From Macrostomum lignano (lineage: Eukaryota): 64,000 nucleotides of DNA. Where the stretch lies: NCBI GenBank assembly GCA_002269645.1, contig NIVC01000330.1, positions 124,001 to 188,000 of the forward strand, read 5' to 3'. Positions within the stretch are counted from its first letter, which is position 1; each line of letters begins with the position of its first letter. The position numbers and the translations under genes are program-made. Positions 1-64,000 of this stretch are shown piece after piece. The notes under the pieces are model-generated. The model was not told the DNA's origin. It was given only the letters and a program-made list of their open reading frames with translations, and did not search any database.

Positions 1-754
1 CGTTAAAATGACCGGGTGCTGGGTAAAAATGGTATACAATGCGCTTGTATAGCACATGAATGTTGCATTGTTGAATCATAGCCAGTGCTTTGGCTATTAT
101 TTAACTCCGCAACATACTATACAATCTACCATTGCTCACACTATATTGACCTTAGTATGGTTCTAGTATGTCTAGTCTCCCTAGCAAATTCTTAATGACT
201 CCGAACGACAATTTCCTGTGGCAAAAAACTGCCGGGTACCTGTACGCTTGTAGAAGCATCGATGCAGGAGTTCCTGAGGTCCGGAAATGCGGGCGGGACC
301 CCGCTTTGTTATCGCAGTGAAATTGTACCGGACATGTAGGCTGGGCTGCCTACATGTCACTCAGTTTGCCTTAGTAAGTCGGAACCTGCGGGTCGTTTCC
401 TGAACCCCTCCTTTCTTTTCATCTCGCTTATAATTTTCTTTTTCCTGCGTTTCCTGAATGCCAACGAATTTGTACATTCGTAGTAGCCTAAGCTTAGTCG
501 GTGAGACGATGTAGGATCCTGTCAGGACATCTTATATCGAATAGATTACAAGTTGCTATATGTAGAGAAGGCGCTTGCAGTTCTAAATTGAGTAGAATGG
601 GGTGATAATTTCGGGGTGTTTAGATTGATTGAGTAGAAAGGTTAATTGCGGTTCCAGGGTGACTAGAAGACGTGACAATAATTCCAGAGTGACTAGAAAT
701 GTTAATTATAGTTTCAGAGGGACTAGAAGCGTTAATTGTAGTTCTAAAGTGACT

Positions 755-1063
755 AATAATAATAATAATAATTGATTACACCCACCCCAATTAGGCCAGA
801 TGTGCAACCCACAGCTCAGCCGCAGCCATTGCTCGGCGCATCTGAAGGCTGCGTACGGCTGTTCAGTCCAAGGACTGGGGGTCGCCACGCACACCCTCAA
901 TTACCCCAGCTAATGCTGGCACCCATTTTACAGCTGGGTGAGCTGAAGCAATGCAGAGTTTAAGTGTCTTGCTCAAGGAGACAAATTGTTCCAGTGGGAT
1001 CGGGAATCGAACCCCCGACCTTCAAGTTGTGAGTCCGACGCTCTAACCACTAGGCTACAACCC
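755..1063 (-). mobile_element. tRNA-derived SINE with CORE-like central domain and (TTA)n tail, inserted in a degenerate ~30-bp GTGACTAGA repeat
   Basis: Minus strand reads GGGTTGTAGCCTAGTGG (A box)...GGTTCGATTCCC (B box), then CCTTGAGCAAGACACTTAA...CAGCTGTAAAATGGG, which resembles the MIR/CORE consensus from memory, then a TTA tail at about 755-772. The same GTGACTA(G)A repeat lies on both sides (about 650-760 and 1085-1170). Confidence 0.75.
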
Positions 1064-1841
1064 TAACAAACAGAAAGTTTAATAATAGTTCTTAGAGTGA
1101 CTATAGAAAGATTACTTTTAGTTCCATAGTGACTACAAACGTTAATTTTTGTTCTAGAGTGACTAGACGGGGTGCTAAAATGTTTTAACTTGCAAGAAAA
1201 ACGCAACTGATGCAGAAATTAGAATCTATTCTACGGCTCGTAGTATCGAGTTAATTTGGAAGTGACAGGTTCATTTTTATACAATTCGCCTGGCTTTCGA
1301 AAGGCCAATTAGCTAGCTATATGCGGACTGAGGTTGTCAGTCAAATTCACGAGCTGCTGAGCAATCTGGGGAGAATAAATTTAATGGAATATTTGCCACC
1401 GACTGATGGAATTTGTTAAGAAAAAAACAATTTCGTCAGTATTCGCGCATCTTCATCTCGCTACTGACCACAGACTATCAGTAGCAATACGCGCGCACTT
1501 CATTTATAATTATAATAGAGACTTGCATATAAAATTTTCCAATCTATTAAATATCTTGAGCCGCACTCAATGCTGGCACTAATAGATGATGATAAGACTT
1601 TACAACGAATATTAACTATTTTGTCGGCATATGTAATCACTACCAGTTAATAAAGTATTTGTCATTTTACAATATATATATATGAAGGCTAAATATACGC
1701 AGAAAGTCTCCATTGCGTGGAATTCACTGTGTCATTGACAAGTTTCTGTGGCACAAACCTTCTTGGCATTTGCTTATTTGACTTAATTATGAAAGCTAGC
1801 TGTGGAAGTTTTCTACTTAGTCCTTAGATGTAAACATAATT

Positions 1842-2810
1842 CTCAGTCATATAATACAGTCCCCAGTCATATAATACAGTCCTCAGTCATATAATACAGT
1901 CCTCAGTCATATCATACAGTCCTCAGTCATATAATACAGTCCTCAGTCATATAATACAGTCCTCAGTCATATCATACAGTCCTCAGTCATATCATATAGT
2001 CCTCAGTCATAATACAGTCCTCAGTCATATAATACAGTCCTCAGTCATAATACAGTCCTCAGTCATATAATACAGTCCTCAGTCATATAATACAGTCCTC
2101 AGTCATATAATACAGTCCTCAGTCATAATACAGTCCTCAGTCATATAATACAGTCCTCAGTCATATAATACAGTCCTCAGTCATATAATACAGTCCTCAG
2201 TCATAATACAGTCCTCAGTCATATAATACAGTGCTCAGTCATATAATACAGTCCTTAGTCATATCATACAGTCCCCAGTCATATAATACAGTCCTCAGTC
2301 ATATCATACAGTCCTCAGTCATAATACAGTCCTCAGTCATATAATACAGTCCTCAGTCATAATACAGTCCTCAGTCATATAATACAGTCCTCAGTCATAT
2401 AATACAGTCCTCAGTCATATGATACAGTCCTCAGGCATATAATACAGTCCTCAGTCATATAATACAGTCCTCAGGCATATAATACAGTTCTCAGTCATAT
2501 CATACAGTCCTCAGTCATAATACAGTCCTCAGTCATATAATACAGTCCTCAGTCATATCATACAGTCCTCAGTCATAATACAGTCCTCAGTCATAATACA
2601 GTCGTCAGTCATAATACAGTCGTCAGTCATAATACAGTCCTCAGTCATATAATACAGTCCTCAGGCATATAATACAGTTCTCAGTCATATCATACAGTTC
2701 TCAGTCATATCATACAGTCCTCACTCATATAATACAGTCCTCACTCATATAATACAGTCCTTAGTCATTTAACGCAGTCCTCAGTCATAAACGCAGTCCT
2801 CAGTCATAAT
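1842..2810. repeat. Minisatellite, 20-bp unit CAGTCCTCAGTCATATAATA with 18-bp variants
   Basis: Direct tandem copies visible in the sequence. Confidence 0.97.
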
Positions 2811-3185
2811 TAATTGATTTCATTGCATTCTCGGCAGTCAATCTATCCATGCATAGTCAAAATCACAATGCCAACTAGCATGAGAGAGAGAGAGTGCAGT
2901 CTAGCTACCTCGGGGTATTAAGCGTTCAACTGCCCCGCAAAGCAAAGCATAGGTAAAGTGTAGCAAACACCTGCCGCCAGAAAATGCAATTTTGTGCCCC
3001 ACCCCCGGGTCGAACAATGTCTGGCCACCCCAAGCGCAGCACGCAGTCACAGCAAGACGCTTGTGAATAGAAAAGATGCACAGGACTGAACTGCAGAGAA
3101 ATGCGCTCGAGAAAAAATTTTTTAATTCTGCATTCGTGTTAGAAAACTCTTGGCTGGCAGAAGAGCAGGTAAAAAAGTGGCTAAA

Positions 3186-6100
3186 ATGGCCGGTAACGGC
3201 AGCAGTTACGACAGAGCCGCGGTTGGCGACAGAAGTACATCAAAGGCCCCTCCGCCGTTGCCGCTGCCACCACCGCAGTATCAGCTGCAGCACCAGCAGC
3301 ACCGAAAGCTGCCTGTGCCGCCGGCGCAGAGCCAGCTGCAGCAGCAGCGAATGCGGCAATATCTGGACTTGCAAAAGCAGAACATCCTAAATCAGCAAAA
3401 GCAACGACAGCAACAGCAAGGGCAAAAAAATCTTCCACACAGGAGCAGCAAAAAACAAGATCTTGAAAAGCGAAAGCAAGAGAATCTGCAAAAGCAGCAA
3501 CAAGAGGATCTGCAGAAACAGCAGCAAGAGGATCTGCAAAAGAAGCGACAAGAGGATCTTCAAAAACAGCAGCAAGAGGATCTTCAGAAACAGCAGCAAG
3601 AGGATCTGCAAAAGCAACAAGAGGATCTTCAGAAACAGAAGCAAGAGGATCTTCAAAAACAGCAGCAAGAGGATCTTCAAAAACAGCAGCAAGAGGATCT
3701 TCAGAAACAGCAGCAAGAGGATCTGCAAAAGCAACAAGAGGATCTTCAAAAACAGAAGCAAGAGGATCTTCAAAAACAGCAAGAGGATGTTCAAAAACAG
3801 CAGCAAGAGGATCTTCAGAGACAGCAAGAAGATCTGCAAAAACACCAGCAAGAGGATCTGCAAAAGCAGAAACAAGCGGATCTGCAAAAGCAGCAACAAG
3901 AAGATCTTCAAAAACACCAGCAAGAGGATCTGGAGAAGCAGCAACAAAAGGATCTGCAGAAACAGCAACAAGAGGATCTGCAAAAGCAGCAACAAGAAGA
4001 TCCGCAGAAACAGCAGCAAGAGGATCAGCAAAAGCAGCAACAAGAAGATCTGCAAAAACACCAGCAAGAGGATCTGCAGAAGCAGCAACAAAAGGATCTG
4101 CAGAAACAGCAACAAGAGGATCTGCAAAAGCAGCAACAAGAAGATCTGCAGAAACAGCAGCAAGAGGATCTGCAAAAGCAGCAACAAGAAGATCTGCAAA
4201 AACACCAGCAAGAGGATCTGCAAAAGCAGCAACAAGAAGATCTGCAAAAGCAGCAACAAGAAGATCTGCAAAAGCAGCAACAGGAGGATCTACAAAATCA
4301 GCAGGAGGATCTGCCAAAGCAGCAGCAAAAGGAGGAGGAGCAGAAGCAACAGCAAAGCCAGCAGAGTCATCAGCAGGAGCAGAACAATCAGCAAGAGCAT
4401 CAACAGAAGCACTCATACCAGCCAATTCAGAATCAGCGACATCAACTGAATGAGCAGCAGCATATGCAACAGTGGCATTTGTGGGCAAGGTAATATTTGT
4501 GCACAATATTATAGTTCAGGTCTGAATCAGTAGGTTCTGTGCTTCTCTCACGGTTCATTTTCTGAGGAATCAAAGAACAGTCCTGCAACCCGCATCCCGA
4601 GGGATGCAGGGATGCAGGAAGCTCGCGTAGAGCTCAAGAAGAAAATCTTGACTCCTACGATGAGCGCTGATGCTAGGCCAGGCTAGCTTTGGTTTGGTGC
4701 AATGCAATGTGTAAATTAAGTCAAATTCACTTTGCCTGCACCGAATTCTCATGCACCCTTAGGGACAAAGCCGACGCTACTCAAAGCTACGATAGTCAGA
4801 CTCAACCGCAGCAGCAGCAGGCGCCAAAAGACCTGACTCTGTACAGCATAAAGTTCGGCATCAACGTCCCCTACTCGGACGTGCGCCGGCTCGTGCAGAC
4901 GGGAGCGCGGCTGCTGTACTCGCTGAAGGAATGCTCCAGAGCTGGCCGAGTCAACTGGAAGCTGCGAATGAGGCGATGTGACTCACCTGATAGCAACAGG
5001 TAAATGAGAGGAGATTTGAATCGGGGTACAGTGCATTGGCAACTAAATTACCGCCCATTGCTGCCCATTCAGCCGACTTCCCTAAGCAGACACACAAGTC
5101 AAACGCACAGCACACACTCACACAGGAGTGTACAGCAGCCCTAACTTTATTTATCCTCAGACATGTACACTTCACTTTGTCTTGAGGGTTGGCTCTCAAG
5201 GACGTTTAATTCCACGAGCAGATCCAAGCCGAGATTCCAATTAAGTCCCAAATTAATGTGACTGCACTTGGAATCGAGCCTGGGCCGCTGGCACACCAGA
5301 CTATAAATTGATCTGCTTTAGGCTCGTAAAAATTAACCACGCTGACGTACGTGTCAAACAATGCTCCAAGCACAGCTTTCCCATGTTCTATTCCTATCCA
5401 ATCAAGAAGCCAACCACCGTCCGGACGTGCTTCCGATCCCTACGTGTCGCTTTACCTCAAGTTCGAGCCGCAGACGTTAGCCGAGTCGGCCAGCTGCTCT
5501 GTCGAATTCGCAGTCCGCCTCGCCGGCCCCAGCGGTCGGAGCGTTGAGCGTCGCAGCGCCGGCCGTCGCCAGTTTGACCAGCGCGACAGTTGCCGCGGCT
5601 GGGCGCGCTTCGCCAGAGCTTCGGAGCTCGAGGCGCTCGCCTTTTCAATCAACGGCGTCAAACACTTGAAGCTCAGCGGCGTCCTGCAGGTGTTCGACGC
5701 GTCGCAATTTCTGTACCCAGAGCGGCGGCACAATTTCGCCAGGTGTCAGCTGGGCGCCGACTTCCGCTTGCGCGTACAGCTGGCCACCTTTCACGTGCAC
5801 CGGGCGGTGCTGGCGCTCAACTCTGACTACTTTGCCGCCCTGCTGGCCAGGCCGGACAGCCTGGAGTCCCGGCAGGGCCAGGTCGTGCTCAGCGAAGACC
5901 GGATTCAGGTGAGATGTCTCAGAGTGTACAACACCGTGTTCAGTGTCTCTCAGGTAGATAGAGTTCCAGAACTTCAGTTCAAACTGTAAACCGGCGCCCA
6001 ACAACCTCAGGACGTGCACCTGATGCTGCAGTTCATGTATCCGGGATACGCAGACGTTCTGGACGACGAAACTTTAAAGCCGCTGAGTCGTTTAGCAGCC

Positions 6101-7375
6101 AAGTACCAGGTGCACAGCCTTGCATGGAGCTGTATGCAGTACATTGACAGGTAATTCCCAATTTTTTTACAATTATTAAGCTTACATGTACAGATAAGAT
6201 TGCCCGTGGAGTGATAGACTTTATACCTTAAAGCTTCCATCCTATTCTAAATTCTCTGTCAATCAATGCGTGCGCTCCAGCGAGAAAAGCTGAGGACACG
6301 ACCCCTGCCCAAGGTTCACTAGAAGTTGCCATAGGGGTCAGACGTTCTGCATACAGTTGTCATACAACAGCACCTTCTAGTGGTCCTTTCCCTTGCCTTA
6401 GCCAATAAGAAGCGTTAATGTACAAGGGAAAGAATTTAAATGCAAAACTTTTGGTCCTGACAGCCGAGGACCAAGGCCGAACCTTAAAACCTTAATCCCT
6501 GACAAAATCCTTGTATCTTGTACGAGTTAACCGTTCAATATAGTGATTGTAAGCACCAAATACATCTATAGAGGGTTGTAAAGTTACGACGCTACATTTG
6601 TGATTGCATCACCAGGAAAAGTTAGCAGAACTACGTCTTACTTCAAGTGCTTTAGTTACTAGTACACTCTTGACTCTGTAAGGAAGTGGGAGTCTTTTTT
6701 TTAATATGCTTCGCTTTTATAATAAAAAGCACAATTTTTGGCTCCTACGGTAACTTTTGAAGGACACATGGATGAAGCACACAAGCGGCTGACGCACCCC
6801 AATCGCATTGAATTAATTTACAGTCCTGAAAATTAGTTACGCAATGAAGTAAACTCAACCAACGGCTAGCAGAAGCTCTGTGCTTCTCTTGTAGACATTA
6901 GTTAGAGAGGATATCCTTTTGCATTTATGGAAATATATCGATCGTCTCACACAGAGAATACCCGTTCTAATCCCCGCTACTCAGCAAGCTAGGCGAGCAC
7001 CCGGCCCCAGACGCGGAACGGATTGCACTCTACTACTTTGTGTGCCAAGAGTCGCTGCAGTGTCCGGATCTGGCCGAGCAGTGTGTCCGAATAGCGGCCA
7101 GCCTGCCCTGGCGCGGTGGCCTACGCGAAGCGCGCCACTTCCGAGAGCTCGACGAGACGCGCAAGGCAGCCTTCTTGCAGGCCTATCTCGACTTCAAGGA
7201 CGAGATGCAGTTTTCGACACCTGGTTCAGAACAGCTTCCAACAATGCCACCGCCACCGCCTCCGCCGACATCGGCTGTAGCTAAGAACGCCTCCCAAAAA
7301 GCGGGCGATGATAATTCACTGTCGTCGGACACCGGGCTACCCGCAGAGGATGACGAAGGAAGTCAAACCGAGTAG
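3186..7375 (+). CDS. MATH + BTB/POZ domain protein (SPOP-like architecture) with Q-rich tandem-repeat N-terminus; exons 3186-4489, 4763-4999, ~5407/5410-5908, 6011-6150, 6985-7375
   Basis: All junctions are GT-AG and phase-compatible. MATH-like motifs: WKLRM, YVSLYL, RGWARF. BTB motifs: ADFRLRV..FHVHRAVLALNSDYFAALL..ES, then LMLQFMY..LAAKYQV..L...C. The exon-3 acceptor is an AAGAAG tandem, so its exact position is ambiguous. Confidence 0.85.
3470..4335 (+). repeat. Coding tandem repeat, 21/24-nt units encoding (Q)QQEDLQK
   Basis: Unit lengths are multiples of 3 and the frame stays open across the whole array in exon 1. Confidence 0.92.
5056..5300 (-). mobile_element. tRNA-related SINE family B copy (intron 2 of MATH-BTB gene)
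   Basis: Clearly similar to 55880-56143 (shared CATTGCTGCCCATT, CATGTACACTTCAC, GACTGCACTTGGAATCGAGCCTGGGCCGCTGG). B-box-like GGCTCGATTCCA on the minus strand. Confidence 0.7.
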
Positions 7376-7427
7376 TGCCCATGGCAGTGGCAGATCCGGA
7401 AATCCGCTAAAATTAAGAAAGTGGAAA

Positions 7428-8000
7428 GGATAGCGACGTCCCAGAGAAGAACCATGGGGAGGATAGCGACGTCCCAGAGAAGAACCATGGGGAGGATAGC
7501 GACGTCCCAGCAAACCATGGGGGGGGGTAGCGACGTTCCAGAGAAGAACCATGGGGAGGATAGCGACGTCCCAGCAAACAATGGGGGGGGGTAGCGACGT
7601 CCCAGAGAAGAACCATGGGGAGGATAGCGACGTCCCAGCAAACCATGGGGGGGGGGGTAGCGACGTCCCAGAGAAGAACCATGGGGAGGATAGCGACGTC
7701 CCAGCAAACCATGGGGGGGTAGCGACGTCCCAGAGAAGAACCATGGGGAGGATAGCGACGTCCCAGTGGGGGGGGGGGTAGCGACGTCCCAGAGAAGAAC
7801 CATGGGGAGGATAGCGACGTCCCAGCAAAGAAACTGGATAGCGACGTCCATGAGAAGAACCATGGGGAGGATAGCGACGTTCCAGAGAACCAATGGAGGA
7901 CAGCGACGTTCCAGAGAACCATGGGGAGGATAGCGACGTTCCAGAGAACCATGGGGAAGGTAGCGACGTCACTGAGAACCATTATGATAATGACGACGTC
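7428..8000. repeat. Minisatellite of ~33-bp units GATAGCGACGTCCCAGAGAAGAACCATGGGGAG alternating with poly-G variants
   Basis: Direct tandem copies starting about 55 nt after the MATH-BTB stop codon. Confidence 0.95.
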
Positions 8001-9244
8001 CCATAGACGTATTAAAAAGTAGAAAGCAGAAGTTGGTGAAAGATAGTCATACGCGCACGTAGCAACCGCTTTTGGGAGCCGACAATGAATCCACCTGGAT
8101 CCGCCACTTTCCGACTGCAGCAACTCAGAATGAGACAAGATCAAGCAAGATTTAAGTCGATGCGTCATTTCTGATCTCCCGATTATTCTCTTACGAGTAC
8201 TGTATAAATTGGACATCTTTACAAATCTATATAGAATCAGAAGTCCTAAGTACATGTACCTAATCCTACATCTGCTCGTTATTAAAATCTTATCTCGTAG
8301 ACGCTGTTTAATTTTTGCTTCATTTACTGGTAGCTATTAATACTTGTAATTACCGAATGCATTCATAATCATGTAAAAGATTGATTATTGCTTATTTCAT
8401 GCCTAAATTATACAATAAAAACCGACATTGAAACACACGATACGAGACCACATTGCGCTGATAATGAGTGTAGCTCGTATGCTTCTATTGCTGACTTTAT
8501 TCACTATGATTCGACACTTTATAAAACAGATGTCTGGGGGTCATCCTTGACCATCGCAACTCTCGGCGCTACCTGAGACCCTCACCCACTGCCACCTCTG
8601 GTGGATTTACACAGCCATTGTGAAACCGGAAATGTCAGTTAAATTTGAAGCAGCGCGAGGCCTGCTGACCCTCTCGGACAGATTTATCCAACGTTTTCAG
8701 GCCCGGAAATTTCTGAAAGCTCGCCCGCTATTTAAGGGCTACCGGGCGAGCGACCATCTATGGGCATCGACGCCTCCCCGCAGCATCCGGATGCCCGGAA
8801 CCCCCTGCAGCTGAATCGCTGAATAAAATAATTTTCAACTCTAAAAATGAGCCACAGATTTACATCATTATATATCGAAAAACAAAGATAGCCTTCAGGC
8901 TAAAAGTAAAATTTGTGTATTGTTGCACAAGCAGAAGACATCAGCAATCGTGTTGGATATGCCAAATTTTTAATAGAAATAAATGTGAAAATTTACACGT
9001 ACTCAAAGGCTTATGTGCCAATATTTACATTAATTTGCAGTAATCATAATTTTGTCAGCAGAAAAAAGAACAGATGCCATAGAAAAATAGAAAATGCAAC
9101 AAGCGAACTCAAGCGAACCAGGGCGCCAGGGGAAGGGTGTACAATGCTTGGATTCTGAATAGAATTAGTCACACAATTAAATACGGAGCCAGCTGTTAAA
9201 GCCCAGCTGTCACAAAGAGATAAAAGTAGTTTCTCAAGTCTTAG

Positions 9245-9709
9245 TTATTTATTGCCACCGTCAGTAAGGCGTTTCGAACGACATCGCTTCAGCCTGGACA
9301 GGAGCTGTTTCCCCCGGTGCTGCTGCTGACGTGGCCGAAGCCGCTTCAATGCGCTTGGCGGCTGCGGATTGAATACGTTCAGCTGCGACTGGGACTGCAG
9401 CACCGCCGTCGGGGCAACGCCAGCGACTTCTTGAACTGACCCAGGCTGCTTCGGTGGTGACGGCTGCAGCGGTTTTGGGCTTAACGATTTTCTATTTTGA
9501 TCTTCGATTTTTCGATAGGCGACCAGCACTACAGGCGAAGACTGGCCGTTAGCTTTCTGCATTGGCTGCGCTGCCTCAATGCGCAGCTTCTCTTTTCGAC
9601 TTCGCCTTTGCCGCTGCTGCCGCTTCTTCTTTTGCTTTGATTTTGGTGCCGACGCCGCCTCCGCATAGCGGGCGCAACAGTTGGCGTCGCTTGACATCAA
9701 CATAATCAA
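9245..9709 (-). CDS. Unassigned basic, Q/P-rich ORF (possible exon or retroelement ORF1 relic)
   Basis: 154-codon open frame in GC-rich DNA within AT-rich surroundings; K/R cluster and a YAEAAS motif; no recognisable domain or splice partner found. Confidence 0.3.
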   Translation of the reverse strand: MIMLMSSDANCCARYAEAASAPKSKQKKKRQQRQRRSRKEKLRIEAAQPMQKANGQSSPVVLVAYRKIEDQNRKSLSPKPLQPSPPKQPGSVQEVAGVAPTAVLQSQSQLNVFNPQPPSALKRLRPRQQQHRGKQLLSRLKRCRSKRLTDGGNK

Positions 9710-10880
9710 GTAAGATTGGTTCTAAGAAAGGAAACTACTCTACACTATTTTTAAGAATTCTGGTAGCGATTGGTGTTTCTAAGAAAGAAAAAAACTCTAC
9801 GCAGTTTCTAAGAATCACAGTAGCGATTGGCGTTTCAAAAAAAGTAAATGTTACTCTGTTTCTATGAAAGAATCATGGTAGCGATTGGTGTTTCTAAGAA
9901 AGGAAAAACTTTACACGGTTTCTAAGAAAAGAAATACTCCACACCGTTTCTCAGAAGAAATCATGGTAGCGATCGGCGTCTGTAAAAAAGGAAAAACTCC
10001 ACTGTATCAAAGAAAGAATCCTGGTAGCGATTGGCGTTTTTTAAGAAAGAATCCTATTAGCGATTGGCGTTTCTAAGAAAGAATCCTGTTAGCGATTGGC
10101 GTTTCTAAGAAAGAATCCTGTTAGCGATTGGCGTTTCTAAGAAAGAATCCGGTTAGCGATTGGCGTTTCTAAGAAATAATCCTGTTAGCGATTGGCGTTT
10201 CTAAGAAAGAATCCTGTTAGCGACTGGCGTTTCTAAGAAAGAATCCTGTTAGCGATTGGCGTTTCTAAGAAATAATCCTGTTAGCGATTGGCGTTTCTAA
10301 GAAAGAATCCTGTTAGCGATTGGCGTTTCTAAGAAAGAATCCTGTTAGCGATTGGCGTTTCTAAGAAAGAATCCTGTTAGCGATTGGCGTTTCTAAGAAA
10401 GAATCCTGTTAGCGATTGGCGTTTCTAAGAAAGAATCCTGTTAGCGATTGGCGTTTCTAAGAAAGAATCCTGTTAGCGATTGGCGTTTCTAAGAAAGAAT
10501 CCTGTTAGCGATTGGCGTTTCTAAGAAAGAATCCTGTTAGCGATTGGCGTTTCTAAGAAAGAATCCTGTTAGCGATTGGCGTTTCTAAGAAAGAATCCTG
10601 TTAGCGATTGGCGTTTCTAAAAAAGAATCCTGTTAGCGATTGGCGTTTCTAAGAAAGAATCCTGTTCGCGATTGGCGTTTCTAAGAAAGAATCCTGTTCG
10701 CGATTGGCGTTTCTAAGAAAGAATCCTGTTCGCGATTGGCGTTTCTAAGAAAGAATCCTGTTAGCGATTGGCGTTTCTAAGAAAGAATCCTGTTCGCGAT
10801 TGGCGTTTCTAAGAAAGAATCCTGTTCGCGATTGGCGTTTCTAAGAAAGAATCCTGTTAGCGATTGGCGTTTCTAAGAAC
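9700..10880. repeat. Minisatellite, 32-bp unit CTAAGAAAGAATCCTGTTAGCGATTGGCGTTT; homogeneous from ~10050, degenerate to the left
   Basis: Period measured as 32 (GAATCC at 10081 and 10113). Confidence 0.97.
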
Positions 10881-11396
10881 TGCCTTAGAACTGCCTACCT
10901 ACATTGTTCAAGTTATAAGCAAATAAATAATTAAATTCCATAGCCAGAATATGCCAATCAACTGACTTAAAAAAATCAATGCAAACAAACAGGGATTGTA
11001 TTGTTGAATAATAAATTAATATTGCGCAATATCTTTCACTAATACACACACAAACCCGCGATACAAGTTTAAACAAAAAACCAATAAAGACAGACTAAAA
11101 CCGCACTATACAGTGCAATGCACAAGAATTATTATAGGTACAAAAATTATTATTCAACGAAGCGGAACAGACAAATACGGAAGAAATTCGAGCCTGGGAC
11201 TGACTTATAAACAGTTTTAGGAATGAAAACATAACACATACTGACAACAATAGCAACAATAACACTAAGCTTTGCTTTCACTTTAATATATCGCATCATT
11301 CGCAAACCCCTGGAAAGCAGAGAAGCAGTTTTACCAAGCCAATCAATGCACTGTATTGATTAATTAGCAGTCTAAAGACCACTGCGGCACTGAAAG

Positions 11397-12910
11397 CTAC
11401 GCATTGGCCTCCTCGCAGGCGTCAACCCAGTCGCCGTAGACGTCTATAGGCTCGGACAGGTAGTTAATGTTGGTCTGGAAGTCTTCCAGACAGACCCGGC
11501 AAGAGATTGAGCCGACGCCGGCTGCTCGATTCCTGATGATGATTTTGGGCCAGAATTGAAGCTTTTTCATGGTGGCTGGTTTAGCAAGCTTTTAAAATGG
11601 GAATTATGATGTTACAATCCATAGTTCAATGATTAGAGATCTCAGGTATCAGGAACGCGAAATGCGTTGTAGGAAAATTCACGTATGAAACGTGAAAGCT
11701 GCTCATGAGATCTCGCATGAGAAACGAGAAGTACACTTGTGAGATCTCACACAAGAAACGGGAAATATCATACACCCAAGAGATCTCAGATGAGAAACGT
11801 GAAATACAGCCCATAAGATCTCAATGAAAAGCATAAAACACCCATTAGATCTCACTTGAGAAACGTGAAATACCACACACGGCCATTAGAAACGTGAAAT
11901 ACCACACACCTAAGAGATCTCACATGAGAAACGTGAAATAAACCCACGAGATCTTACATGAGAAACGTGAAATGAACCCATGAGATCTCACTCACATAAG
12001 AAACGTGAGATACCACACACTGCCATTAGAAACGTCAATACCACACACCCAAGAGATCTCACATGAGAAACGTGAAATACACCCATGAGATCTCACTCAC
12101 ATAAGAAACGTGAAATACCACACACCTAAGAGATCTCACGTGAGAAACGTGAAATAAACCCATGAGATCTTTAGTGATCTTAGCTCGTACATGAGAAACG
12201 TGAAATACACCCAAGAGATCTCACTCACATAAGAAACGTGAAATACCACACACTGCCATTAGAAACGTGAATACCACACACCCAAGAGATCTCACATGAG
12301 AAACGTGAACTACACCCATGAGATCTCACTCACATAAGAAACGTGAAATACCACACACCTAAGAGATCTCACATGAGAAACGTGAAATAAACCCATGAGA
12401 TCTTACATGAGAAACGTGAAATGAACCCATGAGATCTCACTCACATAAGAAACGTGAGATACCACACACTGCCATTAGAAACGTCAATACCACACACCCA
12501 AGAGATCTCACATGAGAAACGTGAAATACACCCATGAGATCTCACTCACATAAGAAACGTGAAATACCACACACCTAAGAGATCTCACATGAGAAACGTG
12601 AAATACACCCATGAGATCTTACATGAGAAACGTGAAGTACACATGTGAGATCACACAAGAAACGGGAAATATCATACACCCATGAGATCTCACATGAGAC
12701 ACGTGAGACACAACCGTAAGAGTTCAATGAGATCAAAGTGCAAAGCGCAATGCAAAGGGGTCTTTAAAGTGCACATTCAGGTACACACACTTACATCTTG
12801 ACTTCGCAAGATTTCTCGTGATTGCAGAATGGACAATTGAACTGCATGTCCAGCGGCATAATGGCCTTCTGCTTTGGCGGCGGCTTCCTAGCCTTCCTTC
12901 GGCGGCCCAT
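11397..12910 (-). CDS. ELOF1: Transcription elongation factor 1 homolog (ELOF1/Elf1), 83 aa; exons 12910-12795 and 11532-11397
   Basis: Spliced product [32 protein letters not shown]|[44 protein letters not shown]; zinc ribbon CPFC/CRVC; GTAAGT donor and TCAG acceptor in phase. Confidence 0.97.
11680..12720. repeat. Complex higher-order repeat in ELOF1 intron (subunit GAGATCTCACATGAGAAACGTGAAATAC)
   Basis: Subunits recur throughout; the marker TGCCATTAGAA falls at about 12021, 12254 and 12470, giving a ~215-235 bp higher-order period. Confidence 0.9.
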
Positions 12911-14767
12911 TTTAAGTAGTTTAGACTTGCAGCTGGAGTAGAAAAAATGCAATAAAAGGGCAATGAGTATAAAAGTAAGCGCAAGTTTCACAGATTACTG
13001 CACTTAAAGTGAAATTGTCTACTGCCTATGAAATTCTGAGCACCTTTGAGCAATTGGCTTACGCCTTCATCTTGCTATGTTACTAAATTGCTTTTTTGTC
13101 ATTCTAGCTTTGAATAAATTCTCAAAGTCTGCGGACACGTGCCAAGAATCACACACTTCGCGCCGAGCATAGCAGATCTAGGTGATATCCCTTTAACATT
13201 GTCATATCCATGTGCCACCCTTTAAGTGTATGCTACCCCTTTGCCTCTAGTGCACCACCCCTATGGCATGCCACCCCTCAGCCCCTCTGGCATGCCACCT
13301 CTTAGCCTCTCTAGTACACCACCTCTGTCTTTCTGGCATGCAGCCCCTTAGCCCCTTTGGTGCCAACACTTTTTAAAGCATGCTAGATAGCCATTCATAA
13401 AAATGTCACTTTTTTAATATGCTCAAGAAACAATCTTTGTAATTAGGCAACTAGTTTGATTAGTTATAGCACTTTTAATTAATTAAAAATCCTAAGCTTA
13501 CTAAATAAATTTAATTGCAATAAATTTAAATTTAGCCTAGCTTGCTACTTTTGTGACATTGTATTTAGTATTCTTATCTTAGATATAATTTTTATATAGT
13601 TAAAAAAGTATATATTATGGCATTGCTTTGCTATGATTGTTATTATAAAGGCTAGACTTGTGTTTTTTTGTATAATCTATAGAAAAATGTCTAAAATCTA
13701 TAAAAACTTCTTTTAATAATAAGCTATTTGATATTGATTGAGACTCTATGCCTTTAGAATGACTAGGCCCTAACTGATATTTGGCTAGTGTGCTAGTTTA
13801 CATTCAATAATTTTTATTTTTTAAACTATAGATTGTTTACATTATAATTCTAATGTTTAGATAATTGTAAAATAAAATAGATAAGCCTAGGCCTATTTCT
13901 TTTAATTTTATCCTATAATCACTTATATATTATTTCTTCTAGGCCTTACTTAAATTATTATATAACAAAAATGAATAGGCCCTATATAACCTTTGTTATT
14001 AGTTTTGCTTAAGGTATATGCCTAGATATTGATTTTTATTTGATATGATTTTGAAATGCCAACATAGAAGAATTAAATATAGGTAATTTATATAATATTC
14101 ATAAATATAACAATTTCATTTGTCATTAATTTTCAACAAGGACTATAATAACAAAACTTAGTAAAATCAAGATTATAAGTAGTCACATAGCCAGAATTTT
14201 TTATAGGGAGATACAACTAGTTTTAGTAAGACTATTGCTTTTTATTAGTATTGTATAAGGTAGGCCTAACTTTCATAAAAATTGTATGCACAGTGTACTA
14301 TCTACTATACCCATAGCTAGCATAGCCTTATAGCCATAGGAGAGATACATCTCCTTATTCCCTTTTGCCTAGCCTTTCCCTTATGCCACTGATTATAAAT
14401 TGAAAGAATACTTTATTTATTCTTATTTGAATTAACTATTGCTAGGGCCTACTACTAGCCTATTGATATTGAATAAGTTTTTCTAATTCTATCTTTCTAA
14501 ATTAATAGGCCTAGGCTTATATATTGTCTAGGCCTATAATATGAGAATCCTCCTAATTTAACCATTTATTTACATTTGCAGATAAACCATTAGGACATAA
14601 ATTTAAATTGCATCTTAGTTTAGAATCTAGACATAACATTTCTTCTTAGCTAGGGCCTTTTTATAATGCTTGTTCTAGTTCTAGAGCTAGATCTAATTTG
14701 TGAAGTAAAATTTTGTCTCCTAAAGTAGGAGAGATAATGGATATATAAGCTATAATAATAAAGTTAT

Positions 14768-15338
14768 AGCAATCTTCCAGTTTGTTTCGCAATATTATTT
14801 TTGAGTTTGAAACAATGTGTCAACATAATGACACACCAGAAAACAATACCTATGGCTAAAAGGGATACAAAATAGAGTCTAATGAATAACAGTAACAATT
14901 AAGGGGCAGAAAACAAAGTTACAAAGGATAATAATGCACTACGCTACCCAATACAACATAGCACCAAATGCTGCGCCAAGATATAGGCAATGCCATAGAA
15001 ACTCCTCAAGATGTAGTTCAAAGAGGGCATCGGATATACCATGCATATTATAGAACTTTAGCTTAACTAGTGCCCACGATCCTTCTATTGTGTTGGTATA
15101 TACTGTGGCATCGTAGGGGTTGACAAAATGGAGCCGATGATTCATGATGGTGTGGTTGGCAATTTTGGCCATAGACTATTACTGTCACTGTTACTGTTAC
15201 TCCTCTGAATCTATTTTGCATCCCTTTTGGCCATAGACTAAGACATCATTTTCTGGCATATTAGGCCTATTAATGTATTATGTTGACACACCATTACAAA
15301 CTCAAAAATAATATCGCAAAACAAACTGGAAGATTGTC
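14768..15338 (-). mobile_element. Non-autonomous Merlin (IS1016/IS1595-related) DNA transposon with transposase C-terminal relic (14939-15172)
   Basis: Imperfect ~130-150 bp TIRs with consensus start GGCAATCTTCC; 8-bp TSD AAAGTTAT (14760-14767) / AAAGTTGT (15339-15346); internal peptide NHRLHFVNPYDATVYTNTIEGSWALVK..L.EFLW fits the ISXO2/Merlin motif VNH..FV.P..G.HTN.IEG.W. Confidence 0.85.
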
Positions 15339-16304
15339 AAAGTTGTAATTATTGAATGGCAATAGCCAAACAAGAAAGTGAAAATTGTGCAAATTGAGGC
15401 TATTAAAGCAGTCAAACAATTAACAATGTTAAATAGTTATAGGCCTACTGCTTTTTTCTTGGAAGATCTGAACCAATTCTGGTTCTGAAATTGGTAATGT
15501 GAAAAGCCTCTTGCTCTTAATATTTGTTTTTAGTTTTTTATTTTACAAATTTAGCCTAGGCAAACTATGAAATAGGCCCTAAAATAAAACTTCCCAATTC
15601 AAATAGGTCTTAAAAAGAAAACTAGGCATATGATGTCCATATATTAAGAACACTTGACCTTTAACACTTTATTTAAGTTGAAATTAAAATAAAGTATGCG
15701 CTAACTTCTTCGAAAGAGGCTGTAAGCTAATTGGTCCAGCTCAGTATTTCTCATTCATTCGCGTACACAAAACATGTATTGACCGCTTCCAAAGCCGAGA
15801 AAAACGTGTCCTATAAGGCTACGTGTGATTGTGACACTGATGTCCAGCTCATAGCTGAGGCTTCCGAGAGGCTCCGAGGCCTCGGCCAAATTTCAAAAAA
15901 GGCCGGACACACGTACAAAAAATGGCCACGTATAACAATGTTTCAATTTTTATACATGCACAGCACAGTCACCGTGTAGATGAAGCAGAAAATGCACAAA
16001 AAAATCTATAAAAACTCTTAGTAAAAGTTAAAAGCGAATATTTTATGCCACGCAACAAATGCATATGCTTTTGCATTTCAAATACAATGTCAGCTGTCCC
16101 GCCATTCGACTCAAATATTGTTTGTTAAATATTGATAAAATAAAATAGGCCTACTGTTATATTATATCTATCACCTATTTGCCAAAGCTAGGCCTACTCT
16201 TTGCCAAGACTACTTTTGATAAAACTACCTAGGGCAAAAAGTCGGTCAAGATCATGCAAGATGTGTTAGAAGGCAGAAGCTATCCTACAATACAATATTT
16301 TTAT

Positions 16305-16698
16305 CGAAGAGCTTGCGTGCACGGCCGCCGTTCACGTAAGCTCAGAATTGCGTGCACGGCAGAGCTATATCTTATAGGCTTATACAGTAAGTCATATACT
16401 ATTCGAATTAATATTCAAGCTAACAAAAAAACAATGAATTAAGATTACATTTGCAGTCCATGGTGTACGGGGGATAAAACATTATAAAACAATATAGTAA
16501 AAATATTTTTTAATTAGGTTTGCCAATGCCAATGCGTGGATTTAAGGGCCCCAGTCCCGGCCAATTGCCGGCTGCCGTGCACGCAATTACAACACTAGGT
16601 GTACGGCTGCATATATGCAAATAAAGCACTAGGTAGATAGCCGCCGTGCACGCAATTCTGAGCTTACGTGAACGGCTGCTGTGCACGCAAGCTCTTCG
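16305..16698. mobile_element. MITE-like element, ~58-bp TIRs (CGAAGAGCTTGCGTGCAC...)
   Basis: 16305-16362 is a near-perfect reverse complement of 16641-16698; flanked by TAT on both sides; AT-rich non-coding interior. Confidence 0.8.
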
Positions 16699-17919
16699 TA
16701 TTTTTATATGCTATGCCAGGCCTATATGCTATATTTTATACTCTATATGCTACTGGGTTAGGAATGCTAGGAAAAAAGCATTTTTGTACAAATTTACTAA
16801 TTCAAAATGTAGGCCTACCCATAACTTTAAATTTCTAAAAACTACTATGTTTCAATTCTATAAAAATATTTTTGTATAGGGCCTAGTAGTGGCTCAACAT
16901 TCAATGACAATAGTGTATCCAACTTTTTTGTCATAGGATTTCTGCACTATCTCTAAATTGTTTACAAAGTTAATATCAAATTGAAAATTTGTCCAAATAT
17001 GTGCCAGAAATTAAAAAATTAAAATGTATATAATATTATCTTTAAAAGGTAGCTAAACAATTTAACTTAATGAGTTATTGATATAGTAGGCTAGGCTTAG
17101 TTTAAATATAGGCTATAGCTATCTTCTATATAGGCCTACTATACCTATAAAAATTAAAACTATTTATCTATTTACATAGCTATCAATTTTTTGCTAGGCT
17201 TAAAGACTTCTAAACTATATAACCAAATGATAGCAAATTTTATATCCACTTGTAAAGACAATTACCCTAACCTTTATTGTTTGCCTCTCTTTCTTTATCT
17301 GGCCTAAGTATAAAAAAGGTTTAAAATTGACTAACTTTTGGTTGCTATAAGTTTGATCTATATAAAACAATTTACTTCAAACTTGACACAATTATTTATG
17401 GACTTTTTTCTATCTAAATATAATTTTTAACTCTATAACTCAGTTAGGATAAAAAACTTTAATAAGCATATAAAGTTTGACTGTTTTCCTAGTATTTATG
17501 CCACTTACCTACTCATTTCTCCAGACCAAGAGTCAGGCAATAAGGCTGAGTATAACTAGAAATGTACAGTATTCTTGAATAACTTTTTTGCTTTCTGTGT
17601 AGAGGCTATAGATACTAGAATAGCTATGACACTTACCACACTCTAGTCAAAAAATATAATCTACAGTCTATTTGAGGAAAGAGGATAAGGAAGGTAGCAA
17701 TTAATATATTGGCAAATGTCAAAAAAGGCCAGAGGAGAGAAAAGAGAAAAGAAAGGAGAGATAAGAGGAGAAAGGAGAGATAAGAGTAGAGAGGAGATAA
17801 CAAAGAAGAAAGACAAGAGTAGAAAGGAGCAAGAAAAGAAGAATGATGAGAAAGTAGAGAGAAGTAAGAAGAGGGAGAGAAAAGAGATAAGAGAGTAGAG
17901 ACAAACAATAACAGAATAC

Positions 17920-18765
17920 GCAGTTAGCATCACGCGGCGTGTGCCACGTCAACTTGTTGCTTGAGCACTCTGTCAGCGTCCAGGTTTCGGCTTTGTACAG
18001 CAGGATGGTCCCGATCACTGCCTAGAACAATGCTGCCCTCTGGCGGTCAGGTAAGGCCTCGGACTGCAGGACTGCCCTCACAGAATGGTGACGCCGCAAA
18101 TCCTCGTGTATGCCAGGAACCAGACCGCCGAGGTAGACGAACTGCTGACAACGCGGAAGCTCTGTTGCCTGTCCATCAGCGCCTCAGCACAAAATTGCAG
18201 CCTCGATGTCGTCTGGCACGCAGAGCACAACAGTCTTCTGCGTGTTGACCACCAGGCCGACACTCGTCGCAACAGCAACTAGCTTGTCCAGTGATGCAGA
18301 TCCTGGCTCTTTGGATCCTGGCGCTTTTCATCGAGGAAGCACAGATATGCCATTTGATCCTGATTGTTATCTTCATAGATTTCAAGAAGGCATTCGACTC
18401 GGTCGTCAGGTCTGCACTCCCAAAGGTGCTCCGTGCGTACAACGTGCCAGAGCAGCTGATTTCCACCATCATGTCGATTTACCGTGATGCGAAAGCTGCT
18501 GTTTCAACACCGGACGGTCTATCGGACTTCTTTGAGACATCCTTCGGGGTGCTTCAGGGAAATACACTTGCGCCGTTCCTGTTCGTTCTGGTGCTTGACT
18601 GAGTGCTGCAGACAACTCTTCCTACCAACAACGACGGCTTTCTGTTGCGGCAACGCGTGAGTCGACGTCAACTGGAGAGGCGGCTCAGTGGGCCTGGCTA
18701 TGCCGACGATCTCGCCCTGCTGTCCTCAACTGTCGTGGGCGCTTAGCAACAACTGGACAAGCTAG
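17920..18765. mobile_element. Rearranged RTE-like non-LTR retrotransposon RT relic: upstream RT part on + (~18294-18765), downstream part on - (18291-~17920)
   Basis: + strand: FIDFKKAFDS, GVLQGNTLAPFLF, GYADDLALL..QQLDKL. - strand continues LDKLVAVATSVGLVVNTQKT..FVYLG..LLYKAETWTLT. In-frame stops present; GA-rich low-complexity flanks. Confidence 0.85.
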
Positions 18766-19417
18766 AGGAAAAGAGGAGAGAGAAAATGAGAGGGAGAAAA
18801 GAGGGCACCCCAATTTCAAGCATTGACACAGTGAAAGGACACAAAAGTCAATTTGGTAAATTTTTCATTAAGGCAAGTATAGTAAAGTTTTCTTGCGCAT
18901 GTTGCCATCAATATTTAAAGGCAATAATGCCAGGAAAGAAAAGTCAATAAGAAGAGAAAGAAATAAAATATTGCAAGTACATAAAACAGTATGCAAGCCA
19001 AGTAAATGTACAATAGGAGAAGTCAGGGACTCTAAGAAGTATAAATTGATGGCCTAAAGTAGAATACAATAGTACATACATCTTACAAACCCTGAGCAGA
19101 GAAATGTTGCATAGAAAGAGTTCCAGTGCACCACACATGGGGCCAGAGTCAACAAAAAAGTGCACACAATAGCAGAGCAACAAAAAAATCACTAAGTAAA
19201 AGGAGCAAAAATAATATCAAGCTAATTGGCATGTTTGAGCTGGCTATGGCAGAGCAGCTCCCGGAGGATGCTGCCCTTGGTGTAGGCAGGCAGCACCAGG
19301 GCCTCAGTGTTGTTCTAGCCAGTCCCTCACCATGTCAACCAGGGCATTGGAGTCACACAATGAAGCAAAATCAGCGGGATGGCCGATTGTGCAGCATGCT
19401 AGCCAGCTTGTTTTGCA

Positions 19418-20450
19418 CTATCCAGGAATTAGGTTGTCAAGACATTGATCAGCTTGGCTTCTTGGCACTGACACTGTCCTTGGCCTTTGGTCCTGAGCCG
19501 TCCTGAGTCCACATGCCAGTGAAAGCAAAGCCTGCCAGACTGTGGCCATTGCTGGTAAAGTGGTAGACGACCAGAGTGTTGTGGAAGTGCCAGATGTCAC
19601 CAATGTGTATCAGCATGTGGCCACGGATGCTGTTGGTTGTCTCGCCAACAGACCATATGATGGCACCAGCAGCAGAATATAGCTGCAATGAATCCTCTGA
19701 TAATTAGTTGAACCAATTTGACAGCTAATCCAGATTCCAGGGCAGATGGAGGTGAACCTGGTGACTGGCGTGTGCTTGCAGAGCCAGGCCAGGTTGCACG
19801 GCAAAAAGTCAAATTCCCACCTAGCTGGATAGAAGCCCAGCTTAGTCAGCACATCATACTTGATGGTATGGGGGAAATGCTGGCTATAGCTTTGGTGCTA
19901 TACCAGATTCGATATCAGCCCTTTTCACTTTTTGCCATGGCACTGCATGCATCACCATTTGAGGCTACCTACCGACTTTGACTGATACTGATTTTCCACC
20001 GCGAGACTGTCGTCACTGTCATCATTGTTGTCAACTTCCTCTGGATCTGCTTCTTTGTCATTACGAGCTAATATTATACTGTTTCTTGCACTTGCAAATG
20101 ACGGAAATTGCAGTGTCACCATTGTCGTCATTTTGATCCTCACAGTCTTCTTCCACTTCTTCCTCATCAATGCGCTGCCACTTGCATTTACGAACCACCA
20201 AAACTGCATTTGGATGTGCAGTAGAAGTGTTGAAGAGTTCATCAAAATCTATGCGCCTGGTGCATCACTTGCGCAGTTGGGCTCTTTTTTGTCAACAAAT
20301 TTGCCAACAAAGCGGAGCTCCTTAAAATGGCAATTAAGCCTTGGTCACCAGAACTTGAGCTGCCGGTAAGAGACCAGTCCTTGAGACTGGGATAAAATGT
20401 TATTACAACTGTACAAACATCTGTGAGTTGGCTTGGCAACAAGTAGGGCT
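19418..20450 (-). mobile_element. Decayed Penelope-like element (Cys-rich linker + GIY-YIG endonuclease relic)
   Basis: Across frames: PCNLAWLCKH..TRFTS; IFCCWC..VGETTNSIRGHMLIHIGDI; TLVVYHFTSNGHSL; QCLDNLIPG. This follows the recalled Penelope order C..C-YVGET..L..R..H-HF..GHS-WI..L.TL.P.G. VITFYPSL near 20400 resembles the post-RT TYHP motif. Heavily frameshifted. Confidence 0.5.
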
Positions 20451-21114
20451 CTTTTGGCGACAGATAACTAGAGCAGATGTCAACGTCAACTATTTGTTTA
20501 CATGAATGTTGTGTTTAATTTGAAGTCTGAACCCTTTTTGGGGTGCCTTTGCGGATCTTGAAGGGCCTCCTCATATAGATCGTTCATTTGAGGAAGTGAG
20601 TAATACTGAACAGGCAACAATCAAGGCAGGGGCAGCCTTTGCATACTTCTTCTCAGGTGTACTGTGTGCACATTCATTATGTGGCTGTGACCCAGTGCTA
20701 CAACAGTGCATTATTGTATCTGCTGTACTGTAGTCCATACTTGCAACAAGTTGCTTTGTCTTGTCATTCTCTGACTGCAGGGCCCCCAGATAGCACTAGT
20801 TTAGGTACCTAGGTACTACTGAATGTCCATGCCATCGAATACCTGAACTAGTGCATGCAGTGTTGGCCAATTGATCAACTTTTGCTTCTACTTTTGCTTC
20901 TACTATCAACTTTAGCTACCCACTCTTAAGCAACGCACATCAAAGAACTAAATAAATATTCAGTACAAGTGGCATTCATTACCAAGATACCCACTCCACT
21001 TCATGGAAAAATACTTCAATCTAGCGAACTTTTTTTTCTGATCATGCAAAGAAATGTTAACAACTGATATAATGTAGAGTTGATATAATTAAACAATTCA
21101 TTTTCGAACTCCAG

Positions 21115-22126
21115 ATGTTGCTTCGGGCTGCAGCGCCAATAGCGATTCAGCTGCGCCGTCATCTCACTTGCACGGTGCTTGGCCGGCCAATCTACTATGA
21201 GCAGGTTGGCACCGGACCGCGCCGAGTCCTCCTGCTCCCCGGCGCTCTTGGCAGCTGCGCTACCGATTTTCAGCCTCAGCTGAAGGGCCTGAATCGTGAC
21301 AAATACACTGTTGTGTGCTGGGACCCGCCAGGCTACGGCCACAGCCGCCCCCCGGAGCGAGACTGGTCAGAAAAAGGTGGCGAGTTCCTTCACTCAGATG
21401 CTGAGCACGCTCTGTCGCTGATGAAGCAGCTGGGTCTGGCTCCATTCGCGGCAGTTGGCTGGTCCGACGGCGGCAACACGGCCATGCTGACAACTCTGCT
21501 CGGCGGCCCGTCAACTGTGGACCGGCTGGTGCTGTTCGGCTGCAACTCCTACGTGTCGCCCGAAGACGTCAAGCGGACCGAAGCGATTCGCGACCTGTCC
21601 AAGTGGAGCGACAGAATGCGCGGCCCATTCGAGGCTGTCTATGGGCCGGACCGGTTCCGCAGCTTGTGGGAAGAATGGTGCAAAGCCTATTTGGGTTATC
21701 CCAATGGGGGCGACATTTGCAGTCAACGCTTGGCAGAAATTCGCGTCCCAACTTTGGTTGTGCACGGCGCAGGGGATCCTGTGGTGAGTTTGGCGTCTCA
21801 GTCTGCTTGTGGTATGGGTTCCATCAGGTAGGATGCCTAGAGAGAGGATTTTGCGTAAAATGTTTTTGGGGTTCCGTTAGGCAGGATGCCTAGACAAAGG
21901 CAGCAAGACAGAAATCCTAGGCGGAGGCCAGGGTTTTTTATATTTAACGCAGTACCTCAGGTAGCATGGAAATGCCAAATTACAGGTGGACCCGGTTCAC
22001 CACAAGTTTCTGCACTCTAACATTGCCGGGTCTCGGCTGGTTGTTTGGCAGGACGCCAAGCACAATTTGCACCTTCGGCATCCAGACAGGTTCAACAAAC
22101 TACTGGAGGAATTCCTTGACGAGTGA
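21115..22126 (+). CDS. BPHL: Valacyclovir hydrolase / biphenyl hydrolase-like serine hydrolase; exons 21115-21783 and 21986-22126
   Basis: PGALGS..TDF.PQL, WDPPGYG.SRPP, GWSDG nucleophile, HGAGDPV|VDP (Asp), AKHNLHLR (His); GTGAGT donor and TACAG acceptor, phase 0; catalytic triad intact. Confidence 0.92.
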
Positions 22127-22569
22127 TGCAGAACACCGGCACCTGTCGATTAGGTGAATTTGACTAACCCGTAAAAAATTGGTGTTATCATATTTTCATT
22201 CACAGTTCATTTATCTGTCATTGCTAGACTTTTTTATTTAACTATCTTCTAATCGCCCGGTTGTAACTGTTAGCCAAACACAAAATTCACTTTCTATTTA
22301 GATTCAATCAGAACAACAAAAACGAGCTGCTAGCTAACAATTTCCGTGTAAATAAATGCATAACATTTAAACAAAGTTTTGTTTAGAAAAGATTGGTTTC
22401 TTCAATAACTAACTCTTTATTTATGCAATTCTTGTACCATTTTTATATCACATTCAGGTACGCTTGTATGAATGCCTAGATGAACCCAAAATTTAATCAA
22501 TTCAAACAAATGTCAACCCAGGTTTATTCCCGTGCGCGGCCACATTAATTAGTGCCTCGCAAGTTAAAA

Positions 22570-22660
22570 TGTGCGAGAAAACTGACTTGGGGCTTGTGCG
22601 ATTCACGCCAATTGAAGGCTAACCCCCAAGGTACAGAGTGTGTACATGTCTGACAATAGT
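22570..22660 (+). mobile_element. Partial, diverged SINE family B copy
   Basis: TTGTGCGATTCACGCC..AACCCCCAAGG.ACAGAGTG.ACATGTCTGAC matches 25880-26020 and the reverse complement of 55880-56143. Confidence 0.45.
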
Positions 22661-24573
22661 CGAGCATGCGAGCATTAGCATTAGACTAATGCTAAAGACG
22701 GTCTCTGACTGTTTTTACCCTGGCTGCCTCTCTGGTAGCTTGTCTTAGGGTTGTGCGCAATCCGATTGGCCTGGCTTCGGCTAGCCCAATTTTCTAAGGG
22801 TCCGCCCCGGAGGGGCTGTGCCCATTCTAAAAATAACCCTTTTTTTTCATTCCAATTATTTCGGCCCTCGGCCTTGGTTTAGGGGGGTGTACCTGGAGTG
22901 AGTGCGTACTCTGGAATGCAGTGTGGCTAGAACGGGACTTGAGCCCCCCGGTCGTACCCGCCCTGCAGGAAAGAATGACCATTCACGAAGGTGTTACAGT
23001 AGAGCCTAGTTGATGCCAGCTCTGATGCTTTGCCCCGGGAAGCAGGTCAGTAAGCAGCCTGCTAGTAGGGTTCAGGTGCTCCTCCCATTGTTTTTATCCC
23101 CAGTTTTATCGGTTTTATCTTAATGTAAGGCCTATGAATGCCGTTCCAATATCTGGAGTTATGAGCTCTGCCCTCCCTGCCCGGTCCATCCTGCTCTGTC
23201 CTTGGTCCATCTGCTGGCTCCTCTGGTTGTCTCCCTGCCTAAGTGTCTCTGGCTCTCATCCTGACAGTGGATTGGTGTCCTGGGGAATGAGTTCGTCCCG
23301 AATCGGGGATACCGGCTGAGTCCGGGTCCTCTTGCTCCTCGTGCCCCTTCTCGACCCCTTGGCCTGGCCTCCAATATTGAGCTGGATAGGCGATACCCTT
23401 GGGTTTGTAGCCGGTAGACGGTCTTCCCTCCTGGAGTCTCGCCCTCGGAAACAAGCCTTCCAGACTCGCTCCAATAGCAAAGCCTTTTCCGTAGACTTCG
23501 GGGTTTCCCCGCTCTCGGACCGCTCTCAGTAGTAATCCAAGCTTTTTTCGCTATTTCCAATTTTTTCTGCGCACTCCCGAAAACTTGTCTGCTGGGTGGG
23601 TGGCCTGGGTGGACTCGGTCTCAGCACTGTCCCTGATTCCACTTTTGGGTTGGCGGTGTCTTACCGTAGGTTTGGGTTAGTAGCACCAATACTCCATGTT
23701 CTCACCAGAGTCCTGAGCTCTGATCCCAATCGTGGCCTCTCGGGCTACATGCCCCTGGTAGTATGGTCCACAGACAGATCCCTGCGGTAGAGTCCCCTTT
23801 CGGGCTGATCCGCGACAAGCCCCTGGCTTTCCACCCCCGTTTAACGACAACAAATGCGAGAATTAGTCCCTCGCATCTGTAGTGAAGTATGCAAGCAGGT
23901 CTTTCAGGAATGAAATTTTGAATACTCGTACAGTTATACGTGTAAGTAAAGACTAGGCTTAGAGTTAACAAAGTCTTGTAGTCGTAATTCTACTTAAATT
24001 TCAGCTCTTTATTAAATTGTTTTTTTCCCACTCGGACTGGCACTGCCTGCCTATGTTAATATATTTTTAGTAACAATTAGTTAAAATATGAATCAAGGGT
24101 GTACTTTATTAACCATTCGTAATATATAATAGACAAATGAAAAAAGTAATAGAGAAAAGTAGCTGTTTTAATAACATTTCTAAAACAAATTGAAAATTAC
24201 CGTATCTAAAGTGTTGGAATTAAAGGATAAACAGTGAGTAAACACGGGAGTGCAGTATTGCACAGTTATGTGGAATGTACACGAGCTTCTAGAATTCAAA
24301 CGTGTAAAGAAATGAGTTGAAAAAATTGCCACTAAAACAAGACTAGGGAATGTAGAGATTTAATAAGCTACACAGAGATACGAGTATATTGCCTTTAATG
24401 TTGCCAATGCATTTGACGATAAAACTAGGTTAAAAAGATAAAAAAGACAATAAAGTGGAGATTGCACAAAAAAGCAGAACAGATTCCTATGGAATCGAAG
24501 CCAAATTGTTAATTAATGTTAAATTATGAACAACTCAGCTGGATTTCGTACTCAATCTTGCCGTAGCGAGAGC

Positions 24574-24646
24574 TCACATCACGTACCGAGGATCTTCTGC
24601 AGCAGTGCTGTCAAATCCCATTGGCAGGCTGCCAGGAAATAGTTGA

Positions 24647-24677
<31 letters not shown>

Positions 24678-27600
24678 GCGGATCCGAGACTGGAACGGCA
24701 AACGCTTGGTGTGACGACCGTTTGACAACTTCGCCCCATTCGTCTGCAAAGCAAGCGCAAAATGAATTGATAAGGCGAATTCCTTATATGGAAAGTACAG
24801 TATGTTAATTCTAAGACTGGAAAAAGATAACTCTGAAGCACTGATAAGGAAGTAGCCGCACTTAGTGAAGAACTGATACGGAGGCAGTGGCACTAGCTGT
24901 GAAGGACTGATACGGAGGCAGTGGCACTCTGTGAAGGACTGATACGGAGGCAGTGGCACTCTGTGAAGGACTGATACGGAGGCAGTGGCACTCTGTGAAG
25001 GACTGATAAGGAGGCAGTGGCAATCTGTGAAGGACTGATACGGAGGCAGTGGCAATCTGTGAAGGACTGATAAGGAGGTAGCCGCACTTAGTGAAGAACT
25101 GATAAGAAGGCAGTGGCACACTGTGAAGGACTGATAAGGAGGCAGTGGCACTCTCTGAAGGACTGATAGGGAGGTAGCGGCACTCTGTGAAGGACTGATA
25201 GGGAGGTAGCGGCACTCTGTGAAGGACTGATCTGATAGGGAGGTAGCGGCACTGTGAATGCCTGGGGATGGTACAGACAACGTCCTATAAAACGCAGGCT
25301 CACTTCGTTCTTGTCTGCGGTTGCGCATCTGCCGTTTGAAGATTAGGACGGCAACAAAGACCAGTATGGAGAATCCGATCACGCAGGCTGAAATGCAGTT
25401 GGAAGGCAGGCAGGTAGAGAACTTCGAGAAGGTACTACTGTACTAAATCGATTGTTGCGAACACAGCACAAGTACTGCGAGTACAGCGGTAAAAAAGGCC
25501 AAAAGGGACGTAAGGGACACTTTTTTGTTAGCCCTAGTCTGCCAATTTTTCGCAGATCAAATGTGATCAGTCAAAAATTGGCTTCGTTGGTAACAGTAGT
25601 CCTTGATACTTTGTTCGCTCGATTACCAGGAAGGGACACTGGCCTGCCCCGCCCTAAATTTTATTCATGTTTAGTCTCGTCCAATTCTCTAACTTACAAC
25701 AGATCTTCTCACAAACTTTGATAAAAGGCTTCAACTTCTCTTTATTGCAACCATTACCTGTCACCTTTAAAAGTTGACTTTGAAATTTGACAGGGTTCAA
25801 GGCAGCAACAATGACGCGCTACGACCCTTGGTTTGATTTTATGAAAGGCCAAATGAAAGGTCATGCAAGAGTCAGTGCGCAAAGATTGGTTTCGGGGTTG
25901 TTGTGCGATTCACAGCCATGAGAGCCAACCACCAAGGCACAGAGTGGACATGTCTGACAGTTAAAACGTCAGGGCTGCTGAACACCCTGTGTGAGCGTGT
26001 AACTGTGTGTAGCTGTAGCATCAGTCCTATCAAAAGTTGAAAGAATGTGCTCAGAAACTCGCCTATCTGTTGTGTGCAAACGAAAGAACTAGACTAAACA
26101 TGCACAAAATTTCGGCTAGGGCAGTACAAAAAGAGGCCTCCCCGATTTGAAACGCCAATCAAGTTGTGCATGCCAGCGGGGCGGCTCACATAGCACCATG
26201 ACGATGAACACTGGCAGTGTCATATTGGCGATGCGGCCAGTGCAGGAATAATCGAATTCGTCCGAATTATCGTAGCAACTATCGAATCCGTCGCACACAA
26301 GCGAATCGGGTAGACAGCGGTAGCGGTAGTGCCAGCAGCTGAAGTAGCCAGCCGGACAAACAAAGGAGGAGCCGCGCAGAAAGCTGCTCAGAGTGACATC
26401 GAATGCATCCTGGCGTTGTACAGTTCGTTTGGGATCATCCGGATTATAGGACAGCATGATCTTCTGCGATGGGCCTTTGGTCTCGTCAAAGTGCAGATCG
26501 GGGCATTTCTGCAGATAGTTGGTGCAGTTGCAGCTCATCAGCGGCAGCGGGTCGGCTGGCACCCGGACCTCGGAGCCAATCCACTCGTCTGGCACTACAT
26601 CCGTGCGCCAGCCAGTGAACATGTACACTGTGAAGGTTGGGCAGCTTTGACCGATTCTGCGCAGGTCGACTTTGTTCAAGCGTACAGCAATGTACAAGTT
26701 TGGATCTGGTGCTTCAAAGTACATTGTGCAGTTCACATTGGAGACTATTGGACCATTTGTAACACGGAAGCCATGGCCTCGCCTTGTGGTGTCATAGCAG
26801 GAATCCATTTTAACTGTGTTTTGAAAAAACATTAAAGAATTAAATTAATATTGTATTATATAGTTGTTACATTATATGGATCAATAGTTTAATGATTAGT
26901 TAATATAAAAGTCCTAATTAAAAGCAAAAATTAAGAAAAACTTATATCATTCTAAGAAATGCTATTTTAAGTAGGATATAAAACATCTTATAGCATGAAT
27001 AGATTTTAATACATTTTTATCTAGTACCATTATTTTTGTAAATTATATAATTTTATTTTATCATTATATATATCATCATTATTATTTTATTCTGCTTGAA
27101 TGTATCTACCTATCATTCATATAAGACATTTAGGCTATATCTATAATGGCAATCTAGTATACCTATATATTAATTTCTTATTTTTTAAATGGTCATTTTA
27201 TATAATATTAGATGAAATTCAGCTTTTATCTTTTTTGAAATACTTTCTCATACAGGACTTGCTTTTCCTTTTATTAATATATAACTCTTTATCTCAAAGT
27301 GAGCAAGTCTAGTTTAAAAAATCATCATTTATATCATTGTCATAAATACTAAATAAGACATAAAAGCTTTTATGCTTTAAGTAGTTAAAACATAAAATAT
27401 GTCAAAAGCTAATTGGACATGCTTATAAATCTAAGTAGGCTGAATTATTTAATAAAATATACACTCGAATACCAATATTTAAAAAAATTATACTTAAATA
27501 ACTTCAGCTAAAAACTAAACAAATGGGCCTTCTTGAACTTTGGGTAGATAAAGTAGGCCTAGTGCTATTAATACATATTTATGATGTCATATGACAAAAT

Positions 27601-27726
27601 ATAAAGCGTATAGACGACTAAACTTAATAGCATGAAATGAACTTTCTTACCATTAGCAGTAAACGAAATTACTATTTGAGGAAGGTAAACGACTACCAAC
27701 ATTAAACTCATGCACAGGCTGTTCAT
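24574..27726 (-). CDS. Type I membrane protein: signal peptide, CUB-like domain, one LDL-receptor class A repeat, TM helix, short cytoplasmic tail (~317 aa); exons 27726-27651, 26813-26190, 25387-25304, 24743-24574
   Basis: Signal MNSLCMSLMLVVVYLPQIVIS; LDLa CPAGYFSC..YRCLPDSLVCDGFDSCYDNSDE; TM LPVFIVMVLSCVIGFSILVFVAVLIF then KR; donors GTAAGA, GTGAGC, GTGAGC, all phase-1 compatible; tail ends PRYVM*. Confidence 0.85.
24835..25255. repeat. Intronic minisatellite, ~32-bp unit GTGAAGGACTGATACGGAGGCAGTGGCACTCT
   Basis: Tandem copies inside the last intron of the CUB-LDLa gene. Confidence 0.93.
25880..26020 (+). mobile_element. Partial SINE family B copy (intronic)
   Basis: ACATGTCTGAC..GTCAGGGCTGCTGAACACCCTGTGTGAGCGTG is the reverse complement of the family motif CACACAGG.TGTACAGCGGCCCTGAC. 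Confidence 0.55.
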
Positions 27727-29535
27727 CTTTCAACTGCAATCAAAAGAAATTGTGAATGCCTCTGAATTGGTATATAAGAATTGCTACACCAAGGTTAACG
27801 ACATATGTCAGTAACTGTACGTTTGTTGATGCCTCGGCCTGGCCCTGGCCTAAGTATACAATTAACTTCCCGATAATAGAATAAAATGAATTAACGCTGA
27901 AGCGATACTTAAACTTTGTTAAAACATTACATTACTCAGAAGCTACATAAATAAACGATTTAAAATTTAGCGGATGTGTTAAAAACCAAGTAAATTCGAT
28001 TACCGATTTAATAATTGCAATGATTTGTTTTACTAAGTAATAACGAAGCTTGTTGCGTTGGTTCCAGATTCCTATTGACATTAGCCAAAAATTGTTAATG
28101 CTTTTGGTAAAAGGCAGGCCTAATGTTCATCTTTTGATATTAATTACCTTTCTTATACCTCTATTAGTATTAATAAACCGTTTTGTTTTGAAAAATAGAA
28201 TTGTCTTTCAATATACTAAAACTGACGCGATGTTTGTGTGTTGCAAGTGAACTCCTACACTACTAGCAAGTCAGCGTCGAAACTTATATGGGAAAATGCA
28301 AATTTTTCGGATCAGGCTTTAGCCTATTTTTATGTTGTAATTTCATATCCAACACCTCCGTGTAACTTGTCGTATGCAGCTGGCTGTAGCGTACGTGCCT
28401 TAAATAATAAAAATGGTCAGAGCTCATTGAATCTATTTTATTTTTCTTAGCTTAATGACTGCAAGGACAACTTAAGTTACTTGTTATATATATAAGTTAC
28501 TTGAGTAGTCCTTGAATGACTGTGTAGCAAAATGCTTAATGCAATGATAAAATAGATTCATAAAATTATGAGCCGAGTTGTGCCATTTTTTATCATATGA
28601 TCACATGTACGTGTACAGTACATGTAGTAGGATGTAAAATTAATATACGAGCTCGAATCCTAGTAATTTCTAAACGAAAAAAATTATTAATGGAATAGCT
28701 AGGCTATAAGAAAGGCAAGTCATAGCAAAAGATGAACATTGGGTCTGCCTCCAATCAAAAGCAATAACAAGGTTTCTGCCGAAAAATGAAAACTGCTTGC
28801 CTATCTCCGTAATGTATATATTTTTTGGTAAAACCTGCATCCTAAAATTTTCCAAGAAACGTGTAGTTTCCTTTCCTACTTGAGTAGTTCTTGAAATAAT
28901 CCCGATTACGCCCTGTTTAATTAGCCTATCTTGCGAATATACGAGCGTATAAGATATCTTGCTACAACTGCAAAAAAGCAGGAAAAAATCAATTAATTTT
29001 TTCCAAGCTATTTGATTTTCACGAGCTCCCCGGGTGTAAAAAAGACATGTATACTTATGAATGTTACTGTACTTTGAGCTATTAGCAGCCATGAATTGAA
29101 TACAGTATAAAATTATTAAATATTAACTATATAGTTAGCATATAGAAGCGAACATTTCGATACGGCTGCGCCACCAGTGCTACCCCCACTCTACGAGTTA
29201 CTGTAGAATTGAGAAGCCAACAGCTCTTAAAAGGAGAGATCTTTGTTTAGATAAAAACGACGGAGATCTATATGTATAAGATTCAGAAAGAGTCCAGCAG
29301 GTTTTACTTCTTTAAGACAGAACGCTTTCGATCCAGTTCAGAAGAGTCGATCGATTAAATCGTTTGAACAATCGACCCCTCTTTCTGAATTAGTTTCTAC
29401 TTCTCAATCCATATGAGTGGGACACTCCAAATAAGGGTGTGTTCAGCTCAGCGCTTGTTCTACATACAAAAGCGAAACTTGGCTTTGCCTATAGTTATAA
29501 ACCACAACTGATTTGATCTACGAGCCACATACGAG

Positions 29536-30639
29536 TGTTGTAGGGCTGTTTATTATTAAGAAAATCCCACCGCTGTTACCAATTTTGTTGTAGGGTTCCG
29601 TCTCTCTGTTTAAAATTCTCACTGCTGCAACCTGTTACAGGGGTCTTGGGGGAGGGAAATTATTCTATGCTGACACCAAATCTGTTATGGGGAATTAATG
29701 GGATTCTTGGAATTTCTGAAGGGTATACTAGTTTTATTACTAATAGGAGTAAGCCAATGGTTGCTCCTGGTGGCGTGAGTGTCCGAGCGGCAAGACACTG
29801 TCTAAAGGTTAAACTGTCCGAAGGAGGGCTACACGGCGGATCAGAGTTGCCTGGGGAATTATCGCACGATGGGAATTTCTAATAGCTAGTAGGGAATGAT
29901 TTCATGGGGAAGAGTTCACTTAATGGAATCGCTAAAAAGGGAAGGGGCTAAGATTTCTGATAGTTAAACTTCCAAGTAGGGGAAGGAATACCGGATCAGT
30001 CGGAAGTTAGAATTCGGCCAAATAACTGAGCAACAGTAGGTCTGGATAGGGAGTTGGCGGAACTCCAGGTCGAATTCTGGGGTCTGGGGGTTAGGGAAAG
30101 AGAGAGACGAAGCTTTTGTTCACTGGGGAAGGGGGGTGAGGTAATTACTGCGCGTGTCTGCGGGGTTGAAGGGGGAAAGGCTGTACGCTCGTTCTGCTGG
30201 GGGAGGGAGAGAGGGCGGAGACTGCACGTCTCTAAATGAACAAGGCTGACTCAGTGGCTATTTTTAGAACAAACTGTTCACTCGGCACTAGGCCTGAATA
30301 GCGAGTAGCGCAAGTTGGTCTTCAACTAAGTTTTCACGCATGTATTTATAGTGGCATTGCTAAAAATGGCTGACAGATTCAAACAAAATACTTCTATTAC
30401 AAAATTCTTATTAAAGATATACGCTAAAGCTACTAATTTTATAGAAAAATAAACATTTATTATACGTATTATTACTGAAGATAGTAGCATCGGTATTTTA
30501 CTCGTAAAAAGGCGGTAAGTAACATTCTATTTTATGCTCGAGACGATAAGGCAAAAGTTAAGATTTCAAGTAAGGCTAATTGGAGAACAAAAACTAATAA
30601 AAACACTAAGTATTCATACAGTACTAATAGCCTGTTACA
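29536..30639 (-). repeat. 3' LTR (1104 bp)
   Basis: By eye differs from the other LTR by one G-run indel (~30131) and one substitution (GGGGGTTAGG vs GGGGGCTAGG). Confidence 0.95.
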
Positions 30640-30727
30640 ATTGGCTTTCCTGACAAAATTTTTCGAACAGTTTACGAGTGAAAAAAATTTTTTTTAAAAG
30701 TAGATTAAGCAGGTTATACTACTAGAG

Positions 30728-31765
30728 TCAAAGGTACCGGATCATTTCAGTCGGCAGGTTCCCAGGATAAGGCCAGCCACAGGCCTCACCGGTCCACTGC
30801 ACTTCGGTCCTCAACTGGGCTCTGTTGACCCAACCTCGGTTCAAGTCGTGCAACGCGTAGGCTACAGCGCGCCTCCAGGCGGCGATGGCCTGCTCGGGCC
30901 GCATGCGTCGCAAGGCCTGGACGGTGGGCCGCACATCCTCTCGCGAGGGGAAGGGCCGTCCGTCCATCCTGAAACGCCCGACTCGAACTAGATAGGCCTT
31001 GACTTCAGATACTCGACGACGATACTCGCCACGGAGCGCTTCAGGCATATTGGCCATAATGGTGCTGAAATTGCCGCCAATTTCGTGCAGTGGCCCGACT
31101 TCCGGGGGTTCTTGCATAAGTGGCGGAACTTCCACCTCCAGAGGCTCAAGAGGGGCTGCCGTCTCGTTCATAACCTGATGCTGGGGTCGTAACGGCGGTC
31201 TGTCCTGCGGTGGTCCTGGATCTCGAGGCGGTCTCACAGGTGATCTTGGGCGTGGTCTAGGGTCTCTTGGTGGCGAAACTGGGCGCGGTCTGGGGTTATT
31301 TGGCGGCGAAACTGGGCGCGGTCTGGGGTTATTTGGCGGCGAAACTGGGCGCGGTCTGGGGTTATTTGGCGGCGAAACTGGGCGCGGTCTGGGGTCTCTT
31401 GGCGGCGAAACTGGTGATCTCGGACGTGATCTTGGCGGCTGACGGTTGCCAAGCCGGCGGGAAATATGCGGTTTCGGCGCGGCACTCTGAGGCAGGGCTA
31501 CGGCAGCATGACTGCCTTGAGGTTGGCGTCTCGCCATCTCCGGGGAGACCTCGACAGGAGCCTCCGCTTGCTGCTGCAATAGCTGAGCTCGGTCTTGCGG
31601 GTTGGCAATCTTCACAACAGACGACGGACGAGGCCTGGCCCCAGGAGGATTGGGCCGCGTTGGCTGTCGTTCTGGGGCTGGCAGAGCATTCTCGTCGCTG
31701 CTACTGCTCAAATCTTCATCGCTGGCGCTGAGACTTAACTCGTCTCTCAGTTGATCGCTGGCCAT
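30728..31765 (-). CDS. Gypsy ORF3: unknown non-Env protein with acidic/Ser N-terminus, RPRPVSPP repeats and a C-terminal predicted helical domain (~345 aa)
   Basis: Uninterrupted ORF between the pol stop and the 3' LTR, same strand as gag/pol; ATG at 31765; no signal peptide or hydrophobic TM segment. Confidence 0.75.
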   Translation of the reverse strand: MASDQLRDELSLSASDEDLSSSSDENALPAPERQPTRPNPPGARPRPSSVVKIANPQDRAQLLQQQAEAPVEVSPEMARRQPQGSHAAVALPQSAAPKPHISRRLGNRQPPRSRPRSPVSPPRDPRPRPVSPPNNPRPRPVSPPNNPRPRPVSPPNNPRPRPVSPPRDPRPRPRSPVRPPRDPGPPQDRPPLRPQHQVMNETAAPLEPLEVEVPPLMQEPPEVGPLHEIGGNFSTIMANMPEALRGEYRRRVSEVKAYLVRVGRFRMDGRPFPSREDVRPTVQALRRMRPEQAIAAWRRAVAYALHDLNRGWVNRAQLRTEVQWTGEACGWPYPGNLPTEMIRYL

Positions 31766-32205
31766 CAAAACGATTGCCGTAGCCGGAATATCAAAACGAT
31801 ATTGATGAGCAGAATTGGGATATCAGAACGATATCGATGAATAGGGCTGAGATATCAGAACGATATCAAGCGAGATAACAATATTACAACGATATCAGAG
31901 GGAACAATATCAGAACGATATTAATAGAGAGCGGATATACCAGAACGGTATTTCACTGTCAAAACAACAGTTGCTTGAATTGTTAGGTAATCTAGCTGGG
32001 ATTGTTTAATATTATGGTCCTTCTGTCTCTCTGTTTTGGGATCTTCTCATTTTCGTGGCCCACCCCAATTTTCGTCTCTTTTGGGCTCCCATTTCCTCCA
32101 CGATCGATAATTTGAGGGGTTATTTGTACATTGGCATTGCCCATTATGAATTCTTTCTTTGTCTAAATTTTGGGCTTTGTCACGCAATCGGGGACGGCGA
32201 GAGGG

Positions 32206-35200
32206 CTAAAATTCTAGGTTGCGCAACAAATTGAGGGCTTTCAATAGGCGTTTTAGATGGCAGTCGCATCTTTGTTTGGCTTGGGTTGGGCGCCTCAGAT
32301 TGTAGGGGTGGGTGTGCGTGGGCTCGGGATTTCGCGGGACAGGAGAGGGGGGTAAGGGTTGAGGGTCTTCTTCATTCAAGGCTTCGTTTTCTGACTCATT
32401 GGTCTCTTCATTCTCTGTCTGAGCTTCAGACCATTCTTCAGCTATTTCTCCTTCATTATTCTCTTCTCTTAGTTGGCATCGCCAATTGATTTCTTCTTCG
32501 TCAGATGATTCTTCAGATTCAATAGGATTTGACTGATTTAATTCTGGGATCTTCCGGCGGGGGTGGCTTTCCTTAATTGGGAGTTGTCTCTTCGGTTCAG
32601 TTGAAGCGGGGGTAGGGGCGGAAGTAGGGGCGGAAATAGGAATAGGAGCGGGGTTAGGGGCGGAAACATAAGCGGGAGCGCTCTCCTGGCTTTCCTTAGT
32701 AAAAAGTTCTGTGGTTGAATTGGGCACGGGCGTTAAATTGTCTCGGTGCACTAACATTTCTTTGCCGGTCAATTTTCCATCTTCTTTTTGAACTTTAAAA
32801 ACTACTTCAGAAATTTGAGCTATCACTCTAAATGCTGATCGTTTCTTCCGATGAAATTTGTGGGACTCTTCGGTGTCTAATTGGGGATTGTTAATTAAAG
32901 CTAAACAGCCTATGGGGACTCTCAGGGGAAGCTTATTAGTTTCGGCGGCGGTCTGTCTTTTCTCTACTACTTTTTCTAATTTCTTCTTGACTATTCTGCT
33001 AGCTTCTTCTAGTCTTTCAGCATGTTTGGATATATAAGCGGGATAGTCGGTATGCTCAGCTGCACTTCGAATCTGAGTATCTACGGGTAGGGTAGCTTCT
33101 CTTCCAAATAATAGAAAATGCGGGGAGAATCCTGTTGTTACATTAGGGCTGGTGCGAACGGCTACTAGGGCTGCGGGAATTAGTAAGTCCCAATCACCGT
33201 GATCCTTATTGATCAGGCAGGTAATGATTGATTTAATTTGCTTGTTGAAGCGTTCTACTAATCCGTTAGATTGGGCATGGTAGGGGGTAGTAAAAGTATG
33301 GCGAATGTTGTAGAGTTCGCAGAAGGCTTTAAATTGTTTGCTGGCAAAAGTTTTTCCATTGTCTGTGTGGATCCAGGTGGGCTGTCCATATTCTGCTACT
33401 ATTCGTTCGAGTAGTATCTTGATGACTGTGTCCGATTTTTGGTTTCTGATAGGAAAAGCGAAGGGGTATCTAGTTGTACTATCAACAACTGTCAGGACAT
33501 ATTTATGACCTCGTTTGCTTTCTTTAGATATTGGGCCGATAATGTCTATATGCAGGCGGCTAAATGCTTCGCCAATGGGGAATGACTGGACTGGGGCCTG
33601 AACAAAATGTCCTTTCTTGCTCTCAAGGCAGGGAATGCACTCAGCAATTAACTGCTCAACTGAAGTGCTCAGTCCGGGTCGCCAAAATCTTTCTCGGATT
33701 CTCTGGAGCGTCTTATCTCTTCCTAGATGTCCTGCGAGGGGGCTGCAGTGTAGGTCAGTAAAGACTGCTTTATCTAGGGATGGGGGCAAAACAACTTTAA
33801 TTTTTCCGTCTTCAGTAATTGTTAATAATTCGTTATCGATTTCCATCAGCGCATAATGCTTACTGATCTTTTCTGGCACGTCCGGTGATTTGGGAAATTG
33901 GCTCAGTTTCTGTGATTTAGCTTCTAATAGAGTTCTAATGATGGGGTCAGCAGCTTGGGCTTCTTCAATCTGTTCTTTCTTCAAGGGGCTGGGGAGATAA
34001 TCAGTTAACAACTTCTCGCACTTTCCTGTCTCTTCTTCTCCTTCATCTACTTCTCTTCCTGAGACAATTAGCTTTGTCCTAGATTTGGGACATTCAGGCT
34101 GGGTCTCGCTTTCTGTCAGGGCTTCAGGTGACTGGGACATGGGGTTGTCCTTAGTTTCAGCGGGAGCACTCTCATCTCTCAGGGGAACAGGGGTCAATTT
34201 CTCAATTTTCTCAGGGATTGGCTCAGGGTTCTCAGGAATTACTTCAGATGCTTCAGGGGTTTCAAGGATCGCTTTAGCAGGCTCAGTGGCTGCGTCAGGG
34301 ACTTCGGAAACTTCAGGTGCTGTTTCAGCAAGTTCAGGGGCTACTTCAGGGGATACTTCAGGGGCTTCAGCTATCTCAGCTGGTCTTCTCGACAATCCGT
34401 CGGCATTGGAATGTTTTGCGCCGCTTCTGTGTTCAATGTCGAACCTGAATTCATTTAGGCGCTCTATCCATCTTCCTAGGATTCCGGTTGCTTCAGTTTG
34501 TCTCATGAGCCAAATTATCGCTTTATGATCAGTTCGGGCTAAGAATTTCTTGCCGATCAGATAAAATCTGAAATGCCTCATAGCGTCGACAAGGGCTAAC
34601 AATTCTTTCCGGGTAATGGGGTATCGCTTCTCAGATTCTTTCATTGCTCTACTAAAATAGGCTATTGGTCGCTCTATGCCATCACTCTGGATTTGGCCAA
34701 GGCATGCGCCAATCCTGTCGTCACTGGCATCTGTGTCGAGCACCATCTTCACATTTTCATCTTCGACGTATTCGGGGTAGGCTAACACTTCAGTGGACAT
34801 CATTCGCTGCTTTAGGGACTCAAAGGCTTCGTCATGCACTTTGCTCCACTTAGATTGGAAATTCTGAACTCCTTTTCGGGTCAATTGGAATAGGGGGTGA
34901 GCCACTTCGGCATAATTCTTCACAAATCGGCAATAATAATTGCATAGGCCAAGAAAACTGCGTAGTTCCTTTACGTCTTTGGGACGGGGCCAAGTTTGGA
35001 TTGCTTCAATCTTCGTCTTGTCTGTTTGAATGCCTTGTCGGCCAATCACATGTCCTAGATATTTCAACTCGTGATGGAAAAGGTTGCACTTTTTGGGTCT
35101 CAACTTCAGACCTGCGGCAATTAGTCGCTTAAACACTTCTCTTAAGTGATCTAAATGGTCGGCAAAATTTTGGGAGTAGGCGATTATGTCATCGATATAG

Positions 35201-36891
35201 GACATGGCGAACTTATGCTGGATTCCTAATAGGACTAAATTCATTAGGCGTTGGAAGGTTCCGGGGGCATTGGAAAGTCCTTGGGCCATCACTTGGTATT
35301 CAAATTGGCCTCTAGTTAGGGTGGAGAAGGCGGTTCGATGCTTGTCTTCTTCTTTGATGGGGACTTGCCAGTATCCTGAGTTTAAATCAAGGCTGCTAAA
35401 GTATTGGCTACCAGTCAGGTGGGAGAAGGTCTCTTGGATATTGGGGAGGGGGTAGGGGTAATAATTAACTCTTGAGTTGAGTACGCGGAAATCGCTCACG
35501 ATTCTAATAGAACCATCTTTCTTGGGGACAATTACTAGGGGGGTGGAGTAGGTTGAATAGCAGGGTCTAATTAAGTTTTTGGCTAACATATCGTCTAATT
35601 GGGCGTCAACTTGCTTTTGCAAGTGTGGGGGGATGCGTCTAGCTGGGATTCTAACTGGGGTAGGGTCCTTGATAGAAATTTCGTGGGTTACTAAGTGTGT
35701 CAGGCCCATGTCTAATTCATTCTGGGAAAAGGCTTCACGGTTTTCTTTCATAAGATCAATGACTGCTTTTCGCTGTTCATCTGACAGTTCGGGGCCAAGG
35801 CTCACTTCATTAATCCAGGAATCTTCAGTACATTGAGTCTGGTTGACTTTCACAGGGGGTTGGGGGTTGGGAGTTGGGGTTTGCCAATAGGTTAGATCTT
35901 TAGCTTTCATGGGTCTGGCTAAGCCAATTAGGGAAGTTTTAGTTAGATTCACATCTACTGGGTGGCGGTTAATAATTTCGACAATTCCTTTGCCTTCTTT
36001 CATAGTTACTAGGGTTGGAACCATTTCTAATGAGAAATCACGGGTTCGGACAGTATCGCCAATGGCTTCAATGGTCATGGGAGTGCCATAATTCGATTCA
36101 CAATTCTTGGCTAATTTCACGGGTATTCGGAGGGTACTATTAGCTGGGATGATTACTCTTTCTTGAGTATAAACTCGACAAACTTTCACGGGTAGGCGGG
36201 TATACTGCATGGGTATACAGGTACCTTCATTAAGCACTAGCATTCCTTTGGCTAGCTGAATGCTTTCACATTGGGACAGGAAAAATTCCATTCCTAAGAT
36301 ATTATCGCAGTCATGTCGGCATAGGAGGAAATCAACTTCGATTTGGATATCGCCAAACTTCACTTGGGCGGATACTTCTCCTTCTAATTGGACTGGGGTA
36401 CCGTCAAATGTACTAATGCTTTTGCTAGTGTCTCGGATTTGATCGGCACGGAATAGCTTAGACCAGGTTGAGCGGCTCAGGAAATTATTTCTGGCGCCTG
36501 TGTCTAGCAAGAAATCAATCGATTCTTTCTGGATATCGCCGACAATTACAGCTTCATAACCTTCTAGCTTGGTCAGGTCGATTCGGGATGGGGAATTGGG
36601 TTTTGGCTTTTGTCGCTTCTTTGAGCGGGTTCCAGCACTGAATAAAGCATTATTGGTTTTAATCGCATGGGATACATGGGGTGCAAGCGCAGTGGGTACA
36701 TGGGGTGCGGACGCGTGATGAGCAGAAATCGCATTGGTTACATGGGAAGCAGTCGCGTGAGCTGTAGTCGCATGGGGGTCATTGTACACATGGGGGTCAG
36801 GGGGGGCATTTGGCATGGCATCGTCGATTTCGTCAAAGGCAAGAAGTGAAAAATTATTGGGGGAGACAGATATCGCATTATTCACAGGCAT
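32206..36891 (-). CDS. pol: Gypsy Pol polyprotein (protease, RT, RNase H, integrase); frame is open upstream to 37068
   Basis: LLDTGA protease; DFRVLN, LDLNSGYWQ, YIDD RT; DTDAS..ELLA..TDHKA RNase H; HHCC-like H..GH..C..C, HIDIIGP, HTDNG, NGLVERFN integrase. Confidence 0.97.
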   Translation of the reverse strand: MPVNNAISVSPNNFSLLAFDEIDDAMPNAPPDPHVYNDPHATTAHATASHVTNAISAHHASAPHVPTALAPHVSHAIKTNNALFSAGTRSKKRQKPKPNSPSRIDLTKLEGYEAVIVGDIQKESIDFLLDTGARNNFLSRSTWSKLFRADQIRDTSKSISTFDGTPVQLEGEVSAQVKFGDIQIEVDFLLCRHDCDNILGMEFFLSQCESIQLAKGMLVLNEGTCIPMQYTRLPVKVCRVYTQERVIIPANSTLRIPVKLAKNCESNYGTPMTIEAIGDTVRTRDFSLEMVPTLVTMKEGKGIVEIINRHPVDVNLTKTSLIGLARPMKAKDLTYWQTPTPNPQPPVKVNQTQCTEDSWINEVSLGPELSDEQRKAVIDLMKENREAFSQNELDMGLTHLVTHEISIKDPTPVRIPARRIPPHLQKQVDAQLDDMLAKNLIRPCYSTYSTPLVIVPKKDGSIRIVSDFRVLNSRVNYYPYPLPNIQETFSHLTGSQYFSSLDLNSGYWQVPIKEEDKHRTAFSTLTRGQFEYQVMAQGLSNAPGTFQRLMNLVLLGIQHKFAMSYIDDIIAYSQNFADHLDHLREVFKRLIAAGLKLRPKKCNLFHHELKYLGHVIGRQGIQTDKTKIEAIQTWPRPKDVKELRSFLGLCNYYCRFVKNYAEVAHPLFQLTRKGVQNFQSKWSKVHDEAFESLKQRMMSTEVLAYPEYVEDENVKMVLDTDASDDRIGACLGQIQSDGIERPIAYFSRAMKESEKRYPITRKELLALVDAMRHFRFYLIGKKFLARTDHKAIIWLMRQTEATGILGRWIERLNEFRFDIEHRSGAKHSNADGLSRRPAEIAEAPEVSPEVAPELAETAPEVSEVPDAATEPAKAILETPEASEVIPENPEPIPEKIEKLTPVPLRDESAPAETKDNPMSQSPEALTESETQPECPKSRTKLIVSGREVDEGEEETGKCEKLLTDYLPSPLKKEQIEEAQAADPIIRTLLEAKSQKLSQFPKSPDVPEKISKHYALMEIDNELLTITEDGKIKVVLPPSLDKAVFTDLHCSPLAGHLGRDKTLQRIRERFWRPGLSTSVEQLIAECIPCLESKKGHFVQAPVQSFPIGEAFSRLHIDIIGPISKESKRGHKYVLTVVDSTTRYPFAFPIRNQKSDTVIKILLERIVAEYGQPTWIHTDNGKTFASKQFKAFCELYNIRHTFTTPYHAQSNGLVERFNKQIKSIITCLINKDHGDWDLLIPAALVAVRTSPNVTTGFSPHFLLFGREATLPVDTQIRSAAEHTDYPAYISKHAERLEEASRIVKKKLEKVVEKRQTAAETNKLPLRVPIGCLALINNPQLDTEESHKFHRKKRSAFRVIAQISEVVFKVQKEDGKLTGKEMLVHRDNLTPVPNSTTELFTKESQESAPAYVSAPNPAPIPISAPTSAPTPASTEPKRQLPIKESHPRRKIPELNQSNPIESEESSDEEEINWRCQLREENNEGEIAEEWSEAQTENEETNESENEALNEEDPQPLPPSPVPRNPEPTHTHPYNLRRPTQAKQRCDCHLKRLLKALNLLRNLEF

Positions 36892-37123
36892 TGGCTGTAC
36901 ATGGGAGTTTTTGCGGGGATAACGGAAACCGTACTGGGGAGGTTGCCGGTATTTTGGTTGGGGGGCATTTTCGAATGATGGGGAGGCCGGAGAGTAAGCA
37001 GAATTTTGGCCTGAGGGGCGTGGCCTCTTAACTCGACCCTGGCTTCTCAGTTTCCCGACTTCTGGGAGTCACGGGGGTTACGGAACTTCAGCGGCTCATA
37101 TCTGGGATTGGGGGGGCTGACGC

Positions 37124-38014
37124 TCATTCCTTTTTGGGGGGTTCACGCCTTGGCGGCTGGTTCATCAGCTGAGGCCTGTACTGCTGCTGAGGTTGCGGTC
37201 TGTACTGCTGCTGGGGTGGCTGTCTATACTGCTGAGGAGGTGGCTGCCTATACTGTTGCTGGGGGAACACCTGAGATGGCGGGGCGCATTGCGCTGTTTC
37301 AGCCAGTTGCTTCTGCAGGTTCTGAATAAGCCTTTCTTGGCGGTCAATCTTAGTCTGCTGGTCAATGATCAACTGATCGGTTCTGACCTTGTGCTCCTCT
37401 TTCTCATCCTTGGTTACTCTAATTCCTCCTTTGTGGGACATCTGGTAAGCAGCTTCAATTCTGCGCAGCATTCTGCGGGTGGCTTGGAGACTAGCAGGTT
37501 GGGCAAATATTAGCTTTTCACGGGTGTCGGGAGGGGTTCTCACACCTTTAATGAACTGTTCGACAAGTTCTTCCTCTCTTTGCTCAGCATCCATGTTCAG
37601 GAATGCGCGGGAGGCTAATTCAATCAGGGCATCGGCAAAGCTGTCAGTGGATTCGTTTCTGCCTTGGCAGCGATTCCTAAACTCTTCGCGAAATTCGGCG
37701 GAACTACCTACTTTTCCAAATCTTTCGATTAGTCTTTCTTTGAACTCTTCATAGGGGAGATTAGCTGGGAGGTTGAGGCGTTGAACTGCTGCAAACGCAG
37801 TACTCAGGTCTAGATTGGTAAGCAGTTCCTGCTTCCGGTTTTCTTCTTCTATACCTTCATTTTCACATCTCTGGTCAAATGCAGTGAGCCAGATTCTGAT
37901 GTCTTGGCTGGGAAGGTACTTCTGGATCTTCACATGTCTGAGGGGACCTAATTCTAAGCGGTTGCGGAGCTCTTCAGCTAAGAGTCCTAGGGCTTCGTTA
38001 ATTCCTGCGGCCAT
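37124..38014 (-). CDS. gag: Gypsy Gag (capsid-like region, coiled coil, QQYRP repeats, no CCHC knuckle)
   Basis: Begins just after the PBS; retrotransposon gag-like motifs (WLTAFDQRC, FRNRCQ..NES..SFA..L..LA..AF, QFIKGV). Confidence 0.88.
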   Translation of the reverse strand: MAAGINEALGLLAEELRNRLELGPLRHVKIQKYLPSQDIRIWLTAFDQRCENEGIEEENRKQELLTNLDLSTAFAAVQRLNLPANLPYEEFKERLIERFGKVGSSAEFREEFRNRCQGRNESTDSFADALIELASRAFLNMDAEQREEELVEQFIKGVRTPPDTREKLIFAQPASLQATRRMLRRIEAAYQMSHKGGIRVTKDEKEEHKVRTDQLIIDQQTKIDRQERLIQNLQKQLAETAQCAPPSQVFPQQQYRQPPPQQYRQPPQQQYRPQPQQQYRPQLMNQPPRREPPKKE

Positions 38015-38077
38015 TATACTTCAGGGATTGGGATGGGAAATTAGGCTGGGGTTTGAGTGCGCGTTTCTCCAGATTCT

Positions 38078-38096
38078 AATCCCACCGCTGCCACCA
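38078..38096 (-). promoter_or_regulatory. Primer binding site complementary to tRNA-Leu 3' end
   Basis: + strand AATCCCACCGCTGCCACCA matches the recalled 3' end of metazoan tRNA-Leu(AAG/TAG) plus CCA; 4 nt from the 5' LTR. Confidence 0.85.
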
Positions 38097-38100
38097 AATT

Positions 38101-39205
38101 TGTTGTAGGGCTGTTTATTATTAAGAAAATCCCACCGCTGTTACCAATTTTGTTGTAGGGTTCCGTCTCTCTGTTTAAAATTCTCACTGCTGCAACCTGT
38201 TACAGGGGTCTTGGGGGAGGGAAATTATTCTATGCTGACACCAAATCTGTTATGGGGAATTAATGGGATTCTTGGAATTTCTGAAGGGTATACTAGTTTT
38301 ATTACTAATAGGAGTAAGCCAATGGTTGCTCCTGGTGGCGTGAGTGTCCGAGCGGCAAGACACTGTCTAAAGGTTAAACTGTCCGAAGGAGGGCTACACG
38401 GCGGATCAGAGTTGCCTGGGGAATTATCGCACGATGGGAATTTCTAATAGCTAGTAGGGAATGATTTCATGGGGAAGAGTTCACTTAATGGAATCGCTAA
38501 AAAGGGAAGGGGCTAAGATTTCTGATAGTTAAACTTCCAAGTAGGGGAAGGAATACCGGATCAGTCGGAAGTTAGAATTCGGCCAAATAACTGAGCAACA
38601 GTAGGTCTGGATAGGGAGTTGGCGGAACTCCAGGTCGAATTCTGGGGTCTGGGGGCTAGGGAAAGAGAGAGACGAAGCTTTTGTTCACTGGGGAAGGGGG
38701 GGTGAGGTAATTACTGCGCGTGTCTGCGGGGTTGAAGGGGGAAAGGCTGTACGCTCGTTCTGCTGGGGGAGGGAGAGAGGGCGGAGACTGCACGTCTCTA
38801 AATGAACAAGGCTGACTCAGTGGCTATTTTTAGAACAAACTGTTCACTCGGCACTAGGCCTGAATAGCGAGTAGCGCAAGTTGGTCTTCAACTAAGTTTT
38901 CACGCATGTATTTATAGTGGCATTGCTAAAAATGGCTGACAGATTCAAACAAAATACTTCTATTACAAAATTCTTATTAAAGATATACGCTAAAGCTACT
39001 AATTTTATAGAAAAATAAACATTTATTATACGTATTATTACTGAAGATAGTAGCATCGGTATTTTACTCGTAAAAAGGCGGTAAGTAACATTCTATTTTA
39101 TGCTCGAGACGATAAGGCAAAAGTTAAGATTTCAAGTAAGGCTAATTGGAGAACAAAAACTAATAAAAACACTAAGTATTCATACAGTACTAATAGCCTG
39201 TTACA
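38101..39205 (-). repeat. 5' LTR (1105 bp)
   Basis: Starts TGTAACAGG on the minus strand and ends CCCTACAACA next to the PBS. Confidence 0.95.
38909..38916 (-). promoter_or_regulatory. Putative LTR TATA box (TATAAATA); equivalent copy at 30343-30350
   Basis: About 290 nt into the LTR on the sense strand; positional inference only. Confidence 0.45.
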
Positions 39206-40159
39206 CGAGTACTCGATCGGTTCCTCAAAACGGATTCAGCTAGTACTTTATCCAATAAAATAAACCAGGGAGTATCTGATCGTTGTCAGGAAAGTGGCAA
39301 TTTTTAGAAGGCATGCAAGATGACAGACGGAAACAAGCTGTCATGTTTCATTTTCCTCAAACTTTTTTGCTCATTTTTGTCTGAATCCGATATTATCCGG
39401 TTCCCATAAAGCGTTAGCAGCTCTCTCAAGTACCCAGAGCACCTCATACGAGCGTACAAGGATGAAAATACTGACTTTTTCATTTCTACGCGTAGTAGTT
39501 GAAAATATCCTGGCCTGTGAGACGCACGCAATAAATCGCTAGGTCAAACCTCTGCTTAATTGGTCGATCGCGCAACCCTGCCCCCCGCAATAGCACAAAC
39601 TCTATAGCCTGATCCTGTTGCCAGCCAGAAATGCACCGCAGGCAGAAGCAGAGCTCAGAGAATTGCATAGAACATTAGAACGCTCGCCAAACAACCGCAA
39701 CTTGCTTGCGAATGGGATCAACCTCTGCCCGCGCCTCGAGGAAGAAAGGATTAAAGAAGAAACGTGCCTGCTTAAAGAGAGAAAGACGATTGGGAGTGGG
39801 AAAAATCTATTGTACGCAACGAAACTGACCGGGCCACCACTCTACTCCAAAGTGCCGAGCAAAATTCAGTCCTAAGTACTGCAGACCAACTGTATGGAGG
39901 TTGGCTAGGGGCACAACAGCCAATGGTGGGGCGGCCAGTTGTCCAGATCGCTTTTGGATAGACGAATTGGGAAGAATGAAGAGAGATCGAAGGGTAGTAA
40001 GTTTTGACGCAAAAAGGGCGGGGCCTGCTGGGTGAGTCCCATGCGGTAGTAATCGACAAAGAGGGGTATCGACGGCTCCAGCTAGACAATAACGCGGCCA
40101 GAAAAAGGTCATAGATAGGTATAGACCAGGTTTTTCATAGACAAGGCGTCACGTATTGA

Positions 40160-43100
40160 ATGTCGTCGTTAAATGCCACGGCAACGACCGCCCTGTGCGT
40201 GGCCAATCGCAGATGGTACGTGTACCTCTCGTCCAGCGGCATCGCTCTCGCTAGCGGTGTGACTTTGGTGCTGCTATACCGCCTAGCCGAGTACCTGTTC
40301 GTGCGATATGACTCTTATCAGCGCTCCCGCCGCGTCAAAAGCGACACTGAAAACTCAAGTAATGCCAACGCCAACGCTCCCGGCGAGCAAACATCCGAGG
40401 ATGAGGGCCCGAAACTAAGCTGGACGACTGAAGCCAAGGACTGGGCTGGGGAGCTGATTTCTGGCCAGACAGCCACCGGGCGTATCCTTGTTGTCCTGGT
40501 CTTCCTAGTCAGCATCGCATCGCTCGTCGTGTACATAGCGGACACAGTGCGAATGGTGGAAACTGAGGAGTGCGTTTCCTGGCCAGAGAACGTTAGCCAT
40601 CAAGTCGATTTAGCTTTTAACATTGTGTTTCTATTGTACTTTTTTATCAGGTTCATAGCTGCGCATGACAAGCTGTGGTTCTGGTTCGAACTTTACAGTC
40701 TGGTGGACATCTTTACTATACCACCCAGTTTCGTGGCCATTTACATGAATCGAACTTGGATCGGACTACGATTTACCCGGGCCTTGCGGATCCTCAGCTT
40801 ACCGGATGTTCTTCAGTATCTGAATGTGCTGCGCACAAGCACCAGTATCCGCCTGTTTCAACTCATCACATTTTTTGCCTCGTTGGTTCTTACAGCTGCT
40901 GGTTTCATTCATCTAGCCGAGAATTCGGGTGATCCTCCATCGTTCACCAACCGAAACCGTAACTTTGACATGAACTATTTTACCTGCATCTACTTTGTGA
41001 TAGTAACCATAGCCACAGTGGGCTACGGAGACGTTTTTTGTACGACCACAACGGGTCGGATATTCTCAGCGCTGGTGATCATGGGAGGTCTGGCCGTGTT
41101 TGCTAACTCCATCCCGGAGATCGCAGACATTCTCAGCTCGCGCAACAAATACGGCGGCCACTTCCACAAGGAAGCTGGTAAGCAGCATATCGTCCTGTGC
41201 GGCCACATCACCTACGAATCTGTATCTAACTTCCTCGGCGACTTTCTACATGAAGACCGCGAGGATGTCGACGTTCAGATAGTAATATTGGACAAGCACG
41301 TGCCAGATTTAGAGCTTCAAGGTTTACTAAAGCGACACTTCACTCAAGTCGATTTCTTCCAGGGCTCCGTCATGAACGCGCGCGACCTGGGCCGTGTAGA
41401 TCTGCCCACAGCTGACGCATGCCTGGTGCTTGCCAACCGCTACTGCCCCGACCCGGACGCCGAGGACGCCGCCAATATAATGCGAGTCATCTCCATCAAA
41501 AACTTTTGCGACCACATCAAGGTGATTATCCAGCTGATGCAGTACCATAACAAGACCTATTTGTTAAACATCCCCAGTTGGGATTGGAAACAGGGCGATG
41601 ATGCTGTCTGCGTAGCTGAACTGAAACTGGGCTTCATAGCGCAGAGTTGCCTGGCTTTCGGTTTCTCCACCCTACTGGCAAACCTTTTCACAATGCGGAG
41701 CTACCGTGAGGGCAAGGAGATGCCAGTGTGGCTCAACAACTACCTAGAGGGCGCCGGAGCCGAGATGTATACCGAGTTCCTGTCGCCAGCTTTTGAGGGA
41801 CTAACTTTTCCAGCAGCTGCTGAGCTCTGCTTCAGCAAGCTCCGTCTGCTGCTTATTGCAGTGGAGGCTAGGAACGACGCAAATAGCTCTGAAAGCTGCA
41901 TCGCTATCAATCCAAAAGAAAACGTTGTCGTGCAAAAAGGCACGCAAGGATTTTTCGTGGCACAGTCGGCTGAAGAGGTAAAGAAGGCCTACTTCTACTG
42001 CAAACGCTGCCACGGTGACGTAGACGATGCCAAGCTGATCAGAAAGTGCCGCTGTCGATCTGTCGCCGAGAAGCCACCTTCAAAGATGATTTTCCGCAAT
42101 CGCCACGCGAATGCCAAATTCCCGAAGACTGTTGAGCAGCAGAATTCAGCTCGAAACGGTAGCGCCGGCGTCGCTGATGGAACTCCAGTGGGCGAGGCTA
42201 CGGAACTACGACAGCTCAGGGGAGGTAGGAAACAGTCGATGATTGTGAGCGCACAAGAAGCCAAGCTGCTGGACCAGGTAGAGAGAAAATTTGACTCAAC
42301 TGGCATGTTTCACTGGTGTCCAGATGTTAGTTTCGAGGAAGCATTGCTCGATCGGGAGCAGATGTCACTGACTGTTTTCAGTAATCATATTGTTGTTTGC
42401 CTATTCGCCGATGCATCTAGCCCATTAATTGGCTTGCGCAGTTTTGTCATGCCACTCAGGGCCAGCAATTTTCATTACGGCGAATTGCGTCACGTGATCT
42501 TCGTTGGCAATACCGACTACATGCGCCGCGAGTGGAAGACGCTGATGAATTTTCCCAAGCTGAGTGTGTTTCCCGGATCCCCCTTGAACCGGTCCAATCT
42601 TCGCGCCGTGAACATTAACCTGGCCCAAATGTGCGTAGTTCTCAGTTCAAAGCAGAACTCGGGCGGAGACGATGCAACTCTAGTTGATAAGGAGGCCATT
42701 CTCTGCTCCTTGAACATCAAAGCGATGACCTTCGATACGCCGCCAGAGAGTCGGCGTCGAGCAAACAATGTTCGCGTCCTGACCGAGCTGGCCGTGGACG
42801 GCAACGTTCAGTTTCTCGACCAGGATGATGACGACGATCCAGACACGGCGCTGTACATGACACAGCCCTTCGCTTGTGGCACCTCCTTTGCTGTCAGCGT
42901 GCTTGACTCGCTGATGAGCACTGCCTACTTCAATGAAAACGCCCTAACACTTATCCGTACGCTGGTCACGGGCGGCGCCACTCCGGAGTTGGAGCAGATC
43001 TTGGCGGAGGGCGCCGGCATACGGGGCGGCTTCAGCAGTCCGGAGACGCTACGCAACCGAGACCGGACTCGGGTCACTCAGCTGCCACTTGCAGACGACC

Positions 43101-43405
43101 GGCTGCGCGAATTGAGTCAGCCGGGCAGTACGTATTCGGACCTGTTCCTGGGCGCCCTGCGGCGCCACGGCATCCTCTGCATCGGCCTCTACAGGTTCCT
43201 AGCGGCCGAGCACGAAGCGACCGACAGTGAACAGCAGGCGACGCCACCGGCGCCTTACAAGCGATACGTCATCACCAATCCGCCGGCAACTTTCCCATCC
43301 TGCCCACCGATCACGTGTTCTGCCTGCAGCGGTTCTCCGCCACAGAGTCGAATCCGGCTTGAGGGACAGAGAGACCCTGGCTGTCCTGACTATTATCGAT
43401 TTTGA
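40160..43405 (+). CDS. KCNMA1: Slo1/BK large-conductance Ca2+-activated K+ channel alpha subunit, single uninterrupted ORF; conserved C-terminus continues in another frame to 43362
   Basis: S0-S6 helices, S4 GLRFTRALR, pore TVGYGD, RCK1 [14 protein letters not shown] heme motif, Ca2+ bowl [21 protein letters not shown]. Confidence 0.95.
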
Positions 43406-46400
43406 CGATCTTACTGAGACATTGGAGACTTAATATGATCCTCACGCAAAGCAAACACATACAGTCAATAGTAAGCACAGTGTTTGTGGCTGGGATGGTT
43501 TTGATACAAATGATCAAACTTCGAAAAAGATGTTCGATAAGACACACGAAGAGAGCAACTAAGGGCTTTGTTTGCTCTACAATTTTTTTGGAGACCCATG
43601 CACTGCTTGGCACGAAAAGCATATACGGTAGAGCCTCAGTTCAATCGTCAAAAGCGATGTCTGCACAATAACCCTGTCGTTGTTTTTCTTGTTGATTTCA
43701 TTTTTTAATTTAATCAATAAATTTCATCTGACAATGATACGTGTATTGGTGCTTTGAAAATTTCTTAATTAGAGGTTTATTGCTTTAGACAGTTGTAGGA
43801 TATTCAGCACCCGTCCATCTGTAAATACGAGATATTATTGAGCACCCTTAATGGTTAATGTATAATACTAAATACCCAATCTAAATCTGTCATGTCGAAA
43901 GAGCTATTTTCAAATCAAAAATGCTCAATAGTCTACTCCTTTATCCATTGATATAACATGTTTAACTGCACCTGTCGCCTTAACCGCGCTCTTTCTTCTC
44001 TGAACAGAATTACGTTGACGCTATTGACTGTAAGTTAAATTAATGCCCCATTCTGACCTGACAATCACAAGCCTAGATACATGGAACATTTGACTTAATT
44101 CTCCTCATCCTTCCTGCATTATTAGCATACAAAATTCCGAGTTGTTATTTAGTCTTACATGACTTTCACTTACAGTAATTTAACAACCGAATTAAAGCCA
44201 GTGCATGTTTGTTGTGTAAATAAATGATACCCGATGCTGGACATTAAAAACAATTCTTTAAAGAATTACAGTGAGAATTATAACGAGCTATTCTGTATAG
44301 AAAAGCAAAAGAAAACTGCATTTTACAATATATGTACCTCCCACTGTTGGTTTATAAAGTGCCTGCATTCGAGCGCCCTTCCGATTCATAAGAGAACTAA
44401 TATGCATGATTCCGACCAGGGAGTAACAGGCCAATGCTGAGCTAAGGCGTTGCAATTACAGTGCTGCCATATATGCTGAGCCTCCACGCCTGAAAGGACG
44501 TACCATATTGATTTGCTTCACGCTCTCAGTATCTGGGTGAGCAGTATGCTCACCCTCCCCTCCCCCCCGAACGTCCTATACTGAGTCAGACCCACTGACT
44601 GGCTGACAAGACAATTTTATTTTCTAAGGCGGACGACTGCAGGCCCGATCGGAACAAAAAATCCAGTATGAAAAGAAACAATAGGAGCAATAGTTTTATA
44701 AGGATCTCTACCTCTCTCTCTCCCGGAGTTCAATTTGGGTAGTTGGGTAAGTGGGTGGCTTCGGAGAGGGAGGGGGGTTCACCCTTTAGTGCGAGCGTGA
44801 ACCGATTTTAGCGCGGATCACGCGACTCTCCGCTGTGTTCAGGAAGCCCGCCAGACCTTCTGCTCTTGTTGTGCACTATTGAACTGCTACTTAGTAGCCA
44901 GTTTGCTGTGCTGCCAGAGAGGGAGAGAGAGAGAGGGTGAGGAAGAGAGAAGGAAGGAGAGCCGGGTGGCGCCCCTGCAGTCGAGCTTGGGGTGGATGAG
45001 TAGTCTAGAGCAAAAAAACACTGGGCAGAAGCACACTTATCTTCCTCGAGAGAAGTCCACTGAGCTGAGGGGGGGGGAGGCGAGCAGATAAACAAGAACT
45101 AATCATAACGGACTGCAATTCTGAGCTATAAAGATAAAAAATTCTCTAGCAAAGATTAAAATACACTCACTCACTTTTTGCATTCGCCCGAAACTTCTTT
45201 TGTTCCACGAGGGCGTATTTTGCTTTCAAAAGAGATTTTCCTGCCTTGCGATTTCATGGTAGACTTTCCCTACAATGAGCGTATTAATATTATTAACAAG
45301 ATCCTACTTGGCTGCTTCTGTTCAATCGATAACGCCATGTCTTGAGGCTGTGCTCAAATAATCAAGCTTCGGTTGTGCAGTAGATCATCGATAATGCATG
45401 GTTTTATCAAGCCTACATGTGTGTCATTCTCAAACTGATTTTTCTAATTTACTCAATATCATTAGTAAATTTTCGGGTGTATTTCTTGTGAGACCCTTTT
45501 CATTCTTGCGAGTAATCAATTGAAAGTCAATGCCTTAAAAGCCTATCGAATAACTTTGTGTTATTCGACATAGAGTTGGGCGTATAGAGACAGCGTTTAA
45601 TGCACCACTGAATCGTGTTACAAATGCATTGCATTTCTGTTTTCTTGTGGCTGTTGCTGTCTCAAAAAATTATTATATCTTTCGGATGGTAGCTCCATAA
45701 AATCTGTTCAGACTACTCACAGTACGAGCTATGTAGCTGGTACCGAGACTTTTTCAAAAAAAACATTCATCCTACATATTGAGGTCTCTTAAATCGCTTG
45801 AAGAGGAAGTTGTTTCAGCTGTTTAAAGTAGACAACAGGTGGGCTCATAAAAGTATTCTATAAGCTTTAGTTTCTCTCCAATAACAGCTGCAGCAACGTT
45901 GAAAGACAAAATGCGCGTATAGTGTGCAGTTCCATAATTTGGAATATCGAGAATGAACCACAGGAACACTTTTTAAACTGCGCACTGGATTCCTTCTTTA
46001 AAGAGCTACAGAGAAGAGAAGTTATAAGCCGGGTGCAAAATTTGGCAATTTGGCGCAGTCACCTGAACAGGCATGATTCGGTTACCATCGCCGCAGCGGT
46101 GCGTCATTGCGGCCGCAGTCTGCACAGCGGCTCTCATCGGTTTGAGCAGCGTAAGAATAATTTGCTAATCTCAAGATATTGTTATGGGGAATGAAAATGA
46201 AATTGCAGAAAGCTCGGGACGTGCGGCTTCTCTTGGTAGCTATACTTCAGATGCGATGTCATCATTTGGATCCTCCAGGTCTGCAGATGGGCTCCAGAGC
46301 AGTAAATGTACTCTTTAATTATAACTTTGCCTAGTCAAACCAAGCACAATCTCAACACTTATCTGTTTCTCACCTGATCAGACCAAAAAATACAATCCAG

Positions 46401-48542
46401 GTGTCGAAGGTCACACAGTTCAAGGACTACGTGGCTACACCGTACCGACGACGCGTGTGCGCCGATCGCTGGCTACAGGCGGCTGCCTGCCGCAGCCGAA
46501 ATACCCCGCCTGCTGCACTTCATCACCGACTCGGAGTTGGTGCTCAACGGCTATCGTCAGACTTTGGCCAGCTGCGCTGCAGTCAATCCAGACTGGACCA
46601 TCTACCTCTGGACAGAGCCGGATGTTGAGTCCCTGCTTCGTAGGCGGCAGCCCGATTTGCTCAGTTTTTACCAATTGTTGAATAGCCCGGCTGAACGGCT
46701 TGAGTTCGCCAAATATCCGGTGCTCTATCACCTGGGAGGTGAGCTTAGATATCCTACAGAGCCAAATGAAGCTGTTTGCAACATACTTAGAAATATGTAC
46801 TTTCTTTTGGTGTACTTGGCGTACCAAATCTACTCATCTCCAACGCACCGCTTTGTCACAATGTAGGAGTGATACTAGAGCTTGACGTTGAGTGCCTGAA
46901 GCCGCTGAGCTCTGCCACCGCCTTGGACTTTCGCAGTAGCGCCTTTGTGGCTGAGGAGCGCGTTGAGAACGTGATGATCTACGACAACAGGCTGTTCCGC
47001 TTGTCGCCAGCAGCTCTTGGGTCGAGACCTGGGCACGGATTTCTGGGCTTTGTGATCAGCGCTCTTCGAGGCAATGTGTCTGTGGAAAGTGAGCTGACTA
47101 ACTATCCATCTTTTATTTTCGAGCATGTATTCTTATATTAAATATACATAGTTTTACTACACGTAGTATTTAGGTCTCAGGTGTCCACTTTATAGAAATT
47201 AACTACCCTCCTGCGGTTAGCTACTGGAAAGTCACTCCAGTGCCTGCTGTTTGTTAATGGGAAGTCACTCCAGTCCATCTGTTAGTTGATGGGAAGTCAC
47301 TCCAGTGCCTGCTGTTAGTTGATGGGAAGTCACTCCAGTGCCTGCTGTTAGTTGATGGGAAGTCACTACAGTCCCTGCTGTTAGTTGATGGGAAGTCACT
47401 CCAGTCCATTCTGTTAGTTGATGGGAAGTCACTACAGTCCCTGCTGTTAGTTGATGGGAAATCACTACAGTGCCTGCTGTTAGTTGATGGGAAGTCACTA
47501 CAGTCCCTGCTGTTAGTTGATGGGAAGTCACTCCAGTGCCTGCTGTTAGTTGATGGGAAGTCACTCCAGTGCCTGCTGTTAGTTGATGGGAAGTCACTAC
47601 AGTCCCTGCTGTTAGTTGATGGGAAGTCACTCCAGTCCATTCTGTTAGTTGATGGGAAGTCACTCCAGTGCCTGCTGTTAGTTGATGGGAAGTCACTCCA
47701 GTGCCTGCTGTTAGTTGATGGGAAGTCACTCCAGTGCCTGCTGTTAGTTGATGGGAAGTCACTCCAGTCCATTCTGTTAGTTGATGGGAAGTCACTACAG
47801 TCCCTGCTGTTAGTTGATGGGAAGTCACTCCAGTCCATTCTGTTAGTTGATGGGAAGTCACTCCAGTCCATTCTGTTAGTAGATGGGAAGTCACTATAGT
47901 CCCTGCTGTTAGTTGATGGGAAGTCACTATAGTCCCTGCTGTTAGTTGATGGGAAGTCACTACAGTCCCTGCTGTTAGTTGATGGGAAGTCGCTACGGTC
48001 ACGGTTTGTTGATGGGAAGTCACTACAGTCACGGTTAGTTGATGGGAAGTCACTACAGTCACGATTAGCTGATGGGAAGTCACTACAGTCCCTTCGGTTA
48101 GTTGACGGGAAGTCACTACTTAGAAAGTGTGACCGTCTCAGTGAGAAAATTAATCGCGTAATAAATTGTCATAGCAACATTCTGGCTAGGTCCCAGCCTA
48201 GACCGAAACTTCCTGAGCGCCTGCTACCGCCAGTGGCTGACTCTGGACAATCACGGCCTCACCCTGACCGTCCTGCCATCAGAGGTGTTCTCCCCTAGCC
48301 TGGAGGACCGGGACACAATGCGGCTGCTCTGCGGCTACCATCGCCAGGCCAATTTGAGCGCAATATATCGACTTCGACACCGGGGCTGCGCGTTGCTCGA
48401 CGAAATCATCGAGGCCAACTCAACCGGCATCACCGACCGGACAGTGGCCGCCCACCAGCACCTGCAGCCGAGAGGCTGCAGCGACTGCAGGAGCTGCTGG
48501 CTAACGGCGAGAGCAGGGAATTTGCCGCCAATGACACACTGA
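46401..48542 (+). CDS. GT32-like (Gly_transf_sug, SUR1/Och1/A4GALT-type) glycosyltransferase, partial model; exons ~46401-46738, 46867-~47085, ~48170-48542; 5' exon not identified
   Basis: IPRLLHFI, NPDWTIYLWTE, LYHLGG|VILELDVECLKPL, SRPGHGFL, LGP. First junction GTGAGC/GTAG in phase; second junction uncertain. Confidence 0.7.
47220..48120. repeat. Intronic minisatellite, 33-bp unit GGGAAGTCACTCCAGTGCCTGCTGTTAGTTGAT
   Basis: Period 33 (GGGAAG at 47291 and 47324). Confidence 0.96.
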
Positions 48543-48587
48543 CTGGGCGGTTTAATGCAACCCAGCTGCTGAGGGCACGCCATTTCG

Positions 48588-48812
48588 CCAGACTGTCTGC
48601 TGATCGTGCGTGAATATTAACCAGACTGTCTGCTGATCGTGCGTGAATATTAACCAGACTGTCTGCTGATCGTGCGTGAATATTAACCAGACTGTCTGCT
48701 GATCGTGCGTGAATACTAACCAGACTGTCTGCTGATCGTGCGTGAATATTAACCAGACTGTCTGCTGATCGTGTGTGAATATTAACCAGACTGTCTGCTG
48801 ATCGTGCGAAAT
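48588..48812. repeat. Minisatellite, 33-bp unit CCAGACTGTCTGCTGATCGTGCGTGAATATTAA (~7 copies)
   Basis: Direct tandem copies just after the GT32 stop. Confidence 0.95.
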
Positions 48813-49179
48813 ATTGGCCAGACACAAGACTGACTCTCTCCGCGTCTTTAGAAGTAAAAAGCTGAAGAAAACAAAACTAGTTGAACGCAAAGATATATTC
48901 TTTACGCAAGATAAGCCACCCTCAGTAGTTTAAAGGACATCAGCACTCATTTTTGTTTGAGAATTGTTCCAAACTGGAAACGAAGCCTAAAGACTAGTTT
49001 CTAAATCTTCAGTAGATAGAAGAGATCCTTTCAAATGTTTATTCACCCCAAATGAGAGCAAAAGCGAGCACCGGCAGATAGTCCGAGCTGTTCCCAAAAG
49101 CGAGTGATGAGAGAGGCCTATCGTGTGTAATATACCATTTTTAGGTCAATCGAGCCTTTGATTTAACAGTGAGAATTAA

Positions 49180-49337
49180 GCTACTGAAGACTTGCTTTTC
49201 ATTGTCTATGGCCGAAAGGGGGTCTGTGAAGTAACCAATTGGTGAATTTAGGCGCGCAATAAATCCCAACTCTCCGATTGGCTGCTACACAGAACCCCTT
49301 TTGGGCCATAGACAATGAGAAGCAAGTCTTCAATAGC
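49180..49337. mobile_element. 158-bp MITE-like foldback element with ~49-bp TIRs
   Basis: GCTACTGAAGACTTGCTTTTCATTGTCTATGGCC..GGGGGTCTGTG is a near reverse complement of CACAGAACCCC..GGCCATAGACAATGAGAAGCAAGTCTTCAATAGC; no clear TSD. Confidence 0.7.
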
Positions 49338-49695
49338 CTGAGACACCCCTCGTGAAACACAATATTACATTGTCAGCAAATAAATATCCTATGACCAGTC
49401 ATGTCTCACATATCCTACTTAGTACAGCAGTAAGTCCATTCGATGCGTGTAGTCTGGTGGAAAATTTGTTTATTTACCTTTATCCCTTCGAGCATCAAAC
49501 TATGGTTTTCAATATTACTATTATTCTCTATCCTACTCTCATTTTGGATCCAATCTATAAAAATGATACTATCAATTAATTTATGCTAGCTGTATCGTAC
49601 AAAGGGAGAATGCGAGAAATCTTTTATTTTAAATAAACGTATTCCTTCTACTTATTAAGTTGAACTATAATTAAGTTTATTATAGTTTAATTAAG

Positions 49696-50190
<495 letters not shown>

Positions 50191-51749
50191 GCAGGCGAAA
50201 TCTACAGAAAAGATTGCCCACCTGGTCAAAGCTATAGATGAAAACTGCAAGAAAGAGTGCCCAAAATGGTTCACTCTCAGTTGTGACCTAAGGTAAAGCA
50301 CCGGCAGATAGTACGAGCTGTCTCAATATTGTTGCAAAAATTACCTGGATTAGAGTATTGGAATACCTGCTATCTGCTACTTGGTTATTTGGGTTTTTGC
50401 TGTTATCTCATATCTTTTATCTTTGTTCTTGTCTTCTGCTGACTCTTTGTTCGATGGTTTTTTCTTCCCACGAGACAGTTCTTCTCTCTTTCACAAGCGC
50501 TTCTTTTTCAGCCGGGTTCTCAGTTCTCAACCCCAGCAACAGTCAACTTGTGAGCTGCCTGCCGGCTTTCTGTGCTCAGCGAGCGCCTTATCGCGGCTTT
50601 TGAGTAGAAATTGCTGGCTCAACAACAGGCTTCGAGTCTTTATCTGGTGCCGACTTTGCCCCCTTTCGGCTGAAAGACTGTCGAGGTTGAAGGAATAAGA
50701 ATTACAAGCTCTCTGTCTCTCTCTCTTCTGTTGCTGCAGGAAACCAGCCTTATCTGGCCGGAGACCCTCCTGGCCTGCTCTTCATGTTTGCCCAGCAGAA
50801 GTTTCCAAACGCATTTGAGCGAGGGGAGGGCTTGGATAATACCTTTGAAACCCCTGCAAGCAAGGTGGCGGGCAATTCGAAGGATAAGGGACTGACTGGG
50901 TGCGTAGAGGGGTTCCCACAGGCAGACGGACGAGCCTTATCGCTTATCCAGCCCCACTCCCCCACTCACCGACCTAGTGCTGGAGTAAAAACGTAATATA
51001 GATTGCCTTTTATCCGCTGAGGCCCTTGGAGTGTTAATCATTGTATGAGCCGCATGCCCCCTTTATCTTATCGACGCATTTCAAGCCTCATGTACAGTCA
51101 TGGCTGACTGGCCGGGCCCCTCTGTTCGAACCCATAAATACGCGGGAAAGCCGGGCCCGCCTCTTTCAGACAGGAGACGCTTTCAAAATTCCAACCAGAA
51201 ATTGGAAGAACAGGCTTTCTCGTTCATTTCTAAGTAAGTAGACTCTGGATTTTCTGTGCAACTTTTGGCTGAGATGTTTTATTTAGCTTGCAAGCTCAGT
51301 GGAGAGAGTTGTATCTCGTCCTGACACGGACTCAATTCGGCGCTGTGCAATACCAGCGGCTGTACAATCGCCAAGATGAGATTCAACTCCTCCAACTGCA
51401 CTTGGCGAGACTGACCAGCTGCACCAGACTGACCACACTTCCGTTCTCTCACGGCTTAAATCTAAGGCAGTTAATATTATGATAAAAAGTAAATTTCAAA
51501 GTATTGATGTAGTAGCTAACAATATTTCAAAGTTTTGCATTCAATGTGACCATTTTGGGTTGATTCCTACCTTAAAGTATGTCAGATACTACTTCAAATA
51601 CCGTGTGCAAAGCGTTAATTTCGTTTCGAACTTTTCCGTATCATAAATAATAATAAGGAGAATTGCAGGAGGCTTATTCGTGCAACGCCTTAGGCAACAT
51701 GGTCCCACAACCAGCGCAGAGGCAATTCTAGCCATTCCACTGGCTCCTG

Positions 51750-51880
51750 AGCACACGCACTCATAACACACGCTCACACAGGGTGTACAGCGGCCCTGAC
51801 TTTCTACTCATCAGGCATGTACACTCTCTGTGCCTAATTGAATTGGGGGTTGGCCATTGTGGCGTATGTATCGCACGACA
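51750..51880 (-). mobile_element. Partial SINE family B copy
   Basis: CTCACACAGGGTGTACAGCGGCCCTGACTTT..GGCATGTACAC matches 5056-5300 and 55880-56143. Confidence 0.6.
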
Positions 51881-52849
51881 TGAATCACTTCCCCGCCCGA
51901 AGAAAGTTACAGTGACCAAAAAGTGATGGTTTGAATGAATAGTTAGTACTTGTCCTTACATGTAGATTCTGGTTCAGGGACTTAAAGAACTACTCGATTT
52001 CTTGCTAAATCCCTGACATGCTATAAATTTCTACAAGTATCCAAAGTCAATATTCATTAGACTTAGTTTGATCGTTATGAGACTACAATAATCCTGTCCT
52101 AATCCTGTCCATATCAACAATTGCTCCATAGATGAGCAGAGCCTGGAGGCTGGGCTAAAGCACAGTCCAGAAGTGACGCGACGGGCCTTTCAGTTCAGTA
52201 TTAGAAATACAGTAGAAATAATCAATTAGCCTAATCTCCGCCAGGAAATTTCACTTTTACTAAAAAAGCAGGCAGTCGAGAAATCAATTAGATTGGATCG
52301 AATGACGTTAGAACAGGTTTCCTATTAATAGGAGCAATAAGTACAATTTCTTAAATTGTATCAAATTCCACAGAAATATCACCGACGGATACGAGTCGAT
52401 GACTTTAGTTTGCAGACAAAATAGTTGGCCATTGTTTCAGCCTAAGCCGGTGTTTAAACCATAGACAACTTGTAGGTTGAAAAGCGGTTTTTCTGTTTCA
52501 GGAACTTCTCAAAGGAACTACCATAAGTGCTCCTGAGTCGTTCTTTGCAGCGGCTTGGATTCCTACGGCACCAAGTTCGGCTCCATCTTCGTCAAGAGGC
52601 AGCTCCAGTAATTTTAAAAATGCATCTTTAAGCCACTTGATAAATGCACTCGTTGAGATGATTCCTTGAACTAAGCTCAGATAGTATTTGAAATTCATTG
52701 CTATTCACTCCGTTAAAGCTTTCCACCGGAAGATGCGATCAATCGATAAGCGCCATCGCTAAAAAAAGCTCACTATCAATCATCGCTCTCTATATCTCTC
52801 CCTCCTCGTCAGTTCAAGCCTCTGCAGTCTACCATCTGATTATTGATTT

Positions 52850-53310
52850 ATAGTCTATGGCCAAACCAACTGATTATTCATCTAAAGTCTATGGCTAAAC
52901 CAACTGATTATTCATCTATAGTCCATGGTCAAACCATCTGATTATTCATCTATAGTCTATGGTCAAACCAACTGATTATTCATCTATAGTCTATGGCCAA
53001 ACCAACTGATTATTCATCTATAGTCCATGGTCAAACCATCTGATTATTCATCTATAGTCTATGGCCAAACCAACTGATTATTCATCTAAAGTCTATGGCC
53101 AAACCATCTGATTATTCATCTATAGTCTATGGTCAAACCAACTGATTATTAATCTATAGTCTATGGCCAAACCATCTGATTACTCATCTATAGTCTATGG
53201 CCAAACCATCTGATTATTCATCTATAGTCTATGGCCAAACCAACTCATTATTCATCGAATCTATGGCCAAACCAACTGAATATTACCCTAGTCTATGGCT
53301 AAACCAACTA
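52850..53310. repeat. Minisatellite, 34-bp unit TAGTCTATGGCCAAACCAACTGATTATTCATCTA
   Basis: Period 34 (AAACCAAC at 52863 and 52897). Confidence 0.95.
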
Positions 53311-53745
53311 AAGCACATCGTTCATACCGATTTTGTCACTAACGATGCCCAACACTGGTGAAGATTAGGCATTATGAAAGTGAAGGATGCTCTAAACCTT
53401 TATGCGATTTAAAATTTTATCATGTGATTTTGTTGTAAAGTGGTGTCTTAATTTAAACTTTTGTCCAGGTGAAATTTAGGTCTTACAAAACCCGGAACCC
53501 CCCATTCGTTGCAAAATGCACCATCAAGATATGAAATTTGCAGCTTTACTCTCTACATATCCTCTTTACCATTCCTGCGTCACCAATGTCAAATAAGATG
53601 GCGAGTTTTTTCAGCCAGCAAAAAGTTTTTGTAAGCTCCTCCTGTAATTTTGAGGAGCGGCGTGATTCTCATCGGTTTTATTTAGTTCAATCTGCGTCCT
53701 GACTCTCTTATTGACATGAGAAATTTGGTCAGAGAGCCTCTCAAA

Positions 53746-54051
53746 CTACCAGGCCTGCGCTACAAATGGATGCCGCGCCGCCCTTTTGATCGACGCCACC
53801 GCAGGCGGGCGCCACCGATGATGGCTTTTCTCCGCCGGGTTCCGCCGCGGCCACCACGGCGCTTTGATCTCCGCCGCCTCGAGTGCGTCGACCGCCTCCG
53901 CATCCGCCGCCGACAGCGAGTCAGCAGCCACTTCAACAGCCTCGTCATCGCGGCCGAGACGAAAGCCGGAGCAGGAAGGCGTCAGAAGCAGAGAGCTCAA
54001 ACAGAGCAGAGCCAGCGCCACGGCTAGCAGGCTTGATGCAGTGCGCAGCAT
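53746..54051 (-). CDS. Putative secreted neuropeptide precursor (101 aa)
   Basis: ATG start; hydrophobic signal MLRTASSLLAVALALLCLSSLLLTPSCSG; FRL-G-R immediately after; acidic spacer; RR and KR sites; GC-rich coding-like composition. Confidence 0.65.
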   Translation of the reverse strand: MLRTASSLLAVALALLCLSSLLLTPSCSGFRLGRDDEAVEVAADSLSAADAEAVDALEAAEIKAPWWPRRNPAEKSHHRWRPPAVASIKRAARHPFVAQAW

Positions 54052-54134
54052 CTCTGCGAGGAATTTGGATCAGGAAATCCGGAGCATGCAATTGCGTCTT
54101 AGCTCGATTTTTCCTGATGAGACATGATATGAGT

Positions 54135-55086
54135 TACATTCAGTTTGTCACTCTGAAACACATTTGCAGCTTGTCACTCTGAAACACATTCAGTTTGTCA
54201 CTCTGAAACACATTCAGTTTGTCACTCTGAAACACATTCAGTTTGTCACTCTGAAACACATTCAGTTTGTCACTATGAAACACATTCAGTTTGTCACTCT
54301 GAAACACATTCAGTTTGTCACTATGAAACACATTCAGTTTGTCACTCTGAAACACATTCAGCTTGTCACTCTGAAACACATTCAGTTTGTCACTATGAAA
54401 CACATTCAGTTTGTCACTATGAAACACATTCAGTTTGTCACTCTGAAACACATTCAGTTTGTCACTATGAAACACATTCAGTTTGTCACTATGAAACACA
54501 TTCAGTTTGTCACTCTGAAACACATTCAGTTTGTCACTCTGAAACACATTCAGTTTGTCACTCTGAAACACATTCAGTTTGTCACTCTGAAACACATTTG
54601 CAGTTTGTCACTCTGAAACACATTCAGTTTGTCACTATGAAACACATTCAGTTTGTCACTATGAAACACATTTGCAGTTTGTCACTCTGAAACACATTCA
54701 GTTTGTCACTATGAAACACATTCAGTTTGTCACTATGAAACACATTCAGTTTGTCACTCTGAAACACATTTGCAGTTTGTCACTCTGAAACACATTCAGT
54801 TTGTCACTATGAAACACATTCAGTTTGCCACTATGAAACACATTCAGTTTGTCACTCTGAAACACATTTGCAGCTTGTCACTCTGAAACACATTCAGTTT
54901 GTCACTCTGAAACACATTTGCAGTTTGTCACTCTGAAACACATTTGCAGTTTGTCACTCTGAAACACATTCAGTTTGTCACTATGAAACACATTCAGTTT
55001 GTCACTCTGAAACACATTCAGTTTGTCACTATGAAACACATTCAGTTTGCCACTATGAAACACATTCAGTTTGTCACTCTGAAACA
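54135..55086. repeat. Minisatellite, 24-bp unit CAGTTTGTCACT(C/A)TGAAACACATT with 26-bp variants
   Basis: Direct tandem copies immediately upstream of the neuropeptide-like ORF. Confidence 0.97.
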
Positions 55087-55879
55087 TATTTACATGTAAT
55101 TTAGGAGACAGACATCTGGAGCATGGAACTCTTTCTTAGGCTCACAATTTTTTTATTTGGCTTTTTACAATCATAAAACGGTCTTGAGTTTATTTGAGTT
55201 TCAAATGTCCAGCAGCAGTTTTTATCCAATTTGATAAAAAACAAAACGCTAAACGACTACTGAAAAGAAACTTCTGTTATTACGTTACTGTCTCAAATTT
55301 TTCAAGGCTACTTAAAGTAAGACGGTAAAAAAGTATGAAAGACAAATAAAATTTCTGCGATTCTGTATCGGACTGAATTGCAGATGCACTCCAGACAGCA
55401 AGGCTGTTGAGGCTGCTGAGCTTAGCTTAGCTTTTAAAGCCTTTCTCTACTACCTAAGTAGCCTATACTGCAGCATTGAGAGGGCCAAAAGCTACCTCTG
55501 TTAGTGACTTCTTTTTTTTGCACACAACAGGAACAGACAATACAGTCAAAGCAGATGCTCATAGCTCAAGCAACTACCCGCTTTCCGGCCTTTTGAAATC
55601 CCTTTACCGGCTCAGGAAAATTTGTCAACTAAAATCTGCATCCATAAATTCATATTATTTTTTCAAATGCGTCACCATGGAAGGCTTAGATTTCTAGCAA
55701 TAACAGTTGCACTTGCAATTTCTTCGAACTGATGATGGCATTGAGGCTGCGATATTCAACTGTTATTGATTTTACAAGCCGACAAGCAAGAGACGGCTAG
55801 GTTTTGGGTTCGGTAGGGGTTTTTAGAGGGTGTTGTGCTTTATGACTTTAAGCGACATTGTCACACAACCGGCGAGAGG

Positions 55880-56143
55880 CATTGCTGCCCATTACGACGA
55901 CTCCCCTGATACGTACGCAGTCATACGCACAGGCACACACACAGGAATGTACAGCGGCCCTGACTTTATTTATCGTTAGGCATGTACACTTCACTTCACT
56001 GTGCCGTGGGGTTGGGCCTCAAGGCCGTTAATTGCACGAGCAGAGCCAAGCCGAGATTCCAATTTAGCCCCAAATTTATGTGACTGCACTTGGAATCGAG
56101 CCTGGGCCGCTGGCGCATCAGAGCGCCGCGTTGGATCACTGGG
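55880..56143 (-). mobile_element. Most complete SINE family B copy (tRNA-like head)
   Basis: Minus strand CCCAGTGATCCAACGCGG..GGCTCGATTCCA (A/B-box-like); body shared with four other copies in the window. Confidence 0.7.
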
Positions 56144-56679
56144 GTTATGATTTTTAGGTTAGAGTTAGGGTTTACGGGCTCGTGGGTTAAGGGTCTTAGG
56201 GTTTGGGTTTAGGAAGTTTAGGGTTTGAGATGAAGGGCAATTTTTGCTCCAATTTTTTTGCGTTTTAGTTTGATAGCAGAAGGTGAAGCAACCGGTTATA
56301 AAGTGCTCAAAATGCAGGGTCTTTTATTTAGCTAACGCAGTGCAATGATATAGAGCTTTTTCTTTAAGTTTCGAGTGACAAAGTTACTTCTCGAAGTTAA
56401 GGCAAAATATTCGGATTCATAATTACTGCCTGCATATCCGGGTTCGGCCCAGATGGGGGACTGGGGAGGCGACTAATGATGCTGCGCCCATCTGTGCGTG
56501 CCTTCGCGTTTCCGGCATCGGCAATATCTGGGTCTGGACAGCACCTCAAAAGGCTTTGTTTTAGCCGGATTTAGTTTGATTTCTTAATTATGAATATGAA
56601 ATGCAATACGTGTAATTACGCATTTTTACCTGACAAAATCTCTGTGTACGCTCGTACTTTCGCAAATGCAGTATTATAA

Positions 56680-57485
56680 TGTACACAGTAGCACATGCTC
56701 ACAGTATCATGTACACAGTAGCACATGCTCACAGTATCATGTACACAGTAGCACATGCTCAAAGTTTCATGTACACAGTAGCACATGCTCACAGTTTCAT
56801 GTACACAGTAGCACATGCTCACAGTATCATGTACACAGTAGCACATGCTCACAGTATCATGTACACAGTAGCACATGCTCACAGTATCATGTACACAGTA
56901 GCACATGCTCACAGTATCATGTACACAGTAGCACATGCTCACAGTATCATGTACACAGTAGCACATGCTCACAGTATCATGTACACAGTAGCACATGCCC
57001 ACAGTATCATGTACACAGTAGCACATGCTCACAATGTCATGCACACAGTAGCACATGCTCGCAATGTCATGTACACAGTAGCACATGCTCACAGTATCAT
57101 GTACACAGTAGCACATGCTCACAGTATCATGTACACAGTAGCACATGCTCGCAATGTCATGTACACAGTAGCACATGCTCACAGTATCATGTACACAGTA
57201 GCACATGCTCACAGTATCATGTACACAGTAGCACATGCTCGCAATGTCATGTACACAGTAGCACATGCTCGCAATGTCATGTACACAGTAGCGCATGCTC
57301 GCAATATCATGTACACAGTAGCACATGCTCGCAATGTCATGTACACAGTAGCGCATGCTCGCAATATCATGTACACAGTAGCACATACTCACAGTATCAT
57401 GTACACAGTAGCACATACTCACAGTATCATGCACACAGTAGCACATTCTCAAAATGTCATGTACACAGTAGCACATGCTCACAAT
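56680..57485. repeat. Minisatellite, 30-bp unit GTACACAGTAGCACATGCTCACAGTATCAT
   Basis: Direct tandem copies. Confidence 0.97.
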
Positions 57486-57964
57486 TTCCTGTAAACAACA
57501 GCAGATAGATAATTTTTAAACAGCGTTGTACAAGCTGTAGTGTTTCCTTGTAGTTCCGTTAATAGTGCAAGTGCTTGCTGACTGATCACGCAATTATTTT
57601 CATCCGTTGAAGTGTCGCACAACTCCCAATCTCCCCAATGTAGTGTGTGCAAAAAAATATCGGAATGTGTTTGTCCAGTGCAGTGGAACTTTCAGTTCTG
57701 CAGAAAATTGGCTCATTGGAGAGTTTATGACGAGAGCCTCTTGACACAGTCAGCTGGTGACTCCGGCAACTTATTGCATCCCACAGAATGAGAAAGGAAA
57801 TTCACTTTCTTAACACCAATTTTTCTCCTACAGAATTTATTACCAAGTGTCCAGACTAGGGGACGCTGGGGGGGCTTAATTTTCTTAGAAAAGTTATACA
57901 GGTTTACCTAAACTGCTGTACGGATTATAATGAAATAGCGGCAGCCTTTCATTAACAATTTTGT

Positions 57965-58550
57965 TTGTGTTTGAATGTGTTTGAATGTGCTTGAATGTAT
58001 TTGAATGTGTTTGAATGTGTTTGAATGTGTTTGAATGTGTTTGAATGTGTTTGAATGTGTTTGAATCTGTTTGAATGTGTTTGAATGTGTTTGAATGTAT
58101 TTGAATGTGTTTGAATGTGTTTGAATGTGTTTGAATGTGTTTGAATGTGTTTGAATGTGTTTGAATGTGTTTGAATGTGTTTGAATGTGTTTGAATGTGT
58201 TTGAATGTGTTTGAATGTATTTGAATGTATTTGAATGCGTTTAAATGTATTTGAATGTGTTTGAATGTGTTTGAATGTGTTTGAATGTGTTTGAATGTGT
58301 TTGAATGTGTTTGAATGTATTTGAATGTGTTTGAATGTGTTTGAATGAGTTTGAATGTATTTGAATGTGTTTGAATGTATTTGAATGTGTTTGAATGTGT
58401 TTGAATGAGTTTCAATTTGTTTGACTGTTGTTTGAATGTGTTTGAATGTGTTTGAATGTGTTTAAATGTGTTTGAATGTGTTTGAATGTGTTTGAATGTG
58501 TTTGAATGTGTTTGAATAAGTTTCAATTTGTTTGGCTGTTGTTTGAATGT
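57965..58550. repeat. 10-bp tandem repeat (TTTGAATGTG)n
   Basis: Direct observation. Confidence 0.97.
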
Positions 58551-58939
58551 CTGAATGAAAAGCACACGTTTGCTTAATTTGCAGTTCGGAAGTCCAGAAA
58601 GTGAGACATTGGGAGTTAAGCAGAAAACAGAAAATTCCTGTCTTTCTGGCATTTTGCAGCGAAAGTACGCGGTCAGTTTAGGCTCACCAATTCTCGCTCA
58701 AATATGCAGTCGGCTGCGCAGTGAAGAACCAACACTGACTGGATCAGTTAGTGACGGAGATTCGGGGCTGGCGGCTGAGGAATCAAAACGGGAAATGTGA
58801 AGGAAGCGAAATTTCGAGGGCGGAACTCATAGGCGATCTGAAGCATCGTGGCAACTGATCAACTGTGATTTGTCGGCAAGCCTTAGGCCATCCAGTCATC
58901 CTGCCATCCAGTCAGTGATTTTATTGTCGCTGATGGCAG

Positions 58940-59197
<258 letters not shown>

Positions 59198-59969
59198 CTT
59201 CCCTTTCACTTCAGTTTTTCCATTTCCCTCCCGCCCTCATTTTTGCTACACCGAAGTATTCTGCATCTTTTCACAGTATCCATTTCATAATTACTTTTTT
59301 ATTTTTAAACTAAATCCTTTTTCCTGAGTTTTTCCTAGAATTAAAAATCGAAATGCAGGTTGCCATTAGGCCTAGCGATGCACCATCAGATTGGTGGGTC
59401 TCATTGTTTTCAATGGATATTATTGAACAGTTTCAATCAAGCTTCTATCCGACTACAACGGAGTGATAGCGTCCCATTGAGTCTATTCAACTCAGCTCGA
59501 AATTCAAAGATTGTGTGTCTATTCACTCGCAAAAATTGATGCACCGAATTCATAAATTAAATTAAAAAGATCAATCTAATGAAAAATTGATTCCCATCAG
59601 CGGAACATGATTCACGAATCTCCAGCTGCTTCAGTGACTAACGTGGCATGCTGCTTTTTCACAACCTCAGCCAGACAGCAGAGCCTGCCGAACATGCGGG
59701 CGAAATTGTACGAAGCAGTTGCGAGATAAAGAATCCACTATTCTACTATCAGTAGGCTCTAAGGAAAACATAAAAACCAAAATTTCTATGTAGCATCTGT
59801 CAGCCAATCAGATTAAAGTAACTTTTTTCAAAAGGAAAGTGAAATGGTCCAGGATTTTTATTTTTAATCAGACCGGCGGGGCTGGAGGCAAAAACTTTCA
59901 GGACATTCGCACACAAGGCTGAGAAGAGAAAGGCTGGGACAAATCCAACTCAGGTGAGTTTTCTATCTC

Positions 59970-60026
59970 TTGTCTGCCTGTCTACCTGTATTAGTGTGTG
60001 TCTGTCTTAGTGTCTGTCTGTCTTAG

Positions 60027-60071
<45 letters not shown>

Positions 60072-61060
60072 TAGTGTGTGTCTGTCTGTCTTAGTGTGTG
60101 TCTGTCTGTCTTAGTGTGTGTCTGTCTGTCTGTCTGTCTGTCTGCCTGTCTACCTGTATTAGTGTGTGTCTGTCTTAGTGTCTGCCTGTCTGTCTGTCTG
60201 TCTGTTTTAGTGTCTGCCTGTCTGTCTGTCTGTCTGTCTGTCTGTCTTAGTGTGTGTCTGTCTGTCTTAGTATGTGTCTGTCTGTCTTAGTGTGTGTCTG
60301 TCTGTCTTGGTGTCTGTCTGCCTGTCTACCTGTATTAGTGTGTGTCTGTCTGTCTTAGTGTGTGTCTGTCTGTCTTGGTGTCTGTCTGCCTGTCTACCTG
60401 TATTAGTGTGTGTCTGTCTGTCTTAGTGTGTGTCTGTCTGTCTTGGTGTCTGTCTGCCTGTCTACCTGTATTAGTGTGTGTCTGTCTGTCTTAGTGTGTG
60501 TCTGTCTGTCTTGGTGTCTGTCTGCCTGTCTACCTGTATTAGTGTGTGTCTGTCTGTCTTAGTGTGTGTCTGTCTGTCTTAGTGTCTGTCTGCCTGTCTA
60601 CCTGTATTAGTGTGTGTCTGTCTGTCTTAGTGTGTGTCTGTCTGTCTTGGTGTCTGTCTGCCTGTCTACCTGTATTAGTGTGTGTCTGTCTGTCTTAGTG
60701 TGTGTCTGTCTGTCTTGGTGTCTGTCTGCCTGTCTACCTGTATTAGTGTGTGTCTGTCTGTCTTAGTGTGTGTCTGTCTGTCTTGGTGTCTGTCTGCCTG
60801 TCTACCTGTATTAGTGTGTGTCTGTCTGTCTTAGTGTGTGTCTGTCTGTCTTGGTGTCTGTCTGCCTGTCTACCTGTATTAGTGTGTGTCTGTCTGTCTT
60901 AGTGTGTGTCTGTCTGTCTTAGTGTGTGTCTGTCTGTCTTAGTGTGTGTCTGTCTGTCTTAGTGTGTGTCTGTCTGTCTTAGTGTGTGTCTGTCTGTCTA
61001 AGTGTCTGTCTTTCTGTCTGTCTGTCTGTCTTTCTGTCTGTCTGCCTGCCTGACTGCCTG
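59970..61060. repeat. (CTGT)n-derived compound satellite with a 68-bp higher-order unit
   Basis: ACCTGTATTAG recurs at 60328 and 60396 and onward with period 68. Confidence 0.93.
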
Positions 61061-61496
61061 CCTGCTAATCTCTCAGGCCATTTTATCCTACTCAGTGGAA
61101 TAAGGCGCACTGTTAATCCACTATATGCCCAAAACTGCAAGCGGCTCTAAGCAAGTCGGTTATTCCCAGAATTACTAGTAGCTTATCCCGAATCCGTGGG
61201 AGAAATGTCGAGTGCAGACCCACCCAGCTCTCTTGGAAGGCTTCATTCGAGTCCACTCACCTTTCCCCCTGTCCGGTCCGTCCGGGATTTGCTCCCCAGC
61301 TGACGGCAGGGACACAATCCGGTCCTAATTGCTGCGGCAGCAACGAATGTGTCATCAACTTTTTCTGTACTCATCAGTCTCCATCTCCTTTGCGAAGTAT
61401 AACAAACCTGAGAAATTGCCCAGTGCTTCGAACTTGGAGTGTTGCAAAATTTGACAACAGAATATTGGCGCCTTCGCTAAATGGTCTAAGTCATAG

Positions 61497-62002
61497 ACAT
61501 AGACTATTGGTTTGCATTGCCGAGCTTGCACACAATATCCGAGTGCTATTGGTCTAGGCCATAGACTATTGGTTTGCATTGCCGAGCTTGCACACAATAT
61601 CCGAGTGCTATTGGTCTAGGCCATAGACTATTGGTTTGCATTGCCGAGCTTGCACACAATATCCGAGTGCTATTGGTCTAGGCCATAGACTATTGGTTTG
61701 CATTGCCGAGCTTGCACACAATATCCGAGTGCTATTGGTCTAGGCCATAGACTATTGGTTTGCATTGCCGAGCGTGCACACAATATCCGAGTGCTATTGG
61801 TCTTGGCCATAGACTATTGGTTTGCATTGCCGAGCTTGCACACAATATCCGAGTGCTATTGGTCTAGGCCATAGACTATTGGTTTGCATTGCCGAGCTTG
61901 CACACAATATCCGAGTGCTATTGGTCTTGGCCATAGACTATTGGTTTGCATTGCCGAGCGTGCACACAATATCCGAGTGCTATTGGTCTAGGCCATAGAC
62001 TA
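61497..62002. repeat. Minisatellite, 62-bp unit GGCCATAGACTATTGGTTTGCATTGCCGAGCTTGCACACAATATCCGAGTGCTATTGGTCTA (~8 copies)
   Basis: ATAGAC at 61561, 61623 and 61685. Confidence 0.96.
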
Positions 62003-62599
62003 CGTCGTAAAATCTAAAGAATTATACAATTAAATACTGGTATAAAATCATGAAGTAACAAACTACTCATTTTCAAACGAACTGCACTCGCTCCACCGGC
62101 TGAGAATCAGCATCAGAAACACAGTGGAGACTCGGAGGAAATTCTCCTCTTGGAAAAACAATAACCAAGCAGAATCCTTCAGGATAAATAGATAGACAAT
62201 CGATCTGAAACTTTTCGCAAACTCTTTATCTGCGGGTCAGCAGGGCCTGAGAAATCGGGTTTTTTTCCGGCTCTCCTACCGAGCCCGCCCCCAGCCCATA
62301 GCCCTGGAGAACACTCGACCGGGCCCGGCAGGCAAAAATATTAAAAAAGCAGAGAGAATAAGCAAACATTCTTTCGTGCCAATCGCTGCTCCGCCACAGT
62401 CGCCGATCCTTGAGCTCTGGCAGAATTTTTTTTTTCTGAGCGCGCAGACAAATACATGTTGTAGGCCCGGGGCATGGATAGGCCGGAGGGCAGCTCAACT
62501 CTCTCAGGCTACACTGGGGTTGTTGTTGCACTTTCCTTCCTGCCAGTATCCAAATCTATGGGTAGGTGGGTCCAGGCTGTTCTCATCTGAGACAATCCT

Positions 62600-62682
<83 letters not shown>

Positions 62683-62853
62683 TTGTGTCTTAGTGTCTGT
62701 CTGTCTGTCTGTCTGTCTGTCTTAGTGTCTGTCTGTCTGTCTGTCTTTGTGTCTTAGTGTCTTAGTGTCTGTCTGTCTGTCTGTTTTAGTGTCTGTCTGT
62801 CTGTCTTAGTATCTGTCTGTCTGTCTGTCTGCCTGTCTGTCTGTCTGCCTGCC

Positions 62854-62896
<43 letters not shown>

Positions 62897-62897
62897 T

Positions 62898-62980
<83 letters not shown>
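62600..62980. repeat. Imperfect (CTGT)n microsatellite
   Basis: Direct observation. Confidence 0.96.
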
Positions 62981-63577
62981 ATTGCGCTCACATTAGCGAG
63001 GTGTCTACGAAAACATGATCAAATACATGACTTTTTTGGCCTGCAGATTAAGACTCAGACCTCACCAAAATGGCCCCCTAGCAACTAAACCTCCCTAAAC
63101 TCGTCATGCATTTTGCATCGGCGCTTTATCGCCAATCCGGTATGCTCAGCCGATACGAGCTCACGGCCCCGTCCACTGCTCACACGATGCCAGACTCTCA
63201 CAGTCTCCTATGCGGCCTCCCCCATCCCCAGTTTCTGACGCTCCATCCTGAGGAGAAGAAAAATAGAAAAACAGTCCCATTTTTCGATAAATGACCGACT
63301 CCGGTGTTGGGGCGGTGAGCTGCTTCTCTAAGTCACTCTGAATTCTGGCATAAATTATGCAACAGGTAAATTATTTCTTGTGAAGGAAAAACACTGCCAA
63401 TCTGGGGCTCTGCATTTCCCTCATCCATCTCTTTCTCCGGTTGGCCAAATGAAACCAATTCTTCTTGCCATTGACCCACTCACGGCGAGCAGTTTCTCAG
63501 GATGTAATGGAGGCGATTTTAAGGTCTAAATTGATCAAATAGTCGAAAATCTGAAATCACAAATGGAGTGCTGGAGA

Positions 63578-64000
<423 letters not shown>

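Follow-up and report, generated by a model that had tools for sequence, protein, structure and literature searches.

Element-encoded regulators are well known from the complex retroviruses. The foamy virus protein Tas (Bel1) is made from an internal promoter, and it activates both that promoter and the LTR (PMC13220597). For transposons, the precedents in the sources cited here are VANC from plant DNA transposons and CERV, which belongs to a single LTR element of a nematode, Cer1 of C. elegans. CERV is a lineage-restricted non-Env protein that has SP sites along with a candidate export signal; it is produced from a spliced five-exon mRNA overlapping gag and possesses three folded domains and a Cys loop (PMC10309623). 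VANC of the VANDAL elements has a conserved domain and a variable repeat-rich region, its diversified types being tied to diversified non-coding DNA with known tandem target motifs (PMC5735166). Third ORFs are also found in the Oikopleura elements Tor3b and Tor4b, where the env gene encodes a membrane glycoprotein and is served by a promoter (Penv) between pol and the ORF, while being spliced in the sister groups (PMC4402516), and in the LTR retrotransposons of bdelloids, whose family-specific, non-Env ORF3s lie in sense in the env slot and code for a GDSL esterase, a DEDDy exonuclease or TM proteins (PMC5408684). Plant elements carry accessory proteins as well (PMC13547354), and the anti-silencers covered in two meeting reports are those of plant DNA transposons only (PMC12859917, PMC11512509). 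Given the bdelloid genes and the Cer1 nuclear export protein, the original prediction started from too narrow a premise, namely that extra 3′ ORFs of Ty3/Gypsy elements are typically env-like or antisense.

The gene described here, ORF3 of a Ty3/Gypsy element in the flatworm Macrostomum lignano, resembles each of these systems in part. Like Tas, it is a 3′ accessory gene adjoining U3, with a predicted internal promoter and with an acidic segment beside a second, basic domain. Unlike Tas, it has the acidic part at the N-terminus instead of the C-terminus, resides in an env-less Ty3/Gypsy element and has no sequence match in Pfam or among the sequences of solved structures. With CERV it shares the lineage restriction, the SP sites and the candidate export signal, but it is encoded by one exon after pol and has one folded domain and 1 Cys. 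As with Tor3b/4b, its promoter would lie between pol and the third ORF, but the flatworm protein has no signal peptide or TM helix. The conserved domain, the variable repeat-rich region and the tie between types and non-coding DNA recall VANC, although no cognate motif was found for ORF3, and the position and sense orientation recall the bdelloid ORF3s, although the flatworm protein matches no family. By sequence ORF3 belongs to none of Env, Tas, CERV and VANC, although it may work in the manner of Tas. It represents a protein family not described before that occupies a familiar slot, and the layout of its predicted regulation and of its evolution is unusual. A literature search of titles and abstract starts returned no description of it. 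The word ORF is absent from the main text of a survey of M. lignano LTR elements (PMC12801592), four annotated gene ids of ORF3-family members are absent from the supplements of that paper, and an earlier classification paper may mention extra ORFs.

The window, meaning the whole stretch of 64,000 nucleotides that was analysed, contains a complete and young Ty3/Gypsy element which spans 29536-39205 on the minus strand and has the following features.

38101..39205, minus strand: 5′ LTR, 1105 bp, 99.8% identical to the 3′ LTR across 1105 columns by self-BLAST
38078..38096, minus strand: primer-binding site, pairing with the 3′ terminus of host tRNA-Leu
37124..38014, minus strand: gag, 296 aa
32206..37068, minus strand: pol, 1620 codons stop to stop, PR-RT-RNase H-IN, with an acidic tail ending YNLRR
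32005..32014, minus strand: candidate degenerate TATA-like element (internal promoter), proposed from its position in relatives and not a strict TATA
31788..31921, minus strand: GATATC-containing short-repeat array in the predicted ORF3 leader, only in this copy and L031
30728..31765, minus strand: ORF3, non-Env accessory gene, 345 aa
31688..31765, minus strand: N-terminal acidic amphipathic segment and acidic Ser run of ORF3, activation-domain-like or NES-like
31247..31414, minus strand: in-frame 33-nt repeat (5.1 copies) in the low-complexity linker of ORF3, copy-specific
30731..31075, minus strand: C-terminal domain of ORF3, ~115 aa, predicted all-helical, with nine conserved basic positions
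30640..30651, minus strand: polypurine tract
29536..30639, minus strand: 3′ LTR, its U3 co-inherited with ORF3 type; TATA box at 30350-30343

The PR-RT-RNase H-IN order, the paired LTRs, the tRNA primer site and a target-site duplication of 4 bp (39206-39209 and 29532-29535) identify the element as a Ty3/Gypsy LTR retrotransposon, and the near-identity of its LTRs agrees with the young age that had been proposed for it. The complement of the primer site has 12 exact matches in the host's own genome, tRNA-Leu being found in the three of three that were checked. Outside the flatworms, the closest RTs are 48-53% identical to that of the element. Two other open frames lie in its surroundings: an apparently intronless frame of 1081 codons ~1 kb from the 5′ LTR (40160-43405, plus strand), which resembles what we take to be a BK/Slo calcium-activated potassium channel, and a 242-codon frame (26116-26844, minus strand) with a C-terminal hydrophobic stretch and a Cys motif that is presumably LDL-receptor-A-like. 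The pol tail (32270-32300, minus strand, and in relatives) ends with Y-N-L-R-[RP] in 14 of the 22 elements checked there. This motif resembles Tyr-x-Leu-Arg, the acidic-patch anchor of foamy Gag (PMC9040877), and by analogy it may tether the integration complex to nucleosomes. None of five short motifs of the ORF3 clade occurs in the six family sequences from the supplement of PMC12801592.

ORF3 lies between pol and the 3′ LTR, in sense to both gag and pol, in an open frame at 30728-31822 (minus strand) whose ATG at 31765 gives a protein of 345 aa. An intact sense ORF of this size in the env position had been predicted, and the acidic Ser-rich N-terminus and the C-terminal sequence quoted with that prediction are as described. 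The repeat, read at first as 30 nt and about six copies, has in fact a unit of 33 nt (11 aa, RPRPVSPPNNP type) present in 5.1 copies with four exact RPRPVSPP. It is not family-wide, the closest relative L031 having a different, shorter version and the other types having none. Because the SP repeat is copy-specific, the weight placed earlier on it is unsupported, and it was ruled out as the functional core of ORF3. SP/TP sites number 0 to 13 per protein among 21 non-redundant ORF3s, with 8 in this copy. In L031 the last 32 ORF3 codons are tandemly duplicated in frame (L031:8508-8608).

All 21 non-redundant ORF3s are acidic over their first 45 residues, with a net charge between -5 and -12, and have a basic low-complexity linker and a basic C-terminal domain. 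The linker has four short conserved motifs, present in 16, 14, 20 and 20 of the 21 proteins respectively. The pattern phi-x-x-phi-phi occurs in 12/21 ORF3s (p=0.009), with none in the nine proteins of this copy's subclade, and psi-K-x-E in 6/21. In the C-terminal domain, nine K/R positions are conserved in at least 60% of 29 rows, and an AlphaFold2 model from 29 sequences gives six helices (pLDDT 87.5, pTM 0.82). A homodimer prediction, run without the alignment, scored 0.00, which speaks neither for nor against a dimer. Such an anatomy would fit a nuclear or nucleic-acid-binding regulator.

No signal peptide or TM helix was found in any of the 21 ORF3s, whose highest 19-residue hydropathy ranges from 0.27 to 1.04 (0.31 in this copy), and there is one folded domain, with one to five Cys per protein (one in this copy), none of them invariant. 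Pfam gave 0 families at E 1 for this ORF3, and with 29 members of the family no Pfam match passed E 0.02, which agrees with the original view that it is not an Env. A search of PDB sequences gave no match (best E 0.12), a word-index search with residues 225-345 gave 91 candidates of which none was significant, the ESM Atlas held no usable match for the domain, and a search of viral contigs gave none. As to structure, the confident model of the C-terminal part was obtained as suggested earlier, but no clear Foldseek match came with it, there being nothing at E 0.001 in the PDB and viral structures. The best VIA fold-search results (Z 7.4, rmsd 3.3, 92 aligned; Z 6.0, rmsd 2.9, 79 aligned) lie in the background range of helical bundles, so they provide no clear fold match and do not by themselves demonstrate a novel fold. 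Nothing in the fold searches stood out as a clear match, they speak neither for nor against a fusion-protein fold, and none of the known folds that bind DNA was recognised.

In its Ty3/Gypsy clade of the flatworm, ORF3 is a conserved accessory gene that does not encode an envelope protein. A search of the M. lignano genome with its last 115 aa found at least 150 places, all those scored (150 of 230 candidates) being at E 0.01 or better, and with a distant member as query 150 of 260 candidates were scored. Among 40 loci fetched for their diversity and unbroken domain, RT or integrase lies upstream of the domain in 28, gag and PR only in one and a gag-like ORF only in six, while five have no element gene within ~8 kb of the domain. 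The domain is present 1-12 kb downstream of 95 of the 111 RT matches at 80% identity or more, by coordinates merged by hand from separate genome searches. Four of the 16 RT matches lacking it were fetched; three of these lack everything from integrase onward and one has a frameshifted domain. The domain is present in each of the 43 elements whose LTRs share 99% identity or more, and 35 of them have a full-length ORF3 under a lenient rule that admits the frameshifted L051 and L063. Disruption in most copies, which would have spoken against the gene, is thus not what is seen. Pol is unbroken in 20 of these young elements, five of which have a broken ORF3. These counts come from picks biased to intact copies, in which assembly errors are indistinguishable from real breaks, and some of the loci sampled are haplotype duplicates, L091 and L101 for example representing a single insertion, or kin that are not independent.

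Selection on ORF3 can be seen in the domain of nine close elements (36 pairs), where mean dN is 0.39 and mean dS, with 11 saturated pairs dropped, is 2.1, compared with dN and dS, in that order, of 0.017/0.22 for RT, 0.002/0.12 for RNase H, 0.011/0.51 for integrase and 0.015/0.32 for gag (dS 0.12-0.51). For pairs with a domain identity of at least 66%, those with L031 being excluded, pN/pS is 0.36 or lower in 36 of 38; it is 1.21 in one near-identical pair and undefined in another. The shifted and antisense control frames of the domain give pN/pS of ~0.8-3.3 in diverged pairs. The low pN/pS is specific to the ORF3 frame, which shows that ORF3 codes for a protein and is maintained by selection, and dN/dS is far below the value of about 1 that was raised as a possible objection. 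Constraint is also apparent in the N-terminal 100 codons and in most linkers. The synonymous sites are saturated without being over-dispersed. That they were driven apart beyond chance, as in an escape from piRNAs, was considered and rejected, counts of identical codons never falling below expectation past z -1.8 in 20 pairs.

A profile search of 1.84 billion representatives returned eight matches, consisting of five M. lignano proteins, one Logan cluster and two that were set aside: P0008, a TPR-type repeat protein judged spurious, and the beetle match P0007, which extends over 40 positions of the profile (E 1.5e-9). No own-genome match at E 1e-25 or better exceeds 46% identity to the Logan protein, which makes it likely that another genome carries the family. 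The Pfam, PDB-sequence and profile searches found no match to a known Env or to a host gene fragment.

A sister clade in M. lignano (L071-L076, L082-L088, L090), with RT ~61% identical, has an ORF3 of 240-290 aa which begins just after pol and has 88 matches in the genome. Its domain aligns end to end with that of ORF3 (hhalign E 2e-4, probability 47%) and is modelled with the same helix order (pLDDT 90.4), and it is a probable homologue of the ORF3 helical domain. When the sister alignment was run against longer proteins there was no match among the 7995 scored, and for the sister domain the ESM Atlas gave leads at 0.90 or below only. Seven of seven sister ORF3s contain a basic cluster together with an L-x-[IV]-D motif preceded by acidic residues, this motif being absent from the present copy; the sister L-x-I-D could equally be a SUMO-binding motif. 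The L-x-[IV]-D pattern is that of Integrator-binding motifs in transcription factors (10.1101/2024.01.24.576984). In the eight of eight sister copies shown, a branch-point, a pyrimidine tract and a CAG lie 15-17 nt before the ORF3 ATG and overlap the pol end. In a third clade (L077-L081, L089) the ORF3s are different again, and profile comparison found nothing that links them to the ORF3 family. These are of two further unrelated types, with RGG-rich tails and tandem repeats upstream, and a TATA-like element precedes ORF3 in all three copies read by eye.

ORF3 and U3 are exchanged between elements as one block. Across 18 close elements, domain identity correlates with that of the distal U3 (Mantel r 0.88), the proximal promoter (0.78), R-U5 (0.66) and integrase (0.55), while r is 0.14 for RT (p=0.07) and 0.07 for gag (p=0.22). 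Where ORF3 types differ, none of 109 pairs shares U3 at above 62%, and one pair shares R-U5 at 82%; this copy and L031 have ORF3 and U3 in common but not R-U5. Grouped at the 85% DNA level, the domains of 28 elements with RT at 92% or above fall into at least 11 clusters. Sliding comparison reveals abrupt exchanges; within types, L038 and L047 are 99-100% alike in the flanks on both sides and 48-78% in ORF3, and L117 and L121 have 77 of 90 codons identical at the N-terminus and saturation in the domain. A domain dS of ~2 against an RT dS of 0.22, together with the block exchange, indicates that the ORF3 lineages are far older than the backbones carrying them. Balancing selection is one explanation of this. 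Another is a loss of homology between modules combined with gene flow in pol, and a hidden polyploid history of the host (PMC12801592) is a further one.

The many alleles could be kept by host pressure if ORF3 were a counter-defence effector, Vpx- or suppressor-like, which disables a host restriction or silencing protein and is blind to the sequence of the element. The deepest divergence within types centres on the coding part in L117/L121 and L038/L047, as it would near a balanced site, and the number of domain clusters and the long low-complexity linker with its conserved short motifs would suit such an effector too. We nevertheless think this role quite unlikely, given that the pN/pS values reveal no excess of amino-acid changes, that a freely trans-acting suppressor would leave satellites scant reason for a copy of their own and that no host partner has been identified.

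Such satellites are present in M. lignano (L062, L063, L064, L067, L068, L070, L128, L129, L130), with two LTRs and no RT, RNase H or integrase core, and all nine examined retain ORF3 and the pol tail. They also have a diverged mini-Gag of ~200 aa, which comprises the capsid N-terminal part, a hydrophobic stretch and a Cys-x2-Cys...His-x-Cys knuckle and is shortened or split in some copies. Between the pol tail and U3, a span of 2.5 kb, satellite L064 is 96% identical to the autonomous L111. The mini-Gag kept beside ORF3 would be expected of a cytoplasmic or particle helper serving in assembly, packaging, nuclear import or copy-number control, with the diversity of ORF3 arising by neutral module shuffling, since recombination ceases between modules that have diverged and continues in the conserved pol, and cassette boundaries can then form without selection for specificity. 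A particle component should track gag, though, which the correlation with gag does not bear out, and a separate promoter and an acidic helix suit a regulator better; a helper of this kind appears decidedly improbable.

No clear element-specific motif common to the internal promoter and U3 was found, three of nine uncorrected tests giving p=0.02-0.05 with A/T-rich words, and the short type-specific repeats in some ORF3 leaders did not reveal a systematic cognate motif. The U3s of L058, L065, L067, L069, L113, L115 and L117 have a conserved TTC-N3-GAA palindrome and TTGTTT(A/T)AA repeats, some of them also TTCCCGC-type words, and in this copy's subclade there is instead a CGCCAT box 5′ of the TATA. 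We take these motifs to resemble STAT, forkhead, E2F and YY1 sites, and if so the LTR may need no element-encoded activator.

With regard to expression, ORF3 is probably served by a separate internal promoter that lies between pol and the gene. A strict TATA is found 40-140 nt 5′ of the ORF3 ATG in 8 of 21 non-redundant copies, against 1.5 (maximum 5) in 300 shuffles. All eight belong to the 12 copies outside this copy's subclade, several of which have a CCAAT further upstream of the TATA, and none to the nine inside, where a degenerate A/T-rich element occupies a comparable position. There is no ATG within 86 nt upstream of ORF3 in 20 of 21 copies, the last upstream one in this copy being at -285 from the ORF3 start. 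Acceptor-like sites within 260 nt of ORF3 are lacking in 15/21 and scattered in six, a strong donor in the LTR is absent in 13/21, and a T-rich CAG was noted by eye near 31962 in this copy. Parts of ORF3 are covered, both here and in L064, by contigs of runs guessed to be RNA; these extend over neighbouring stretches too and contain no splice-type joint into ORF3. A contrast like that of the Tor elements is predicted between the ORF3 clade and its sister clade, the third ORFs of Oikopleura being likewise split into spliced and internally promoted ones (PMC4402516).

The apparent sister acceptor also bears on whether ORF3 is a Rev- or CERV-like adaptor, with the basic domain and Arg-rich linker binding genomic RNA and the N-terminal Leu-rich helix acting as a CRM1 export signal or other export licence, since splicing there would make export of the unspliced RNA necessary. 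The pattern phi-x2-phi-x3-phi-x-phi is present in the first 30 aa of 12/21 proteins compared with 1.5 in shuffles, in an acidic setting typical of true signals (PMC3442415), although such consensus matches have a precision of 4-12% (same source) and this copy and eight others do not fit the spacing. RS/SR dipeptides number one to nine per protein, and CERV provides a precedent in an LTR retrotransposon (PMC10309623), but ORF3 has neither a Cys finger nor a CERV-like domain layout, its own clade lacks a consistent acceptor or strong LTR donor, and the sister acceptor, overlapping the pol coding end, may be a by-product. Export is accordingly an unlikely role for ORF3, if one that merits consideration.

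The explanation that we prefer, still tentatively and with rather less than even confidence, is that ORF3 acts in the nucleus to activate or de-repress transcription of the element that encodes it. This explanation draws on the likely internal promoter, the acidic helix, the basic folded domain, the co-inheritance with U3, the retention in satellites and the sister L-x-I-D. A short mRNA would start at the internal promoter between pol and ORF3, which would allow production of the protein with no splicing step and no dependence on the LTR. The C-terminal domain, basic and helical, would then dock on element chromatin, at U3 or the internal promoter, directly or via a host factor, and the acidic N-terminal helix would recruit host co-activators for more full-length transcription, as foamy virus Tas does. 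Each ORF3 type would work best with its own U3 type, and this matching would keep many old cassettes alive while recombination homogenises gag-pol. It should be mentioned that ORF3-U3 linkage can arise from adjacency alone, as the two are neighbours with almost no homology between types; that within a type ORF3 moves relative to its LTR (L038/L047); and that the subclade to which this copy belongs has the weakest activator-type patterns.

The original prediction of a conserved accessory protein is upheld by the 95 of 111 RT copies with the domain and by purifying selection. Three features go unmentioned in it: the probable internal promoter, the exchange of cassettes and the satellites. Activation by ORF3 could, in its most specific form, amount to a foamy-like switch in an animal Ty3/Gypsy clade, in which an internal promoter gives rise to a small new-fold protein that activates or de-silences only the cognate LTR, the ORF3-U3 cassettes being specificity groups that are exchanged across a common gag-pol pool and picked up by mini-Gag satellites; we regard this version as a speculative one that is probably not correct in full. 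The candidate is clade-wide, under selection and structurally tractable. Natural controls exist in the many diverged ORF3-U3 cassettes on near-identical backbones, with L038 and L047 differing almost only in ORF3, and LTR reporters are already functional in transgenic M. lignano (PMC12801592). The system bears on whether an activator or anti-silencer can be encoded by the very animal retrotransposon that it serves and on what maintains many cassette types per genome and, if the switch is real, it would constitute a virus-like self-regulator in an animal transposon.
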